Below, piece after piece: positions 1 through 64,000 of a stretch of 64,000 nucleotides of DNA (position 1 is the first letter of the stretch; each line of letters begins with the position of its first letter). The position numbers were made by a program, and so were the translations under genes. A model generated the notes under the pieces. It had not been told where the DNA came from. It saw nothing but the letters and a program-made list of their open reading frames with translations, and did no database searches. Origin of the DNA: a bacterium (GTDB lineage Bacteria > Zhuqueibacterota > Zhuqueibacteria > Oleimicrobiales > Geothermoviventaceae); the NCBI GenBank assembly GCA_028275345.1, contig JAPWUV010000009.1, positions 109,109-173,108 on the forward strand. The letters are read 5' to 3'.

Positions 1-1478
1 TTCCCCTCGCACACCGTAGGTCCCACCCATGCCATGCACACCGGCGTCATTCTCGGCAAAAATACCCACGGTACCATTGCTATTGAAACCGAAAACCCCG
101 CGCGCGCTGCTACCAAGCTCTCCATAGTTCCCGGTACCATTGTGCTTGCCGTGAACAGCCGTGCCAGTCGTGGCCTCGCCGTACACGCCGTACTGAGCGC
201 CGCCCATTGCACGGAGGTTTCCGGTGGGCTGGCGGCCATACACGCCATAATCCGCGGTGCCCAAGTGGCCGAGATTCCCGTTGTAATGACTACCCCCCAC
301 TCCGTAGCCGCTCCTGCTGAACCCATACACACCGAAAGCGTTGGTTCCGTTGTTCGCCACACCGTGCACCCCAATGCCGTTGGAAGATGCCGCCTCTTCC
401 GTATACGCCCTCTGTGGAGCTTGCAAGGTAGCCGTAGTTGGCATCGCCGAGGTAGCCGAAGTTCCCGCTTGTCGCGTGCTGACCGCGCACGCCCGCACCA
501 TAGGCCTGGCCCAACACACCGTACTGCGCAGTACCGAGGCGGCCGAAGTTGCCGCTGGTCTGGTGGTAGCCATTTACAGCGATGCCGAGCGTGCCGGTGC
601 CCACGGCATTGACGGCCACTCCCTGACCGTTATCGGTGATCACGAAGGCAGGCCAGTCTGAGTTGATTGAGCCTTGGTACGGCAGCTCGAAGCCGCCGGT
701 CTCGTCCGTACCCCAGGCAAGATTGCCGCCGGAGAGCTTGAACACCTGCCCGTCGCTGCCGCCGGTAGCCGAAAGCTTCGCGGCCATCACCGCGCCGTCG
801 GCAATATCGGCGGTGCCAATCGTCCCATCCGCAAACTTCGCCGAAGTCACCGCATTGTCGGCAAGTTTTGCGGTGCCGACAGCACCCGGCGCGATCGTGG
901 GATTCGGGTACATCCCTGCGAGATCGCCACCGGCGGCACCCCCCCGGAGGGAGACTCACACCGGGAGCGAGCTTCGCTTGCGTCACGGCCCCATCCGCAA
1001 TCTTGGCCGTCGTCACCGCATTGGCCGCGAGAGTCGGATTAGGATAGGTGCCGGTCAAATCCCCGCCCGCCGTGATGCCACCAATACTCTCGGTGCTGGC
1101 AGCGCGGAAGCTGTAGCCAGAGCTCGTCAGAGGGATCCGCGGACTAAGCTCCACGCCTCCTCCAACCGTGACCCCAAGCCAGTACGGCCTGTCAAACGGC
1201 AAAGCCAATGGAACCACGCTTCCCAGCATCACATTGAAGACGCCCTTGGCAACCGCGACCACTTGGCCTTCCTCCCAAAGGGGACTGCCGCCCGTTCTCA
1301 CGTCATAGAGCCGGAAGGTGAGACTGTAGTCTCCGTCCGGTACCGCTGAGCCACTGGCGTCCGTCAACACGCCCTGGTAGCCGATGGTCCGTGGGATCTG
1401 TGCCAGGCCCGGTTTCGCTTCAAGAGGCAGCATCAGTCCCGCGGATAACCACGCCCGCGAGAAACTCGCCCCGCGCAT
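1..1478 (-). CDS. Secreted repeat surface protein (tail-fibre/collagen-like repeats); 5' part of gene, 3' end lies beyond window start; reading frame interrupted at least twice
   Basis: ATG at 1478..1476 preceded by GGAGG; signal-peptide-like N-terminus (MRGASFSRAWLSAGLMLPLEA); tandem repeats (GTYPNPTLAANAVTTAKIADGAVTQAKLA; MYPNPTIAPGAVGTAKLADNAVTSAKFADG) continue across frame changes at about 939-945 and 383-395. Confidence 0.55.
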
Positions 1479-2098
1479 GATCCTACCTCCTCTCCCGTCC
1501 TCACGGGAGGAATCCATGAAAACCACCCGCCTCCCTTCCCCATTACCCTCCCACATCGATTGCTCCAATACGGCTTGCCTCCTTCCCCCTCCCTTCGTTG
1601 ACCTGCACGTTTCACTCCCCCAAGGCCGATCCCACCGTCCACGGGGCCCACGCGCATGCGGTTCAGCTTGTGCCAACCAAGGCCCCCGCCGTCCCCGCAA
1701 CATGGCCTGCCTCGTCCGGCGTACGGGGCAGGAATTGTCCCGCCTCATGCGAAGGAGGTTACGTAATGTTCAGCCGGCATCCCTCCTCCCCCCTGTCTCT
1801 CCAACGCAAGGTCTGCCGTCCGTCCGTAGACCCTCCCGACTCCCGAAAACAGCCTTGCACACCCTTCTCCCCGGCTTCTCCTGCAAACGCCACCCGCTGC
1901 TCTCCGCGAACCAAAGCCCGCTCCCGCAGCAGCCTCTTCTTGCTATCCCGCAGGGCCAATCCGCAGCCACGCCGCGCCTCCGTCTCCTCCTCCGTCCGGC
2001 CCGAGCTCATCCCCCGGCGTCTACCCCAACTAAACCGGCGAGCACGCACGAGAAAACCCGCTCCCGCAGTAGAGCCAAGGATAAGCACGATCAACCCG

Positions 2099-2437
2099 CT
2101 ATCGCACGTACGTCAGCTTCCGCATCCGGACGAACACCCGCCCGCTCTTCTCCGACTTCGCCTCCAGCCGGTAGAGATAGACTCCACTGGCTAGACCCTC
2201 TCCCCGCACCTGCACCTTGTGATACCCCGCAGGGAAAGTCCCCTTCACCAGCGTCGCCACCTCCTCCCCAAGAGCATTGTAGAGCTTGGGGCTCACCTCA
2301 GCCCCCTCCGGAAGCGCAAACTCGATGGTCGTGCTCGGGTTGAACGGGTTGGGATAATTCTGTTCCAGCCGATACCCCCAGACGCCGCTCACCGGCCGTC
2401 GTCGATGCCAGCAACGGTTCTTCCGTGCACGGACCAA
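2099..2437 (-). pseudogene. Orphan T9SS C-terminal sorting domain (CTD) with no cargo domain upstream; likely gene remnant
   Basis: LEQNYPNPFNPSTTIEFALPEG...SGVYLYRLEA motif typical of T9SS CTDs; sequence immediately upstream on the same strand has stops in all frames (e.g. TAATTAG). Confidence 0.45.
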
Positions 2438-4540
2438 AAGTTCACGTCCCGCCTGTTCGCGCCTGTGGCACCTTCACTGGAAAGGCTGCGCTTGCAGGGT
2501 AGATGCCCCGTCGGCCTGAAATCTCCGCGCAGTTCGCGTTCTCGCGCGTACGATTGTGCGGGAAAGCTAATTACTGGACACTATCGTAGCCGTGGTGCTG
2601 GATGCGGGGACCTCTGTGGGTACAATGGCGGGCTTGGGCGAAGAACTGGAGCTGAAGAGGATGTGGGCAGAACCGACACGCACACCCGCATGGCGAGCAG
2701 GAACTCTCGGCTCTCCTTGGAGCCTGTGCACGCTCCGTTTCATCCTTCGACCTCTCGTTTGGACACTCGAAACTCCATCGTATCGGCTCCATTGAAACTG
2801 ACCCGAGCGAGGGACATCCCCGACGCTAGCGTCAGAAGAACCCCTCCCTCATGTATCCGGGGGTCCAAACCGCTTACCGCGAGGCGATTACCTCCTCCCC
2901 CGCGCCATAGGAGCCGCCGTTTCCCCCACCGAATTTCCACAACCCCCGCCAACGACCGATTCGTGGGAACAGGGCGCGCCAGAATCTCGAACCCCGGGTC
3001 CTTTCGCTCCGGTCAAGGGTCGCCAACTCTAGCAAGAATGTCAAGAAGAGTTTTCAGAACCGTCGCCCTCGTCGTCTCTTTCTTCTTGCAGCCGGGAGGA
3101 CAAGGTTCGATGCGAGAAGCGTCGCCCGCGGCGCTTCCGGGGACTTGCCCTATTAGCCAGGAGCTTCGTTGCGACGAGCGGCGTGGCATCCTCGGCTTTG
3201 CTTCTTTGGAGGAGCGGGGGCGTGGGAGCCTCACCGCAAATGCAGCAAGCCACGCGTGTCCGCTTTGGTGTCCGAAGCCCTCTCTCGGAGCGTACCTAGT
3301 CCTGCCCGCCGCCGAACCGCAGCGTCGACCCCGCCGGCGAAAGTCTCGCTCGCTGCTTGCCAGACCATCCGCCGTACCTCAGCTCGCTTTGGGACCAATG
3401 GTCAGCGAAGCGTTCAAGACGGCGCATTGGGCAGGGGGGTCGACCTAATCCCACATCCCCCGACGTCGAGCCAGAGGGGGCTCACCTCGGGCACCGCTGC
3501 TTCCCTCGGGGACAGCATCCACCGCTCGGTCCGAAGGCAGCCCCAATGCGTCCGGGCGTGCCACCGGTACAGCCCGCGGGGAGAACCGTTACGAACTGCG
3601 GCCTTCCGCCGCCCCGATCCGACCCAACGGCCAGGAGCAGTGGCGAATCGAGCGTGGAAAAAGGCCCGGCGCGCCTACCGCCCCTCGGCTGTCCGGAAGG
3701 ACGGTGCCGTTTTCTACCCTATGTCAAGCAGAACAGCCTCTTGAAGCCCGAGACGCTGGCCGTCGCCAGGGCCATTTATCCTCAGCAGGGTCTGCCTCTC
3801 GCAAGTGGGGAGACCAACGAAATGCCGATCCCTCGTGCGCAATGCCCATCCAATCCCGCGAATTCCCGACCCGTGGAGGCCGGCTCTTCAGCGCGCGGAA
3901 ACGCGCCTCGCGCTTTCTTGCTGGGGAAGTCGACCCCGCCAGTGGCCGTCACAGAGAGGACCTTATCGGGGGTCCCCACGCGGCCAAGACCCTCGCGGTT
4001 CTCGCAATTATGCCCTTAGTATTCGAGTACAAGAGCAGTCTAACCAGTGACTGAGTATCGTACGGGTCCGCACCAATATCGGTGAGTATTATCGCCCGGC
4101 GCTTTTGACTTACCTGCCCATGAGCGGCTTGGGACAGGAGCTCATAGAGAAAAGTACCGTACCGATTACCAGCCGGCTATGCATCGCAGCCTCCGTCCAT
4201 CTTTTGCGCCACGGCTCACCCAGATTACCCATCTACTTCTCTTTCGCAAATATTAACCACATCGGGAACACAACATAGGTCAAGTGACTGATTTCCCCCA
4301 ATAGGACAATCGCACTTCCGACTTAATCGCTAAATCGCACTTTCTTGTGATTCCGACCATGACCCCGCCTATCCGTCCACTTAGGAACAGCTCTCACCGT
4401 GCCCGGTACGCAGATCACCCACCGTCCCCGAGAGTTTCGGCTCAGCCAAGACTCCCCATTGCCTTGAAGCGCAACACTCCCCCGCGGGATCACAACCCTA
4501 CTGAGGGGGATACTTACCCTCTTCCCGTCTTTCGGGCTCC

Positions 4541-6960
4541 TCACCGCAATAGCAGCAGCTTCAGGCTCTCCGCTCCCGAGATACTCACGAACCGGCACAG
4601 GTAGACCCCCGAGGGCAAGATTCGTCCGCTCCGGTCTCTACCATCCCACCGCAGGAAATATTCTCCTGCCTCGTACACTCCGTCAACGAGAGTCACGACC
4701 TCGGCCCCCGTAATCGCGAAGACTCTCGCCACCACCCGGCCCCGGCGCGAAAGGGAGAAGTGGATGGTCGTGACGGAATTGAAGGGATTGGGACTGCTCC
4801 GGAGAGCAAACCCGCGGACAGGAGCCGCAGGACCGGCGGGGAAGCTTGGTTCGTAGGACACACCGGTGATGACAGCCTTTGCAACCCAGTCCAGTCGCCC
4901 GTATCCGTTGTTGGAGTAGTCGACGGACCAGTTGCCTTGCTCGTCCATCGTGCTCAGATCGACCATGCCGTCGCCGTCGTAGTCCGCGGGAATGGGCACG
5001 CAATCCTTGCCCCCGTAGATGGGCTCGGAGACCCAGTCGATGCCGACCAATCCCCAGCCCATGACGGCGTCCGTCATCCAGCGGCCCTCCTCCGTCTTCA
5101 CGCCGATCGCTGCCGCTCGGTCTGACCCGTACCGCCCTGGGGCCGGAATAGCCCCCATTCCCCCGTAATTGAGATTCGAAGGAGAAACCCAGTCCCACTG
5201 ATCCGCCGCTTGGAAGCCGTCGCGCGCCCAATCGATGAGCCAGCGCCCGTCATCAACTTTGATGGCCACATCCGCCTTCCCGTCGCCGTCGTAGTCGGCC
5301 GGGGCGGGATAGATGTTCCCCTCCGGGTAGTAGGCCTGAAGCCCGTGGGCGTGGAGATTCCACCCCGAAAAAGCGTCAGCGGAAAAGTCGAAGGACCAGC
5401 CGCCGTAGTACCCGAAAATGGCCACATCCGCCTTCCCATCGCCATCGTAGTCAGCGGGGACGGCCTGGACTTGGTAGAACCAGGCGCTGCCCCCGTACGG
5501 GAGTTTGAGGTCCCAGCTGCCGAAGCCGTTGTGCGCGTAATCGATGCACCATTCCCCCGTGAGATCGTCTTTGATGGCGATGTCCGCCTTCCCGTCCCCG
5601 TCGTAGTCGGCGGGAGCGGGCTGCGAGGATTTGTCCACGGCCGGCAAGCTGTGGCTACTCACCTGGAGATCCCAGCTCCCGAAGCCGTTCCTTGCGAAGT
5701 CGAGGAGCCAGCGCCCGTCGTTGACCTTCATCGCCAGATCGGCTTTGCCATCGCCATCGTAGTCCGCGGGACAGGGAAGGCGAAACTCCCCACAGGCGGA
5801 GCACCCGCGAGGGCGTGATGCATGATCCACGACTGGTAGCCCAGCACCGATGGCCCGGAGGAGGTCGGGGAAGCGCGCACGCTATCGCCATCGGCGGTGA
5901 GCCAGTAGCCGTCGCCGACCGCGGCAGTGATCGTCACGCGGTCCCGATTGGAGAAGTAATAGGGATTGAAATCCCAATACTCGTTCTGCCACTCGGGCCG
6001 GGGTGTGAGGACGACGCGCCGCTTGTCGTCCTTCAGCGCCAGGTACTTGCCGGACCAGTGCACAATCTTCGCCATCGACGGAGTCACGAATTCCAATCGC
6101 CACAGGAAGTCCGTGTTCCCGGGCTGGAGGGGCAGGAGCACGACCTTCGCCTCGCAGCGACGAGGGTAGGAATGGGCACAGAGGTACAGGTTATTGCCCG
6201 GGCTCAGCGAGAAATCCCTTTCGTTGCTGATGTAGAACCACGCCTGATCGTAGCCCTCGATGGTCTGCTTGCGCATCTCTTCGTTGGCCGTCCAGACCAG
6301 GAGGTAGATCCTTTCGTACTCGGTCTGGTCGATCAAACCCTCGTGGTAGCACTTGAGGAATTTGCCCACGTAGCTTCCATCCCCATAGACCGAGTTCCAG
6401 TAGATGGGCACGTTCGGAAGCTCAGCCCAGACGAAACGGCCCAGGAGGATGGTGTTCGTGGCGATGGCATCTCGCAGTTGCGGCAGGATATCCTGCGGCC
6501 GGATGCCGTGGCGCTGCATCATCGTGGCCAGCAAGGGGATGAGCGTGTTGTAGGATTGGGCGCAGTAATACGCGATGCGCGGGCTCTTGTTTTCGATGAG
6601 GATCTCGAACTGGTTGGCGGCATTGATGGCGTCGCGGATCCAGGCTTCGGTCGTCTGCTGCGAGGGCGGGTTGTTGAGATAGATTCGGTACTGCTCAATG
6701 AGCGCCTCCACGTCGGCTATTTGCTCTTCGGCGCGAACGATGTTGATCTCATCGAGGATCTCCTGTTTTGCCTGCTCAATGAGGTCGGCCAGATTGGGAT
6801 CCGGCTCCAGGAAGTTCTTGATGCGGTTGTAGGTATCCCACGCGGTCTTGATGAAGCTCAGGAAGTCGAACTCGCGGGACGGACTGGCATAGGAGACGGT
6901 TCCGAGGCCGGCAAGCCCCCAGAAGAGGACCCCAAGAAGGATGACTCGCTGCGATCTCAT
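4541..6960 (-). CDS. T9SS-sorted FG-GAP/VCBS-repeat protein with signal peptide and uncharacterised N-terminal domain; one apparent 1-bp frameshift near 5764-5770 joins ORFs 5728..6960 and 4541..5830
   Basis: ATG 6960 with GAGGAGG RBS; signal peptide MRSQRVILLGVLFWGLAGLGTVSYA; five PADYDGDGKAD repeats; C-terminal CTD (SPNPFNSVTTIHFSL...SGVYLCRF); the C-terminal ORF has no signal peptide of its own. Confidence 0.6.
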
Positions 6961-7091
6961 TGCTTCCTCCTCAGTTTGGCTGACGCACAGCCGGACAGGT
7001 TCGGGATGAAGCCCGCCGAGGGCGCGACGCCGGCCGATTCGGACCGCAGCGAGGACAGTGGCGCACAGAGGAAAGGCTCATTCCGTGGGGA

Positions 7092-8351
7092 TCAGCCGTA
7101 GCGGAGCCAGCGCAACACCTCCGGAAGTGTGGGCCGTTTCCCGAACATCAGGATCCCCACTCGGAAGATCCGTCCGACGGCCCAGATGCAGACCCACAGC
7201 GTCCCAAGAAGCAGAATCACCGATGCCGCAATCTGCACGAACGGGGGCGGATCCACCGCCACCCGGACAAACATCAGGATTGGAGCGAAGAACGGGATGA
7301 GGGACAGGATGACGCTCAAGCTGGAGTGCGGCGAGTTGAGGACGTAGAACATGGCCATAAACGGCACTACCAAGAGCATGATCACGGGGTACTGAAGCTG
7401 TTGAGCCTCGGTCTCGTTGTTCACCATCGCGCCGAGGGCTGCCCACATCGTCGAGTACAGGAGGTATCCGAGCACGAAAAAGACCACAAACGCCACAATG
7501 GTGCCAACGGGGATGGTGTTCCAGGCGAAATCCGGGCCCAGTTTCGCCTGCAACCAGTTCCCGCCGAACACGAAAAACCCCACCAAGATCACAGCCCAGA
7601 TCAGGTACTGCAAAAGCCCAACGGAACCGACGCCGAGGATCTTCGAGGCCATCAGCTGACCGGGACGCACAAGCGACAAAACGATCTCCACGGCGCGGGA
7701 GCTCTTCTCTTCGATCACAGCGCGGAGGACGAAAGTCCCATAGAAAACGAGGGTCATGTAGAGCGAAAGGACCAGGAGATAGATCACGAGGAATTCCGAG
7801 CCGCTGCTTCGCTCTTCCGCACCCTCCTTCTGCACCTTGAAGGTGCGCATGGGCAGCGTTCGGGTCAAGGCGAGAACGGTCCGCGGGTCGAAGCCTTGAT
7901 CCAGAAGACGCAATTCCGTCACGGCCGCTGACACCCGAGCTCTCACCCTTTCGTTGCGTTCGAAGCTCGACACATTCCTCGCGTAGAGCTCGATGGGCAC
8001 GGGGTCGGCAATGGCCCGGGCCGGCACCACCACAACCGCTTCCAGCTCGTTTTCGAGCACCTTTTGCAAAAGCGCTTTCTTGAGATCGGGCAGTCCGGCC
8101 GAATCGCAAGGGAAGAGACGAAACCGATCTTGCCTTTCGGATGCCCCCAGCCCACTCGCTTGCGAAAGCCTCCCTGTGAGATCGATCACGGCGATGCGGC
8201 TTTCCTTCTGGGCGCCGAGATGCATGAAGAGCGCCGGAAGCAGGCTCAAGCCCACGACCAATACCGGGAAGGCCAGCGTACCGATCCAGAATCCCTTCCC
8301 CCGCGTCCGCTGGAGGAATTCCTTGCGCATCAGGATCAGCACATTCTTCAC
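7092..8351 (-). CDS. ABC-2 family transporter permease
   Basis: Polytopic hydrophobic protein; 4-nt overlap with upstream ABC ATPase gene. Confidence 0.75.
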   Translation of the reverse strand: MKNVLILMRKEFLQRTRGKGFWIGTLAFPVLVVGLSLLPALFMHLGAQKESRIAVIDLTGRLSQASGLGASERQDRFRLFPCDSAGLPDLKKALLQKVLENELEAVVVVPARAIADPVPIELYARNVSSFERNERVRARVSAAVTELRLLDQGFDPRTVLALTRTLPMRTFKVQKEGAEERSSGSEFLVIYLLVLSLYMTLVFYGTFVLRAVIEEKSSRAVEIVLSLVRPGQLMASKILGVGSVGLLQYLIWAVILVGFFVFGGNWLQAKLGPDFAWNTIPVGTIVAFVVFFVLGYLLYSTMWAALGAMVNNETEAQQLQYPVIMLLVVPFMAMFYVLNSPHSSLSVILSLIPFFAPILMFVRVAVDPPPFVQIAASVILLLGTLWVCIWAVGRIFRVGILMFGKRPTLPEVLRWLRYG

Positions 8352-9262
8352 GGCGCCACCTCCGGACTGGCACCCTTCACGACGGCGATGAAAATCTCAT
8401 TCAGGCTGGGCTGGCGGATCTCAAACCGCCGGACCTCCACCTCCCGCACGGCGCGCTCAAGGATGGCCTGGGGAGTTACCCCCTTGCGCGGGCGGATTTC
8501 CACGTAATGCCCATAGTCGTCGTATCCCGCAACCAAGGACGGATCCTGCAGGAAGTGGGGCTCACCGCGGTAGGCCAGTACAACTCTCTCCTCGCCAAAT
8601 CGACGTTTCACCTCCGTTAGTTCCCCCACGAGTACGGCTCGACCCTGGTTGATCAGGCAGATCTCGTCGCACAGCTTTTCCACCTGTTCCATCAGGTGAG
8701 TGGAGAGGATGACCGTCGAGCCCTTCTTCACCAGCTCCAGGATCGCATCCTTCACCTCCCCGGCGCTGATGGGATCCAATCCCGTGAAGGGCTCGTCCAG
8801 GATCGCGATCTCCGGTTCGTGGAGAACTGCCCCGATGATCATCACCTTCTGCTGCATGCCCTTGGAGAGCTGCTCCACAGGCTTCTTCTCCCACTCCGCA
8901 AGCTCGAACCGCTCCAGCCAAAGGCGGATCTTCCGCCGCGCATCCCGCCGCTCCATCCCCCGAAGCACGGCCAGCAGCTCCAGGACCTCCCCTACCGGGA
9001 GCTTCGGGTACAAGCCTCTTTCTTCGGGTAGGTAGCCCACACGCTGGAGCACCCCGTCTCGGTTCGGCTTCCCCAGCACCAGGATCTCGCCCGTGTCCGG
9101 CCCGATGATGTTCATCACCATGCGGATGGTCGTGGTCTTGCCAGCGCCGTTCGGGCCGAGCAGCCCGAACACCCGCCCTCTTTCCACGGTGAGGGTCAGG
9201 TCGGACACTGCGCAAACCTCACCAAAGGACTTGCTCACGTGCCGCAATGAGAGAACTTCCAC
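8348..9262 (-). CDS. ABC transporter ATP-binding protein
   Basis: Walker A GPNGAGKTT, ABC signature LSKGMQQK, Walker B ILDEP; GTG start with GGAGG RBS. Confidence 0.85.
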   Translation of the reverse strand: MEVLSLRHVSKSFGEVCAVSDLTLTVERGRVFGLLGPNGAGKTTTIRMVMNIIGPDTGEILVLGKPNRDGVLQRVGYLPEERGLYPKLPVGEVLELLAVLRGMERRDARRKIRLWLERFELAEWEKKPVEQLSKGMQQKVMIIGAVLHEPEIAILDEPFTGLDPISAGEVKDAILELVKKGSTVILSTHLMEQVEKLCDEICLINQGRAVLVGELTEVKRRFGEERVVLAYRGEPHFLQDPSLVAGYDDYGHYVEIRPRKGVTPQAILERAVREVEVRRFEIRQPSLNEIFIAVVKGASPEVAP

Positions 9263-9552
9263 CCGTCGCCTCCTTCCTTACTCGAAAGCGAAACCCACCG
9301 CCCTGACGAACAGCAAGGCAAGTTAGTCAATCCACCGAGGGAAATCAAGCTTGCCCGACCGCGCAAACGGGCCCACCCCATCACGTAACCCCGGGCTCCA
9401 GCTCCCACGGAGTTCACAGCGCTACGCAATTGCCGGCATTGCGGGAAGTGTTGCAATGAATCAATCAGCGGGCTAAATTTCAACGGAACCCTACCCGCAG
9501 GAAATGCGGGAAGAGCCACAGTCCCGTTCCCTGATACGGGAGGGGCGCGGTC

Positions 9553-10749
9553 GTGTTTCCAGCTGAGGGAGGCGATTTGAGAAGAACAGGCTCGTCCTTC
9601 CGCAAAGTCCACGCGAGCGTCAGGTTCGGCAGCTTGCCTGGAAAGCCGCGATGGGGCAGACCGTCGGTGCTTCGCCGGCTGTCTTGGATGGTCGTGCTCG
9701 TGACGGGCCTCGGAGGCCTGGCACCTTGGGCCGCCGAGAGGCCACTCCAATCGATCCGGTTCGTCCAGTTGGGAGACGGGGCGATCGAGATCCGCGTCGA
9801 GAAGGCGCTTTTCACTGTGTGGCGTCCCGGAGGAATCGTGAATCAGGTACGCCTCACTCGGCCGATCCTCTGGCCCGTGATCTCATCCGGCGGCTCGCCT
9901 GTCACTCGGTGTTGGCCTCTGGGGACCTGCGGCCGGGATGAACCCAAAGATCACGCACACCACCAGGGCATCTGGCTCGCCTACGGACGGCTCGTCCTCG
10001 GGGAAAGGGATACCCTCGACACCTGGGCCGTGTATCGGCCGCTGCCAGGAGGGCCCGAAAGTCCCACCCGGTATCGCCCGGGCGAACGCGGGATTGTGAC
10101 CTGCGAGCAAACGACGGCCGACGAGAAACGCGCCGAGATCCGCGCTCGCTGCCGTTGGCAGACCGAAAGGGACGGGCGCCAGTTCCTGATCGAAGAGCGG
10201 CGCATGCGTTTCGCCGCCGGCAAGGACTGGCGCGGGATCGACTTCGTGATCCGTCTCCGGGCCCTTGATCTTCCCGTCGAATTCCTCGACTCCAAGGAGG
10301 GATTCTTCGGGCTGCGGGTGGGTCCCGACCTGGCGGAGGCCTCCGCAGATTCCCCGTCGGCGCAAAAACCAGCCGGCTATTTCGGCCCGGGGGGAGCTTC
10401 TGGCGAGGCACAGATCTGGGGCAGACGATTTCCTTGGGTGGCCCTTCGCGGAACCTTGGCTAGCGGCGAGCCGATGACGATCATCTTCATGGACCATCCG
10501 GACAACGTGAACCACCCATCCCCGTGGATGACCCGCGCCTACGGACTATTCGCGGTGAATCCCTTCGGGACCGGCGAATTCGCCGAGGGGAAGGACCGTT
10601 TCCACTTTCGACTTCCGGCGGGAGGGACAGTCACGTTGAAATACCGCATCCTCCTGTGCTCCCGTCACCTGGCGGCGGAGGAGGTGGAAAGCCTCTACCA
10701 ACGGTACTGTGAGGGTACATCCGGCCACGCCGAGATCGGATCCTGGTGA
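9553..10749 (+). CDS. Secreted hypothetical protein (possibly DUF6807/PmoA-like family)
   Basis: Long ORF with hydrophobic signal-like segment MVVLVTGLGGLAPWAA and HHQGIW motif; start uncertain (GTG 9553, TTG 9577 or ATG 9688). Confidence 0.5.
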   Translation: MFPAEGGDLRRTGSSFRKVHASVRFGSLPGKPRWGRPSVLRRLSWMVVLVTGLGGLAPWAAERPLQSIRFVQLGDGAIEIRVEKALFTVWRPGGIVNQVRLTRPILWPVISSGGSPVTRCWPLGTCGRDEPKDHAHHQGIWLAYGRLVLGERDTLDTWAVYRPLPGGPESPTRYRPGERGIVTCEQTTADEKRAEIRARCRWQTERDGRQFLIEERRMRFAAGKDWRGIDFVIRLRALDLPVEFLDSKEGFFGLRVGPDLAEASADSPSAQKPAGYFGPGGASGEAQIWGRRFPWVALRGTLASGEPMTIIFMDHPDNVNHPSPWMTRAYGLFAVNPFGTGEFAEGKDRFHFRLPAGGTVTLKYRILLCSRHLAAEEVESLYQRYCEGTSGHAEIGSW

Positions 10750-10827
10750 GGATCGGGCTCCCAGCCTCGAACCGGGAGACCCGGCGCAGGAGATCAAGCC
10801 AAACCATCACCCTCAGAAGAGGACACC

Positions 10828-11142
10828 ATGGCCTTTACGGGCAAAGAGGAACACTCCATCACCCTCGGGGAGGCGAGCAAACTCACCGCTAACTATCGGC
10901 GCCGAGCGGGCAAAGGGGCGGTGACCGGAGGCTACTTCAGCCGGGAGGCGATCGAACGAATCTTGAAGCAGGAGGGATGCGTCGGCCTCCGTTACTATTT
11001 CGCCGAGACCGACGATGGCCGTCCCACGCTGATCCTGGTGGGGGTTGACGCCCAAGGGGAGGATCTGATCGGCGGGTTTCTGGTGGATCTCGCTTTGCCC
11101 TGCCCACCCCACTGCAGCAGCAGAAACCCGCTGAACTCGTAG
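10828..11142 (+). CDS. Hypothetical small protein
   Basis: ATG with AGAAGAGGA RBS-like sequence; balanced amino-acid composition unlike the Arg/Pro-rich wrong-frame ORFs. Confidence 0.45.
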   Translation: MAFTGKEEHSITLGEASKLTANYRRRAGKGAVTGGYFSREAIERILKQEGCVGLRYYFAETDDGRPTLILVGVDAQGEDLIGGFLVDLALPCPPHCSSRNPLNS

Positions 11143-11150
11143 GCTGTGCC

Positions 11151-11789
11151 ATGTTTAACATCGCAGCCATGGTTGCGATCGCCAGCGATGTGGTGCCCGT
11201 TGCCGCAGCGTACGCGGCGCGAAAGCGGCTCCCACAGGATCTGCTCATCCTTGCCGTGCTGCTTTGTCTCTATTTGGGCATGGATCTAGTTGCGGCAACC
11301 ATGGCTCTCAACGGCATCCGCAATCTTTGGCTCGGCAATTTGGAAGCTTGCGCGGATTTCCCCGTGCTGGTGTGGATCTTCCACCGGTGGGAACCCCAGC
11401 CAAGGAACAAGGCAATCCTTCGCGGACTGATCGTAGCGAGCATCCCCTTGTGGGCTCTAACCCAGTGGCAGGTGGGAGGCATTCAGCGCTACAACTTCGC
11501 CGGGAGATCCATCCAGAGCATCGTCCTGAGCGCCCTCGCGATCGCCTTCCTGCACCGGTTCGCCGTGTACGGGGACGAAAGGCCTTGGACCAACCCGCGT
11601 TTCCTGGTGGCGCTCGCCGTGCTGCTTCAGTTCGCAGGGTCGATTTTCGCCTTCTCCTTCGGGTTCTTGATGGAAACCAAGCAGATGGTGGCCATTTGGC
11701 GCCTTCGTAACGTGATGAGCACGCTGTCCAATCTTGTCTTTGCGGGAGGATTCTGGTGCCTTCGCCAGAGTGGGGCTACTGGTGGGTAG
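11151..11789 (+). CDS. Polytopic membrane protein (about 6 TM helices), possible sensor partner of the downstream kinase
   Basis: Six hydrophobic segments; overlaps the start of the histidine kinase gene. Confidence 0.5.
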   Translation: MFNIAAMVAIASDVVPVAAAYAARKRLPQDLLILAVLLCLYLGMDLVAATMALNGIRNLWLGNLEACADFPVLVWIFHRWEPQPRNKAILRGLIVASIPLWALTQWQVGGIQRYNFAGRSIQSIVLSALAIAFLHRFAVYGDERPWTNPRFLVALAVLLQFAGSIFAFSFGFLMETKQMVAIWRLRNVMSTLSNLVFAGGFWCLRQSGATGG

Positions 11790-13399
11790 CTCTCGCCGGG
11801 ACTGCCATCGTCGGCACCCTCACGGCGGGCCTCCTTGCGACGCTTCTTGCAGCCAATCGACGGCTACGCCAGGAACGGGACTTCGGCGAGACCATCCTCC
11901 GCGAGGCTCCCGCAGCGATCATCGTCCTCGATGCTTGGGGGCAAATCCTCCGGGTGAATGATCAGCTGAGCCGACTGCTCGGGTGCGATCCCCGGGCGCT
12001 GCGGGGCCGGTCCTTCCGCACCATCCCTCGCCTGAATGAGCTCCTGGCCAACTCTTGGGGAGAAGGTCCGTACAGCGGTCCGAGGAATTGCGAGTTCGAG
12101 CGCCAGATCCCGGACAGCGAAGGGAACCCTCACCATCTCAGCTGGACCCTCACGGCCCTCTCCGGCCCGAAGGGCTTGCCCCGATGGCTTGTGGCCATCG
12201 GCATCGATCTGACGGAGACCAAACGGCTGGAACGCTACCTATTCGAGGCACAAAAGCTGGAGGCCGTGGGGAGGTTGGCGGGCGGGATCGCTCACGATTT
12301 CAATAATCTGCTCACGGCGATCCTCGGCCAATGCTACGCGTTGGAAAGGCATCTACCAGACCCCGATCATCCCGCGCGGGCCGCGATCCAGGAGATCGAC
12401 CGTGCCGCTGAGAAGGCCTCTCGGCTCACGAAGCAACTTCTGGCTTTCAGCCGCCAGCAAGTGCTGGAGCCTAGGCCGGTGCTCCTCAACGGGATCGTCT
12501 CCGAGATGGAAGAAATGATCCGACGCCTCGCTGGGGAGTCCGTGGATGTGAGCTTGGAGCTGCATCCCGAGGCGGGGTTGATCGAGGCGGATCCGACGCA
12601 GATCGAGCGGGTCCTGATCAACCTTGTCCTCAATGCCCGTGATGCCATGCCACAGGGCGGTAGGCTACGTCTGGTCACCCTCCGTTGCAGCGCCGATGAA
12701 GCCGCCTGTCGGCGTGTTCCAGGGCTCCGTCCGGGCAAGTATGCCGTCCTCGTGGTGGAGGACACCGGAATCGGCATGGACGAGGCGACGCTCTCTCGGA
12801 TTTTCGAGCCCTTCTTCACCACGAAGCCGGCGGGCAAAGGGACGGGCCTGGGGCTTTCCACCGTATACGGGATCGTGCAGCAGCTTGGGGGGGTCATCTC
12901 GGTGACGAGTCAACCCGGCGAGGGAACCCGCTTCGAGATCTATTTCCCCCAGCTGGACACCGCGACCCCGGTTCCCGTCCCGAGCGGCGAAGAAGACGTA
13001 CCTCGGCCGCTGCGGGGCCTGGTGCTAGTCGCGGAAGACGACCCCGACGTTCGGAACTCCGCCGCCGAGGCCCTTCGGGACGCGGGTTTTACCGTGGAAG
13101 TGGCTGCCGACGGCCCGGAGGCGCTGCGGAAGAGCGCCCTACTCGGCCACAAGATCGATCTCCTCATCACCGACGTGGTCATGCCGCGCATGAGCGGCCG
13201 AGAGCTGGCAGAACGGCTCCGAACCTTCAACCCAAAGCTCAAAGTCCTGTACATCTCAGGCTATGCCGAGGAAGTGATCCGTCAACACGGCGTGTTGGGA
13301 AAGAGCTCTCAGCTCCTCTCAAAGCCCTTTACCCCGAGGCAATTGGTGCGCACCGTGGCCAGGGTGATTCGGGAACCCGTCCCGACAGGATCGCAATAG
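11756..13399 (+). CDS. Hybrid sensor histidine kinase (TM, PAS, HisKA, HATPase_c, C-terminal receiver)
   Basis: GTG start after GGGAGGA; H-box HDFNNLLTAILG; G-box GTGLGLS; receiver LVLVAEDDPDVR...LITDVVMPRMSG. Confidence 0.85.
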   Translation: MPSPEWGYWWVALAGTAIVGTLTAGLLATLLAANRRLRQERDFGETILREAPAAIIVLDAWGQILRVNDQLSRLLGCDPRALRGRSFRTIPRLNELLANSWGEGPYSGPRNCEFERQIPDSEGNPHHLSWTLTALSGPKGLPRWLVAIGIDLTETKRLERYLFEAQKLEAVGRLAGGIAHDFNNLLTAILGQCYALERHLPDPDHPARAAIQEIDRAAEKASRLTKQLLAFSRQQVLEPRPVLLNGIVSEMEEMIRRLAGESVDVSLELHPEAGLIEADPTQIERVLINLVLNARDAMPQGGRLRLVTLRCSADEAACRRVPGLRPGKYAVLVVEDTGIGMDEATLSRIFEPFFTTKPAGKGTGLGLSTVYGIVQQLGGVISVTSQPGEGTRFEIYFPQLDTATPVPVPSGEEDVPRPLRGLVLVAEDDPDVRNSAAEALRDAGFTVEVAADGPEALRKSALLGHKIDLLITDVVMPRMSGRELAERLRTFNPKLKVLYISGYAEEVIRQHGVLGKSSQLLSKPFTPRQLVRTVARVIREPVPTGSQ

Positions 13400-13638
13400 T
13401 TCCATTCAGCCGGCCCACTTCAAACCAGACGGCACTTCTTTCCCGAGCCACGGCTCCTCGGGCTCTGCAGAGGGCGGCACCCGCCGGTCCTGTTGTTGGC
13501 GATTGTCGCACGAGAGGCTACTTGCTCTTGTCGGGTTCCTCTGCGCTCTCCTTGGGGACAGAGTTGGGGGGCTGAACAACTCTGGCGGGGTCAGTTTTGG
13601 TGGTCTAGTACTGACAAGGGCTGGAGGTGGACGAGGCC

Positions 13639-14076
13639 ATGTCAGCGACTGACGCGCACCCCGTTGGCGAGGGACTCGCGGTCCTGCTGGTGGAAGACGA
13701 TGGGTCCATCCGCAGCTTCCTGGAGGGAATCCTGCAGGAGAAGGGGTTTGCCGTGCATTCCGCTTCCGATGCAAGCGCCGCTCTGCGGCTCGTCGAAGAA
13801 TCCGGATGCCGGGTCGACCTGCTGGTGGCGGACATGGGTCTGCCGCGCCTTTCCGGGGCCAATCTGGCGCAGCAACTGCGGGCCCGTGACCCCCGTCTGC
13901 CGATCATCCTCATCTCGGGGCAACCGGCGGACCCCACTGACGAGGCGGAGGGTCCATCCGGGCCGACGGTGTATCTGGAAAAGCCCTTCCGGCCAGCCCA
14001 GTTGCTGGAAGCCGTGATGCGCCTACTCCGGAACAGGCCCGACCTCACTGGCAAACCCGAGCCTGGAGGTCCCTGA
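13639..14076 (+). CDS. Single-domain response regulator (receiver only)
   Basis: LAVLLVEDD ... LLVADMGLPRLSG ... receiver motifs; GGAGG RBS. Confidence 0.75.
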   Translation: MSATDAHPVGEGLAVLLVEDDGSIRSFLEGILQEKGFAVHSASDASAALRLVEESGCRVDLLVADMGLPRLSGANLAQQLRARDPRLPIILISGQPADPTDEAEGPSGPTVYLEKPFRPAQLLEAVMRLLRNRPDLTGKPEPGGP

Positions 14077-14217
14077 AGGCGAGGGAACGCCCAGCTGCCT
14101 GCGGTGTGGAGGAAACGGGCTTGCGCCCGCAGGTCTCGGTGCGCGAAGACGCTGCGCCGCCCCAGCTCGGAGTGGGGAGGAACCCCAGGAATCGATGAAC
14201 GGCCCAAGGGAGCGCAC

Positions 14218-16518
14218 ATGCCTTTCCGCCGACTTCTCGTGATTGCATTCGTCCTAGGTTCTTGTCTCCACGGGAGCTCCGCAGCCCGTGCGGAAGTGCG
14301 CGCGGTTTGGGTCTCCCGCTGGGAGTTCAAGAGCGAGGCCGACATTCGGGAGATGATGGCCTGGCTTGCGGAGCAAGGTTTCAACGTGGTGCTCTTCCAG
14401 GTGCGAGGCCAGGGGACGGTCTACTACCGCTCGGCGATCGAACCGCCCGCGGAGACGCTCGCCGGAACTTCGGGATGGGATCCCTTGGCGGTGGCACTGC
14501 AGGAAGCTCAGGCGCGCGGCCTCCAGCTTCATGCCTGGATCAATGTCTTTCCGGGCTGGCGCGGAGAGACCCCCCATCCGGATCCCCGCCAGCTTTGGAA
14601 TTTCCATCGGGACTGGTTTCTGATGTCTGTCGATGGGAGCCGGGATTTCCGCGCCGCGGAATACGCCTTCCTCACTCCGACCCTGCCCTCCGTCCGAAGC
14701 TACCTCGTGAGCTTGTTGCGGGAGCTTTGGACGAGCTACCCTGTGGACGGCATCCATTTCGACTACATCCGCTATCCGGGCCCAGGGTACGGCTATGACC
14801 CGGAGAGCCTGCTGCTGTTCCGCGGCACGACGGGGCTCGAGCCGGAGGAGGACCTGCTCGCGTGGGATGATTTCCGGCGAGAAGCCATCACCCAATTCCT
14901 TCGCGAAATCCGCCAGGCGCTGGATGCCGAAGGCAAGCAGCTTCGCCTATCCGCCGCCGTGATCGGCGACTGGCGGATGGGCCGATCCATCTTCCTGCAG
15001 GACAGTCACCAGTGGATGAGCGAATCCCTGCTGGACGCCATCTTCCCCATGACCTACACACCCGACACGACCCGCTTCGCCCGCGAAATCCGCGAACACC
15101 AGCTCGATGCGCACGCCACCCGCGTCTATCCCGGCATCCTGGTGGAGCGGAATCCGAACTGGCCCCAGGAGATCGCCATAGCTCGACGTTTGGGGACGGG
15201 CGGCTTCTGCCTGTTTTCCTACGGAGGCCTTCGAAAGGCCGCCGAGAAGGACAGCCTCTTCTTGCTGACCTTGCGACGCCTATTGCGGACCCCCCAACCC
15301 AGCCCGACTCCGTGGCCGACCCAACCCCGCGGCACCTCAGATCGCTGGGGACCTGTCATCGCCCACGTGAGGAGATCGCCGCCTCAGGTACCCTCGGACC
15401 GGAGATGGGAGGTGGAATGCTCGATCCGCGATCCTTCGGGTGTACTGCTCCGCAGCGTCCCCCCTCGTTCCCCCTACCTCATCTGGACGGTGGGATCGCC
15501 GCTCGAAGGAGGAAAAGTCGAGCTGATGCTCCCCACGCCCGTCGGAAGCGACACGTATCGCACCCTGCACTCGCTCGAGCCGGTTCCCGCCGGCAGCGCC
15601 GTTTACTACCGCATCTTCGCGGCCGACCGGACTCACTCCGATCCCACTCTCTGCAACTGGAATTACAGCCTCCTCGAGCGGGCATGGGCCGTGCCGTCCA
15701 ACAGTAGCTGGCGAGCGACCGGTAAGCTGGGTCCAGCACTTTGGGGCGCGCGTTCCTGCGCCGTCGACGGTCGGGGAAACGTCTGGGTCGTAGAGTCGAT
15801 CCGGAATCAGCTTCGGGTTTTCACCCCGGAGGGACGGGAATTGCTGTTCTCGCCCCTCGACGTTTCCCGGCTCCTCGGGGCTCCGGCCGAACCCAATGCG
15901 GCGCTGGCCGCCGTCATCGCCCACGACGATACCGTTTACGTGGCCGTCCGAGCGAACGGCGGCCGCCTTGTTGCCGTATCCGCGTATTCGGGCGGGGTGC
16001 TCTTCCGCGTGCAGTTGGACCGTCCGCCGGGGGATGTAGAACTCCTGGACCGCGGAAACTTCGTGGCCGCAAGCCCCGATGGATCTTGCTGGTGGATCTT
16101 CGACAGGACGGGCCTTCTCCGCAAACCGCCCGTTTGCACTTCCCACCTGACGCAGGGGATTGCGGTCCTGCCCGGAGGCGAAGCGATCCTGGCCACGTGC
16201 CGATCCGAAGACGTCCTCCACGTCTGGCGGCGCTTGGATCCGAATAGCCCCCTCTACGAGGAAATCCCCACGGATCTTCCGTTCCAAGATATCCGCATCG
16301 GGGATGTGGAGACCGGGCCGGATGGGCACATCTTCCTCTGCCTCGCGGGAGCCGGGCTCGTTCTGGAACTCAACTCCGACTTTCAGGTGATCGATGCCCT
16401 GAGCCAGAATCTTCGCGCTCCCCTCACCCTCGGGCTGTCTCCGGACGGGCGTCGCGCGTACGTGGTCGAGGCTCCTGGGCTCGGGCCGGAGTTCATCCGC
16501 ATCTTCGAAAGACAATAG
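14218..16518 (+). CDS. Secreted glycosyl hydrolase-like family 10 (GHL10/DUF187) protein with C-terminal beta-propeller-like region
   Basis: Signal peptide MPFRRLLVIAFVLGSCLHGSSAARA; motif RAVWV...FNVVLFQVRGQGTVYYRS...GIHFDYIRYP. Confidence 0.7.
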   Translation: MPFRRLLVIAFVLGSCLHGSSAARAEVRAVWVSRWEFKSEADIREMMAWLAEQGFNVVLFQVRGQGTVYYRSAIEPPAETLAGTSGWDPLAVALQEAQARGLQLHAWINVFPGWRGETPHPDPRQLWNFHRDWFLMSVDGSRDFRAAEYAFLTPTLPSVRSYLVSLLRELWTSYPVDGIHFDYIRYPGPGYGYDPESLLLFRGTTGLEPEEDLLAWDDFRREAITQFLREIRQALDAEGKQLRLSAAVIGDWRMGRSIFLQDSHQWMSESLLDAIFPMTYTPDTTRFAREIREHQLDAHATRVYPGILVERNPNWPQEIAIARRLGTGGFCLFSYGGLRKAAEKDSLFLLTLRRLLRTPQPSPTPWPTQPRGTSDRWGPVIAHVRRSPPQVPSDRRWEVECSIRDPSGVLLRSVPPRSPYLIWTVGSPLEGGKVELMLPTPVGSDTYRTLHSLEPVPAGSAVYYRIFAADRTHSDPTLCNWNYSLLERAWAVPSNSSWRATGKLGPALWGARSCAVDGRGNVWVVESIRNQLRVFTPEGRELLFSPLDVSRLLGAPAEPNAALAAVIAHDDTVYVAVRANGGRLVAVSAYSGGVLFRVQLDRPPGDVELLDRGNFVAASPDGSCWWIFDRTGLLRKPPVCTSHLTQGIAVLPGGEAILATCRSEDVLHVWRRLDPNSPLYEEIPTDLPFQDIRIGDVETGPDGHIFLCLAGAGLVLELNSDFQVIDALSQNLRAPLTLGLSPDGRRAYVVEAPGLGPEFIRIFERQ

Positions 16519-16528
16519 CTCGCCCGGC

Positions 16529-18613
16529 TCACAGCCGCCTCAGACGCACCAGCCCAGCCTTTTCGAGGAGACGGAGGTAGTTGAGCACGTCTTGCACTTC
16601 GGTCGGACTCTCGAACTCGGCATCGAGAACGTCGCGGATCTCCAGCGCGGAACGCTTGCCGTCGATCAGGCGACGCAGCTCCTGCACCTTGTCGCGGGAA
16701 ATGGTCGTCAGGCTATCCCGAACGGCGGGCTCCACGGCCTCCGTGATCCATTCGCGACGGAAGTAGCCCCTCACCTTCTCCGTGGGCTCGGGGATGAGCC
16801 GACCCGCTTCACGTTCTTGTGGCGTGGGTGAAGGGACTACCGCTTTCACTCCCCGTCCCTGGCAAACCACTTCGTAGTGCGCCCGGAGATTCCGCATTAG
16901 CGCCGGCCCGAGGCTCTGCGTCAGCTCTCCTGCCACGTGCTGCGCGCGCGAAGCCACCGCCGCGTCCTGCGGACAAAGCTGGCTAACCGAAAGGATCGTC
17001 CGCTTCTCAAGGTCGAGCGAGACCTTCAGCAGGTTCTCAGCCCGACGGTAGGTGGCCTGAAGCTCATCGACCCGGGCGTGCTCGAGCATTTGGGCCGCAC
17101 GCTTGTACTCCCTACCGAGGCGGCCCAAACCGTTGCTGAACACCTCTTCGAGGATCCGCAGGGCCATCTCCCGATCCGCATTGGCGATGAGGTAGGCGGC
17201 CGCGGCGTTGATGAACACAGCCCGCTTCATCTGCGTGGCGTCCATCCCTTCCGGGCGATCGGCGGAGGAGTGATATCCCAGGTCCGGCCACGTGATGGGC
17301 ATGACGCCGGGCACCCCGACGCCCCAGTCGTTGAACACCTCATGGTCGGAGGCTCCGTAGAAGTACTCGATCCGGTAGTAGAATGGATCGCGCGAGCCTG
17401 AGGGCGCGAGGATCGGCCGAGCGAATCTGCGTCCGTGCAAGCTCTCGCAGTTCGTCTCGCCCACGAATTCGAACAGGCTCTGGAGCACGTCGTTCAGGTA
17501 GCTCGGCCGACTGAACGGGGTACGTTCCAAATTGTAGAAGCTCCCGTGATGGCTGAGGCGAACCCCCTCCATGTCGAGATTGATATTGACGAGTGCGCGC
17601 CGGACCACATCGTAGTGTGCGTCCACCCACGGGATGGTCCCGGCATATTCCGGCACCCATAGGAACAGAATCGAGCGACGCGGGCGTTCGATGGCACCTT
17701 GCCTCATCAACGCGATGAGCGTCCGCCCGATTTCCAGGAGGCAGGCGCTGCCGGAGATGTTGTCATTTGCGCCCTGCTTGGCAAGGCCCTCGAACAGGTG
17801 CGCGGAGAGGATGATGTACTCATCCGCTCGCTGCCGGCCGCGCAGGAGAGCGCTCACCACATTGTGCCGATTCGGCCGATAAGCCGAACGCACCCGGACC
17901 CTCACGACAATCGTCTCGCCGCGCTCCAGTCGCTCCCGCAATTCCATCCCCTTGCGGAAGCTGATATTGAACGCGAAGGACCGCCTTTCCCGCGAGCCGG
18001 AGATGCCCATCCAAGCGACCTGATCCGGATCCTCGAGCGGCCGGGCCGAAGCGAAGGAGACCACACCCAAGGCACCGTACTTGAGGACAGCCACCGAATG
18101 GAGCATTCCTGTGGGGCCGTAGCCAAGGACGATCTTCCCCGCCACGTCTCGGCCTTCGTAATCCTTCGGGGAGATCCCACGACCCACGTAGACCAATTCC
18201 CCCGTAGTGTCGATGGAACTGCTCCCCACGGCAAGCGTGGCCGCAATCTCCTCGTAGTCGGCGATCTTCGCCCTTCTCGGCGAGACCTCCCAAAGTTCTC
18301 CCTCCTCGCCGTCCCACACCGAGTCGGCCTCGAAATACTCGATCGCCACCGAATCGAAGCCGATGGCTCTCGTTTGCCGGAGTACGTAAGCGGCTTCGAA
18401 ATACGTGGCTCCGTACTCCGACGTGTCCCGATTCCGTTCGTAGGCGGCCATCTCGAGGACATGGTGCATGGCCCGCTCGCCCGAAGACTCCTCAATGAAT
18501 CGGTCCACGAGGCTGTCGTTCAGCAGCGTCTTATGATGCCACGGCGCAATTTGAGCCTGCGCTGCCACCGACAAGGCCAGGCTCACCGCAACGTTCATCG
18601 CAAGATTCCGCAT
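16529..18613 (-). CDS. M28 family metallopeptidase (aminopeptidase-like), secreted
   Basis: Signal peptide; AKQGANDNISGSA motif resembling the M28 metal-binding region; GAGGGAGG RBS. Confidence 0.7.
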   Translation of the reverse strand: MRNLAMNVAVSLALSVAAQAQIAPWHHKTLLNDSLVDRFIEESSGERAMHHVLEMAAYERNRDTSEYGATYFEAAYVLRQTRAIGFDSVAIEYFEADSVWDGEEGELWEVSPRRAKIADYEEIAATLAVGSSSIDTTGELVYVGRGISPKDYEGRDVAGKIVLGYGPTGMLHSVAVLKYGALGVVSFASARPLEDPDQVAWMGISGSRERRSFAFNISFRKGMELRERLERGETIVVRVRVRSAYRPNRHNVVSALLRGRQRADEYIILSAHLFEGLAKQGANDNISGSACLLEIGRTLIALMRQGAIERPRRSILFLWVPEYAGTIPWVDAHYDVVRRALVNINLDMEGVRLSHHGSFYNLERTPFSRPSYLNDVLQSLFEFVGETNCESLHGRRFARPILAPSGSRDPFYYRIEYFYGASDHEVFNDWGVGVPGVMPITWPDLGYHSSADRPEGMDATQMKRAVFINAAAAYLIANADREMALRILEEVFSNGLGRLGREYKRAAQMLEHARVDELQATYRRAENLLKVSLDLEKRTILSVSQLCPQDAAVASRAQHVAGELTQSLGPALMRNLRAHYEVVCQGRGVKAVVPSPTPQEREAGRLIPEPTEKVRGYFRREWITEAVEPAVRDSLTTISRDKVQELRRLIDGKRSALEIRDVLDAEFESPTEVQDVLNYLRLLEKAGLVRLRRL

Positions 18614-18837
18614 GCCTTGCCTCCCTCAGCTGGAAACGGATCCCTCACCCGCAAGCAGTGTGAGACCCCTACGGCGACCGTCGGAAGAGAAACAAAGCAC
18701 CGCCACGGCCCGTAACAGAAGCGAGCCGTTTCCGGTCTTGACCGCGCCCAGCCGGCGCCACCGACCTGAGCCTCGCTGCGGCGCGGCATGAAATCACGAG
18801 CTCTTGCTCCGAGCACATCCGCAGGAGGTGGTGGAAC

Positions 18838-19626
18838 ATGCGAAGAAATACGATAGGCCTCCTACTCGCCCTGATGGCGTTTGCGTCCTCGGCTTTCGCG
18901 TACACAGCCCGCAAAGAATTCCGGGAGACGCGGGCCCTCCGCACCGGAGGGGAACTGGAGGTGAAAAACGTCAACGGCTCCATCTCGGTGTCATCCTGGG
19001 ATGCCGACAGCGCGTCGGTTGAGGCGGAGATCGAAGTCCGGGCAAGCAGCCGCCGCGACGCCGAGGAATTCTTGCAAGACGTCGAGATCGAGATCCGAGA
19101 GATCGGGACACGCCTGATCGTGGAGGCCAAACACCCGAGGACCGGTACCGGCTTCTGGGAATGGATCCTGGGCCGGAGAAGTCCGGAGGTGTCGATTGAA
19201 TTTCGGCTCCGGCTGCCCAGAAAGTGCGACGCCAGTCTCAGGACCGTGAACGGAGCCATCCACGTGGAAGGCGTGAGCGGAACGCTTTCCCTCTCCACCA
19301 CCAATGGCCAGATCGAAGCGAGAGACGTCGCAGGCGAAGTCGACGCTTCCACAGTGAATGGTTCTCTCCGCATTGAGCTGACCAAGGTCGATCCCCGGGC
19401 CCGGATGGAATTCAAGACCGTCAATGGGTCGATCCGCCTCTACCTCCCGGAGGATGCGCGCGTCGATCTCGACGCCTCGACGGTGAACGGCCGGATCGAC
19501 ACGGATTTCCCCCTCCAGGTTAGCGGCAAGTACGTGGGACAGCACCTCACCGGCTCCCTCAACGGCGGCGGGTCCTCCCTGCGCCTGCGGACTGTCAACG
19601 GCGGCATCGACGTCCTTCGGCGGTGA
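18838..19626 (+). CDS. DUF4097-like secreted beta-rich protein (putative adhesin)
   Basis: Signal peptide; repeated TVNGSI/TVNGRI/TVNGGI motifs; GGAGGTGG RBS. Confidence 0.65.
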   Translation: MRRNTIGLLLALMAFASSAFAYTARKEFRETRALRTGGELEVKNVNGSISVSSWDADSASVEAEIEVRASSRRDAEEFLQDVEIEIREIGTRLIVEAKHPRTGTGFWEWILGRRSPEVSIEFRLRLPRKCDASLRTVNGAIHVEGVSGTLSLSTTNGQIEARDVAGEVDASTVNGSLRIELTKVDPRARMEFKTVNGSIRLYLPEDARVDLDASTVNGRIDTDFPLQVSGKYVGQHLTGSLNGGGSSLRLRTVNGGIDVLRR

Positions 19627-19891
19627 GCGGGGACAGGCTAAGCGGAGGCAATTCCGATCGGCTCTTTCGCCCTGCGACAAACCCTCACGTCACGTGCGAA
19701 GGAGCCGGAATGCCGTGCCCACCGTGCTCCGCTCTGTCCGCTAGGAAGCCCGTGGGGGCCAAGCTTCTCGCTTGCGCTCGGGGATGCGAGCCAGCCAGGG
19801 AACTGCGGTGGGGAGCCGCATCACGCGCTGGTTCCGCTCCCGCCGAGTGCGACCCAATGCGTGGAAACTCCCGTGGCCCGTTCCCCCTTCT

Positions 19892-20191
19892 TCAAGCCGC
19901 CGGTCGCTTTCCTGAAGAATATGACCGCACGATGAGCCACACGCCGAGCGCGATCAGGAATAGCGGCACGAAGGGGACGAGCAGGATCAGGGGGCTCAAG
20001 ACCAACGTCACCACGCCGGCTGCGATGGCCAGCGGGAGCACGACAAACAGGCTGAGCAGCGCGCCTACCACGCCGACTACGATTTTCAGCGGCAGGATGA
20101 GCACGTAAAACCCGACCCGCAGCATAGTCACGACGATCTTGAGCAGCAGCGCCAGACTCAGGATGCCGATCACCAGGAGCAAAGCCTCCAT
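19892..20191 (-). CDS. Small membrane protein (about 100 aa)
   Basis: ATG 20191 with GGGAGGAG RBS; three hydrophobic helices. Confidence 0.5.
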   Translation of the reverse strand: MEALLLVIGILSLALLLKIVVTMLRVGFYVLILPLKIVVGVVGALLSLFVVLPLAIAAGVVTLVLSPLILLVPFVPLFLIALGVWLIVRSYSSGKRPAA

Positions 20192-20509
20192 CGGGTCTCC
20201 TCCCTTCCTTGCAGGCAAATCTTCTCTTCCCTCTGCGGGCCCCGGGGCCACGCGCTTCCCGGGCGGCCCAGGTCCACCTGCCCCCGAGCCTGTTCCGCGG
20301 GATCTCAAGAGTGCACCGTGACGAACCTCGGGCACCTCGAGAGGCTCAGGCTCCTCCCTCAGACGGGGTCCGCTCCCGGAAAGTTTCCTCTGCGCTCCAA
20401 GCGGAGGCGATGGTCTGGAAAGCAAACGCCCCTCCGCGCGTCGCCGAGGGGCACGCAAGATTGCGCTGCTCTCCGCAAAACCGCTAGCGGAACGTCCGCC
20501 GGGCGCAAG

Positions 20510-20917
20510 CTACCGCCAAAGCATGCGCCCTTCCACCAGCACCTTCTGGCCCACGTTCTCGAAATCCACGACGATCCGGCTCGACCTTCCGTGGTGCACG
20601 ACAGCCGTCACTCGTCCCACGTCCTGGAAGACGGGATGATGGATCAGTTGCCCAACTTGATAGGTCGCGGCGGGATCGTACTCCACCACCTCGAAAGCTT
20701 CCGGCCCAGGATCCGCCGCTTTCTCCGAGGTCGCATCCACGAACCGGCCGTCGGGCAGAAGCCGGAAGGTCTCAATAGCGTAGGTCGTGTGACAGCCGCT
20801 GCAACGGAGCCAGGCCAGTTCCGCTTCTTCATTCCAGCCCACGAGCCGATGCTTCTTCATGCTCTGACAACGCCGGCACCAGCCCTCGTACACCTTCCGG
20901 CTGGATCGCTTGGCCAT
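20510..20917 (-). CDS. Zinc-ribbon domain protein, hypothetical
   Basis: CRRC...CSGC pair; GGAGGGG RBS; 17 bp downstream of ssb on the same strand. Confidence 0.55.
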   Translation of the reverse strand: MAKRSSRKVYEGWCRRCQSMKKHRLVGWNEEAELAWLRCSGCHTTYAIETFRLLPDGRFVDATSEKAADPGPEAFEVVEYDPAATYQVGQLIHHPVFQDVGRVTAVVHHGRSSRIVVDFENVGQKVLVEGRMLWR

Positions 20918-20934
20918 GAATCCCCTCCGTTATC

Positions 20935-21369
20935 TCACCCTTCAGCCTCCTGGGCATCCAGGTTGTCGCTGGCTTCCTGGGTTGGCGCGGGGATACCTCG
21001 CTCCTTCGCCTCGCGCAACCGACCCTGCGGAAATTGGACCCACTTGGCGTTCACCTGCAGGTACTCCTGCTGGCCCCCTGGCCCCGACGCGCTTGCCGTC
21101 TGGAGCTCGCCGATGATGACTACGGAATCCCCCTTCCGCAGCAGGCGGTGGCAATGCTCGGCCAGAGTCGACCACGCCACAATCCGAATGTAGCTCCGCT
21201 CCTCCCTCGGCGGACCCTCCGGCTGGGGTTCCAACCGCACCGAAGCGATCGTGAAGTTTGTCACCGGCACTCCCCGACGGGTCGAACGCAGGGGCGGATC
21301 TGCCAACAACTCCCCCGAGATCACTACGCGATTCACATCCGGCAGTTCGTATTCGGGAACCGTGCTCAT
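20935..21369 (-). CDS. ssb: Single-stranded DNA-binding protein
   Basis: OB-fold pattern VNRVVISGELLADPPLR...TNFTIA...YIRIVAWSTLAEHC..LRKGDSVVIIGELQT; ATG 21369 with GAGGTG RBS. Confidence 0.7.
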   Translation of the reverse strand: MSTVPEYELPDVNRVVISGELLADPPLRSTRRGVPVTNFTIASVRLEPQPEGPPREERSYIRIVAWSTLAEHCHRLLRKGDSVVIIGELQTASASGPGGQQEYLQVNAKWVQFPQGRLREAKERGIPAPTQEASDNLDAQEAEG

Positions 21370-21411
21370 GTCGCTCACCTCTGAAGCCCAAGCTGCTCCT
21401 CGACCAAACGA

Positions 21412-21442
21412 AAGGGGCAAAACCCGGCGGATTTTGCCCCTT
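21412..21442 (-). promoter_or_regulatory. Perfect 11-bp-stem hairpin (9-nt loop) in the ssb leader, about 230 bp downstream of gltD stop; attenuator or weak terminator
   Basis: AAGGGGCAAAA / TTTTGCCCCTT inverted repeat; followed on the minus strand by TCGTTTGG. Confidence 0.3.
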
Positions 21443-21534
21443 CTCCCATCGATCCAGAGGACACTTTGCGCTGCTCTTGCATCGAAACGATTTCTGCTCC
21501 TTTCCAGCTGGAATTGCTCAATTTCCGATGGCTA

Positions 21535-21563
21535 ATGATACCAATTTCCGCTACCAATGTCAA
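21535..21563 (-). promoter_or_regulatory. Candidate sigma70-type promoter upstream of ssb
   Basis: Minus strand reads TTGACA - 17 nt - TATCAT. Confidence 0.35.
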
Positions 21564-21671
21564 GCCCCTTTTCCTGCCCCTCGGAACCTGAGAGCACCGC
21601 TCCCCTTCTCCGATCCTAGCGGCTCGGACCTGCACAACGCCACCCTCGCCCCCGAGCACGCTGCGCGGCGC

Positions 21672-27636
<5,965 letters not shown>

Positions 27637-28013
27637 CTCGCCACCTCTGAATGCAAGTGAACAATGGAAAAACGACTACCCCTAAGGATTCTTGGATCTC
27701 CGAATATGCTATGAATGGGAAAGCGCTGACCGGGAGGTCAAGTCCCGCAGTGCAGCTCAGAAGGGCAAGATTGGGATGGTAATTCGAGGGGAGGCTCCGA
27801 AGGCGTGGCCCAGCCATCGGGTGCGGCGGGGACACACCCGGAAGGTGGGAACGAGAAGTCCGCGGAGGACGCTGTTCTTCCGCCGAGAAGCCACGCCCAT
27901 TTCCTCACTTACTTAGGCATCTGGAAGTTGGCTTCTAAGATAAAACAAAATCCGAATTCTGCAAGCACTTTTTCCCCTCAGCCGGCGCAAGAGTTCTTTT
28001 CATGCAAAAGCGA

Positions 28014-28037
28014 AAGCGGAGCGCCTTGGCTCCGCTT
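28014..28037 (-). terminator. Rho-independent terminator candidate for the small zinc-ribbon gene
   Basis: 9-bp stem AAGCGGAGC/GCTCCGCTT, 6-nt loop, followed on the minus strand by TCGCTTTTG. Confidence 0.4.
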
Positions 28038-28078
28038 CCTTTGTCCTCGGTTCCGGGTGAGACGGCTATCTGCCGGCA

Positions 28079-28222
28079 CTACTTCTTCGCCGGTAGGATC
28101 TTGAACATCGCGGTTCCGCACTTGCTGCACTTGCCTTTCAGAGCCGGCCGACCGTTTTTCATCGTGACCTGCTGGACGTTGACCATCTCCGTCTTCGTCC
28201 GACACTTCACGCAATACGCCAT
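28079..28222 (-). CDS. Small zinc-ribbon protein (DUF5679-like), about 47 aa
   Basis: MAYCVKCRTK...KGKCSKCG pair of CxxC motifs. Confidence 0.5.
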   Translation of the reverse strand: MAYCVKCRTKTEMVNVQQVTMKNGRPALKGKCSKCGTAMFKILPAKK

Positions 28223-28523
28223 CTCCGCCACGGCTTCCTCCTCCGTTTCTTGGTTCGGCCTATCTTGCCTAACCTCCACCCTCGCCGAGCTCTTCGTTGC
28301 GCGGGGGAGCACCTTCCACCGCGGACCGAATCTCCCCTTCCCCGCGCAGGCTCACGGCAAGATAGCAAATCCGCTCGAATTGTCAAGAGCAAAGTTTCCT
28401 CCCCAAACCTCCGCGACCCTCGGGTATCCCGAAGAAGTCGAATTCCAAAGCATTGCGGAAAAACGGGTTGCTAATGCGGGCGTTTGTTGTAAATTCCCGC
28501 ACGGCAAATGAGGGAGCGAGTTC

Positions 28524-28994
28524 ATGAAATTGGCCGACCTACTCTCGCATGAGGTCATCAAGATTCCGCTGGAAGGCACCCGGAAGGAGGAGGTCATCGA
28601 GGAGCTGATCGACCTTCTGGTCCGGGCGGGGAAGGTCCAGGACAAGGATAAGATCCTCAAGGCTGTCTTCGAGCGCGAGAGGGTGATGAGCACCGGGGTG
28701 GGCGATGGCGTGGCCATCCCCCACGGTAAGGCCGAGGGGGTGAAGGAGCTTGCCGCTTGCTTTGGGAAGACGAGGTCCGGTATCGACTTTCAATCCCTCG
28801 ATGATCAGCCGGTCCGGCTCATCTTCATGCTCGTCGGGCCGCCGGAAATCACAGGCCCTCACCTCAAGGCGCTCAGCCGGATCTCCAGACTGATGCACAA
28901 GAAAGAACTCCGAGAGCGCCTGCTGGCGGCCCGAACGCCAAAGGAGGTGCTGGACGCCATCGCTGCGGAGGAAATGCGACTTCTCGAACTGTGA
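28524..28994 (+). CDS. ptsN: PTS EIIA-type (fructose/nitrogen family) protein
   Basis: GVAIPHGK phosphorylation-site motif; typical size. Confidence 0.75.
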   Translation: MKLADLLSHEVIKIPLEGTRKEEVIEELIDLLVRAGKVQDKDKILKAVFERERVMSTGVGDGVAIPHGKAEGVKELAACFGKTRSGIDFQSLDDQPVRLIFMLVGPPEITGPHLKALSRISRLMHKKELRERLLAARTPKEVLDAIAAEEMRLLEL

Positions 28995-29205
28995 CCTTAC
29001 GGAGACCAACTCGCCCGGGACGCAGGGAAACCCAGGCCCAGGCTGCAGAGTTTTGGCAGCTACGAAGGCCTGACCCATGGGGGCCAGGGAGGCAGCCCGG
29101 GCCGCCCGCAGCTAGTCTCGGGATCCCGGACGTGGGGTTGCGGCGCTCGGGTGACTCTGCCGGCGAGAGATCTCTTTCGCGTCGACATACGGGGTTGAGG
29201 AACCG

Positions 29206-30486
29206 ATGGCCAAGTTCAAGGCAATTCGGGGCACACGGGACGTTCTTCCAGAGGAATGGCCCTACTGGGATCACATCGAGCGAGCCATCCGGAAGGTGAC
29301 CGCCTTGTACGGCTACCGCAAGATCGCCACTCCCATCCTGGAAGAGACGGGCCTGTACGTCCGCGGCGTGGGCCAAGGGACGGACATTGTGGACAAGGAG
29401 ATGTACACCTTTGAGGATCGTGGCGGGCGCTCTTTGAGCTTGCGGCCGGAGTTCACCGCGGGCATCATGCGGGCTTACCTGGAGAACGGACTTCACGTCC
29501 AGCCTAAGCCGGTCAAACTGTACTCCGTGGGTCCGATCTTCCGCTACGAGCGTCCCGAGGCGGGCCGTTACCGGCAGCACACCCAGTTCAATGTGGAGGC
29601 CATTGGCGAGCAGGACCCCGCCTTGGACTTTGAGGTGATTGCGCTTGCGCTCCACCTCTTTCGGGAAATCGGCCTCACCGGGACCCGGCTGCAAATCAAC
29701 AGCACCGGTTGCCCCCGCTGCCGGCCGCAGTACGTGAGCCAGCTAACCGAGTACTATTCCACCAGGTTGGATGTGGTGTGCAGCGATTGCCGTCGGCGCT
29801 TCGAGCGCAATCCGCTCCGGCTCCTCGACTGCAAGGTGCCCCAATGTCAGCCGGTGATCGCCGAGGCCCCGAACATCCGCGCCCACCTCTGCTCCGAGTG
29901 CCGGCAGCATTTCGAGACCCTGCTCAGCTACCTCGACGCCGCCTCCGTGCCGTACGAAGTCAACCCCCGTCTGGTGCGGGGTCTCGACTACTACACTAAG
30001 ACCGTCTTCGAGGTGTGGGTGCAGGGCATTGGTTCCCAGAACGCCATCTGTGGGGGCGGCCGGTACGATGGCCTCATCGAGGAGCTGGGAGGCCCCCCCA
30101 CGCCCGGGATCGGTTTCGGTTCCGGGATTGAGCGCCTGGTCCTCACCCTGCAGGAGCAGAACGTCCCCGTGGCCAGTCCGTCGGCCCCGGCCGTGTTCCT
30201 GGCCCACCTCGGCGAAGAGGCCAAGCGCGTCGCCCTGGAGATGGTCCAGGCCTTCCGCGCCGAGGGCATCCCCGCGCTCGTCAGCTTCGGGGAGCGAAGC
30301 CTCAAGGCTCAGCTCCGGGATGCCAATCGGGTAGGGGCAAGAGTCGTGGTGGTGATCGGGGAGGAGGAGCTGCGGGACGGGCGCTTCCAGCTCAAATGGC
30401 TCGATCGAGGAGAGCAAACGAGCGTCCCCCGCGAACAGGTCATCCTCTCCGTGAAGCAGGAGCTCCGAGGGGTCGCCCTGGACTGA
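29206..30486 (+). CDS. hisS: Histidine--tRNA ligase
   Basis: MAKFKAIRGTRDVLPEE N-terminus and class II synthetase motifs. Confidence 0.95.
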   Translation: MAKFKAIRGTRDVLPEEWPYWDHIERAIRKVTALYGYRKIATPILEETGLYVRGVGQGTDIVDKEMYTFEDRGGRSLSLRPEFTAGIMRAYLENGLHVQPKPVKLYSVGPIFRYERPEAGRYRQHTQFNVEAIGEQDPALDFEVIALALHLFREIGLTGTRLQINSTGCPRCRPQYVSQLTEYYSTRLDVVCSDCRRRFERNPLRLLDCKVPQCQPVIAEAPNIRAHLCSECRQHFETLLSYLDAASVPYEVNPRLVRGLDYYTKTVFEVWVQGIGSQNAICGGGRYDGLIEELGGPPTPGIGFGSGIERLVLTLQEQNVPVASPSAPAVFLAHLGEEAKRVALEMVQAFRAEGIPALVSFGERSLKAQLRDANRVGARVVVVIGEEELRDGRFQLKWLDRGEQTSVPREQVILSVKQELRGVALD

Positions 30487-30540
30487 AGCGCTCCGGCCGG
30501 CGAATTGGTGCCGTTTCTCGGGGAGTCACGAGCCAACCCG

Positions 30541-31371
30541 ATGCAGCAGCTGGGGAAGGCAGAGCTGAAACGCCTCCGCGCGCTGAAGACGGAGCACGGG
30601 AGAGAGCAGCACCGCCTATTCGTGGCCGAAGGCTACCGACTTGTCCGCGCCGCGCTCGAAGCCTCCGCAGCCGTCACGCGGATCGTGATGACCCCGGAGT
30701 TCGCCCATTCTTCGGCGGGAAAGGAATTGTCCCAATTGGCCCAGGGCGACAAGGGGATCCCGCTCACCATCGTGGAAGAGCGGGTGTTCCGGGACATTGC
30801 CGCGACCACGCACGCACAGGGAGTGGCCGCCATCGTTCGTATGCCCGGCTGGCCCTCCCGGGCGCCCTGGCAGAGTGGGCTGACCGTGGCGCTGTACCGC
30901 GTCCGGGATCCGGGCAACCTGGGCACCATCTGGAGATCGGCGGCGTGGTTCGGAGCCGACCGACTCGTGCTCAGCAAGGGTTGCGTGGACCCGCACAATC
31001 CGAAAGCTGTTCGCGCTACGATGGGCGGGATCTTCTACGTTCCCTGCGAACCCGTGGAGGATCTGGCCAACTGGCTGGCTGCGGCTCGGGCGGCCGGCTA
31101 TCGCATCCTCGCCGCCGATGTGAGAGGGGAAAGCGACCGCTGGCCAGCCGATGCGAAAGAGGCTGTCCTCGTCGCCGGAGGCGAAACCGAACCTCTGGAC
31201 CCGTCCGTGCTGCGCGTGGTGGAGACGACCCTTCGCATCCCGTGCTGGGGAGCGGGCGACTCCCTCAATGTGGCCATGGCGGTGTCCATCCTATTGGACG
31301 AATGGCGACGATCTCAGGGTGATCAGCTCCGCCCGACGGGACCTTCCCAAGGCAGGGGCGAACCGGAATGA
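30541..31371 (+). CDS. TrmH/SpoU family RNA 2'-O-methyltransferase
   Basis: SpoU-type motifs DPGNLGTI...GGETEPL...SLNVAMAV; ORF also opens at TTG 30505. Confidence 0.8.
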   Translation: MQQLGKAELKRLRALKTEHGREQHRLFVAEGYRLVRAALEASAAVTRIVMTPEFAHSSAGKELSQLAQGDKGIPLTIVEERVFRDIAATTHAQGVAAIVRMPGWPSRAPWQSGLTVALYRVRDPGNLGTIWRSAAWFGADRLVLSKGCVDPHNPKAVRATMGGIFYVPCEPVEDLANWLAAARAAGYRILAADVRGESDRWPADAKEAVLVAGGETEPLDPSVLRVVETTLRIPCWGAGDSLNVAMAVSILLDEWRRSQGDQLRPTGPSQGRGEPE

Positions 31372-31387
31372 CCGCAAGCACAGGACC

Positions 31388-32218
31388 ATGGATTTGAACC
31401 AGCTACAGCAGGGGACTTGCGCCATTCCCTTGCAACGAACTTTGGTCATCCTTTTCGTCACCTTCCTGCTGATCTTGACGGCCGGACTGGCCGGCGCCAT
31501 GTTCGGGGGCCGGAGCGAGGTGCTTCTCTCCGAGGCCCTGGTCATCGTCCCGGCGTGGATCTACGTCGCTCGCTCGTCGCTGGACTGGAAAGCCGTATTC
31601 CGGATCCGGAGGGTGCCGGCCGGCGCCTTGTGGATCTCGGCGGCGATCGGTTTGGGGGCAGCGCTCATCGGACACGAATTGGACGCCCTGGTGGAAGAGC
31701 TTTTCCCCATGCCGGCCGAGTTGGAGCGTGCCCTCACCGAGATGCTCCGGGCACGGAGCGTGACCGATGGCTTCGTGCTTGTGCTGGCGATCGTGGTTCT
31801 GGCCGGTCTATTGGAAGAGATGCTCTTCCGCGGCATGCTCCTTGGATCGCTGGAAGCCCACTTCGATGTCACCCGAGCCGTATTGCTGAGCGCCCTCCTC
31901 TTCGCCTTTTTCCACCTGAACCCTTGGACGGCGGTCCAGATCCTCGTCTTCGGGGTCATCCTGGGCGTCTTGGCGTGGCGCGGGCAGAGCGTCTTCCCGG
32001 CCGCCATTGTCCACGCGGTGAACAATGCCTTCGAATTTGCGGTGCTGAACATCGGCCAGGAACGCTTGAGACCTCTGTTCCTGGAAGATCACGTTTCGCC
32101 CCCCTTCTTGCTCCTGGCGGTGGGTCTGCTGTACCTCGGTTTCCGGCGCTTCTATTCGTACTTCGAGGGGCAGCGAAGATATGGGATGGACGGCTCAGGA
32201 GATGCTGCAAGGTTCTGA
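31388..32218 (+). CDS. CPBP family intramembrane metalloprotease (CAAX protease/Abi-like)
   Basis: EEMLFRG, FFHL and HAVNN motifs in a polytopic protein. Confidence 0.8.
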   Translation: MDLNQLQQGTCAIPLQRTLVILFVTFLLILTAGLAGAMFGGRSEVLLSEALVIVPAWIYVARSSLDWKAVFRIRRVPAGALWISAAIGLGAALIGHELDALVEELFPMPAELERALTEMLRARSVTDGFVLVLAIVVLAGLLEEMLFRGMLLGSLEAHFDVTRAVLLSALLFAFFHLNPWTAVQILVFGVILGVLAWRGQSVFPAAIVHAVNNAFEFAVLNIGQERLRPLFLEDHVSPPFLLLAVGLLYLGFRRFYSYFEGQRRYGMDGSGDAARF

Positions 32219-33728
32219 CACGCCCAGCGTTCGGGTGGGAATGATCCGCGGGGCGGAGGAAATCCGCTTCGAAGTGCTGGGCCCGCACCGCATCCGCTCC
32301 TCCGACGGCTTCCACCTCGAGGCCGAGCGCGCATCCCGCTACGCCGTCTCGAGGTCGGAGACCTCGGTGCCGGGGTCCCAGCATTGGGTCCGCTTCGCTA
32401 TCACGCTGCCGGGCGAACGCCCGACTCGCCCAGCCCCACCCGGGGCAGAGGTCCGGGAGCTGGTGGTGGGACGCCGGATCCAGCTCCCCCATCTTCGGGT
32501 GGACAATCGCGAGACGTGGCACCTCGTCGGCCCCTTTCCGGACAACGCCTCTGCGGAAGCCTTCCGGAGGGGACAGCCGCGACCGGGTGAACTGACGGTC
32601 CTGCAGCTCCCTTCGGGACAAGCAGAAGGCTGGGCCACGTTGGACGGGCGCAGAGTGCAGCTTCCGATAACGGTGCTGCCGGAAAATCCCCAAGAACCCC
32701 AGATTCTGCTCCGAGACGTCCTCATCGGCATCGAATTTCACTGGCAGCACCGTGAGGATGAGCTTCTCCGCGGCGCGCTGGAGATCGCGGCGGGGCCCGA
32801 CGGCAAGCTCGTGGCCATCAACGAGCTTTCGGCCGAAGCCTACCTGGCGAGCGTCAACTCGAGCGAAATGACCCCCGATTCTCCGGAAGAATTGCTCAAA
32901 GCCCAGACCGTGGCGGGCCGCAGCACCCTCTTCGCCACGGCGGGCAAGCATCACTTCGGCGAACCCTTCGACCTTTGCGCCGATGATCATTGCCAGTGCT
33001 ACTACGGCGCCAGCCGGGAGCGGGAGCGCTCCTGGGAAGCCGTGCGAAGCACGTGGGGCGAGGTCCTGGTGAGCGACGGCCGGGTCTGCGACGCCCGCTA
33101 CTCGAAGATCTGCGGCGGGATCATGGAGGACTACCGCTTCGTCTGGGACGACCGACGCATCCCCTATCTCACCTCCGGAGTGGATGGCCCTGAGCCGTTG
33201 CCAGTTCCGGCCAATTCCGAGGAGGCGGCGCGCCAGTTCATCCGGTCCAGCCCCGATGTGTATTGCAACGTGGATCGCTACCCGCTGCCGGAAAGCCTCC
33301 GGGAACGATGCCAGGGCCTCTTCCGCTGGCAGGTCCGATACTCGCGGTCCGAACTGGAGGAGCTTCTGGCGACGCGGGTAGGGGTCCGGGTCGGCCGGCT
33401 GCTGGACCTGGTCCCCATGGAACGCGGCGACTCCGGCAGAATCGTTCACCTCCAGGTGGTGGGCACGGAGGGGCGGGTCATCCTCGGGAAGGAGCTGGAA
33501 ATCCGGCGTGCGCTCAGCTCGTCCCATTTGTACAGCTCGTGCTTCTACGTCGAGAAGGAATTGGACGGGCATGGCTTTCCCGAGTTTTTCCGGCTGATCG
33601 GCGCCGGTTGGGGTCATGGTGTGGGCCTCTGCCAGGTAGGAGCCACCGTGATGGCGAGCCGGGGCTTCAGCTATCGCCAGATCCTTGCCCACTACTACCG
33701 AGGAGCGGAAATCCTTCGGGCCTATTGA
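32181..33728 (+). CDS. SpoIID/LytB domain protein
   Basis: [10 protein letters not shown] motif near C-terminus; start uncertain (alternatives at 32202 and 32241). Confidence 0.7.
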
Positions 33729-33742
33729 TCGGGACACGGTCG

Positions 33743-35443
33743 ATGAGCTTCCTCGAGGAGACCGTCGATTTTCTGGTGATTGGCAGTGGCATCGCCGGGC
33801 TGTCTTTTGCCCTCCGGGCGGCGAAGCACGGGCGGGTGGCCGTGGTCACCAAGAAGGAGCGGGCCGAATCCAACACCAACTACGCCCAGGGGGGAATCGC
33901 TGCGGTGCTGAGCGAGAACGACAGCTTTGAGCTTCACATCCGCGATACCCTGCAAGCGGGCGCGGGTCTCTGCCATCCGAATGCCGTCGAGATCATGGTG
34001 CGAGAGGGCCCCGAGTGCGTGCGGGAACTTGAGGAGTGGGGGGTCCAATTCACGAAGCAGCGGACGGAGAAGGGGGAATTCTACGAGCTCGGGCGAGAAG
34101 GCGGGCACTCGCGCAACCGGATCGTGCACGCGCAGGACCTCACCGGCCGCGAGGTGGAAAGGGCGTTGGTCACAGCTGTCCGCGAGCATCCGAATGTTTC
34201 CGTCCACGAGGACCACGTGGCCATCGACCTCATCACGGAGCACCACCTCGGCCGCGAGGCCGAAGCTCGGGCCGAGCGAATCCATTGCTACGGCGCCTAC
34301 GTGCTGGATGTGCGCGAGGGCATCGTCAAGAAATTCCTGGCGCCCGTCACCCTACTGGCTACCGGCGGCTGCGGCCAGATTTATCGCCACACCACCAATC
34401 CGGAGATCGCCACGGGCGACGGCGTAGCGATGGCCTACCGCGCCGGGGCGGCCATCGCCAACATGGAATTCATGCAGTTTCACCCCACCGCCTTCTACAC
34501 GCCTACCGGGACCCCGTTCCTGATCTCGGAGGCTGTCCGGGGATTCGGCGGGGTTCTCCGCACGCGGGATGGCCACGAATTCATGAGCCGCTACCACCCC
34601 ATGGGCTCCCTGGCGCCGCGCGACGTTGTCGCCCGGGCCATCGATGCCGAGCTCAAGCGCCGGGGCGAGGAATGCGTCTACCTCGACGTGACCCACCTCC
34701 CTGCGGAGAAGGTGAAGGAGCGCTTCCCGAACATTTACGAATCCTGTCTCCGCTACGGGATCGACATGACCAAGGAGCCCGTCCCCGTCGTCCCCGCCGC
34801 CCACTACAGCTGCGGGGGTGTGGTCACGGACCTCCGGGGCAGGACCACCATCGCGGGCCTGTACGCGTGCGGCGAGGTGGCCTGCACCGGCGTCCACGGG
34901 GCGAACCGCCTGGCATCGAACTCCCTGCTCGAGGCGGTTGCCTTCTCGAAGCGAGCCTACCACGACGCCGCCCAGTCGCTGCGCCGGACGCGGCGCCTCC
35001 TCCCGGAAATCCCCGCCTGGGACGATACCGGTACCTTCAACTCCGAGGAATGGGTCCTCATCTCCCACGACCGTCAGGAAATCCAGTCGCTCATGTGGGA
35101 TTACGTCGGAATCGTGCGCTCCCGCCTCCGACTGCAGCGAGCGCGCAGGCGCATCGGCCTCATCCGCCGGGAGGTGGAGGACTTCTACCGTCGAACCCGC
35201 GTCACGGAGGGGCTTCTGGAACTCCGAAACATGGCTCAAGTGGCAAGCTTGGTAGTGGACTGCGCGCTTTACCGCAAGGAAAGCCGCGGCCTCCACTACA
35301 ACACCGACTACCCCACGCGGGACGACGAACACTGGCTACGAGATACCATCCTCGTCCGATCCCGCAGGTCGGGAGTGCGTTTTCTCAGGAAAGCAGCCAT
35401 CCAGTGGGAGGACGACGAAGAGCCGTTCCTGTGGGGTCTGTAA
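33743..35443 (+). CDS. nadB: L-aspartate oxidase
   Basis: FAD-binding [13 protein letters not shown]; flavoprotein motifs incl. RLASNSLLE. Confidence 0.9.
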
Positions 35444-35574
35444 GGGCCCAAGCCCAACTCGGGGCTGGTAGGGCTCCGGAAAGGCCAGATCCGCCCCGAA
35501 GAAAACCCGCATCCGGCGTGGAAGACGGGGGTGTCCGTGGCAACGCACCGGCAGGCAAAGCTCCGAGGTGGATC

Positions 35575-35865
35575 ATGGGAGAAAAGCTACTCACTTCCAC
35601 CGTCGCCTCCCTCGCCTTGATCGGCGCCGTCGACTGGTTCGACGGATGGTACCGCAAGTTCCTCAGCCGCCGCGGGATTGCGCCGAGCCTCCGCAAAAAT
35701 CTGCGGATGATCCAGTGGGTCGTGCTCGCCCTCCTGTTCTGGCACGGTCTGCTCTCCGCCGGAATGCCTCCCCGTTTCGGCGCTCCGTTCTTTCTCTTCG
35801 TGCTCTTCATCTACTGCTTGCGAGGACTCATCGCCACAGCCCTGTCCGGGACTGCCGGCTCCTGA
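35575..35865 (+). CDS. Hypothetical small membrane protein
   Basis: ATG after GAGGTGGA; three hydrophobic segments. Confidence 0.4.
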   Translation: MGEKLLTSTVASLALIGAVDWFDGWYRKFLSRRGIAPSLRKNLRMIQWVVLALLFWHGLLSAGMPPRFGAPFFLFVLFIYCLRGLIATALSGTAGS

Positions 35866-36163
35866 CCCCAGTACCGACCACCGCAACCCGCTCGTCCCCG
35901 TACTGTGACCAGCGCAGACAACACCCCCCAATGGGGAGGACGTATCCAGCGCGGAGAATTCGCTCTTCTCGTCCCTTCCCCAGTCTTCGATCCTGTGCTA
36001 GAGCACGGATCGGGCCCGGAAAGGTCCCGCGACAGCCGGGAGGTCAGGCCAGAGGGTCGGAGCTGGCCGTCAGCCGCGCGGCCGAAAACTCCGCGCCTCC
36101 GGCAACCTGCCGGTACGGAGAAACAAACCTCAGCAGCGCACCTCATCCATCGCGGAGGGAATC

Positions 36164-37381
36164 ATGCACCCTCACCGCACCTTCAGCAAGCTGGGGGCGA
36201 TGTCCATCGTGGTCTTGGTCATGCTCGGGGGAAGCTCGCAAGCCCAGTGGGTCCAGACCGCTGGGCCCAATCGAGGCGCTGTGAATTGCTTCCTGGTCCG
36301 CGAGACGACCCTTTTCGCCGGTACTCGAGGCGGAGTATTCGTCTCCAGCGACCACGGCGACCACTGGACGAGATGCGTCAGCGGCCTTGGTGACACGACC
36401 GTGCGCGCCCTGCTTCTTTCCGGATCCAAGCTGTACGCCGGGATCCGTGAAGGGGTCTTCGTCTCCACCGACCAAGGCCAGAGTTGGGCCAGCGCGGGTT
36501 TCATGATGAGCACCGACGTCCACGCCCTTGCCTCGCAGGGAACCGACCTCTTCGCCGGGGTGCATGGATTCGGCGGGGTGTTCCGTTCCCCGGATGAGGG
36601 GAAGAACTGGAACCTGGCCAGCGAGGGACTCACGAATCCGTACGTGAACGCCCTCGCCGTCTCCGGGTCCAACCTCCTCGCCGGCACCCAGGATGGCATC
36701 TTCCTCTCCAGCAACCGTGGGGCGAGCTGGACGCAGGTGCTCGCCGGGGTCAATGTAGTCACCCTGACGGTCTCGGATTCCATCGTCTACGCAGGGACCG
36801 AGGGAGCCGGTCTGTACTGCTCTACGGACTACGGCGCGGGCTGGACTGCCACGGGACTCCGGCAATTCTTTGTGGGCGCGGTCGCGATCCGTGGGCAAGC
36901 CGTATTTGCGGGGACGGGCATGGGCGTCTTCCTCTCCACGGACAACGGGTCGACCTGGACGGAGGTCAATGCCGGGCTCTCGGATACCCGCGTCACCGCA
37001 CTGGCCATCTGTGGCGAGAACCTCTTCGCCGGAACGTCCCAGGCCAGGGTGTGGCGAAGGCCGATTTCGGAGATGATCACCTCCGTCACGGCCGATCCTG
37101 GAATCGCCGGGATCCCGGAGCAATTCCGGCTCGAGCAGAATTATCCGAATCCGTTCAACGCCACGACCTGCATCCGATTTCGCCTGCCACGCCGATCTCT
37201 CGCTCGGCTCGAGGTGCTCAATGCCAGTGGGCAAAGGATTGCCACGCTGGTGAATCGCGAACTCCCCGAGGGCGCGCACGAGGCGACCTTCGACGCGACG
37301 GGACTTCCCAGCGGCGTCTACCTCTACCGCCTGGAAGCAGCGTCGCTGAAGGAGACGAGGAAGGCCATCCTCCTCAAGTAG
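36164..37381 (+). CDS. BNR/sortilin-type repeat protein with T9SS C-terminal sorting domain
   Basis: Signal peptide; repeated S-x-D-x-G-x-x-W motifs (SSDHGDHW, STDQGQSW, SSNRGASW, STDNGSTW); CTD LEQNYPNPFNATTCIRF...SGVYLYRLEA. Confidence 0.8.
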   Translation: MHPHRTFSKLGAMSIVVLVMLGGSSQAQWVQTAGPNRGAVNCFLVRETTLFAGTRGGVFVSSDHGDHWTRCVSGLGDTTVRALLLSGSKLYAGIREGVFVSTDQGQSWASAGFMMSTDVHALASQGTDLFAGVHGFGGVFRSPDEGKNWNLASEGLTNPYVNALAVSGSNLLAGTQDGIFLSSNRGASWTQVLAGVNVVTLTVSDSIVYAGTEGAGLYCSTDYGAGWTATGLRQFFVGAVAIRGQAVFAGTGMGVFLSTDNGSTWTEVNAGLSDTRVTALAICGENLFAGTSQARVWRRPISEMITSVTADPGIAGIPEQFRLEQNYPNPFNATTCIRFRLPRRSLARLEVLNASGQRIATLVNRELPEGAHEATFDATGLPSGVYLYRLEAASLKETRKAILLK

Positions 37382-37451
37382 CTGAATCGGCGGGCGGCCC
37401 GAGTGCATCAAAAGAGCGTCTGAGTTCGATGGCAATCCGGAGGATGAAGCC

Positions 37452-38384
37452 ATGCCGTGGATGCCAGGGGTGAAGCTCGGCCACGCGGGAGATCCCGTCG
37501 CGTGCACCGGGTGTACGGTGGTGATCCCCGAGCGGCCGGCGGTGGCCGGGGTGGATGTTCGCGGCTCCGCTCCCGGCACCCGCGAGCTCGAGGCGATCCG
37601 GCCCGTCCGACTCGTTCAGCGAGTCGATGCCATTGTCCTCACAGGCGGATCCGCCTTCGGTTTGGATGCCGCGTGCGGCGTGCAGCGCTGGCTCGAGGAG
37701 CAAGGCCGCGGGTTCGACACGGGTTTCGCGCGCGTACCCATCGTGCCGGCCGCCGTGATCTTCGACCTGAGCGTCAGCACGGCGCGAGTCCGGCCGGACC
37801 AGGAGATGGGCTATCGGGCGTGCGCGGCGGCCTCCTCCGAAGAAAGCCGCGAGGGACGCGTCGGAGTAGGGCTGGGAGCTACCGTGGGGAAGCTCCGCGG
37901 ACCCCACTGGGCCATGTGGGGCGGACTCGGCCTGGCCATGGAAAAGGCGGGGAACCTTCTTGTGGGAGCCGTGACCGTCTGCAACGCCCTGGGAGCCATC
38001 CGCGATCCCGAATCCGGCCGCTGGATCGCCGGTCCACGCCTCCCGGATGGCTCCATTGCCGATTCCCTTGAACTCCTGCGGGCGGCCCCGGGCCTGCCCT
38101 GGGGCGCAAACACGACCCTCGCCGTGGTGATCACCAACGCCGCCCTCACTCCCGAGGCGGCCACCAAGGTCGCCCAGATGGCCCACGACGGCCTGGCCCG
38201 CGTCATTTACCCCGTGCACACCTCGGTGGACGGCGATACCGTCTTCGCCATTTCGGTGGGCGAGCTCGATTGCCCTGTGGACCTCGTCGGAACCCTGGGG
38301 ACGGAGGTCGTCGCCCGGGCGATCCTCTCCGGCGCGCGAAAAGCCAACGCCGACGGCACATTCCCGCCGGTGGCCGCCGAGTAG
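37452..38384 (+). CDS. P1 family peptidase (DmpA/ArgJ-like)
   Basis: Size and glycine-rich pattern of the family, read by eye. Confidence 0.7.
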   Translation: MPWMPGVKLGHAGDPVACTGCTVVIPERPAVAGVDVRGSAPGTRELEAIRPVRLVQRVDAIVLTGGSAFGLDAACGVQRWLEEQGRGFDTGFARVPIVPAAVIFDLSVSTARVRPDQEMGYRACAAASSEESREGRVGVGLGATVGKLRGPHWAMWGGLGLAMEKAGNLLVGAVTVCNALGAIRDPESGRWIAGPRLPDGSIADSLELLRAAPGLPWGANTTLAVVITNAALTPEAATKVAQMAHDGLARVIYPVHTSVDGDTVFAISVGELDCPVDLVGTLGTEVVARAILSGARKANADGTFPPVAAE

Positions 38385-38495
38385 CGGTCCGAACGGCTCC
38401 ATCCCGTTTCCCCGGGCCGAAGCCCGCGCAAGCTCCTACCGCGGCCCGCCCTTCGAACCGTCGGGCCCTCGGCCGGTCGGCAGCCCCTCCGGCCG

Positions 38496-38525
38496 CCGGG
38501 GGGACTCCCGCGGGGAGTCCCCCGG
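38496..38525. promoter_or_regulatory. Near-perfect palindrome between convergent genes; bidirectional terminator or protein-binding site
   Basis: GGGGGACTCCC gcg GGGAGTCCCCC. Confidence 0.3.
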
Positions 38526-38746
38526 AGACCGTAGCGGAGCGGACCAGCGGCTGTCCGCGGGGCGACAGCGATCGGGGATGGAACAGATGCACGAAGGCGA
38601 CTCAAAGCGCGCGGTCCCGCCCGAATCGCCATTGCTCAGAAGGCAGCCATTTGCTAAGTTCGCGCGGTGGCGAAAGTCGGAGAAGACCGTTCCTTCTGGA
38701 GCGGTTCTTGCAGCTTCCGGGATGGAAGGGCTTCCACAAAGCCGGG

Positions 38747-53331: not shown

Positions 53332-53765
53332 ATCCCTTCGTGCGCTACCAGCTCCCGGCGATCCTGTACGCGATGCTCATCTTCGCCATCTCCTCCGTGC
53401 CGCGCCTGGCGCCGCCTCCTCTCGGCCTGGACCTGGACGACAAGTTCTACCATTTCGTCGAGTACTTCATCTTCGGGTACCTCTGCGCGCGGGCTTTCTA
53501 CTACCAACGGAGCCGCCTCCTGCGGGATTTCGCCTTGATCATCGCCCTGGTGGCAGGTTCTCTCTACGCGGTGTCCGACGAGCTCCATCAATCCTTCGTG
53601 CCGGGTCGCAGCGCGGACGCTGGAGACTTGTTGGCCGACGTTTTCGGTGTGGTGAGTGCGGTGGCGCTCTTCGCAGCTCTGCGCTCCCGCCGTGTAGGTC
53701 GAAGGAGAAAACGCAGCGCACAGCGCCCCCAGGAGGTCACGACGAGCGTCCGCGAGGGGCGATAG
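53328..53765 (+). CDS. VanZ family membrane protein
   Basis: Hydrophobic helices; DExHQxF motif (DELHQSF); ATGA overlap with nnr. Confidence 0.7.
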   Translation: MNPFVRYQLPAILYAMLIFAISSVPRLAPPPLGLDLDDKFYHFVEYFIFGYLCARAFYYQRSRLLRDFALIIALVAGSLYAVSDELHQSFVPGRSADAGDLLADVFGVVSAVALFAALRSRRVGRRRKRSAQRPQEVTTSVREGR

Positions 53766-54027
53766 CCTCCGCGACGGCCCCGAGGGGGCAACCTTGCGGG
53801 ATACGGAGCAATCCTGCGCGCGGGAGTCGAAGTGACTCCTCGGAGAGAGCCCTTCCGAAGAATCGGGGGCGAGCGAACTTTTCGCCGCGCGTCAATTCCG
53901 CGGGCCGCTCAGGCGCAGACGGGCGGCACGACCGTGCGAACCGCAAGCTCGGTCCGCGGAGCGAAGGAGGCGCGGGGATGGTGCGCGCCCCGCGGATTCA
54001 TCCCAAAATCTTGCCTGAGGTTGGGAG

Positions 54028-54693
54028 ATGAGACCAGCAGCGAGAGATCGGAGGCTTCTTCCTCGGTGGGGAAGGTGGAGCACCCTGGCGGTCGCGGCGT
54101 TCCTCTTGAGCTCGGCCGGCCTGGCCACAGCCCAATGGCGGGGCGGGCCTCCGTTCGAACCCGACGAAAGCCGGCTCCGGCTCAGTCTTTGCGGCGGCGG
54201 ATACCGGATCTCACACAGCGAATTTGAGCAGTACTACAGCTCCCGCTGGGGGCTCGTGCCATCGCTTTTCGTTCGAGGGAAAGTCAAAGGAGTCGGACTC
54301 CTTTTTGGCGTGCGGGAATTCCGGAAAGGCCTGAACCGCAAGACCGCGGCAGAGTATGGAGACGCCGGCTCGGCTGCGTGGCGGCAGACGGTCTGGAACC
54401 TCGGCGTGCAATTGGGAGGCGGGGGTATGCGCCGCGTGCGCTCGGCCACCTACTTCGGGCTGTGCTACCACGTGGTACGGGAGCTGGTGGGGCCCCTCGT
54501 GCTGGATCGGAGCCGCTCCACTACCCTCGGATTCTTCCTCCTCGCCGAAACCGAATGGCTCATCCGCCCTCGCCTCGGGCTCGGGTGGATGATCGAGCTG
54601 AGCTCGGCGGCCCCGGCCCGTTCCGCAGCCTTTGAAGCGAACAGCATCGGGGGGCTGTACTTGGCAGCGGGCGTGCACTTCCACGCGCTGTGA
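54028..54693 (+). CDS. Hypothetical secreted protein, possibly outer-membrane beta-barrel
   Basis: Signal-like LAVAAFLLSSAGLATAQ; alternating hydrophobic pattern; ends in aromatic residues. Confidence 0.45.
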   Translation: MRPAARDRRLLPRWGRWSTLAVAAFLLSSAGLATAQWRGGPPFEPDESRLRLSLCGGGYRISHSEFEQYYSSRWGLVPSLFVRGKVKGVGLLFGVREFRKGLNRKTAAEYGDAGSAAWRQTVWNLGVQLGGGGMRRVRSATYFGLCYHVVRELVGPLVLDRSRSTTLGFFLLAETEWLIRPRLGLGWMIELSSAAPARSAAFEANSIGGLYLAAGVHFHAL

Positions 54694-54720
54694 GGGGGAT
54701 TGGCCTGTTCCTTCCCGCGC

Positions 54721-55479
54721 TCAGCCCTCGACGGTGAAGCCGGGGACCACGCAGAAGGCCGGGACAAGGGAAAGGAGAGCCGCGGCCGGGGCGCCGAACT
54801 CCCGGATCGCGGCGAAAAGCGCCTCCGCCTGATCTGCGCCCCACAATCCGAGCGGATCCAGCGTGAGGACGACCGCGCGCTCCGTACCCCCTTCCGCAAG
54901 GCGCCAGAATCGCTTCTCCCCGTCCCGAAGCGCGAACTCCCGGCGTTCGCGGAGGAGCTGCAGCATGGCTTCCGCCCGCTCGAGGTTCGCTCCCGCCTTC
55001 AGGAGCTGGCCCGTCATCTCCTGGAACCAGTCGACGGCCGCGTAGTCGCACACGCGGAGGTGAAACTTGGCCGAGGCGGCGTCCAACGCTCGATCCACAG
55101 TGACCCGGAAGATCACGGCCTCTCGGGGCAATGCCTCCTCCGTGCCAGCCAGCACGAGCGGACAGGCGTGGAGGGAGGCCAAAGCCATAGCGGTCCAGAG
55201 CTCAGCCGAAAGGCCCGGAGGAAGCATCCGCTCGCAGGCTCGGGCGAACTCCGGGCTGGGAAAATCCACCGGCACGTACGGGGATCCAGCCAGGCGTTTC
55301 GCCACCGCCGGGGAGCGACTTTCCGCAAGGTGGAGGGAGTAGCCGATGTCCCGGTAGCGGAACTTGCTCCCGACCCACTTGAGGGCAGCCAGCTCCGCTT
55401 CGGGATCCTGCCCGGGCGGATAGATCACTCCCCGCAGATTCTTCACTCGGACGATGAATTCGAGGAGCCAGTGGTTCAT
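54721..55479 (-). CDS. Hypothetical protein
   Basis: 252-aa ORF with normal composition; no motif recognised. Confidence 0.45.
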   Translation of the reverse strand: MNHWLLEFIVRVKNLRGVIYPPGQDPEAELAALKWVGSKFRYRDIGYSLHLAESRSPAVAKRLAGSPYVPVDFPSPEFARACERMLPPGLSAELWTAMALASLHACPLVLAGTEEALPREAVIFRVTVDRALDAASAKFHLRVCDYAAVDWFQEMTGQLLKAGANLERAEAMLQLLRERREFALRDGEKRFWRLAEGGTERAVVLTLDPLGLWGADQAEALFAAIREFGAPAAALLSLVPAFCVVPGFTVEG

Positions 55480-55540
55480 CTCCGTCGAGGAAAGAGCTTT
55501 GGCGCGAAGCCGTCACGGGTCCCCCGTTGCCTCGCCCCAC

Positions 55541-55575
55541 AAAAAAGAGGCTCGCCGCGGTCGACGGCGAGCCTC
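55541..55575 (-). terminator. Rho-independent terminator of clpC
   Basis: Perfect 11-bp stem GAGGCTCGCCG/CGGCGAGCCTC, 7-nt loop, followed on the minus strand by TTTTTT; 22 nt after clpC stop. Confidence 0.6.
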
Positions 55576-55596
55576 ATGGGTTGCGATTGACTCGCC

Positions 55597-58092
<2,496 letters not shown>

Positions 58093-58183
58093 CTCCGATT
58101 AACTCCGCTCTGGCTTGGTGCTGCCGATGAATTCCACTCTCTTTTACTCTCCCCCTGCCCCGACGTTCCAAAACGGGGTGCGG

Positions 58184-59260
58184 CTACGGAACGACCGCCC
58201 GTAGGCGCTCGCGCACGTACTGAGCGCGCAGGTGATCGCCCTCCTCCTCGTTCATCTCCCTCCCCGTGCGGAGACCCATGTGCGCTGGCTGCGTCAAGAC
58301 CAGAAGCTCGTTGATGAGGCGAAAGTCCCGGGGTAAGAGGCCTGCCACCATGCCCAAGCGGATGTGGCTCAGAACGTTCACGCATTCCAGCGCGCCCAGG
58401 AGCCTTGCATGCCGCACTACGCCTACCGCTCGCTCCACCGCATCCTCGAGGCGTAGCCTCTTCTCGCGGAGCAATTTGCCCACGCTGTCCTTCTCCAAAC
58501 CAATCAATTCTTCGGCAACTTTCCCCATCCGCTCAAGGAGTTTTTCTTCCGCACGGCCCAGCGTGACCTGATTGGAGACTTGGAAGATGTGGCCCACGGC
58601 CTGCGTCCCTTCCCCGTAGAAGCCGCGGAAGGTGAACTCCGTGAATCCCAGACGCTTGACCACCTCCTCCAGCGTCCCCGACAGGACCAGGCCCGGGAGG
58701 TGGATGAAGACGCTCACCCGCATCCCCGTGCCGGTATTGGTAGGACACGATGTAAGATAGCCAAACTCCTCGGAAAAAGCCAGGGGCAAGGCCTGATTGA
58801 GCTGGTCATCCAAGCGCGACAGCGTCTCCCAGGGCCTCTCCATCTGCAGCCCGCTAGCGATGCTCTGAAGCCGCAGGTGATCCTCCTCATTCACGATCAC
58901 GGAGAGGCTCTCGTCCGCCGAGGCCAGCAGTCCCGAGGGTCGCGGCCTGACCAGCACTTCCGGCGGGAGCAACCTCCGCTCCAGAAGAAACCGTCGCTCC
59001 AGCTCGCTCAGGCTGTCCACGCGCCAATAGCGGCATTGTCTCAGAGAGGGGACACTGTCGCGGCGGGACGTCACCTCCTGAAGCACAGCCTCCAGCTCGT
59101 CGGAACGCGCGTGCGGGGGAAAGCGGTGGCCCACCAGGTTGCGCGCCAGGCGGATGCGCGTGCTGATGACGGTCTCGGCATGCGGCCCGTCCGCAGCCAG
59201 CCAGGCGGGCGGAGCCTGGGCCATCCGGCGGAGCTCCTGGCCGTCGCCATCCCTGTTCAT
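58184..59260 (-). CDS. mcsB: Protein-arginine kinase McsB
   Basis: Guanido-kinase active-site motif CPTNTGTGMR. Confidence 0.85.
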   Translation of the reverse strand: MNRDGDGQELRRMAQAPPAWLAADGPHAETVISTRIRLARNLVGHRFPPHARSDELEAVLQEVTSRRDSVPSLRQCRYWRVDSLSELERRFLLERRLLPPEVLVRPRPSGLLASADESLSVIVNEEDHLRLQSIASGLQMERPWETLSRLDDQLNQALPLAFSEEFGYLTSCPTNTGTGMRVSVFIHLPGLVLSGTLEEVVKRLGFTEFTFRGFYGEGTQAVGHIFQVSNQVTLGRAEEKLLERMGKVAEELIGLEKDSVGKLLREKRLRLEDAVERAVGVVRHARLLGALECVNVLSHIRLGMVAGLLPRDFRLINELLVLTQPAHMGLRTGREMNEEEGDHLRAQYVRERLRAVVP

Positions 59261-59766
59261 TGGTCCGACCCTTTCGCCTGCCGCAGGAGATCCCGCAGAA
59301 GATCCCGCAGTTCCGCCGCGCGCTCGTACTCCTCTCGGGCGATCGCTTCCTCGAGCGCCTTGCGGATCTCGTCCGGGCTCTGGGTCACCACCTGATGGCG
59401 GAGATGCGGTGGCCGGCTCCCAATGTGCTTGGAGCTACCGTGGATCCTGCGCAACAGCGTGCGCAATTGCTCGGCGAAGGTGTTGTAGCACTCGGCGCAT
59501 CCCAGTAGCCCCGTCCGCTCCACATCTCGGTAGCAATGCCCACAGACGGGACATCGGGGAAGTGCCTCAGAAGCCACCTCCGGGTGCGTCTGACTGATGG
59601 CTTTGAGCAGGAGGCCTCCCAGCAGATGCGGCAACACGGCAAAAGGCAGGGTGAAGCCGTGCTCCTCCGCGCATCGCTGGCACATGTGGAGCTCGAGCTT
59701 CTGCGCGTTGACGATCTGGGTCAACTGCACTGTGGCCGGGCGGCTGTGGCAAATCTCGCAGAGCAT
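59257..59766 (-). CDS. mcsA: McsA-like activator of protein-arginine kinase (zinc fingers plus UVR motif)
   Basis: Four CxxC pairs and C-terminal UVR-like EEYERAAELRDLL; 4-nt overlap with mcsB. Confidence 0.8.
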   Translation of the reverse strand: MLCEICHSRPATVQLTQIVNAQKLELHMCQRCAEEHGFTLPFAVLPHLLGGLLLKAISQTHPEVASEALPRCPVCGHCYRDVERTGLLGCAECYNTFAEQLRTLLRRIHGSSKHIGSRPPHLRHQVVTQSPDEIRKALEEAIAREEYERAAELRDLLRDLLRQAKGSDQ

Positions 59767-60473
59767 CAGCGCACCAGAGGCAATTCGCGGCAGATGCGTC
59801 CATCGTACATCTCCAGAAGACGATCTGCGCTCTTGGCCAGCTCCAAATTGTGCGTCACGATGACCAGCGTCAACCCCTGCTCCGCCACCAAGCGCCAGAG
59901 GAGCTCGTGGAGCGCCCGGCTGGACTCTGCGTCCAGGTTCCCCGAGGGCTCGTCCGCCAGTAGGATGCGCGGCGAATTGGCGAGGGCTCTGGCCACCGCC
60001 ACCCGCTGCTGCTCGCCGCCGGAGAGCTCGTTGGGCCGATGATGCAAGCGGTCAGCCAACCCCACCTGCGCCAGGAGTTCCTCCGCCCTCCTGCGGGCCA
60101 GCTTTGGCTCCACACCAGCGATCAGCGCGGGCATCATCACATTCTCCAGCGCGGAGAACTCTGGCAGCAGATGGTGGAACTGGAACACGAAGCCGGTGGT
60201 ACGGTTCCGGAAGGCGGCAAGCCTCCGGTCGTCCATGCTGAACACATCCACTCCGTTCAGATGGACGGAGCCCGCGCTGGGACGATCCAGCGCTCCCAGA
60301 ATGTGGAGCAAGGTGCTCTTCCCCACCCCCGAAGGTCCAACCACCGAGACGATCTCGCCCCGGCGCACCTCCAGGTCGATCCCCTTGAGGACGTGGAGCT
60401 GCTGGTTCTTCCCCGTCGGGTAATACTTGTGGATCCCGCGGGCAGAGAGGATGATTTCGTCCGTACCCGGCAT
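59766..60473 (-). CDS. lolD: Lipoprotein-releasing system ATP-binding protein LolD
   Basis: GPSGVGKST Walker A, LSGGEQQR signature, LLADEP Walker B. Confidence 0.85.
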
Positions 60474-60476
60474 CCC

Positions 60477-61718
60477 TCACTCGTAACGGATCGCTGCCAC
60501 CGGATCGAGCTTGGCCGCCTTCGAGGAGGGGTAGAGGGTGGCCAGGAAGGAAAGCGTCATGGACGCCAGGGCCACCATCACGAAGTCCAGCGGCCGCATG
60601 TACACCGGAAGCTTGTTGATGATGTAGATGTCCGCCGGAAGACTGAACCATTCGAACTTGAGCTGCGACCAGCAGAGCACGTAGCCGCACACCAGGCCGA
60701 GGGCCGTGCCGATGGCCCCCGCCACAAGCCCTTCCAGCACGAAGATCCGCATGATGCTGCGGGAGGTGGCGCCCATCGACTTGAGGATCCCGATGTCTCG
60801 CGTCTTCTCCATCACCACCATGATCAGGGAACTGACGATGTTGAAGGCCGCCACCAAGATGATCAGGCTCAGCACGATGAACGCCGCCCACTTCTCGATC
60901 TGCATCCACGCAAAGAGGTTCTTGTTGAGCTGGAACCAGGTCAGGGTGTGAAAGGGATAGCCCAGCATGGCATCGAGGTGGTCGGCCACCCATTTCACGT
61001 GCCTGAGCTCATCGACGCGGATCTCCAGCCCCGTGATCCGGTTCCCCATCCGGAATAACTTCTGCGCCTGTTCGAGGGAGATGTAGGCGAAGGCGTCGTC
61101 GTACTCGTAGAGTCCGGTCTCGAAGTAGCCGGCCACGCGGCACTCGGTCATCGGCGGGATCTGCCCGAAGATGCCCGTGATCCCCGCCGGGCTCACGAGG
61201 ATCACTCGGTCGCCGACGGAAACGCCCAGCCGATCCGCCAGATTGAAACCGAGCACGATGCCCGGCAAGGGACGTCCCTCCTCGCCCGTCGGCCGGGGGC
61301 TGAAATCCAGCTGTCCGTACACGATCTTCTGGGGGATCTCCGTCACCTGGCCCAAGGTGGCCGGATCCGTCCCCTTGATGATCACTCCCTCGATCCCGGA
61401 TCCCGAGCGGATCATCGCCTTCTCGTAGATGTACGGCGACACTCCCACCACGTGCGGCACCCGGCGGACCTTCTCCATCACCTCCTGCCAGTTCTCGATG
61501 CCTTGGTCGTGGAAGGTCCGGAGCCGAATGTGGGCGTCGAAGCCGATGATCCGGGAGCGCACCTCCCGTTCGAACCCATTCATCACCGACAGCACGATCA
61601 CCAGCGCCGCCGTACCGATCATGATGCCGACGATGGAGAAGTAGGCGATGAGGGAGATGAACCCCGTCTTGCGGCGGGTTCGCAGATAGCGGCGCGCGAT
61701 GAAGAACTCGAACATCAT
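60477..61718 (-). CDS. Lipoprotein-releasing system permease, LolC/LolE family (FtsX-like)
   Basis: N-terminal TM, large periplasmic loop, C-terminal FtsX-type TM bundle. Confidence 0.85.
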
Positions 61719-63238
61719 GACTTTTCCGGCCGCATTTGCGGAAAGAGGATGACGTCGCGGATGGAGGGCTGGTTCGTCAGCAGCATGACCAGCCGGTCCA
61801 CCCCGATCCCAAGTCCAGCCGTGGGCGGCATGCCGTACTCGAGCGCGCGGAGGTAGTCCTCGTCCAGCACGTGGGCCTCCTCATCGCCCCTCTCGCGCAG
61901 CAACATCTGGCGCTCGAAGCGCTCCCGCTGGTCCAGGGGATCGTTGAGCTCGGAGAAGGCATTCCCAATCTCGTGCCCCGCGATGAACGGTTCAAACCGT
62001 TCCACCAGCTCCGGATCCTCCCGATGCCGCTTCGCCAGAGGGGAAAGCTCCACGGGATAGTCGATGATGAAAGTGGGCTGGATGAGGGTCGGCTCCACCT
62101 TTTCCTTGAAGATCTCATCCAGCAGTTTACCCTTGTCCCACCACTCCTCCGTCTCGAGGCCCAGCTGCCGGGCGGCGGCCCGGATTTCTTCTTCCGACCT
62201 GCCCTTGAGCGCGAAGCCCGTCACCTCTTCGATCGCGTCGAAGTAGCGCTTTCTCGGCCAGGGCGGATCCAAGCGAAGGGAATGCCCCTGATACTCGATC
62301 TCCAGGGTGCCCAACACCTCGTTCGCGATGTAGCCGATCATTTCCTCCACGAGATCCATCATGAAGTGGTAATCCTCGTAGGCCACGTACAGTTCCATCA
62401 TCGTGAACTCGGGGTTGTGGAAACGATCGATCCCCTCGTTCCGGAAGTCCTTCGAGATTTCGTACACACCCTCGAATCCGCCCACGATGAGGCGCTTCAG
62501 GTACAGTTCGTCCGCGATCCGCAGGTAGAGATCGACGTCCAGTGCGTTGTGATGGGTGATGAAGGGTCTGGCGGAAGCGCCTCCGTAGATCGGCTGGAGG
62601 ACGGGCGTTTCCACTTCGATATAGCCCTTGCCGTCGAGGAAACGCCGCATGGCGCTGAGGATGCGCGAGCGTTTGATGAAGACCTCCCGCACGTCGGGAT
62701 TCACCACCAGATCGACGTAGCGCTGGCGGTAGCGCAATTCCACGTCCGAGAACGGATCGTACACCTCCCGCCGTCCGTCCACGATCCGTTCCTTGACCAC
62801 CGGTAGGGGGCGAAGATTCTTGGCGAGCAGCTCAATCTGCTGTGCCTTGACCGTGATCTCCCCGGTGCGGGTGCGGAACACCTGTCCTTCGACCCCGAGG
62901 AAATCCCCGATGTCCAGCAGCCTGAAGAGCTCGTAACGATCCTCGCCCACTTCGTCTATCCGGACGTAGATCTGCACCCGACCGCTGGCGTCGGCAATGT
63001 GAGCGAAACTCGCCTTGCCATGCTCCCGCTTGGACATGATGCGGCCCGCCACCCGGACCGTTTGTCCCTCCAGGCGTTCGAACCCTTCCACGATCTCCCG
63101 AGCCCGGTGGGTGCGGCGAAAGGCGTACGGATAGGGGTTGATCCCCATTTGTCTCAGGCGGGCCAGCTTCTCCCGCCGGATCCGCATCAGCTCGTTCAGT
63201 TCCCTCTCGTATTCAGCCCTTGCTGTAGGCTCCGCCAT
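61715..63238 (-). CDS. lysS: Lysine--tRNA ligase (class II)
   Basis: OB-fold N-terminal domain plus class II catalytic core, 507 aa. Confidence 0.95.
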
Positions 63239-63305
63239 TTCCCGCGCCCTTTCTTTGTTTGCAGACGAAAGGGAAAACCCAAGATCCGACTGGAGCCGCG
63301 TCCGT

Positions 63306-64000
63306 TCAGCCGTTCAAATACACCCGCGGGACCCGCTTCGAGACCCAGCAGGTCACCTCGTAGGGGATCGTATTCAGCTTCTCGCAGATGGATCGCACGC
63401 TGAGCTCGGCGTCGCCCTGTCTGCCGAAAAGCACGACCTCATCGCCCACCTCGACGGGGCTGTCCAGTCCCACGTCCACCAGGATTTGATCCATGCACAC
63501 ACGGCCTACCACGGGGTAGCGACGCCCGCGGATCAAGACCTCGCCGCAATTGGAGAGCAGCCGGTTGTAGCCGTCCGCGTAGCCGACGGGGAGCGTGGCG
63601 ATGCGCGTCGCCCGCGGAGTGAGGTACGTCCTGCCGTAGCTGATGGGAGTCCCTGCCGGCACCTCTTTCAGGTAGATCACCCGCGTCTTGAAGGTCATCG
63701 CGGGCCGAACGGCCACCGACTCGCTCGTCTCCGCACTGGGGTAGTATCCGTACATCATGATGCCCGGGCGCACGAGGTCAAAGTAGGCCTCGGGAAGGTC
63801 CAGAATCGCGCCGCTATTGGCGGCGTGGCGCACGAGGCCGCGAACGTTCGCCTCTTCCAAAGCCCGAAGCACCTGCCGAAACCTCGTCAGCTGCTCGAAG
63901 GCGAAGGTCTTGTCCCGTTCATCCGAAGTGGCCAGATGGGTGTAGATGCCTTCGACCTCCACACCCGGAGTAGCCCGAGCTTCTTGCACAAAGCGCAGCG
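63306..64000 (-). CDS. alr: Alanine racemase, C-terminal part (gene continues past window end)
   Basis: [13 protein letters not shown] and RVCMDQ motifs. Confidence 0.85.

Follow-up and report, generated by a model that had tools for sequence, protein, structure and literature searches.

The run of seven C at positions 939–945 of the window (the whole 64,000-nucleotide stretch of DNA analysed here) lies in what is most probably a decaying pseudogene of a secreted, fibre-like protein with DUF5907 repeats. We put at roughly 80% the probability that this gene has already been inactivated and that its tract drifts, with a length that gates no full-length product. The gene is read from the minus strand, where the run appears as G7, that is, the in-frame G6 state plus one base, and it is the sole run of seven or more bases within the gene. 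An earlier note on this DNA had reported a frameshift at this run in a repeat-protein gene, and both translation and a GC3 frame plot confirm it; the note overlooked that the run (hereafter FS1) is one of three frameshifts in the gene. The host, judged by sequence, is most likely an uncultured hot-spring thermophile of the KSB1 lineage; the nearest named relatives of its LysRS belong to candidate division KSB1 (91% identity), with other KSB1 members and Calditrichota next at ~70%.

Within the window, the gene consists of three minus-strand segments. Segment 1 (positions 946–1478) begins at the ATG at 1478–1476 and carries a signal-peptide-like leader, a conserved N-terminal domain and the first DUF5907 repeat (~178 codons), aligning with intact homologues from residue 1 onwards. 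Segment 2 (399–938), shifted by +1, contains more DUF5907 repeats and the start of Gly-rich GxYG repeats, ending in ...GYLASSTEGVYG, and segment 3 (1–396), shifted by another +1, comprises Gly-rich repeats. The gene runs ~0.7 kb past the left edge of the window, to a stop codon at about position -717 that was located in an identical copy, L001 (ENA ERZ27247212, contig k141_157206). This contig, reached through an exact match to a protein encoded nearby, agrees with the window at every base of positions 1–6960 and reaches 4.3 kb past the window's left end, window position x corresponding to L001 position 16961 - x.

Removal of one base at each of the three frameshift sites yields a repaired protein of 730 amino acids, which is collinear over 100% with the intact 727-residue homologue P0001 (53% identity) and whose residues 1–181 match window positions 1478–936 in a tblastn search. 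The description of the gene in the earlier note as encoding a repeat surface protein is supported by a Pfam DUF5907 repeat at residues 126–162 of the repaired protein (36.4 bits, cut-off 27) and by the signal-peptide-like N-terminus, whose leader MRGASFSRAWLSAGLMLPLEAKPGLAQ aligns with the leaders of the homologues. PHROG tail-fibre families also match the repeat region, and a match to the NCBIfam N-domain of Bdellovibrio MAT fibres lies far under the cut-off (18.5 vs 60 bits). The layout of the family consists of the leader, the N-domain, DUF5907 repeats, Gly-rich repeats and a conserved C-terminal IDHPLDP...YFEALN domain. The last of these occupies residues ~555–690 of the repaired protein (KSFxIDHPLDPxNKY...LPxYFEALNxDFRYQLT...) and occurs at more than 586 loci from Bacteroidota, Ignavibacteriota, Acidobacteriota, Chloroflexota, Planctomycetota and others (L012–L091 being GTDB genomes); it matches no Pfam model and has no relative by sequence in the PDB. 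A PDB sequence search with the fibre protein likewise returned no relative, and no paralogue of the gene was found elsewhere in the window.

The minus-strand ORF that starts at the ATG reads ...AVTQAKLAPGVSLPPGG as far as the tract, ~178 codons from its start; beyond this point the next frame carries on as AAGGDLAGMYPNPTIAPGAVGT..., and the GC3 frame plot changes phase at ~940. When one base is taken from G7, the translation becomes ...KLAPGVSLPPGGAAGGDLAGMYPNPT..., a motif present in intact homologues. The in-frame state is CCG GGG GGT (G6), which codes for the Pro-Gly-Gly of the SLPPGGAAGGDL motif. This repaired junction is identical in the intact homologues P0001 and P0004, and also in P0006, from the 98.9%-identical relative L002 that has G6 there, which bears out the earlier proposal that one G fewer would restore the next repeat. 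G/C 7-mers number 3 in the window, against 37 ± 7.5 expected from dinucleotide-preserving shuffles (~12-fold depletion); such runs are therefore strongly depleted, and the C7 does not stand for any excess over chance. In a genome of 64% GC, the run follows simply from the GC-rich third positions of these codons.

On sequence comparison, the G tract is no conserved feature or device of the family, because the nearest intact homologues (53% identity) code for the same Pro-Pro-Gly-Gly motif as CCT CC(C/G) GGT GGT, without a G run. These homologues are P0001, on contig L092, and P0003, on L093 and L094, the latter of which co-occurs in Obsidian Pool samples. Among the 80 loci listed from GTDB genomes, a thin and mostly low-GC sample in which the genome of the window itself does not figure, the GGDL-x-G-x-YPNP motif was found in 10 instances, in which the longest G run was 5.

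Three-frame translation of L001 places all three +1 frameshifts inside 2.2 kb. FS2 (net +1), at window positions 397–398 of the minus strand, has the sequence GGA-A-GAG and involves no homopolymer run; removal of one A gives GVYGEAASSNGIGVHGVANNG, matching the homologues. FS3 (net +1; GAA-G-CTG) lies on the same strand at window position -328 (L001 17289), 328 bases past the left end of the window and before the conserved C-terminal domain. Deleting a single base mends each frameshift and yields sequence that is conserved among the intact homologues, and the repaired junctions fall in the conserved blocks SLPPGGAAGGDL, GVYGEAxSxNGxGVxGVAxNG and LDANGEAWVELPxYFEALN. No premature in-frame stops were seen in the repaired frames, which marks the decay as recent.

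The distribution of these lesions was followed over ten further loci (L002–L010 and L101) with 98.6–99.2% DNA identity to the copy in the window, which were collected by protein-cluster and exact-protein contig look-ups from several datasets and assemblers (JGI, ENA, Logan). In the multiple alignment, FS2 is present in 11/11 related loci, with no indel difference at the site. FS3 is found in nine of the eleven; L009 and L010 lack it, and their products, P0130 and P0128, read through the site. A 5-bp segment at window positions 443–447 (GCGAT in sense orientation) is kept in the window, L009 and L010 and deleted in the eight loci L002–L008 and L101, where the deletion constitutes an additional frameshift; the distributions of FS3 and of the 5-bp deletion are nested. 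None of the 11 loci carries an intact allele, and no read-through member was found in the five clusters of a 15-billion-protein collection that hold fragments of the gene.

The tract itself differs in length among these closely related populations, in a comparison between assemblies that each contribute one consensus length. G6 was found in L002 (JGI 3300009503); G7 in L001, L008 (3300045900), L010 (3300043569) and L101 (SRR25522558); and G8 in L003–L007 and L011 (3300005573, 3300027863, SRR6049666, SRR7539543, ERZ27247228). An exact-flank DNA pattern scan of metagenome contigs, allowing tract lengths of 5–10, returned one locus, on the already known 2-Mb Obsidian Pool contig. The G6 allele (L002; P0006, P0125) enters out-of-frame sequence after the 5-bp deletion. 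The traceable source datasets are Yellowstone hot-spring metagenomes, Ga0078972 being described as a 'Yellowstone metagenome' (PMC8986864) and SRR6049666 as Obsidian Pool (PMC10762115). L008 and L101 carry L001 alleles upstream of L001 position 15542 and L002-like alleles downstream of 16221 (L001 15338–16221; window 1623–740), a haplotype that, from its sequence, may reflect recombination between co-existing strains or a chimeric consensus.

That the extra base is a homopolymer miscall on a true G6 state, as the earlier note had considered for a long-read assembly, is very unlikely. Homopolymers are the classic sites of indel errors, but G7 occurs in four distinct haplotypes with SNPs of their own (L001, L008, L010 and L101), its product is on record from NCBI, ENA and Logan, and G8 occurs in at least five assemblies. 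The identical copy L001 has a MEGAHIT-style contig name (k141_...), which, going by the name, points to a short-read assembly. FS2 and FS3 lie outside homopolymer runs and are common to several assemblies. Moreover, both other 7-mers of the window have the same length in every relative checked: the G7 at 12887–12893 lies in an intact PAS/HisKA kinase (all 8 of 8 kinase variants have 547 amino acids), and the C7 at 30093–30099 in an intact HisRS that is found identically on 15 contigs. Long housekeeping genes are likewise intact, with Pfam profiles covered end to end in the glutamate synthase (GltB, 1513 amino acids), a ClpC-like ATPase, LysRS, an SdhA-like flavoprotein and others. Thus, the frameshifts are concentrated at the fibre locus and do not represent a general trait of the assembly.

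Substitutions in the fibre gene look neutral, as under relaxed selection. Its haplotypes differ by 43 SNPs (19.6 per kb), 32 of them nonsynonymous and 11 synonymous in the repaired frames, which corresponds to a pN/pS of 0.94 with no departure from the neutral expectation (binomial p = 0.86), on small counts. The two intact genes downstream show 10 nonsynonymous and 9 synonymous SNPs, at 10.6 SNPs per kb and a pN/pS of 0.39, and the histidine kinase shows 5 and 7, respectively. When the two neighbours and the kinase are pooled, the intact genes (15:16) differ from the pseudogene (32:11) with a Fisher p of 0.029, again on small counts; a comparison with the two immediate neighbours alone falls short of significance (p = 0.14). 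Both HisRS and LysRS show 100% protein identity between these lineages.

From these observations we infer a loss of function in which FS2 would have come first, inactivating the gene before the sampled haplotypes diverged, because it is common to every sampled population. Lineage-specific lesions would have followed later, namely the additional A near the C-terminal domain (FS3), the 5-bp deletion and the changes in tract length. The G7 of the window would then represent a real one-base expansion of the replication-slippage type, and the homopolymer, in a frame no longer under selection, would have drifted to G6, G7 and G8 in different populations. G7 occurs in haplotypes from either side of the deepest split (L010; L001; L008/L101), so parsimony favours it as the ancestral state among the sampled haplotypes; the G6 of L002 may be a secondary -1 slip, and a +1 slip may account for the G8 of the Obsidian Pool lineage. 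The tract would have changed length at least twice, as against about nine indel events at other sites in the 9.2 kb under comparison, and the pattern of lengths fits replication slippage at an unconstrained homopolymer.

A gene that is being lost rather than lost species-wide, dead in the sampled consensus genomes with an intact allele kept at low frequency or in unsampled springs, appears improbable. An intact allele could exist in unsampled populations, and several features would suit this view: the lesions are mosaic, with no FS3 in L009 and L010, no 5-bp deletion in L001, L009 and L010 and G6 in L002; the L008/L101 haplotype looks recombinant; and the repaired frames are free of premature stops. 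Against it stand the presence of FS2 in every one of the 11 loci and the lack of any read-through protein in the 15-billion-protein collection.

The reading frames of the two alleles were also compared as wholes (L001 15483–17678). In the allele of the window, the three +1 shifts sum to +3, and in L002 the shifts (0, -5, +1, +1) sum to -3, so that either allele has its N- and C-terminal parts in a common frame. Since the middle segments are still out of frame, this is probably a coincidence, with a 1 in 3 chance per allele. Rescue by compensating frameshifts, either the 5-bp deletion with FS2 or a sum of 0 mod 3, was considered and rejected, as the intervening segments are out of frame and a stop lies at position 630.

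In some endosymbionts, genes with homopolymer frameshifts are known to be rescued by transcriptional slippage, a precedent for the idea that the frameshifts of the fibre gene are bypassed by such slippage, or by programmed ribosomal frameshifting, and that the full-length protein is still made. The uniform direction of the three shifts (+1), their sum in multiples of three and the common frame of the two ends of the protein would agree with this. The three sites, however, share no slippery motif, one alone being a homopolymer; the lesions differ between lineages; the substitutions look neutral; and the N-terminal frame, read straight through, meets the stop at window position 630. We regard recoding as the least likely of the explanations considered.

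The earlier note had also taken the tract for a substrate of phase variation, and here the answer is divided: the site is indeed prone to slippage, with G6, G7 and G8 in near-identical populations, although a functional switch is contradicted by the presence of FS2 in 11/11 loci and by the absence of an intact allele. A contingency locus, with the fibre switched ON at G6 and OFF at G7 or G8 within a population through slipped-strand mispairing, would account for at least two length changes at one 7-bp site among haplotypes that are ~1% diverged. The product is secreted and fibre-like, as is usual for phase-variable genes, G/C 7-mers are otherwise avoided in this genome, and the in-frame G6 of L002 is also what a reversible switch would be expected to produce. 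Such a switch nevertheless needs an otherwise intact ORF, and fails here because FS2 breaks the gene in all 11 loci. Even the G6 ORF is still broken, L002 having the 5-bp deletion, FS2 and FS3 and its product P0006 running out of frame; a full-length allele is absent from the protein clusters; the nearest intact homologues lack the tract, and the 10 motif instances elsewhere have no G run longer than 5; and pN/pS is close to 1. We therefore consider phase variation highly improbable. Slightly less probable still is the specific proposition that the tract is, or was until recently, a genuine surface-fibre switch in an uncultured thermophilic bacterium of the KSB1 lineage, with intact alleles persisting outside the consensus assemblies and G6, G7 and G8 as ongoing ON/OFF states; were it true, the fibre switch would exemplify homopolymer phase variation in a candidate phylum from which, to our knowledge, no case has been documented.

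Of the outcomes that the earlier note had envisaged, a fixed pseudogene describes the locus best, with the reservation that different populations have tracts of different lengths. With a decaying pseudogene as the preferred reading, the tract should be listed neither as a candidate contingency locus nor as an assembly error, and the ORFs at 630–1748, 290–913 and 1–396 should be merged and flagged as one pseudogene instead of being annotated as three hypothetical proteins. The locus provides a small natural example of homopolymer drift between G6, G7 and G8 after selection on the frame was lost, in a genome in which such runs are otherwise strongly depleted, and the fibre-gene tract opens no new question.

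The fibre locus as a whole is a patch of damaged surface-protein genes. An adjacent protein of 806 amino acids, with FG-GAP repeats and a T9SS tail, is split in the window (5728–5881) into ORFs of 410 and 396/429 amino acids by a 1-bp deletion (GGG at 5774–5776, compared with GGGG in the Obsidian Pool relative). The relatives P0146 and P0149 have the gene intact, and its state in the window is a second, lineage-specific pseudogenization of a surface protein. The minus-strand ORF at 2099–2437 contains nothing but a Por_Secre_tail (T9SS sorting) domain and is 74% identical to residues 87–177, the C-terminal half, of a 177-residue protein located beside the intact fibre genes of L093 and L094; all six of its six SNPs among relatives are nonsynonymous. 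Between 2437 and 4540 no convincing ORF was recognized, and three single-base indels separate this stretch from the Obsidian Pool contig. The region 2099–4540 probably represents further decayed gene remnants.

Elsewhere in the window, a type I restriction-modification region occupies 40879–47806 on the minus strand, with HsdM (N6_Mtase and HsdM_N domains) at 45830–47806 and a low-GC ORF at 44460–45833 (58% GC over 44001–46000). The fragment at 40879–41265 matches positions 92–205 of 329 alone in T1RH-like_C, and that at 41243–41608 matches positions 114–194 of 207 alone in a YgjP-like peptidase; both look like truncated genes. The overlapping same-strand ORF pairs 30487/31124, 40879/41243 and 47689/48759 were examined as candidates for more frameshifts and discarded, because they belong to separate genes or represent fragments from different families.

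Regarding known systems, the domain layout of the repaired protein is that of DUF5907-repeat, phage-tail-fibre-like proteins and is common to hundreds of intact genes from many phyla; these proteins are intact in the homologues, whereas the copy in the window is frameshifted. The likeness to the mosaic adhesive trimer (MAT) fibres of Bdellovibrio is weak, with a sub-threshold match of the N-domain and no solved structure related by sequence. Phase-variable surface genes with poly-G or poly-C tracts are known from Neisseria, Haemophilus and Campylobacter. The fibre gene resembles these contingency genes in having a G run within the first third of an ORF that codes for a secreted surface fibre, in a tract that changes by one base up or down between close populations, and in a G6 state that keeps the local frame. 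It differs from them in that every allele has breaks at other places in the ORF, so that no tract length gives a full-length protein, and in that the tract is short (6–8), is not conserved in the nearest intact homologues and lies among neutral substitutions. Decaying bacterial pseudogenes, for their part, gather small indels, preferentially at homopolymers. The fibre gene shares with them multiple independent frameshifts, one in all lineages and others lineage-specific, a pN/pS of about 1, a SNP density of 19.6 per kb against 10.6 in its neighbours, and damage to adjacent surface-protein genes. Nothing essential sets it apart from such pseudogenes; the finding is an ordinary one, in which the observation of three tract-length states in natural hot-spring populations is slightly unusual.

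Follow-up and report, generated by a model that had tools for sequence, protein, structure and literature searches.

Adjacent pseudogenes and gene relics suggest ordinary decay of accessory secreted-protein genes in an uncultured FCB-group bacterium

In Salmonella, young pseudogenes are reported to be deleted rapidly as a rule (Kuo & Ochman 2010, PMC2916853). The locus described here resembles the Salmonella case in its small frameshifting indels, in the combination of a young, strain-specific lesion in an FG-GAP gene with older relics that are shared and highly degraded, and in neutral evolution after gene death. It differs in that several adjacent relics at graded stages persist, and in that the host is an environmental FCB-group bacterium, uncultured and known only from metagenomes. 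A second parallel is provided by the KLIKK proteases of Tannerella (PMC4404884), a case of gain and loss in an array of type IX secretion system (T9SS) cargo. In both systems close relatives differ in which clustered cargo genes they have or keep intact, but the change here is decay in place, by point lesions, rather than whole arrays being present or absent. Two products of the present locus, an orphan ORF and the FG-GAP protein, end like T9SS type A cargo in a sorting domain (Por_Secre_tail, PF18962/TIGR04183). Unlike such cargo, however, the orphan is missing both a signal peptide and a passenger domain, and the FG-GAP protein has its signal peptide and sorting domain in separate frames in this strain.

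Two further comparisons concern a fibre gene at the same locus. Its family matches tail-fibre PHROGs (phrog_892, E = 5e-8) and, weakly and under the curated cutoff, Bdello_MAT_N, a likeness to phage tail fibres and to the mosaic adhesive trimer fibres of Bdellovibrio that is confined to the DUF5907 repeat or the N-terminal region; the conserved C-terminal domain has no family match. Homopolymeric-tract contingency loci mediate slipped-strand phase variation of surface proteins, and the fibre gene is like them in carrying a poly-G tract within a surface-fibre coding sequence, with three length alleles in near-identical strains; it differs in that no allele here gives a full-length product.

The DNA analysed was a 64-kb stretch (hereafter the window) inside a 100-kb MEGAHIT contig, with window position 1 at contig position 23561 of 100208; the 7-kb region of interest is not near a contig edge. 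The host is an uncultured bacterium of the FCB group (Bacteroidota/Ignavibacteria/Calditrichota-like) and a user of the T9SS. Its best ClpC matches among the GTDB species genomes, in MAGs of the Calditrichaceae, Bacteroidota, Ignavibacteriaceae, and Rhodothermales, are only 64 to 67% identical, hence the taxon is placed no finer than the FCB group; an ABC permease query against the same genomes returned zero relatives. Three assemblies from sister strains, L002 (ENA ERZ27247228), L003 (Logan SRR6049666), and L090 (JGI 3300009503), match the window at about 99% identity and were compared with the present haplotype, L001. The four derive from different samples and pipelines and differ by about 1%.

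The initial annotation had read the first 7 kb as a cluster of disrupted T9SS cargo genes set among intact housekeeping genes, possibly a site of ongoing surface-protein gene decay or turnover. About 8 kb are indeed without any intact gene in this strain, while gltB, an hsdR-like gene, clpC, and lysS are intact in the same window, as are further T9SS cargo genes elsewhere in it. The cargo label applies to the orphan domain and the FG-GAP gene but is not demonstrable for the repeat protein, which is DUF5907 tail-fibre-like and has no Por_Secre_tail or other T9SS sorting domain by Pfam, TIGR04183, or a custom C-terminal domain (CTD) HMM. Scans for repeats, promoters, and terminators gave nothing beyond the intragenic FG-GAP and DUF5907 repeats, and neither insertion sequence ends nor inverted repeats were found.

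The fibre gene, which would have encoded a glycine-rich, DUF5907-repeat secreted protein, occupies positions 1 to 1476 on the minus strand (ATG at 1476) and extends beyond the window start, by about 720 nt more in L001. The DUF5907 match (PF19264) scores 36.4 bits against a gathering score of 27 (33.5 in the homologue P0241). Reconstruction yields 730 aa and requires three 1-nt corrections, at frame breaks that three-frame translation locates at 939-945, within 382-400, and just past the window start. The first coincides with a G7 run exactly where a break had been claimed. The second, for which 383-395 had been given, is a 1-nt insertion outside any long homopolymer, its junction GVYGRGGSSNGIGVHG corresponding to GVYGEAHSSNGCGVRG in intact homologues. 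Homology continues on both sides of each break, and intact homologues (P0241, 727 aa, 56% identity and 100% coverage; P0243, P0262, and P0261) span all three junctions. Two of the frameshifts, including that at 382-400, are common to L001, L002, L003, and L090, which indicates that the gene was already dead in their common ancestor. The five bases GCGAT, retained here at 443-447 (minus strand), are deleted in L002, L003, and L090, an extra, lineage-specific frame-disrupting lesion in those strains. The signal-peptide core is degraded as well (LMLPLEAKPGLAQ here versus LMLILAASLSLAQ in homologues), and substitutions between strains are 11:3 nonsynonymous to synonymous, compared to 34:60 in intact genes (P = 0.0036, for a small sample of 14 substitutions). 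Taken together, the comparisons indicate that the fibre gene is a long-dead pseudogene whose substitutions appear neutral.

That the same one-base correction mends all three breaks in this strain is what programmed ribosomal frameshifting, or a functional split gene, might produce. Yet the sites share no slippery or stimulatory motifs, the sister strains need other corrections (G8, the 5-nt deletion), intact homologues are single ORFs, and evolution is neutral, all of which makes restored function of this kind exceedingly improbable.

The poly-G tract at 939-945 (minus strand) is hypervariable, being G7 and out of frame here, G8 in L002 and L003, and G6 and in frame in L090. Such intragenic length polymorphism of a simple-sequence tract among strains about 99% identical, in a gene for a tail-fibre-like surface protein, a class that is typically phase-varied, could mean that the tract is a working phase-variation switch and the locus regulated rather than dead. 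We regard this as very unlikely. Both downstream frameshifts occur in every haplotype, the in-frame G6 included, and the G6 and G8 alleles additionally bear the 5-nt deletion, so that the conserved C-terminal domain is encoded by no fibre allele. Translation of the G6 allele (P0246/P0369, 492/507 aa) likewise reaches the 5-nt deletion and the common frameshifts, and none of the tract lengths in the four haplotypes restores a complete fibre ORF. Substitutions are neutral, the signal peptide is degraded, and by the general standard of contingency loci a G6 run is too short to slip efficiently as a switch. With no full-length product from any allele, the tract behaves like a hotspot for mutation within a dead gene, not like a switch. 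An intact 546-aa orthologue in L007, whose alignment crosses the site, reads CCT CCC GGT GGT there, with no run; since this lower-GC orthologue has none, the run is put down to GC-rich codon choice.

A spacer at 1477-2098, G-rich on the minus strand and with neither coding periodicity nor a family match, separates the fibre gene from the orphan T9SS sorting domain. The orphan ORF (2099-2437, minus strand) had been described as a sorting domain without cargo, and this description stands: a well-preserved domain at 2102-2374 exceeds the cutoffs of both PF18962 (31.2 bits, cutoff 27) and TIGR04183 (29.2, cutoff 23), and on inspection the ORF, whether started at MVRARKNRCWHRRRP or at VSGVWGYRLEQ, lacks a signal peptide as well as a passenger. 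Its nearest relatives (P0002-P0014) are proteins of 176 to 192 aa that are 63 to 77% identical over the CTD only. At 2392-2472, just upstream and in another frame, the "GFWY" segment of the family has left a weak trace in collinear position; an HMM of the N-terminal part of this 185-aa family found as its top match the fragment adjoining the orphan domain, at only E = 0.5. Because the trace is this weak, even though collinear, the 5' half of the gene seems essentially gone, and we interpret 2099-2472 (minus strand) as what is left of the 3' end of a gene for a small T9SS type A protein, about 185 aa long. Between strains the orphan CTD has four nonsynonymous and no synonymous substitutions, again a small number; combined with the fibre gene, the difference from intact genes (34:60) has P = 0.0004.

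The adjoining gap of 2.1 kb (2438-4540) contains no credible gene, as originally claimed, in any strain, the sister strain included. At its far end, the frame changes after a signal peptide of the lipobox type (MHSRLVIGTVLFSMSSC, 4184-4134), and positions 1-37 of 268 of a nucleoside-hydrolase-like domain come next, at 4098-3997 (PF07632; E = 8.8e-6, 25.9 bits versus a cutoff of 26.8). The placement of a lipoprotein-type signal peptide directly upstream of the partial match supports the reading of 3997-4184 (minus strand) as the 5' relic of a DUF1593/Sde182-like lipoprotein gene; P0016 has the same motif, and the remainder of the domain is absent from all frames of the gap. The intervening DNA (2473-3996) has no Pfam match in six frames. 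On the sequence evidence, the gap is thus better described as putative end-relics of at least two different genes flanking about 1.5 kb of unrecognisable DNA than as one decayed gene. Synteny is not conserved around FG-GAP orthologues of 51 to 68% identity, and consequently the ancestral content of the gap is not readable from relatives. A 24-nt similarity of 3224-3247 to the FG-GAP stop region had raised the prospect of a third decayed sorting domain; this candidate was dropped, as the custom CTD HMM found only two CTDs.

Retention of the gap in all strains, together with a plus-strand stop-free stretch of 336 codons, a length above that reached in 99.6% of dinucleotide shuffles, might be taken as signs of functional noncoding DNA, such as a large structured RNA or a regulatory region, or of an unrecognised gene. 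Such a function is highly improbable in view of the remaining data. Rfam gave nothing at gathering thresholds across the whole window and nothing even at E <= 1 over 1400-4700, and RNA folding of the gap showed no excess structure relative to shuffles (z-scores of +1.8 and -0.95). The gap lacks codon periodicity; on the minus strand its longest stop-free stretch (121 codons) does not exceed that of shuffles. The roughly 1.5 kb between the two end-relics diverges as fast as four-fold-degenerate sites do, and 1-nt indels between strains are tolerated there (at 3487 and 3664; three in the gap overall). The only long plus-strand ORF (2219-3448, 409 aa, mostly within 2473-3996) was rejected as a gene: its nonsynonymous to synonymous ratio is 12:4, codon periodicity is absent, and 1.84 billion representatives include no homologue from beyond the species.

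The fourth gene, at 4541-6960 (minus strand), encodes an FG-GAP/VCBS beta-propeller T9SS cargo protein consisting of an N-terminal domain of about 390 aa without a known family, FG-GAP repeats (PF01839 and PF13517, FG-GAP and FG-GAP_3, at 61.6 and 61.2 bits, above gathering score; DNA period 156 nt), and a divergent type A sorting domain. The latter matches the custom CTD HMM at E = 2e-18 and TIGR04183 at 16.9, below the cutoff of 23, and orthologues carry PF18962. The initial annotation had called for a 1-bp correction near 5764-5770; one base is indeed missing, at a site 4 to 10 nt away (5774-5776, minus strand), where C3 replaces the C4 of the intact allele (GCCTTCCCCTGT -> GCCTTCCCTGT). 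Short reads are not prone to error in a C3/C4 context. The frameshift splits the gene into ORFs of 410 and 429 aa, with homology on both sides of the break; an unbroken version of 806 aa is found in L002/L003 and P0121, and full-length orthologues measure 800 to 830 aa (43 to 68% identity). By inspection, the signal peptide MRSQRVILLGVLFWGLAGLG... and the CTD fall in different frames. With a Sec signal but no sorting domain on the N-terminal fragment, and a sorting domain but no signal peptide on the C-terminal one, we infer that neither split product can be secreted. Substitutions in the gene (9:16) are indistinguishable from those of intact genes, and since they still reflect purifying selection the loss would be very recent. 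Relaxed selection was thus seen in the fibre gene, the orphan CTD, and the gap, and not in the FG-GAP gene.

Indels between strains are concentrated at this locus: 6 of 10 fall in 5.8 kb that make up 10.8% of the compared sequence (binomial P = 2.2e-4). In the other 47.8 kb of the window compared with the sister strain (from 5777 to 39 kb and from 49 kb onward), the four indel events are all intergenic. All-site divergence of 1-5777 is 0.90%, against 0.76% at four-fold-degenerate sites of intact genes (P = 0.46). These figures agree with the original view that general assembly noise is not responsible, and they bear on the notion that the genes are really intact and the breaks sequencing or assembly errors. 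Two lesions do lie in homopolymers (G7 at 939-945; C3 at 5774-5776), and the FG-GAP frameshift occurs in a single haplotype only. However, the same two fibre frameshifts recur in all four assemblies, whose samples and pipelines differ, the neighbouring 47.8 kb contain no coding indel, and an assembly error cannot yield neutral substitution ratios. The truncated FG-GAP products (410 and 396 aa) have identical records in NCBI, JGI/IMG, Logan, and ENA, although these four collections may share one sequencing run, in which case their agreement excludes an assembler artefact and leaves room for a systematic read error. Overall, with indels recurring across independent assemblies and collections and the gap geneless in all strains, error is a most improbable account.

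We therefore favor, with a probability of roughly 0.87 and on comparative sequence grounds, ordinary pseudogenisation: the cluster would comprise accessory genes for secreted or surface proteins whose decay has advanced to differing degrees, as the mixture of old shared and newer private lesions, neutrally evolving dead parts, and an intact sister FG-GAP gene suggests and as had been proposed at the outset. The genes would have become dispensable, relaxing selection. The fibre gene was already inactive in the ancestor that the sampled strains share, and lineage-specific lesions are still accruing: replication slippage at a G6 run has generated the G6, G7, and G8 alleles, and the 5-nt deletion has been added. 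Two further genes are reduced to their ends, one to a T9SS sorting domain, the other to the signal peptide and first 37 residues of a putative DUF1593-like lipoprotein. The FG-GAP gene, previously under purifying selection, has lost one C of a C4 run, and in the present lineage alone. Slow deletion may have left the relics in place. Divergence between strains is heterogeneous, reaching about 8% at four-fold sites in another T9SS cargo gene (49455-50999), and a divergent segment begins near 49,970; the raised divergence of the decay region may therefore owe something to recombination instead of relaxed selection.

Some observations hint at a more dynamic history, in which the locus would be a strain-variable "cargo island" where recombination keeps exchanging T9SS substrates and surface fibres, which are afterwards discarded, the poly-G tract having once been a genuine phase-variation switch. 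The FG-GAP gene has a threefold higher divergence at four-fold sites, a further cargo gene is 10 to 30% divergent at its 3' end (about 49.3 to 50.0 kb), and cargo content varies between strains in the neighbourhood of a 56%-identical orthologue (L007 versus L008). We consider this scenario unlikely; if true, it would exemplify, in an uncultured, free-living FCB lineage, the behaviour of a contingency locus and a rapidly changing surface proteome.

Under ordinary pseudogenisation, the locus shows no new mechanism. Public protein collections nonetheless list its fragments as genes, namely a 97- to 112-aa "T9SS sorting domain protein," 410- and 396-aa "hypothetical proteins," and a 347- to 409-aa antisense ORF, all of which should be marked as fragments of pseudogenes or as spurious calls. 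What the locus would offer is a clean and unusually well-documented multistrain snapshot of accessory secreted-protein genes dying in a wild population, with a fresh single-base knockout, an old, multiply hit pseudogene with a slippage hotspot, and end-relics side by side.

Between the ABC transporter gene (7092) and an acyltransferase gene beyond the window start, the window strain has about 8 kb with zero intact genes; it holds four relics that differ in how far they have decayed. The window matches contig k141_157206 (100,208 bp) of ENA ERZ27247212 at 100% identity over 1-9300, 18524-38994, and ~49257-64000. Window position 1 is position 23561 of that contig, so the 7-kb decayed region does not lie at a contig edge; to judge from its k141 prefix, the contig is probably a short-read MEGAHIT product. 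In place of the read-level and comparative checks proposed in the initial annotation, we used sister-strain contigs from other samples, found by looking up exact matches to the proteins of the neighbouring ABC permease gene and others: L002 (ERZ27247228, 235 kb), L003 (Logan SRR6049666), and L090 (JGI 3300009503), all ~99% identical to the window. Window G+C is ~62%. The best ClpC matches, only 64 to 67% identical, are Calditrichaceae, Bacteroidota, Ignavibacteriaceae, and Rhodothermales MAG proteins, and further Por_Secre_tail genes lie elsewhere in the window; the host is thus an uncultured member of the FCB group that has a type IX secretion system (T9SS).

The FG-GAP gene (4541-6960, minus strand) is split in the window strain into ORFs 5728-6960 and 4541-5830, while it encodes one 806-aa protein in the sister strains and in a JGI record, and full-length orthologues measure 800 to 830 aa (43 to 68% identity). 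The 1-bp lesion implied by the correction in the initial annotation is real, its exact site being 5774-5776, 4 to 10 nt from the original estimate, where a C4 run has lost one C in the window allele. The 410-aa and 396-aa split products recur as identical records in NCBI, JGI/IMG, Logan, and ENA, which rules out an assembler artefact, with the proviso that these copies may share reads. Because signal peptide and sorting domain now sit on separate polypeptides, the split would abolish secretion. The strains differ by 9 nonsynonymous and 16 synonymous changes in this gene (3:10 of these downstream of the frameshift), the same ratio as in intact genes (P = 1.0); purifying selection still acted on it until very recently. 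At four-fold-degenerate sites it diverges by 2.3% between strains against a background of 0.76%, a threefold difference (P = 0.006) that hints at recombination or a locally higher mutation rate. The 161-kb JGI contig ends inside the gene (L090 1-520, window 4541-5060), possibly an assembly break due to strain variation or internal 156-nt repeats. At loci L007 (7228-9284), L008, and L009, a ThuA-like gene cut to 98 aa adjoins a 56%-identical FG-GAP orthologue, and after it comes a group II intron-type reverse transcriptase (RVT_1, 371 to 386 aa); L007 and L008 carry different T9SS cargo genes downstream, so strains vary in that neighbourhood too.

The fibre gene (minus strand, start at 1476) carries the two frame breaks read in the initial annotation, at a G7 run (939-945) and within 382-400, plus a third ~320 nt past the window start in the flanking contig, where the gene ends after ~720 nt. 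Rebuilt at 730 aa, the protein can be aligned over its full length to P0241 (727 aa, 56% identity, 100% coverage), P0243, P0262, and P0261, all of them intact homologues, across all three junctions ('LPPGGAAGGDL', 'GVYGRGGSSNGIGVHG', and 'GEAWVELPSYFEALNDDFRYQLT'). The second and third frameshifts are common to all four haplotypes, indicating that their common ancestor had already lost the gene's function, and a lineage-specific 5-nt deletion (443-447, minus strand) is common to L002, L003, and L090. The poly-G tract, also lineage-specific, does vary as a live phase-variation switch might have it: G7 in the window strain and a further haplotype (P0366/P0367), G8 in L002/L003, and G6, the in-frame allele, in L090. 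Yet no haplotype examined encodes the conserved C-terminal domain, and the gene shows 11 nonsynonymous and 3 synonymous changes between strains versus 34:60 across 22 intact genes nearby (P = 0.0036), with E, K, and P acquired within the signal-peptide core. The poly-G site is also covered by an intact, lower-GC 546-aa orthologue in L007, which reads CCT CCC GGT GGT; the run prone to slippage thus arose as a side effect of GC-rich codons. Family matches are to DUF5907 repeats, tail-fibre PHROGs, and, weakly, Bdello_MAT_N. Domain and HMM searches found no Por_Secre_tail domain, so the gene is not demonstrable T9SS cargo.

ORF 2099-2437 is, as first described, a type A T9SS sorting domain (CTD) without signal peptide or passenger. 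Its closest relatives are 176- to 192-aa proteins (63 to 77% identical) built of a signal peptide, then a 'QYAIPRSVFGSGG...GTLGQPFIG...GFWY' module, then a CTD; in the window, homology begins abruptly at YRLEQNYPNPF (2374). The top match to an HMM built on the N-terminal half of this family was a fragment just upstream in another frame, aligned at the collinear 'GFWY' position with an E value of only 0.5. All four between-strain changes in the CTD are nonsynonymous. We read it as the 3' relic of a gene for such a small CTD protein.

The 2.1-kb stretch noted as ORF-free (2438-4540) holds no credible gene. Codon-position G+C periodicity, 0.3 to 0.5 in every real gene and 0.3 in the orphan CTD, is absent from 2440-4540 and 1500-2100, and same-strand ORFs in the sister strain never exceed 73 aa. 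A six-frame Pfam scan returned only positions 1 to 37 of PF07632 (Sde182/DUF1593, nucleoside-hydrolase-like) at 4098-3997 (E = 8.8e-6), directly preceded in a different frame by a signal peptide of lipoprotein type that starts at 4184; the remaining 230 positions are absent in every frame. Judging from these matches, 3997-4184 appears to be the 5' stump of another secreted-protein gene, DUF1593-like. A custom CTD HMM found no third sorting domain. As to a functional non-coding element, Rfam returned no family in the gap and excess RNA structure was not seen (fold z = +1.8 and -0.95). A plus-strand 409-aa ORF (2219-3448), antisense to the CTD and gap and publicly called as a 347-aa hypothetical protein, was rejected as a real gene: it lacks codon periodicity, evolves neutrally (12:4 nonsynonymous to synonymous between strains), and has no homologue outside the species among 1.84 billion representatives. 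That its stop-free length is surpassed by just 0.4% of dinucleotide shuffles is a minor point left without explanation. Separately, P0016 (155 aa, from a 563-nt ENA contig) directly fuses a signal peptide and the first ~35 DUF1593 residues to a T9SS sorting domain and resembles the product of an in-frame deletion within a DUF1593-CTD cargo gene.

Across 53.6 kb compared with the ERZ27247228 strain, 6 of 10 indel events fall within 1-5777, 10.8% of the sequence (binomial P = 2.2e-4); the other four are all intergenic and intact genes have none, bearing out the initial view that this is not general noise. All-site divergence, 0.90% for 1-5777 and 1.0% for the gap, does not differ from the 0.76% that intact genes show at four-fold sites (P = 0.46 and 0.32), on small substitution counts. 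Divergence between the strains is uneven, so part of its rise in cargo genes may come from recombination. At 49257-49970, spanning the 3' part of a GH30 plus Por_Secre_tail gene (49455-50999) and the downstream intergenic sequence, divergence from the sister strains jumps from <1% to 10 to 30% per 100 nt, with three small indels just past the stop codon; the whole gene shows 8.3% four-fold-site divergence (30 nonsynonymous, 32 synonymous changes). The pattern suggests that another T9SS cargo gene has undergone allelic replacement or contains a recombination breakpoint. Between real genes at 47900-48780, ~900 nt of ~72% G+C has almost no codon periodicity and a sole, junk-like R/P/S-rich ORF, with holo-ACP synthase beginning at 48783; this stretch, too, may be non-coding or decayed.

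The four relics are the FG-GAP gene, a knockout that looks days old; the fibre gene, a multiply hit pseudogene with a slippage hotspot; the small CTD-protein gene, of which a 3' stump is left; and the DUF1593-like gene, with a putative 5' stump. Even taken together, the rival readings are improbable, and specific results contradict each of them: assembly error, phase variation, programmed frameshifting, and function as a non-coding element. The locus is a case of ordinary bacterial pseudogenisation, for which that described by Kuo and Ochman (2010, PMC2916853) serves as the comparison, and is notable only because its relics cluster and the old ones persist.

Follow-up and report, generated by a model that had tools for sequence, protein, structure and literature searches.

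Within the window, the 64 kb of DNA analyzed here from an uncultivated bacterium of the FCB group, a relative of Candidatus Zhuqueibacterota/KSB1, positions 2440-4540 form a 2.1 kb stretch without a recognizable gene. On one side lies an open reading frame (ORF) that matches the sorting domain Por_Secre_tail (2099-2437, minus strand), and on the other an FG-GAP gene that ends at 4541 on the same strand, just as a preliminary description of this DNA had stated. That description saw no credible protein-coding frame between the two, and our analysis bears this out. When codon usage is scored by log-likelihood, with 22 long genes of the window as the training set, all six frames stay below zero from ~2281 to 4740; at 2460 bp, no other such run of the 64 kb is as long (the runner-up has 780 bp). 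Three-base periodicity is 0.3-2.1 over 2340-4330 compared with a window median of 5.7. We also found no local codon-phase contrast in GC within the stretch, even with 45-nt windows. The description was right that the ORFs here are short or rich in Arg, Ser and Pro, with the nuance that one of the latter, at 2219-3448 on the plus strand, reaches 409 aa and consists of these three residues to 35.5%, compared with ~18% in real proteins of this DNA. The stretch is present, at 99.0-99.2% identity, in five independent assemblies of this species, which rules out an assembly artefact. Direct, inverted and tandem repeats amount to chance-level pairs, among them a 16-nt inverted pair at 2695/4428 that is expected by chance by our own estimate; a promoter and terminator scan gave nothing above background, and a blastn search against plasmids and phages gave no match. 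A replication origin was also considered and rejected, as there are just two DnaA-box-like 9-mers with one mismatch each, no skew switch and no dnaA context.

Along the minus strand, the stop codon of the FG-GAP gene (4541) is followed by an intergenic spacer of 356 bp (4185-4540), which has a GC content of 0.548 (0.637 for the whole window) and shows no coding score, no Rfam match and no promoter or terminator signal above chance. It ends at the ATG (4184-4182) of a pseudogene, rather than a member gene, of the DUF1593/Sde182_NH-like family (PF07632), whose 5' third (~165 codons) can be traced by profile homology from 4184 to ~3700. The ATG opens a signal peptide (MHSRLVIGTVLF, 4184-4146) with a frameshift near 4150, and the conserved block of the family, FLYELLSQAAHGQVSQKRRAIILTDIGADPYDTQSLVRLLLYSN.., is found at 4152-3994. 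Weaker collinear pieces lie at 3976-3887, 3881-3849 and 3849-3766. On the raw frame, PF07632 scores 26.4 bits over profile positions 1-37 of 268 (E 6e-6), compared with a gathering threshold of 26.8. Full-length DUF1593 members align by tblastn at 65% identity over 46 aa (E 2e-14), a custom HMM built from 63 proteins of the family gives 55.8 bits, and a codon-DNA HMM run through nhmmer gives E 3e-26 for 4155-3997 and no DUF1593 signal beyond 3997. The scores of the custom and DNA HMMs make the N-terminal homology certain, for a fragment only. Frameshift-tolerant profile alignment yields z ~19 for HMM positions 1-66, z ~3 for positions 67-105 (~1 with a wider window and composition-corrected scores), and z ~3 under each of three nulls for positions 106-165. 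The first 46 codons of the domain keep 65-69% identity, and the remainder is nearly erased.

Members of this family (PF07632 + PF21027), for which there is a solved structure of a “cellulose-binding protein” (PDB 2YHG), are ~475-aa proteins with a signal peptide and a nucleoside-hydrolase-like fold. The wreck resembles them in its signal peptide and in the near-invariant N-terminal block (R.I.LTDI...P.D..S.VRLLLYSN). It differs in its frameshifts, of which there are at least four (including those near 4150, 3990, 3883 and 3849), in the deletion of three codons after YSN, and in reading DPYD where all eight homologs compared have DPDD. Moreover, a complete ~475-aa domain in one ORF with a C-terminal Sde0182_C is absent: positions 1 to ~165 are traceable, and the other two thirds of the domain as well as Sde0182_C are undetectable. 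The full-length relatives that we retrieved are all 470-506 aa long (63 of 63) and none carries a sorting domain; the closest sequences come from FCB-group MAGs, including those of candidate division KSB1. Short DUF1593 “proteins” in the databases (P0004-P0011) were rejected as conserved truncated forms, being contig-end or frameshifted long-read fragments.

The second relic is a small gene for a T9SS-sorted protein, which runs from ~2720 to 2099 on the minus strand. The “orphan” Por_Secre_tail ORF is the still-open 3' part of this gene; it matches PF18962 with 31.2 bits, above the gathering threshold of 27, has a strong codon-phase signal (z 4-6), and shares 73-77% identity with the C-terminal halves of P0019-P0024. 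The closest homologs overall (P0019-P0030) are made up of a signal peptide, an N-domain of ~75 aa and the C-terminal sorting domain (CTD), with 67-77% identity over the C-terminal 91 residues. Homology extends upstream from the CTD to 2506 in frameshift-tolerant alignment, and the same approach recovers the decayed 5' half at 2440-2720, which contains at least three frameshifts. Here a signal-peptide remnant, KESREFLLAMRVCVS, lies at 2718-2674 and has lost its start codon; HILFSSSSSPKPAIVPTEVPASSTTATIVSSN at 2665-2570 is followed by an in-frame stop (2569-2567), ASTLQAQPF is found at 2506-2480, and EGATGANRRDVNFWSVHGRTVAGIDDGR at 2475-2392 ends in a stop. The signal peptide and the beginning of the N-domain (~2714-2570) reach z values of up to 6.1, with none of 60 shuffles attaining the observed score. 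Sec export and subsequent T9SS sorting need an in-frame N-terminal signal peptide and passenger, and the remnants of both at 2720-2440 are out of frame with the sorting domain, interrupted by stops and devoid of a start codon. As judged from its homologs, the sorting-domain “orphan” is the tail of a broken small-protein gene of ~185 aa.

Comparable small proteins (~176-192 aa), which NCBI names “T9SS type A sorting domain-containing protein” (P0027), are known from hot-spring and sediment metagenomes. Their CTD genes adjoin DUF5907-repeat proteins, and a DUF5907-repeat gene is likewise adjacent in the window, although the gene order relative to it differs from that in two of the related loci (L094 and L098). 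The copy here shares the C-terminus and the traceable N-domain and signal peptide with these proteins, but not their intact 5' half. The preliminary description had proposed that the stretch could be the degraded body of a cargo gene that once preceded the orphan domain. That the DNA is degraded coding sequence is correct, and frameshift-corrected frames with clear homology cover roughly half of the stretch. The cargo itself does not fit: with homologs of 176-192 aa, the sorting domain never lost a large cargo, and the wreck from 4184 to ~3700 is a separate DUF1593/Sde182-like gene without a sorting domain.

Comparison with the loci of two sister strains showed a SNP density of 1.00% in the stretch (1.09% over 2440-3993), and in eight neighbouring gene segments third codon positions reach 1.05%, positions 1 and 2 together 0.44%. 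The polymorphism of the stretch among strains is neutral-looking on this basis, which comprises 21 SNPs from one species. Three 1-nt indels fall inside the stretch, the intact genes at 7078-13448 have none over 6.4 kb, and two more frame-shifting variants are found in other strains. Between 2720 and 3700, indels at 3485, 3663, ~2983 and ~3436 are polymorphic among strains, and the spacer differs from the sister strains by three SNPs and one 1-nt indel (4479). In the sorting-domain ORF, all four SNPs relative to the sister strains are non-synonymous.

The two homologies with their lesions and the neutral-looking polymorphism, together with the lack of any RNA-family, structure or conservation signal (see below), lead us to favor, with a probability of about 75%, the view that the stretch is the neutrally drifting debris of two adjacent inactivated minus-strand genes for secreted proteins and has no function of its own. 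In the order of the minus strand, the FG-GAP gene and the intergenic spacer would be followed by a DUF1593/Sde182-like gene, whose first ~165 codons can be followed through the frameshifts, then by ~1 kb in which the remainder of this gene has most likely decayed past detection, and lastly by what would have been the ~185-aa T9SS-sorted gene, with a 5' half full of frameshifts and stops and a 3' sorting domain that is open. We infer that the stretch has no functional transcription. Most likely, this is an ordinary case of bacterial gene decay and not an RNA gene. Ordinary bacterial pseudogenes show frameshifts, stops, lost start codons, lost periodicity, indels that are polymorphic among strains, and broken neighbours, and the stretch shows the same; nothing essential sets it apart from them, except that the decay is unusually advanced for a free-living bacterium and uneven. 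This unevenness, which is seen along both wrecks, counts against our explanation, as does a central part (2720-3700) without demonstrable homology.

Two other readings would give the stretch, or much of it, a product of its own. The 409-aa plus-strand ORF contains a public 347-aa “hypothetical protein” (2405-3448), and taking it as a real orphan gene, as public annotations do, has in its favor the length of the open frame, its prediction by gene callers in every assembly, and a cluster of four sequence variants across several public sources. This is almost certainly wrong, as besides the excess of Arg, Ser and Pro the ORF shows no three-base periodicity, has a flat GC content by codon position (0.63/0.61/0.62 vs ~0.65/0.43/0.80 in real genes here), and starts in antisense overlap with the sorting-domain ORF. 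Strain variants (P0014 and P0016) shift its frame, and indels give lengths of 250, 347 and 446 aa. It has no relatives in 185,579 species genomes of GTDB and, among 1.84 billion representative proteins, none beyond its own species apart from P0017, which we rejected as an artefact (a tandem-repeat ORF on a gene-poor contig, with an E-value inflated by four repeated weak stretches). The 347-aa protein of the NCBI, JGI/IMG, ENA and Logan gene calls is therefore best seen as a spurious frame over pseudogene debris. The other reading, a large non-coding RNA, had been raised in the preliminary description, and it would suit a long and GC-rich piece of DNA that has no frame and shares the strand of its neighbours; an absent homolog is also still compatible with a species-specific RNA. 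We nevertheless consider it very unlikely that the stretch or its core is a large lineage-specific RNA or another functional non-coding element. A search with 4227 Rfam models, including those for rRNA, tmRNA, RNase P, group I/II introns, GOLLD, ROOL, OLE and HEARO, found nothing at gathering thresholds anywhere in the window and nothing over 2000-4800 even at E<=10, and ARAGORN found no tRNA or tmRNA genes, in agreement with the earlier remark that convincing hallmarks of rRNA, tmRNA, RNase P and tRNA are lacking. Folding energies of 200-nt windows over 2401-4600 on both strands have MFE z-scores from -1.8 to +2.7, centred on ~0. Beyond the 99%-identical strains, no relatives of the stretch were found in the GTDB species genomes, the JGI metagenomes or the representative proteins; the only locus from the JGI scan, L012, is L010 again, taken from a chunked record. 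In addition, conservation is limited to one species, SNPs are as dense as at third codon positions, the stretch contains polymorphic single-base indels, and about half of it is demonstrably ex-coding. The likeness to GOLLD, ROOL, OLE, HEARO and group II introns is confined to being a long frame-free stretch in a gene-dense genome; in contrast to them, the stretch has neither a covariance-model match nor excess folding energy, and its polymorphism, restriction to one species and half ex-coding content set it further apart.

What remains to be weighed is the origin of the central core (2720-3700; ~980 bp, GC 64.5%), in which we found no frame, repeats or homolog. Six-frame searches of Pfam and NCBIfam gave no match, no paralog of the core exists in the window or the left flank, and its dinucleotide signature resembles that of the host. 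A lightly indel-scrambled native gene was rejected, given the lack of local codon-phase contrast even at 45 nt; on an ex-coding origin as such this test is uninformative, because the proven relics lack contrast too. Our best guess, from its length and from weak collinear traces, is that the core represents the remaining 3' two thirds of the DUF1593 pseudogene in a more advanced state of decay. Given the uniform length of the 63 relatives, the part missing here amounts to 312 codons or 936 bp, which the ~980-bp core matches almost exactly, leaving ~45 bp as a spacer. The two best sub-threshold HMM matches in the core share the minus strand, follow a roughly collinear order and include “YGGWSGK”, ~30 nt from the expected place of WGGWGGRY; under standard scoring collinear profile chunks beat column-permuted profiles overall (Stouffer z 3.7). 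With composition correction, DUF1593 profile positions 166-477 are not significant against the core (Stouffer z 0.7-1.0); the whole-length z ranges from -0.2 to 3.0 across two runs (1.2-3.0 in one), and single-sequence alignments have z ~0. Two further candidates were discarded. A plus-strand outlier (z 3.9) appeared with L005 only, at one gap setting, and was not replicated with L006 or the profile, and an alignment of the DUF1593 C-terminus to 2892-2662 lost its significance after composition correction and runs at its end into the signal peptide of the small CTD gene, which is better supported. It is possible, if rather doubtful, that the relics at both ends are real and that the core is unrelated non-functional DNA, such as the wreck of an orphan gene or mobile element, after a deletion, rearrangement or insertion had removed the 3' two thirds of the DUF1593 gene. 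Orphans are common at the locus, no significant DUF1593 signal was obtained beyond ~3700 by tblastn, hmmsearch --max, nhmmer or frameshift-tolerant profile alignment, preservation falls sharply after 3994, and GC rises from 51.8% in the best-preserved DUF1593 block to 64.5% in the core. The low GC of that block is, however, due to its Ile/Leu/Asp/Tyr/Asn-rich sequence, no terminal repeats, transposase traces or paralogous copies were found, and the length, strand and collinearity of the core, along with the GGW motif and the permutation result, all speak for a DUF1593 origin. Far less probable is that a species-specific functional RNA or regulatory element has replaced the DUF1593 body and that the sorting-domain ORF is actively kept open, either through gene conversion with paralogous sorting domains as donors or because selection acts on a stand-alone product. 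Such maintenance would explain why decay has touched the sorting domain so much less than the 5' half of the same gene.

Under the favored reading of two decayed secreted-protein genes, the finding matters little beyond annotation hygiene, in that it explains a spurious hypothetical protein and an “orphan” T9SS sorting domain. The inactivating indels are polymorphic among co-occurring strains and could add a small piece of evidence on how such populations lose genes. The locus as a whole forms a small cluster of decaying genes for secreted proteins, comprising the DUF1593 gene, the small CTD gene, a DUF5907-repeat gene and, in one strain, the FG-GAP gene. The ortholog of an 881-aa DUF5907-repeat protein is broken across at least four frames at this locus, and the 806-aa FG-GAP gene is split in this strain only, by a 1-nt deletion at 5773. 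Many genes of the locus are orphans with almost no homologs; one 410-aa protein, for example, has three matches in 5.8 billion proteins. With a Ca. Oleimicrobiaceae MAG, the nearest relative that bears a name, synteny is confined to the FG-GAP gene, at 73% nucleotide identity, and excludes the stretch.

The stretch at 2440-4540 appears to be ordinary pseudogene debris of known families, left by two genes; neither relic had been annotated as a pseudogene before. It lies on an ENA metagenome contig (ERZ27247212 k141_157206, 100 kb) for which a Candidatus Oleimicrobiaceae MAG is the nearest named relative, as judged from a single neighbouring protein (66% identity). The MAG's family falls in the FCB-group phylum Candidatus Zhuqueibacterota, formerly counted within KSB1. 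The phylum was described using hot-spring metagenomes (PMC11683472). As the preliminary description stated, the stretch lies between two minus-strand features, a Por_Secre_tail sorting-domain ORF (2099-2437) and an FG-GAP gene whose end is at 4541, and its lack of a reading frame is real. In this genome of ~63% GC, the real genes of the window have GC1/GC2/GC3 of ~0.65/0.43/0.80, and when 22 long genes of the window are used to train a codon log-likelihood score, all six frames score below zero over ~2281-4740; nowhere else in the 64 kb does such a run extend as far. Three-base periodicity across the stretch is 0.3-2.1, compared with a window median of 5.7. Four sister-strain loci (L008-L011, from ENA, Logan, and two JGI samples, one on a contig of 2.02 Mb) contain the region in full, at a nucleotide identity of 99.0-99.2%, which, together with four sequence variants in the 90% cluster of the ORF discussed next, rules out an assembly artefact.

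The single long ORF in the stretch (2219-3448, plus strand, 409 aa), which public gene sets list as a hypothetical protein of 347 aa, is spurious: its GC is flat across codon positions, and Arg, Ser, and Pro together make up 35.5% of it. Against 1.84 billion representative proteins, it matched its own species cluster and one tandem-repeat artefact, and nothing else. The latter (P0017, 362 aa, L013 10001-11089) aligned only via repeated weak stretches and was rejected as unrelated; it is a translated tandem repeat of ~79 codons on a gene-poor contig of 417 kb.

At the high-coordinate end, the remains of a DUF1593 gene run on the minus strand from 4184 to ~3700. The sole match of a six-frame Pfam scan was PF07632 (Sde182_NH-like/DUF1593; E = 6e-6) at RRAIILTDIGADPYDTQSLVRLLLYSNTKGIIAR, minus strand ~4098-3997, covering profile positions 1-37, and tblastn with full-length DUF1593 members as queries aligned 46 aa at 65% identity (E = 2e-14). 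Just upstream of this conserved block, in another frame, a signal-peptide beginning, MHSRLVIGTVLF.., starts from the ATG at 4184, and the two are joined through a frameshift that lies in a T-run around 4150. The relic reads DPYD where all eight compared homologs have DPDD, and three codons are deleted after YSN. GTDB genomes supplied 80 DUF1593 loci (three in candidate division KSB1), and we built a family HMM from 63 full-length proteins, all of which are 470-506 aa long and none of which carries a sorting domain. The N-terminal fragment of the relic scored 55.8 bits against this HMM, and a codon-DNA HMM of the family (nhmmer) recovered 4155-3997 with an E-value of 3e-26. Homology was extended using a custom-written frameshift-tolerant profile alignment, which placed profile positions 106-165 at 3897-3708, where a 'KSGL...G..G.G.G...EGS' run lies in register; z was ~3 with each of three nulls, based on DNA shuffles, column-permuted profiles, and composition-corrected scores. 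Positions 67-105 were placed at 3986-3878 with z ~3 (2 of 300 shuffles reached the observed score), and z was only ~1 in a wider-window, composition-corrected run. The family has a solved structure, the 'cellulose-binding protein' PDB 2YHG. On a 208-kb ENA contig (L005 10001-11388), a DUF1593 gene appears in the gene calls as a row of four short ORFs, and the neighbouring esterase and GH127 genes are split likewise, which is typical of long-read frameshift errors; because of frameshifted assemblies of this type, the first homolog search gave only short 'proteins'.

The core of the stretch (2720-3700) is ~980 bp long, compared with the 936 bp needed for the missing 312 DUF1593 codons. Its best two sub-threshold HMM matches share the minus strand and a roughly collinear order, and its dinucleotide signature is host-like. 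These three features favour the core being the decayed remainder of the DUF1593 gene in situ, to which we assign a probability of about 60%. One of the two matches, 'YGGWSGK', lies ~30 nt off the expected site of the highly conserved WGGWGGRY, and the sister strains show this pattern too. It may instead be that unrelated DNA replaced the remainder, as there is no significant DUF1593 signal for profile positions 166-477 in the core: whole-length affine alignment gave z of 1.2-3.0 with standard and -0.2 to 3.0 with composition-corrected scores, collinear chunks gave a non-significant Stouffer z of 0.7-1.0 after correction, single-sequence alignments (local and semi-global) gave z ~0, and nhmmer with DUF1593 found nothing. 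However, we consider replacement less likely given the length of the gap and the strand and order of the best matches. Six-frame searches of the core with Pfam and NCBIfam gave no match, and no paralog of it was found within the window or its left flank.

The other gene occupies the end with the lower coordinates. The sorting domain at 2099-2437 has its closest homologs in a tight group of proteins of 176-192 aa (P0019-P0030, 67-77% identity), which consist of a signal peptide, a ~75-aa N-domain, and the sorting domain, and are not large cargo proteins. With frameshift-tolerant alignment this homology can be followed past the ORF start as far upstream as 2506, and the signal peptide and N-domain start can be traced at ~2714-2570 (z up to 6.1; 0 of 60 shuffles reached the observed score), so that the gene spans ~2720-2099. 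The earlier idea of a degraded gene holds for the decay itself, but the single large cargo body gives way to two genes, one of them small. In the 5' half, the start codon is lost and there are at least three frameshifts as well as in-frame stops. The 3' part (2099-2437) is preserved far better than the 5' half (2440-2720): it is an open frame whose codon-phase signal is strong (z 4-6) and which shares 73-77% identity with homologs. All four strain SNPs in it are non-synonymous, and present-day purifying selection is therefore not evident. Hypothetically, decay could have been uneven, or the segment could be of more recent origin or have undergone gene conversion from paralogous sorting domains.

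The other proposal, a large non-coding RNA, found no support, and none of the available tests marks the stretch as an RNA gene. The suggested Infernal/Rfam scan matched no family, either in the whole window at gathering thresholds or in 2000-4800 at E ≤ 10, and no tRNA or tmRNA genes were found. Folding energies of 200-nt windows on both strands of 2401-4600 are centred on zero (z -1.8 to +2.7), and the stretch has no repeats of note. Its relatives are absent from plasmids, phages, and 185,579 species (one genome each), and those in JGI metagenomes come only from the same species. Compared with two sister-strain loci (L008 and L010), the stretch has 21 SNPs (1.00%; 1.09% in 2440-3993); the corresponding values for eight gene segments nearby are 1.05% (third codon positions) and 0.44% (positions 1 and 2). 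Three single-base indels (3485, 3663, and 4479) fall in the stretch and none in 6.4 kb of intact genes (7078-13448); two other strains have extra frame-changing variants near 2983 and 3436. These counts, small in number, are consistent with unconstrained DNA; in a conserved structured RNA one would expect SNPs and indels to be rarer.

The surroundings are also decaying. Beyond a 356-bp spacer of lower GC (4185-4540), a 1-nt deletion at 5773 relative to the sister strains splits the FG-GAP gene (within 4541-6960, minus strand) into overlapping ORFs of 410 and 429 aa. The gene is one intact 806-aa ORF in L008, L009, and L010 and is fused in a JGI relative (P0002, 625 aa), and the split is probably a real strain variant, since it occurs on two contigs. 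On the other side, the gene running leftwards from 1493 (window 1-1493 plus L010 6886-7600, minus strand) is an ortholog of an 881-aa DUF5907-repeat protein, with up to 63% identity to that at L098 947-3592 in a related organism. Its sequence is scattered across four or more reading frames, gene calls break it into several short hypothetical proteins, and indels of 5 nt at 441-445 and 1 nt at 938 vary among strains; it is probably another pseudogene. Other parts of the window contain intact sorting-domain cargo genes, which suggests that the organism probably still uses T9SS secretion itself. In relatives (L094 and L098), the DUF5907-repeat protein likewise adjoins small sorting-domain proteins. 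A recurring module in related organisms from the same environments (L098 391-5701, L094 5062-10555, L099, and L100) begins with a large protein of the DUF5907-repeat or FlgD_ig type, after which comes a ~180-aa protein that is almost only T9SS sorting domain with a short N-domain, and it is at times tandem-duplicated (881, 176, 231, and 183 aa). The sorting-domain ORF is separated from the DUF5907 gene by a second frame-free stretch of ~600 bp (1494-2098), where an 83/111-aa ORF called at 1759-2094 (minus strand) belongs to no family and no periodicity was detected. It is strongly C-rich on the plus strand (GC skew ~-0.33), and SNP density over 1290-2098 is 1.24%.
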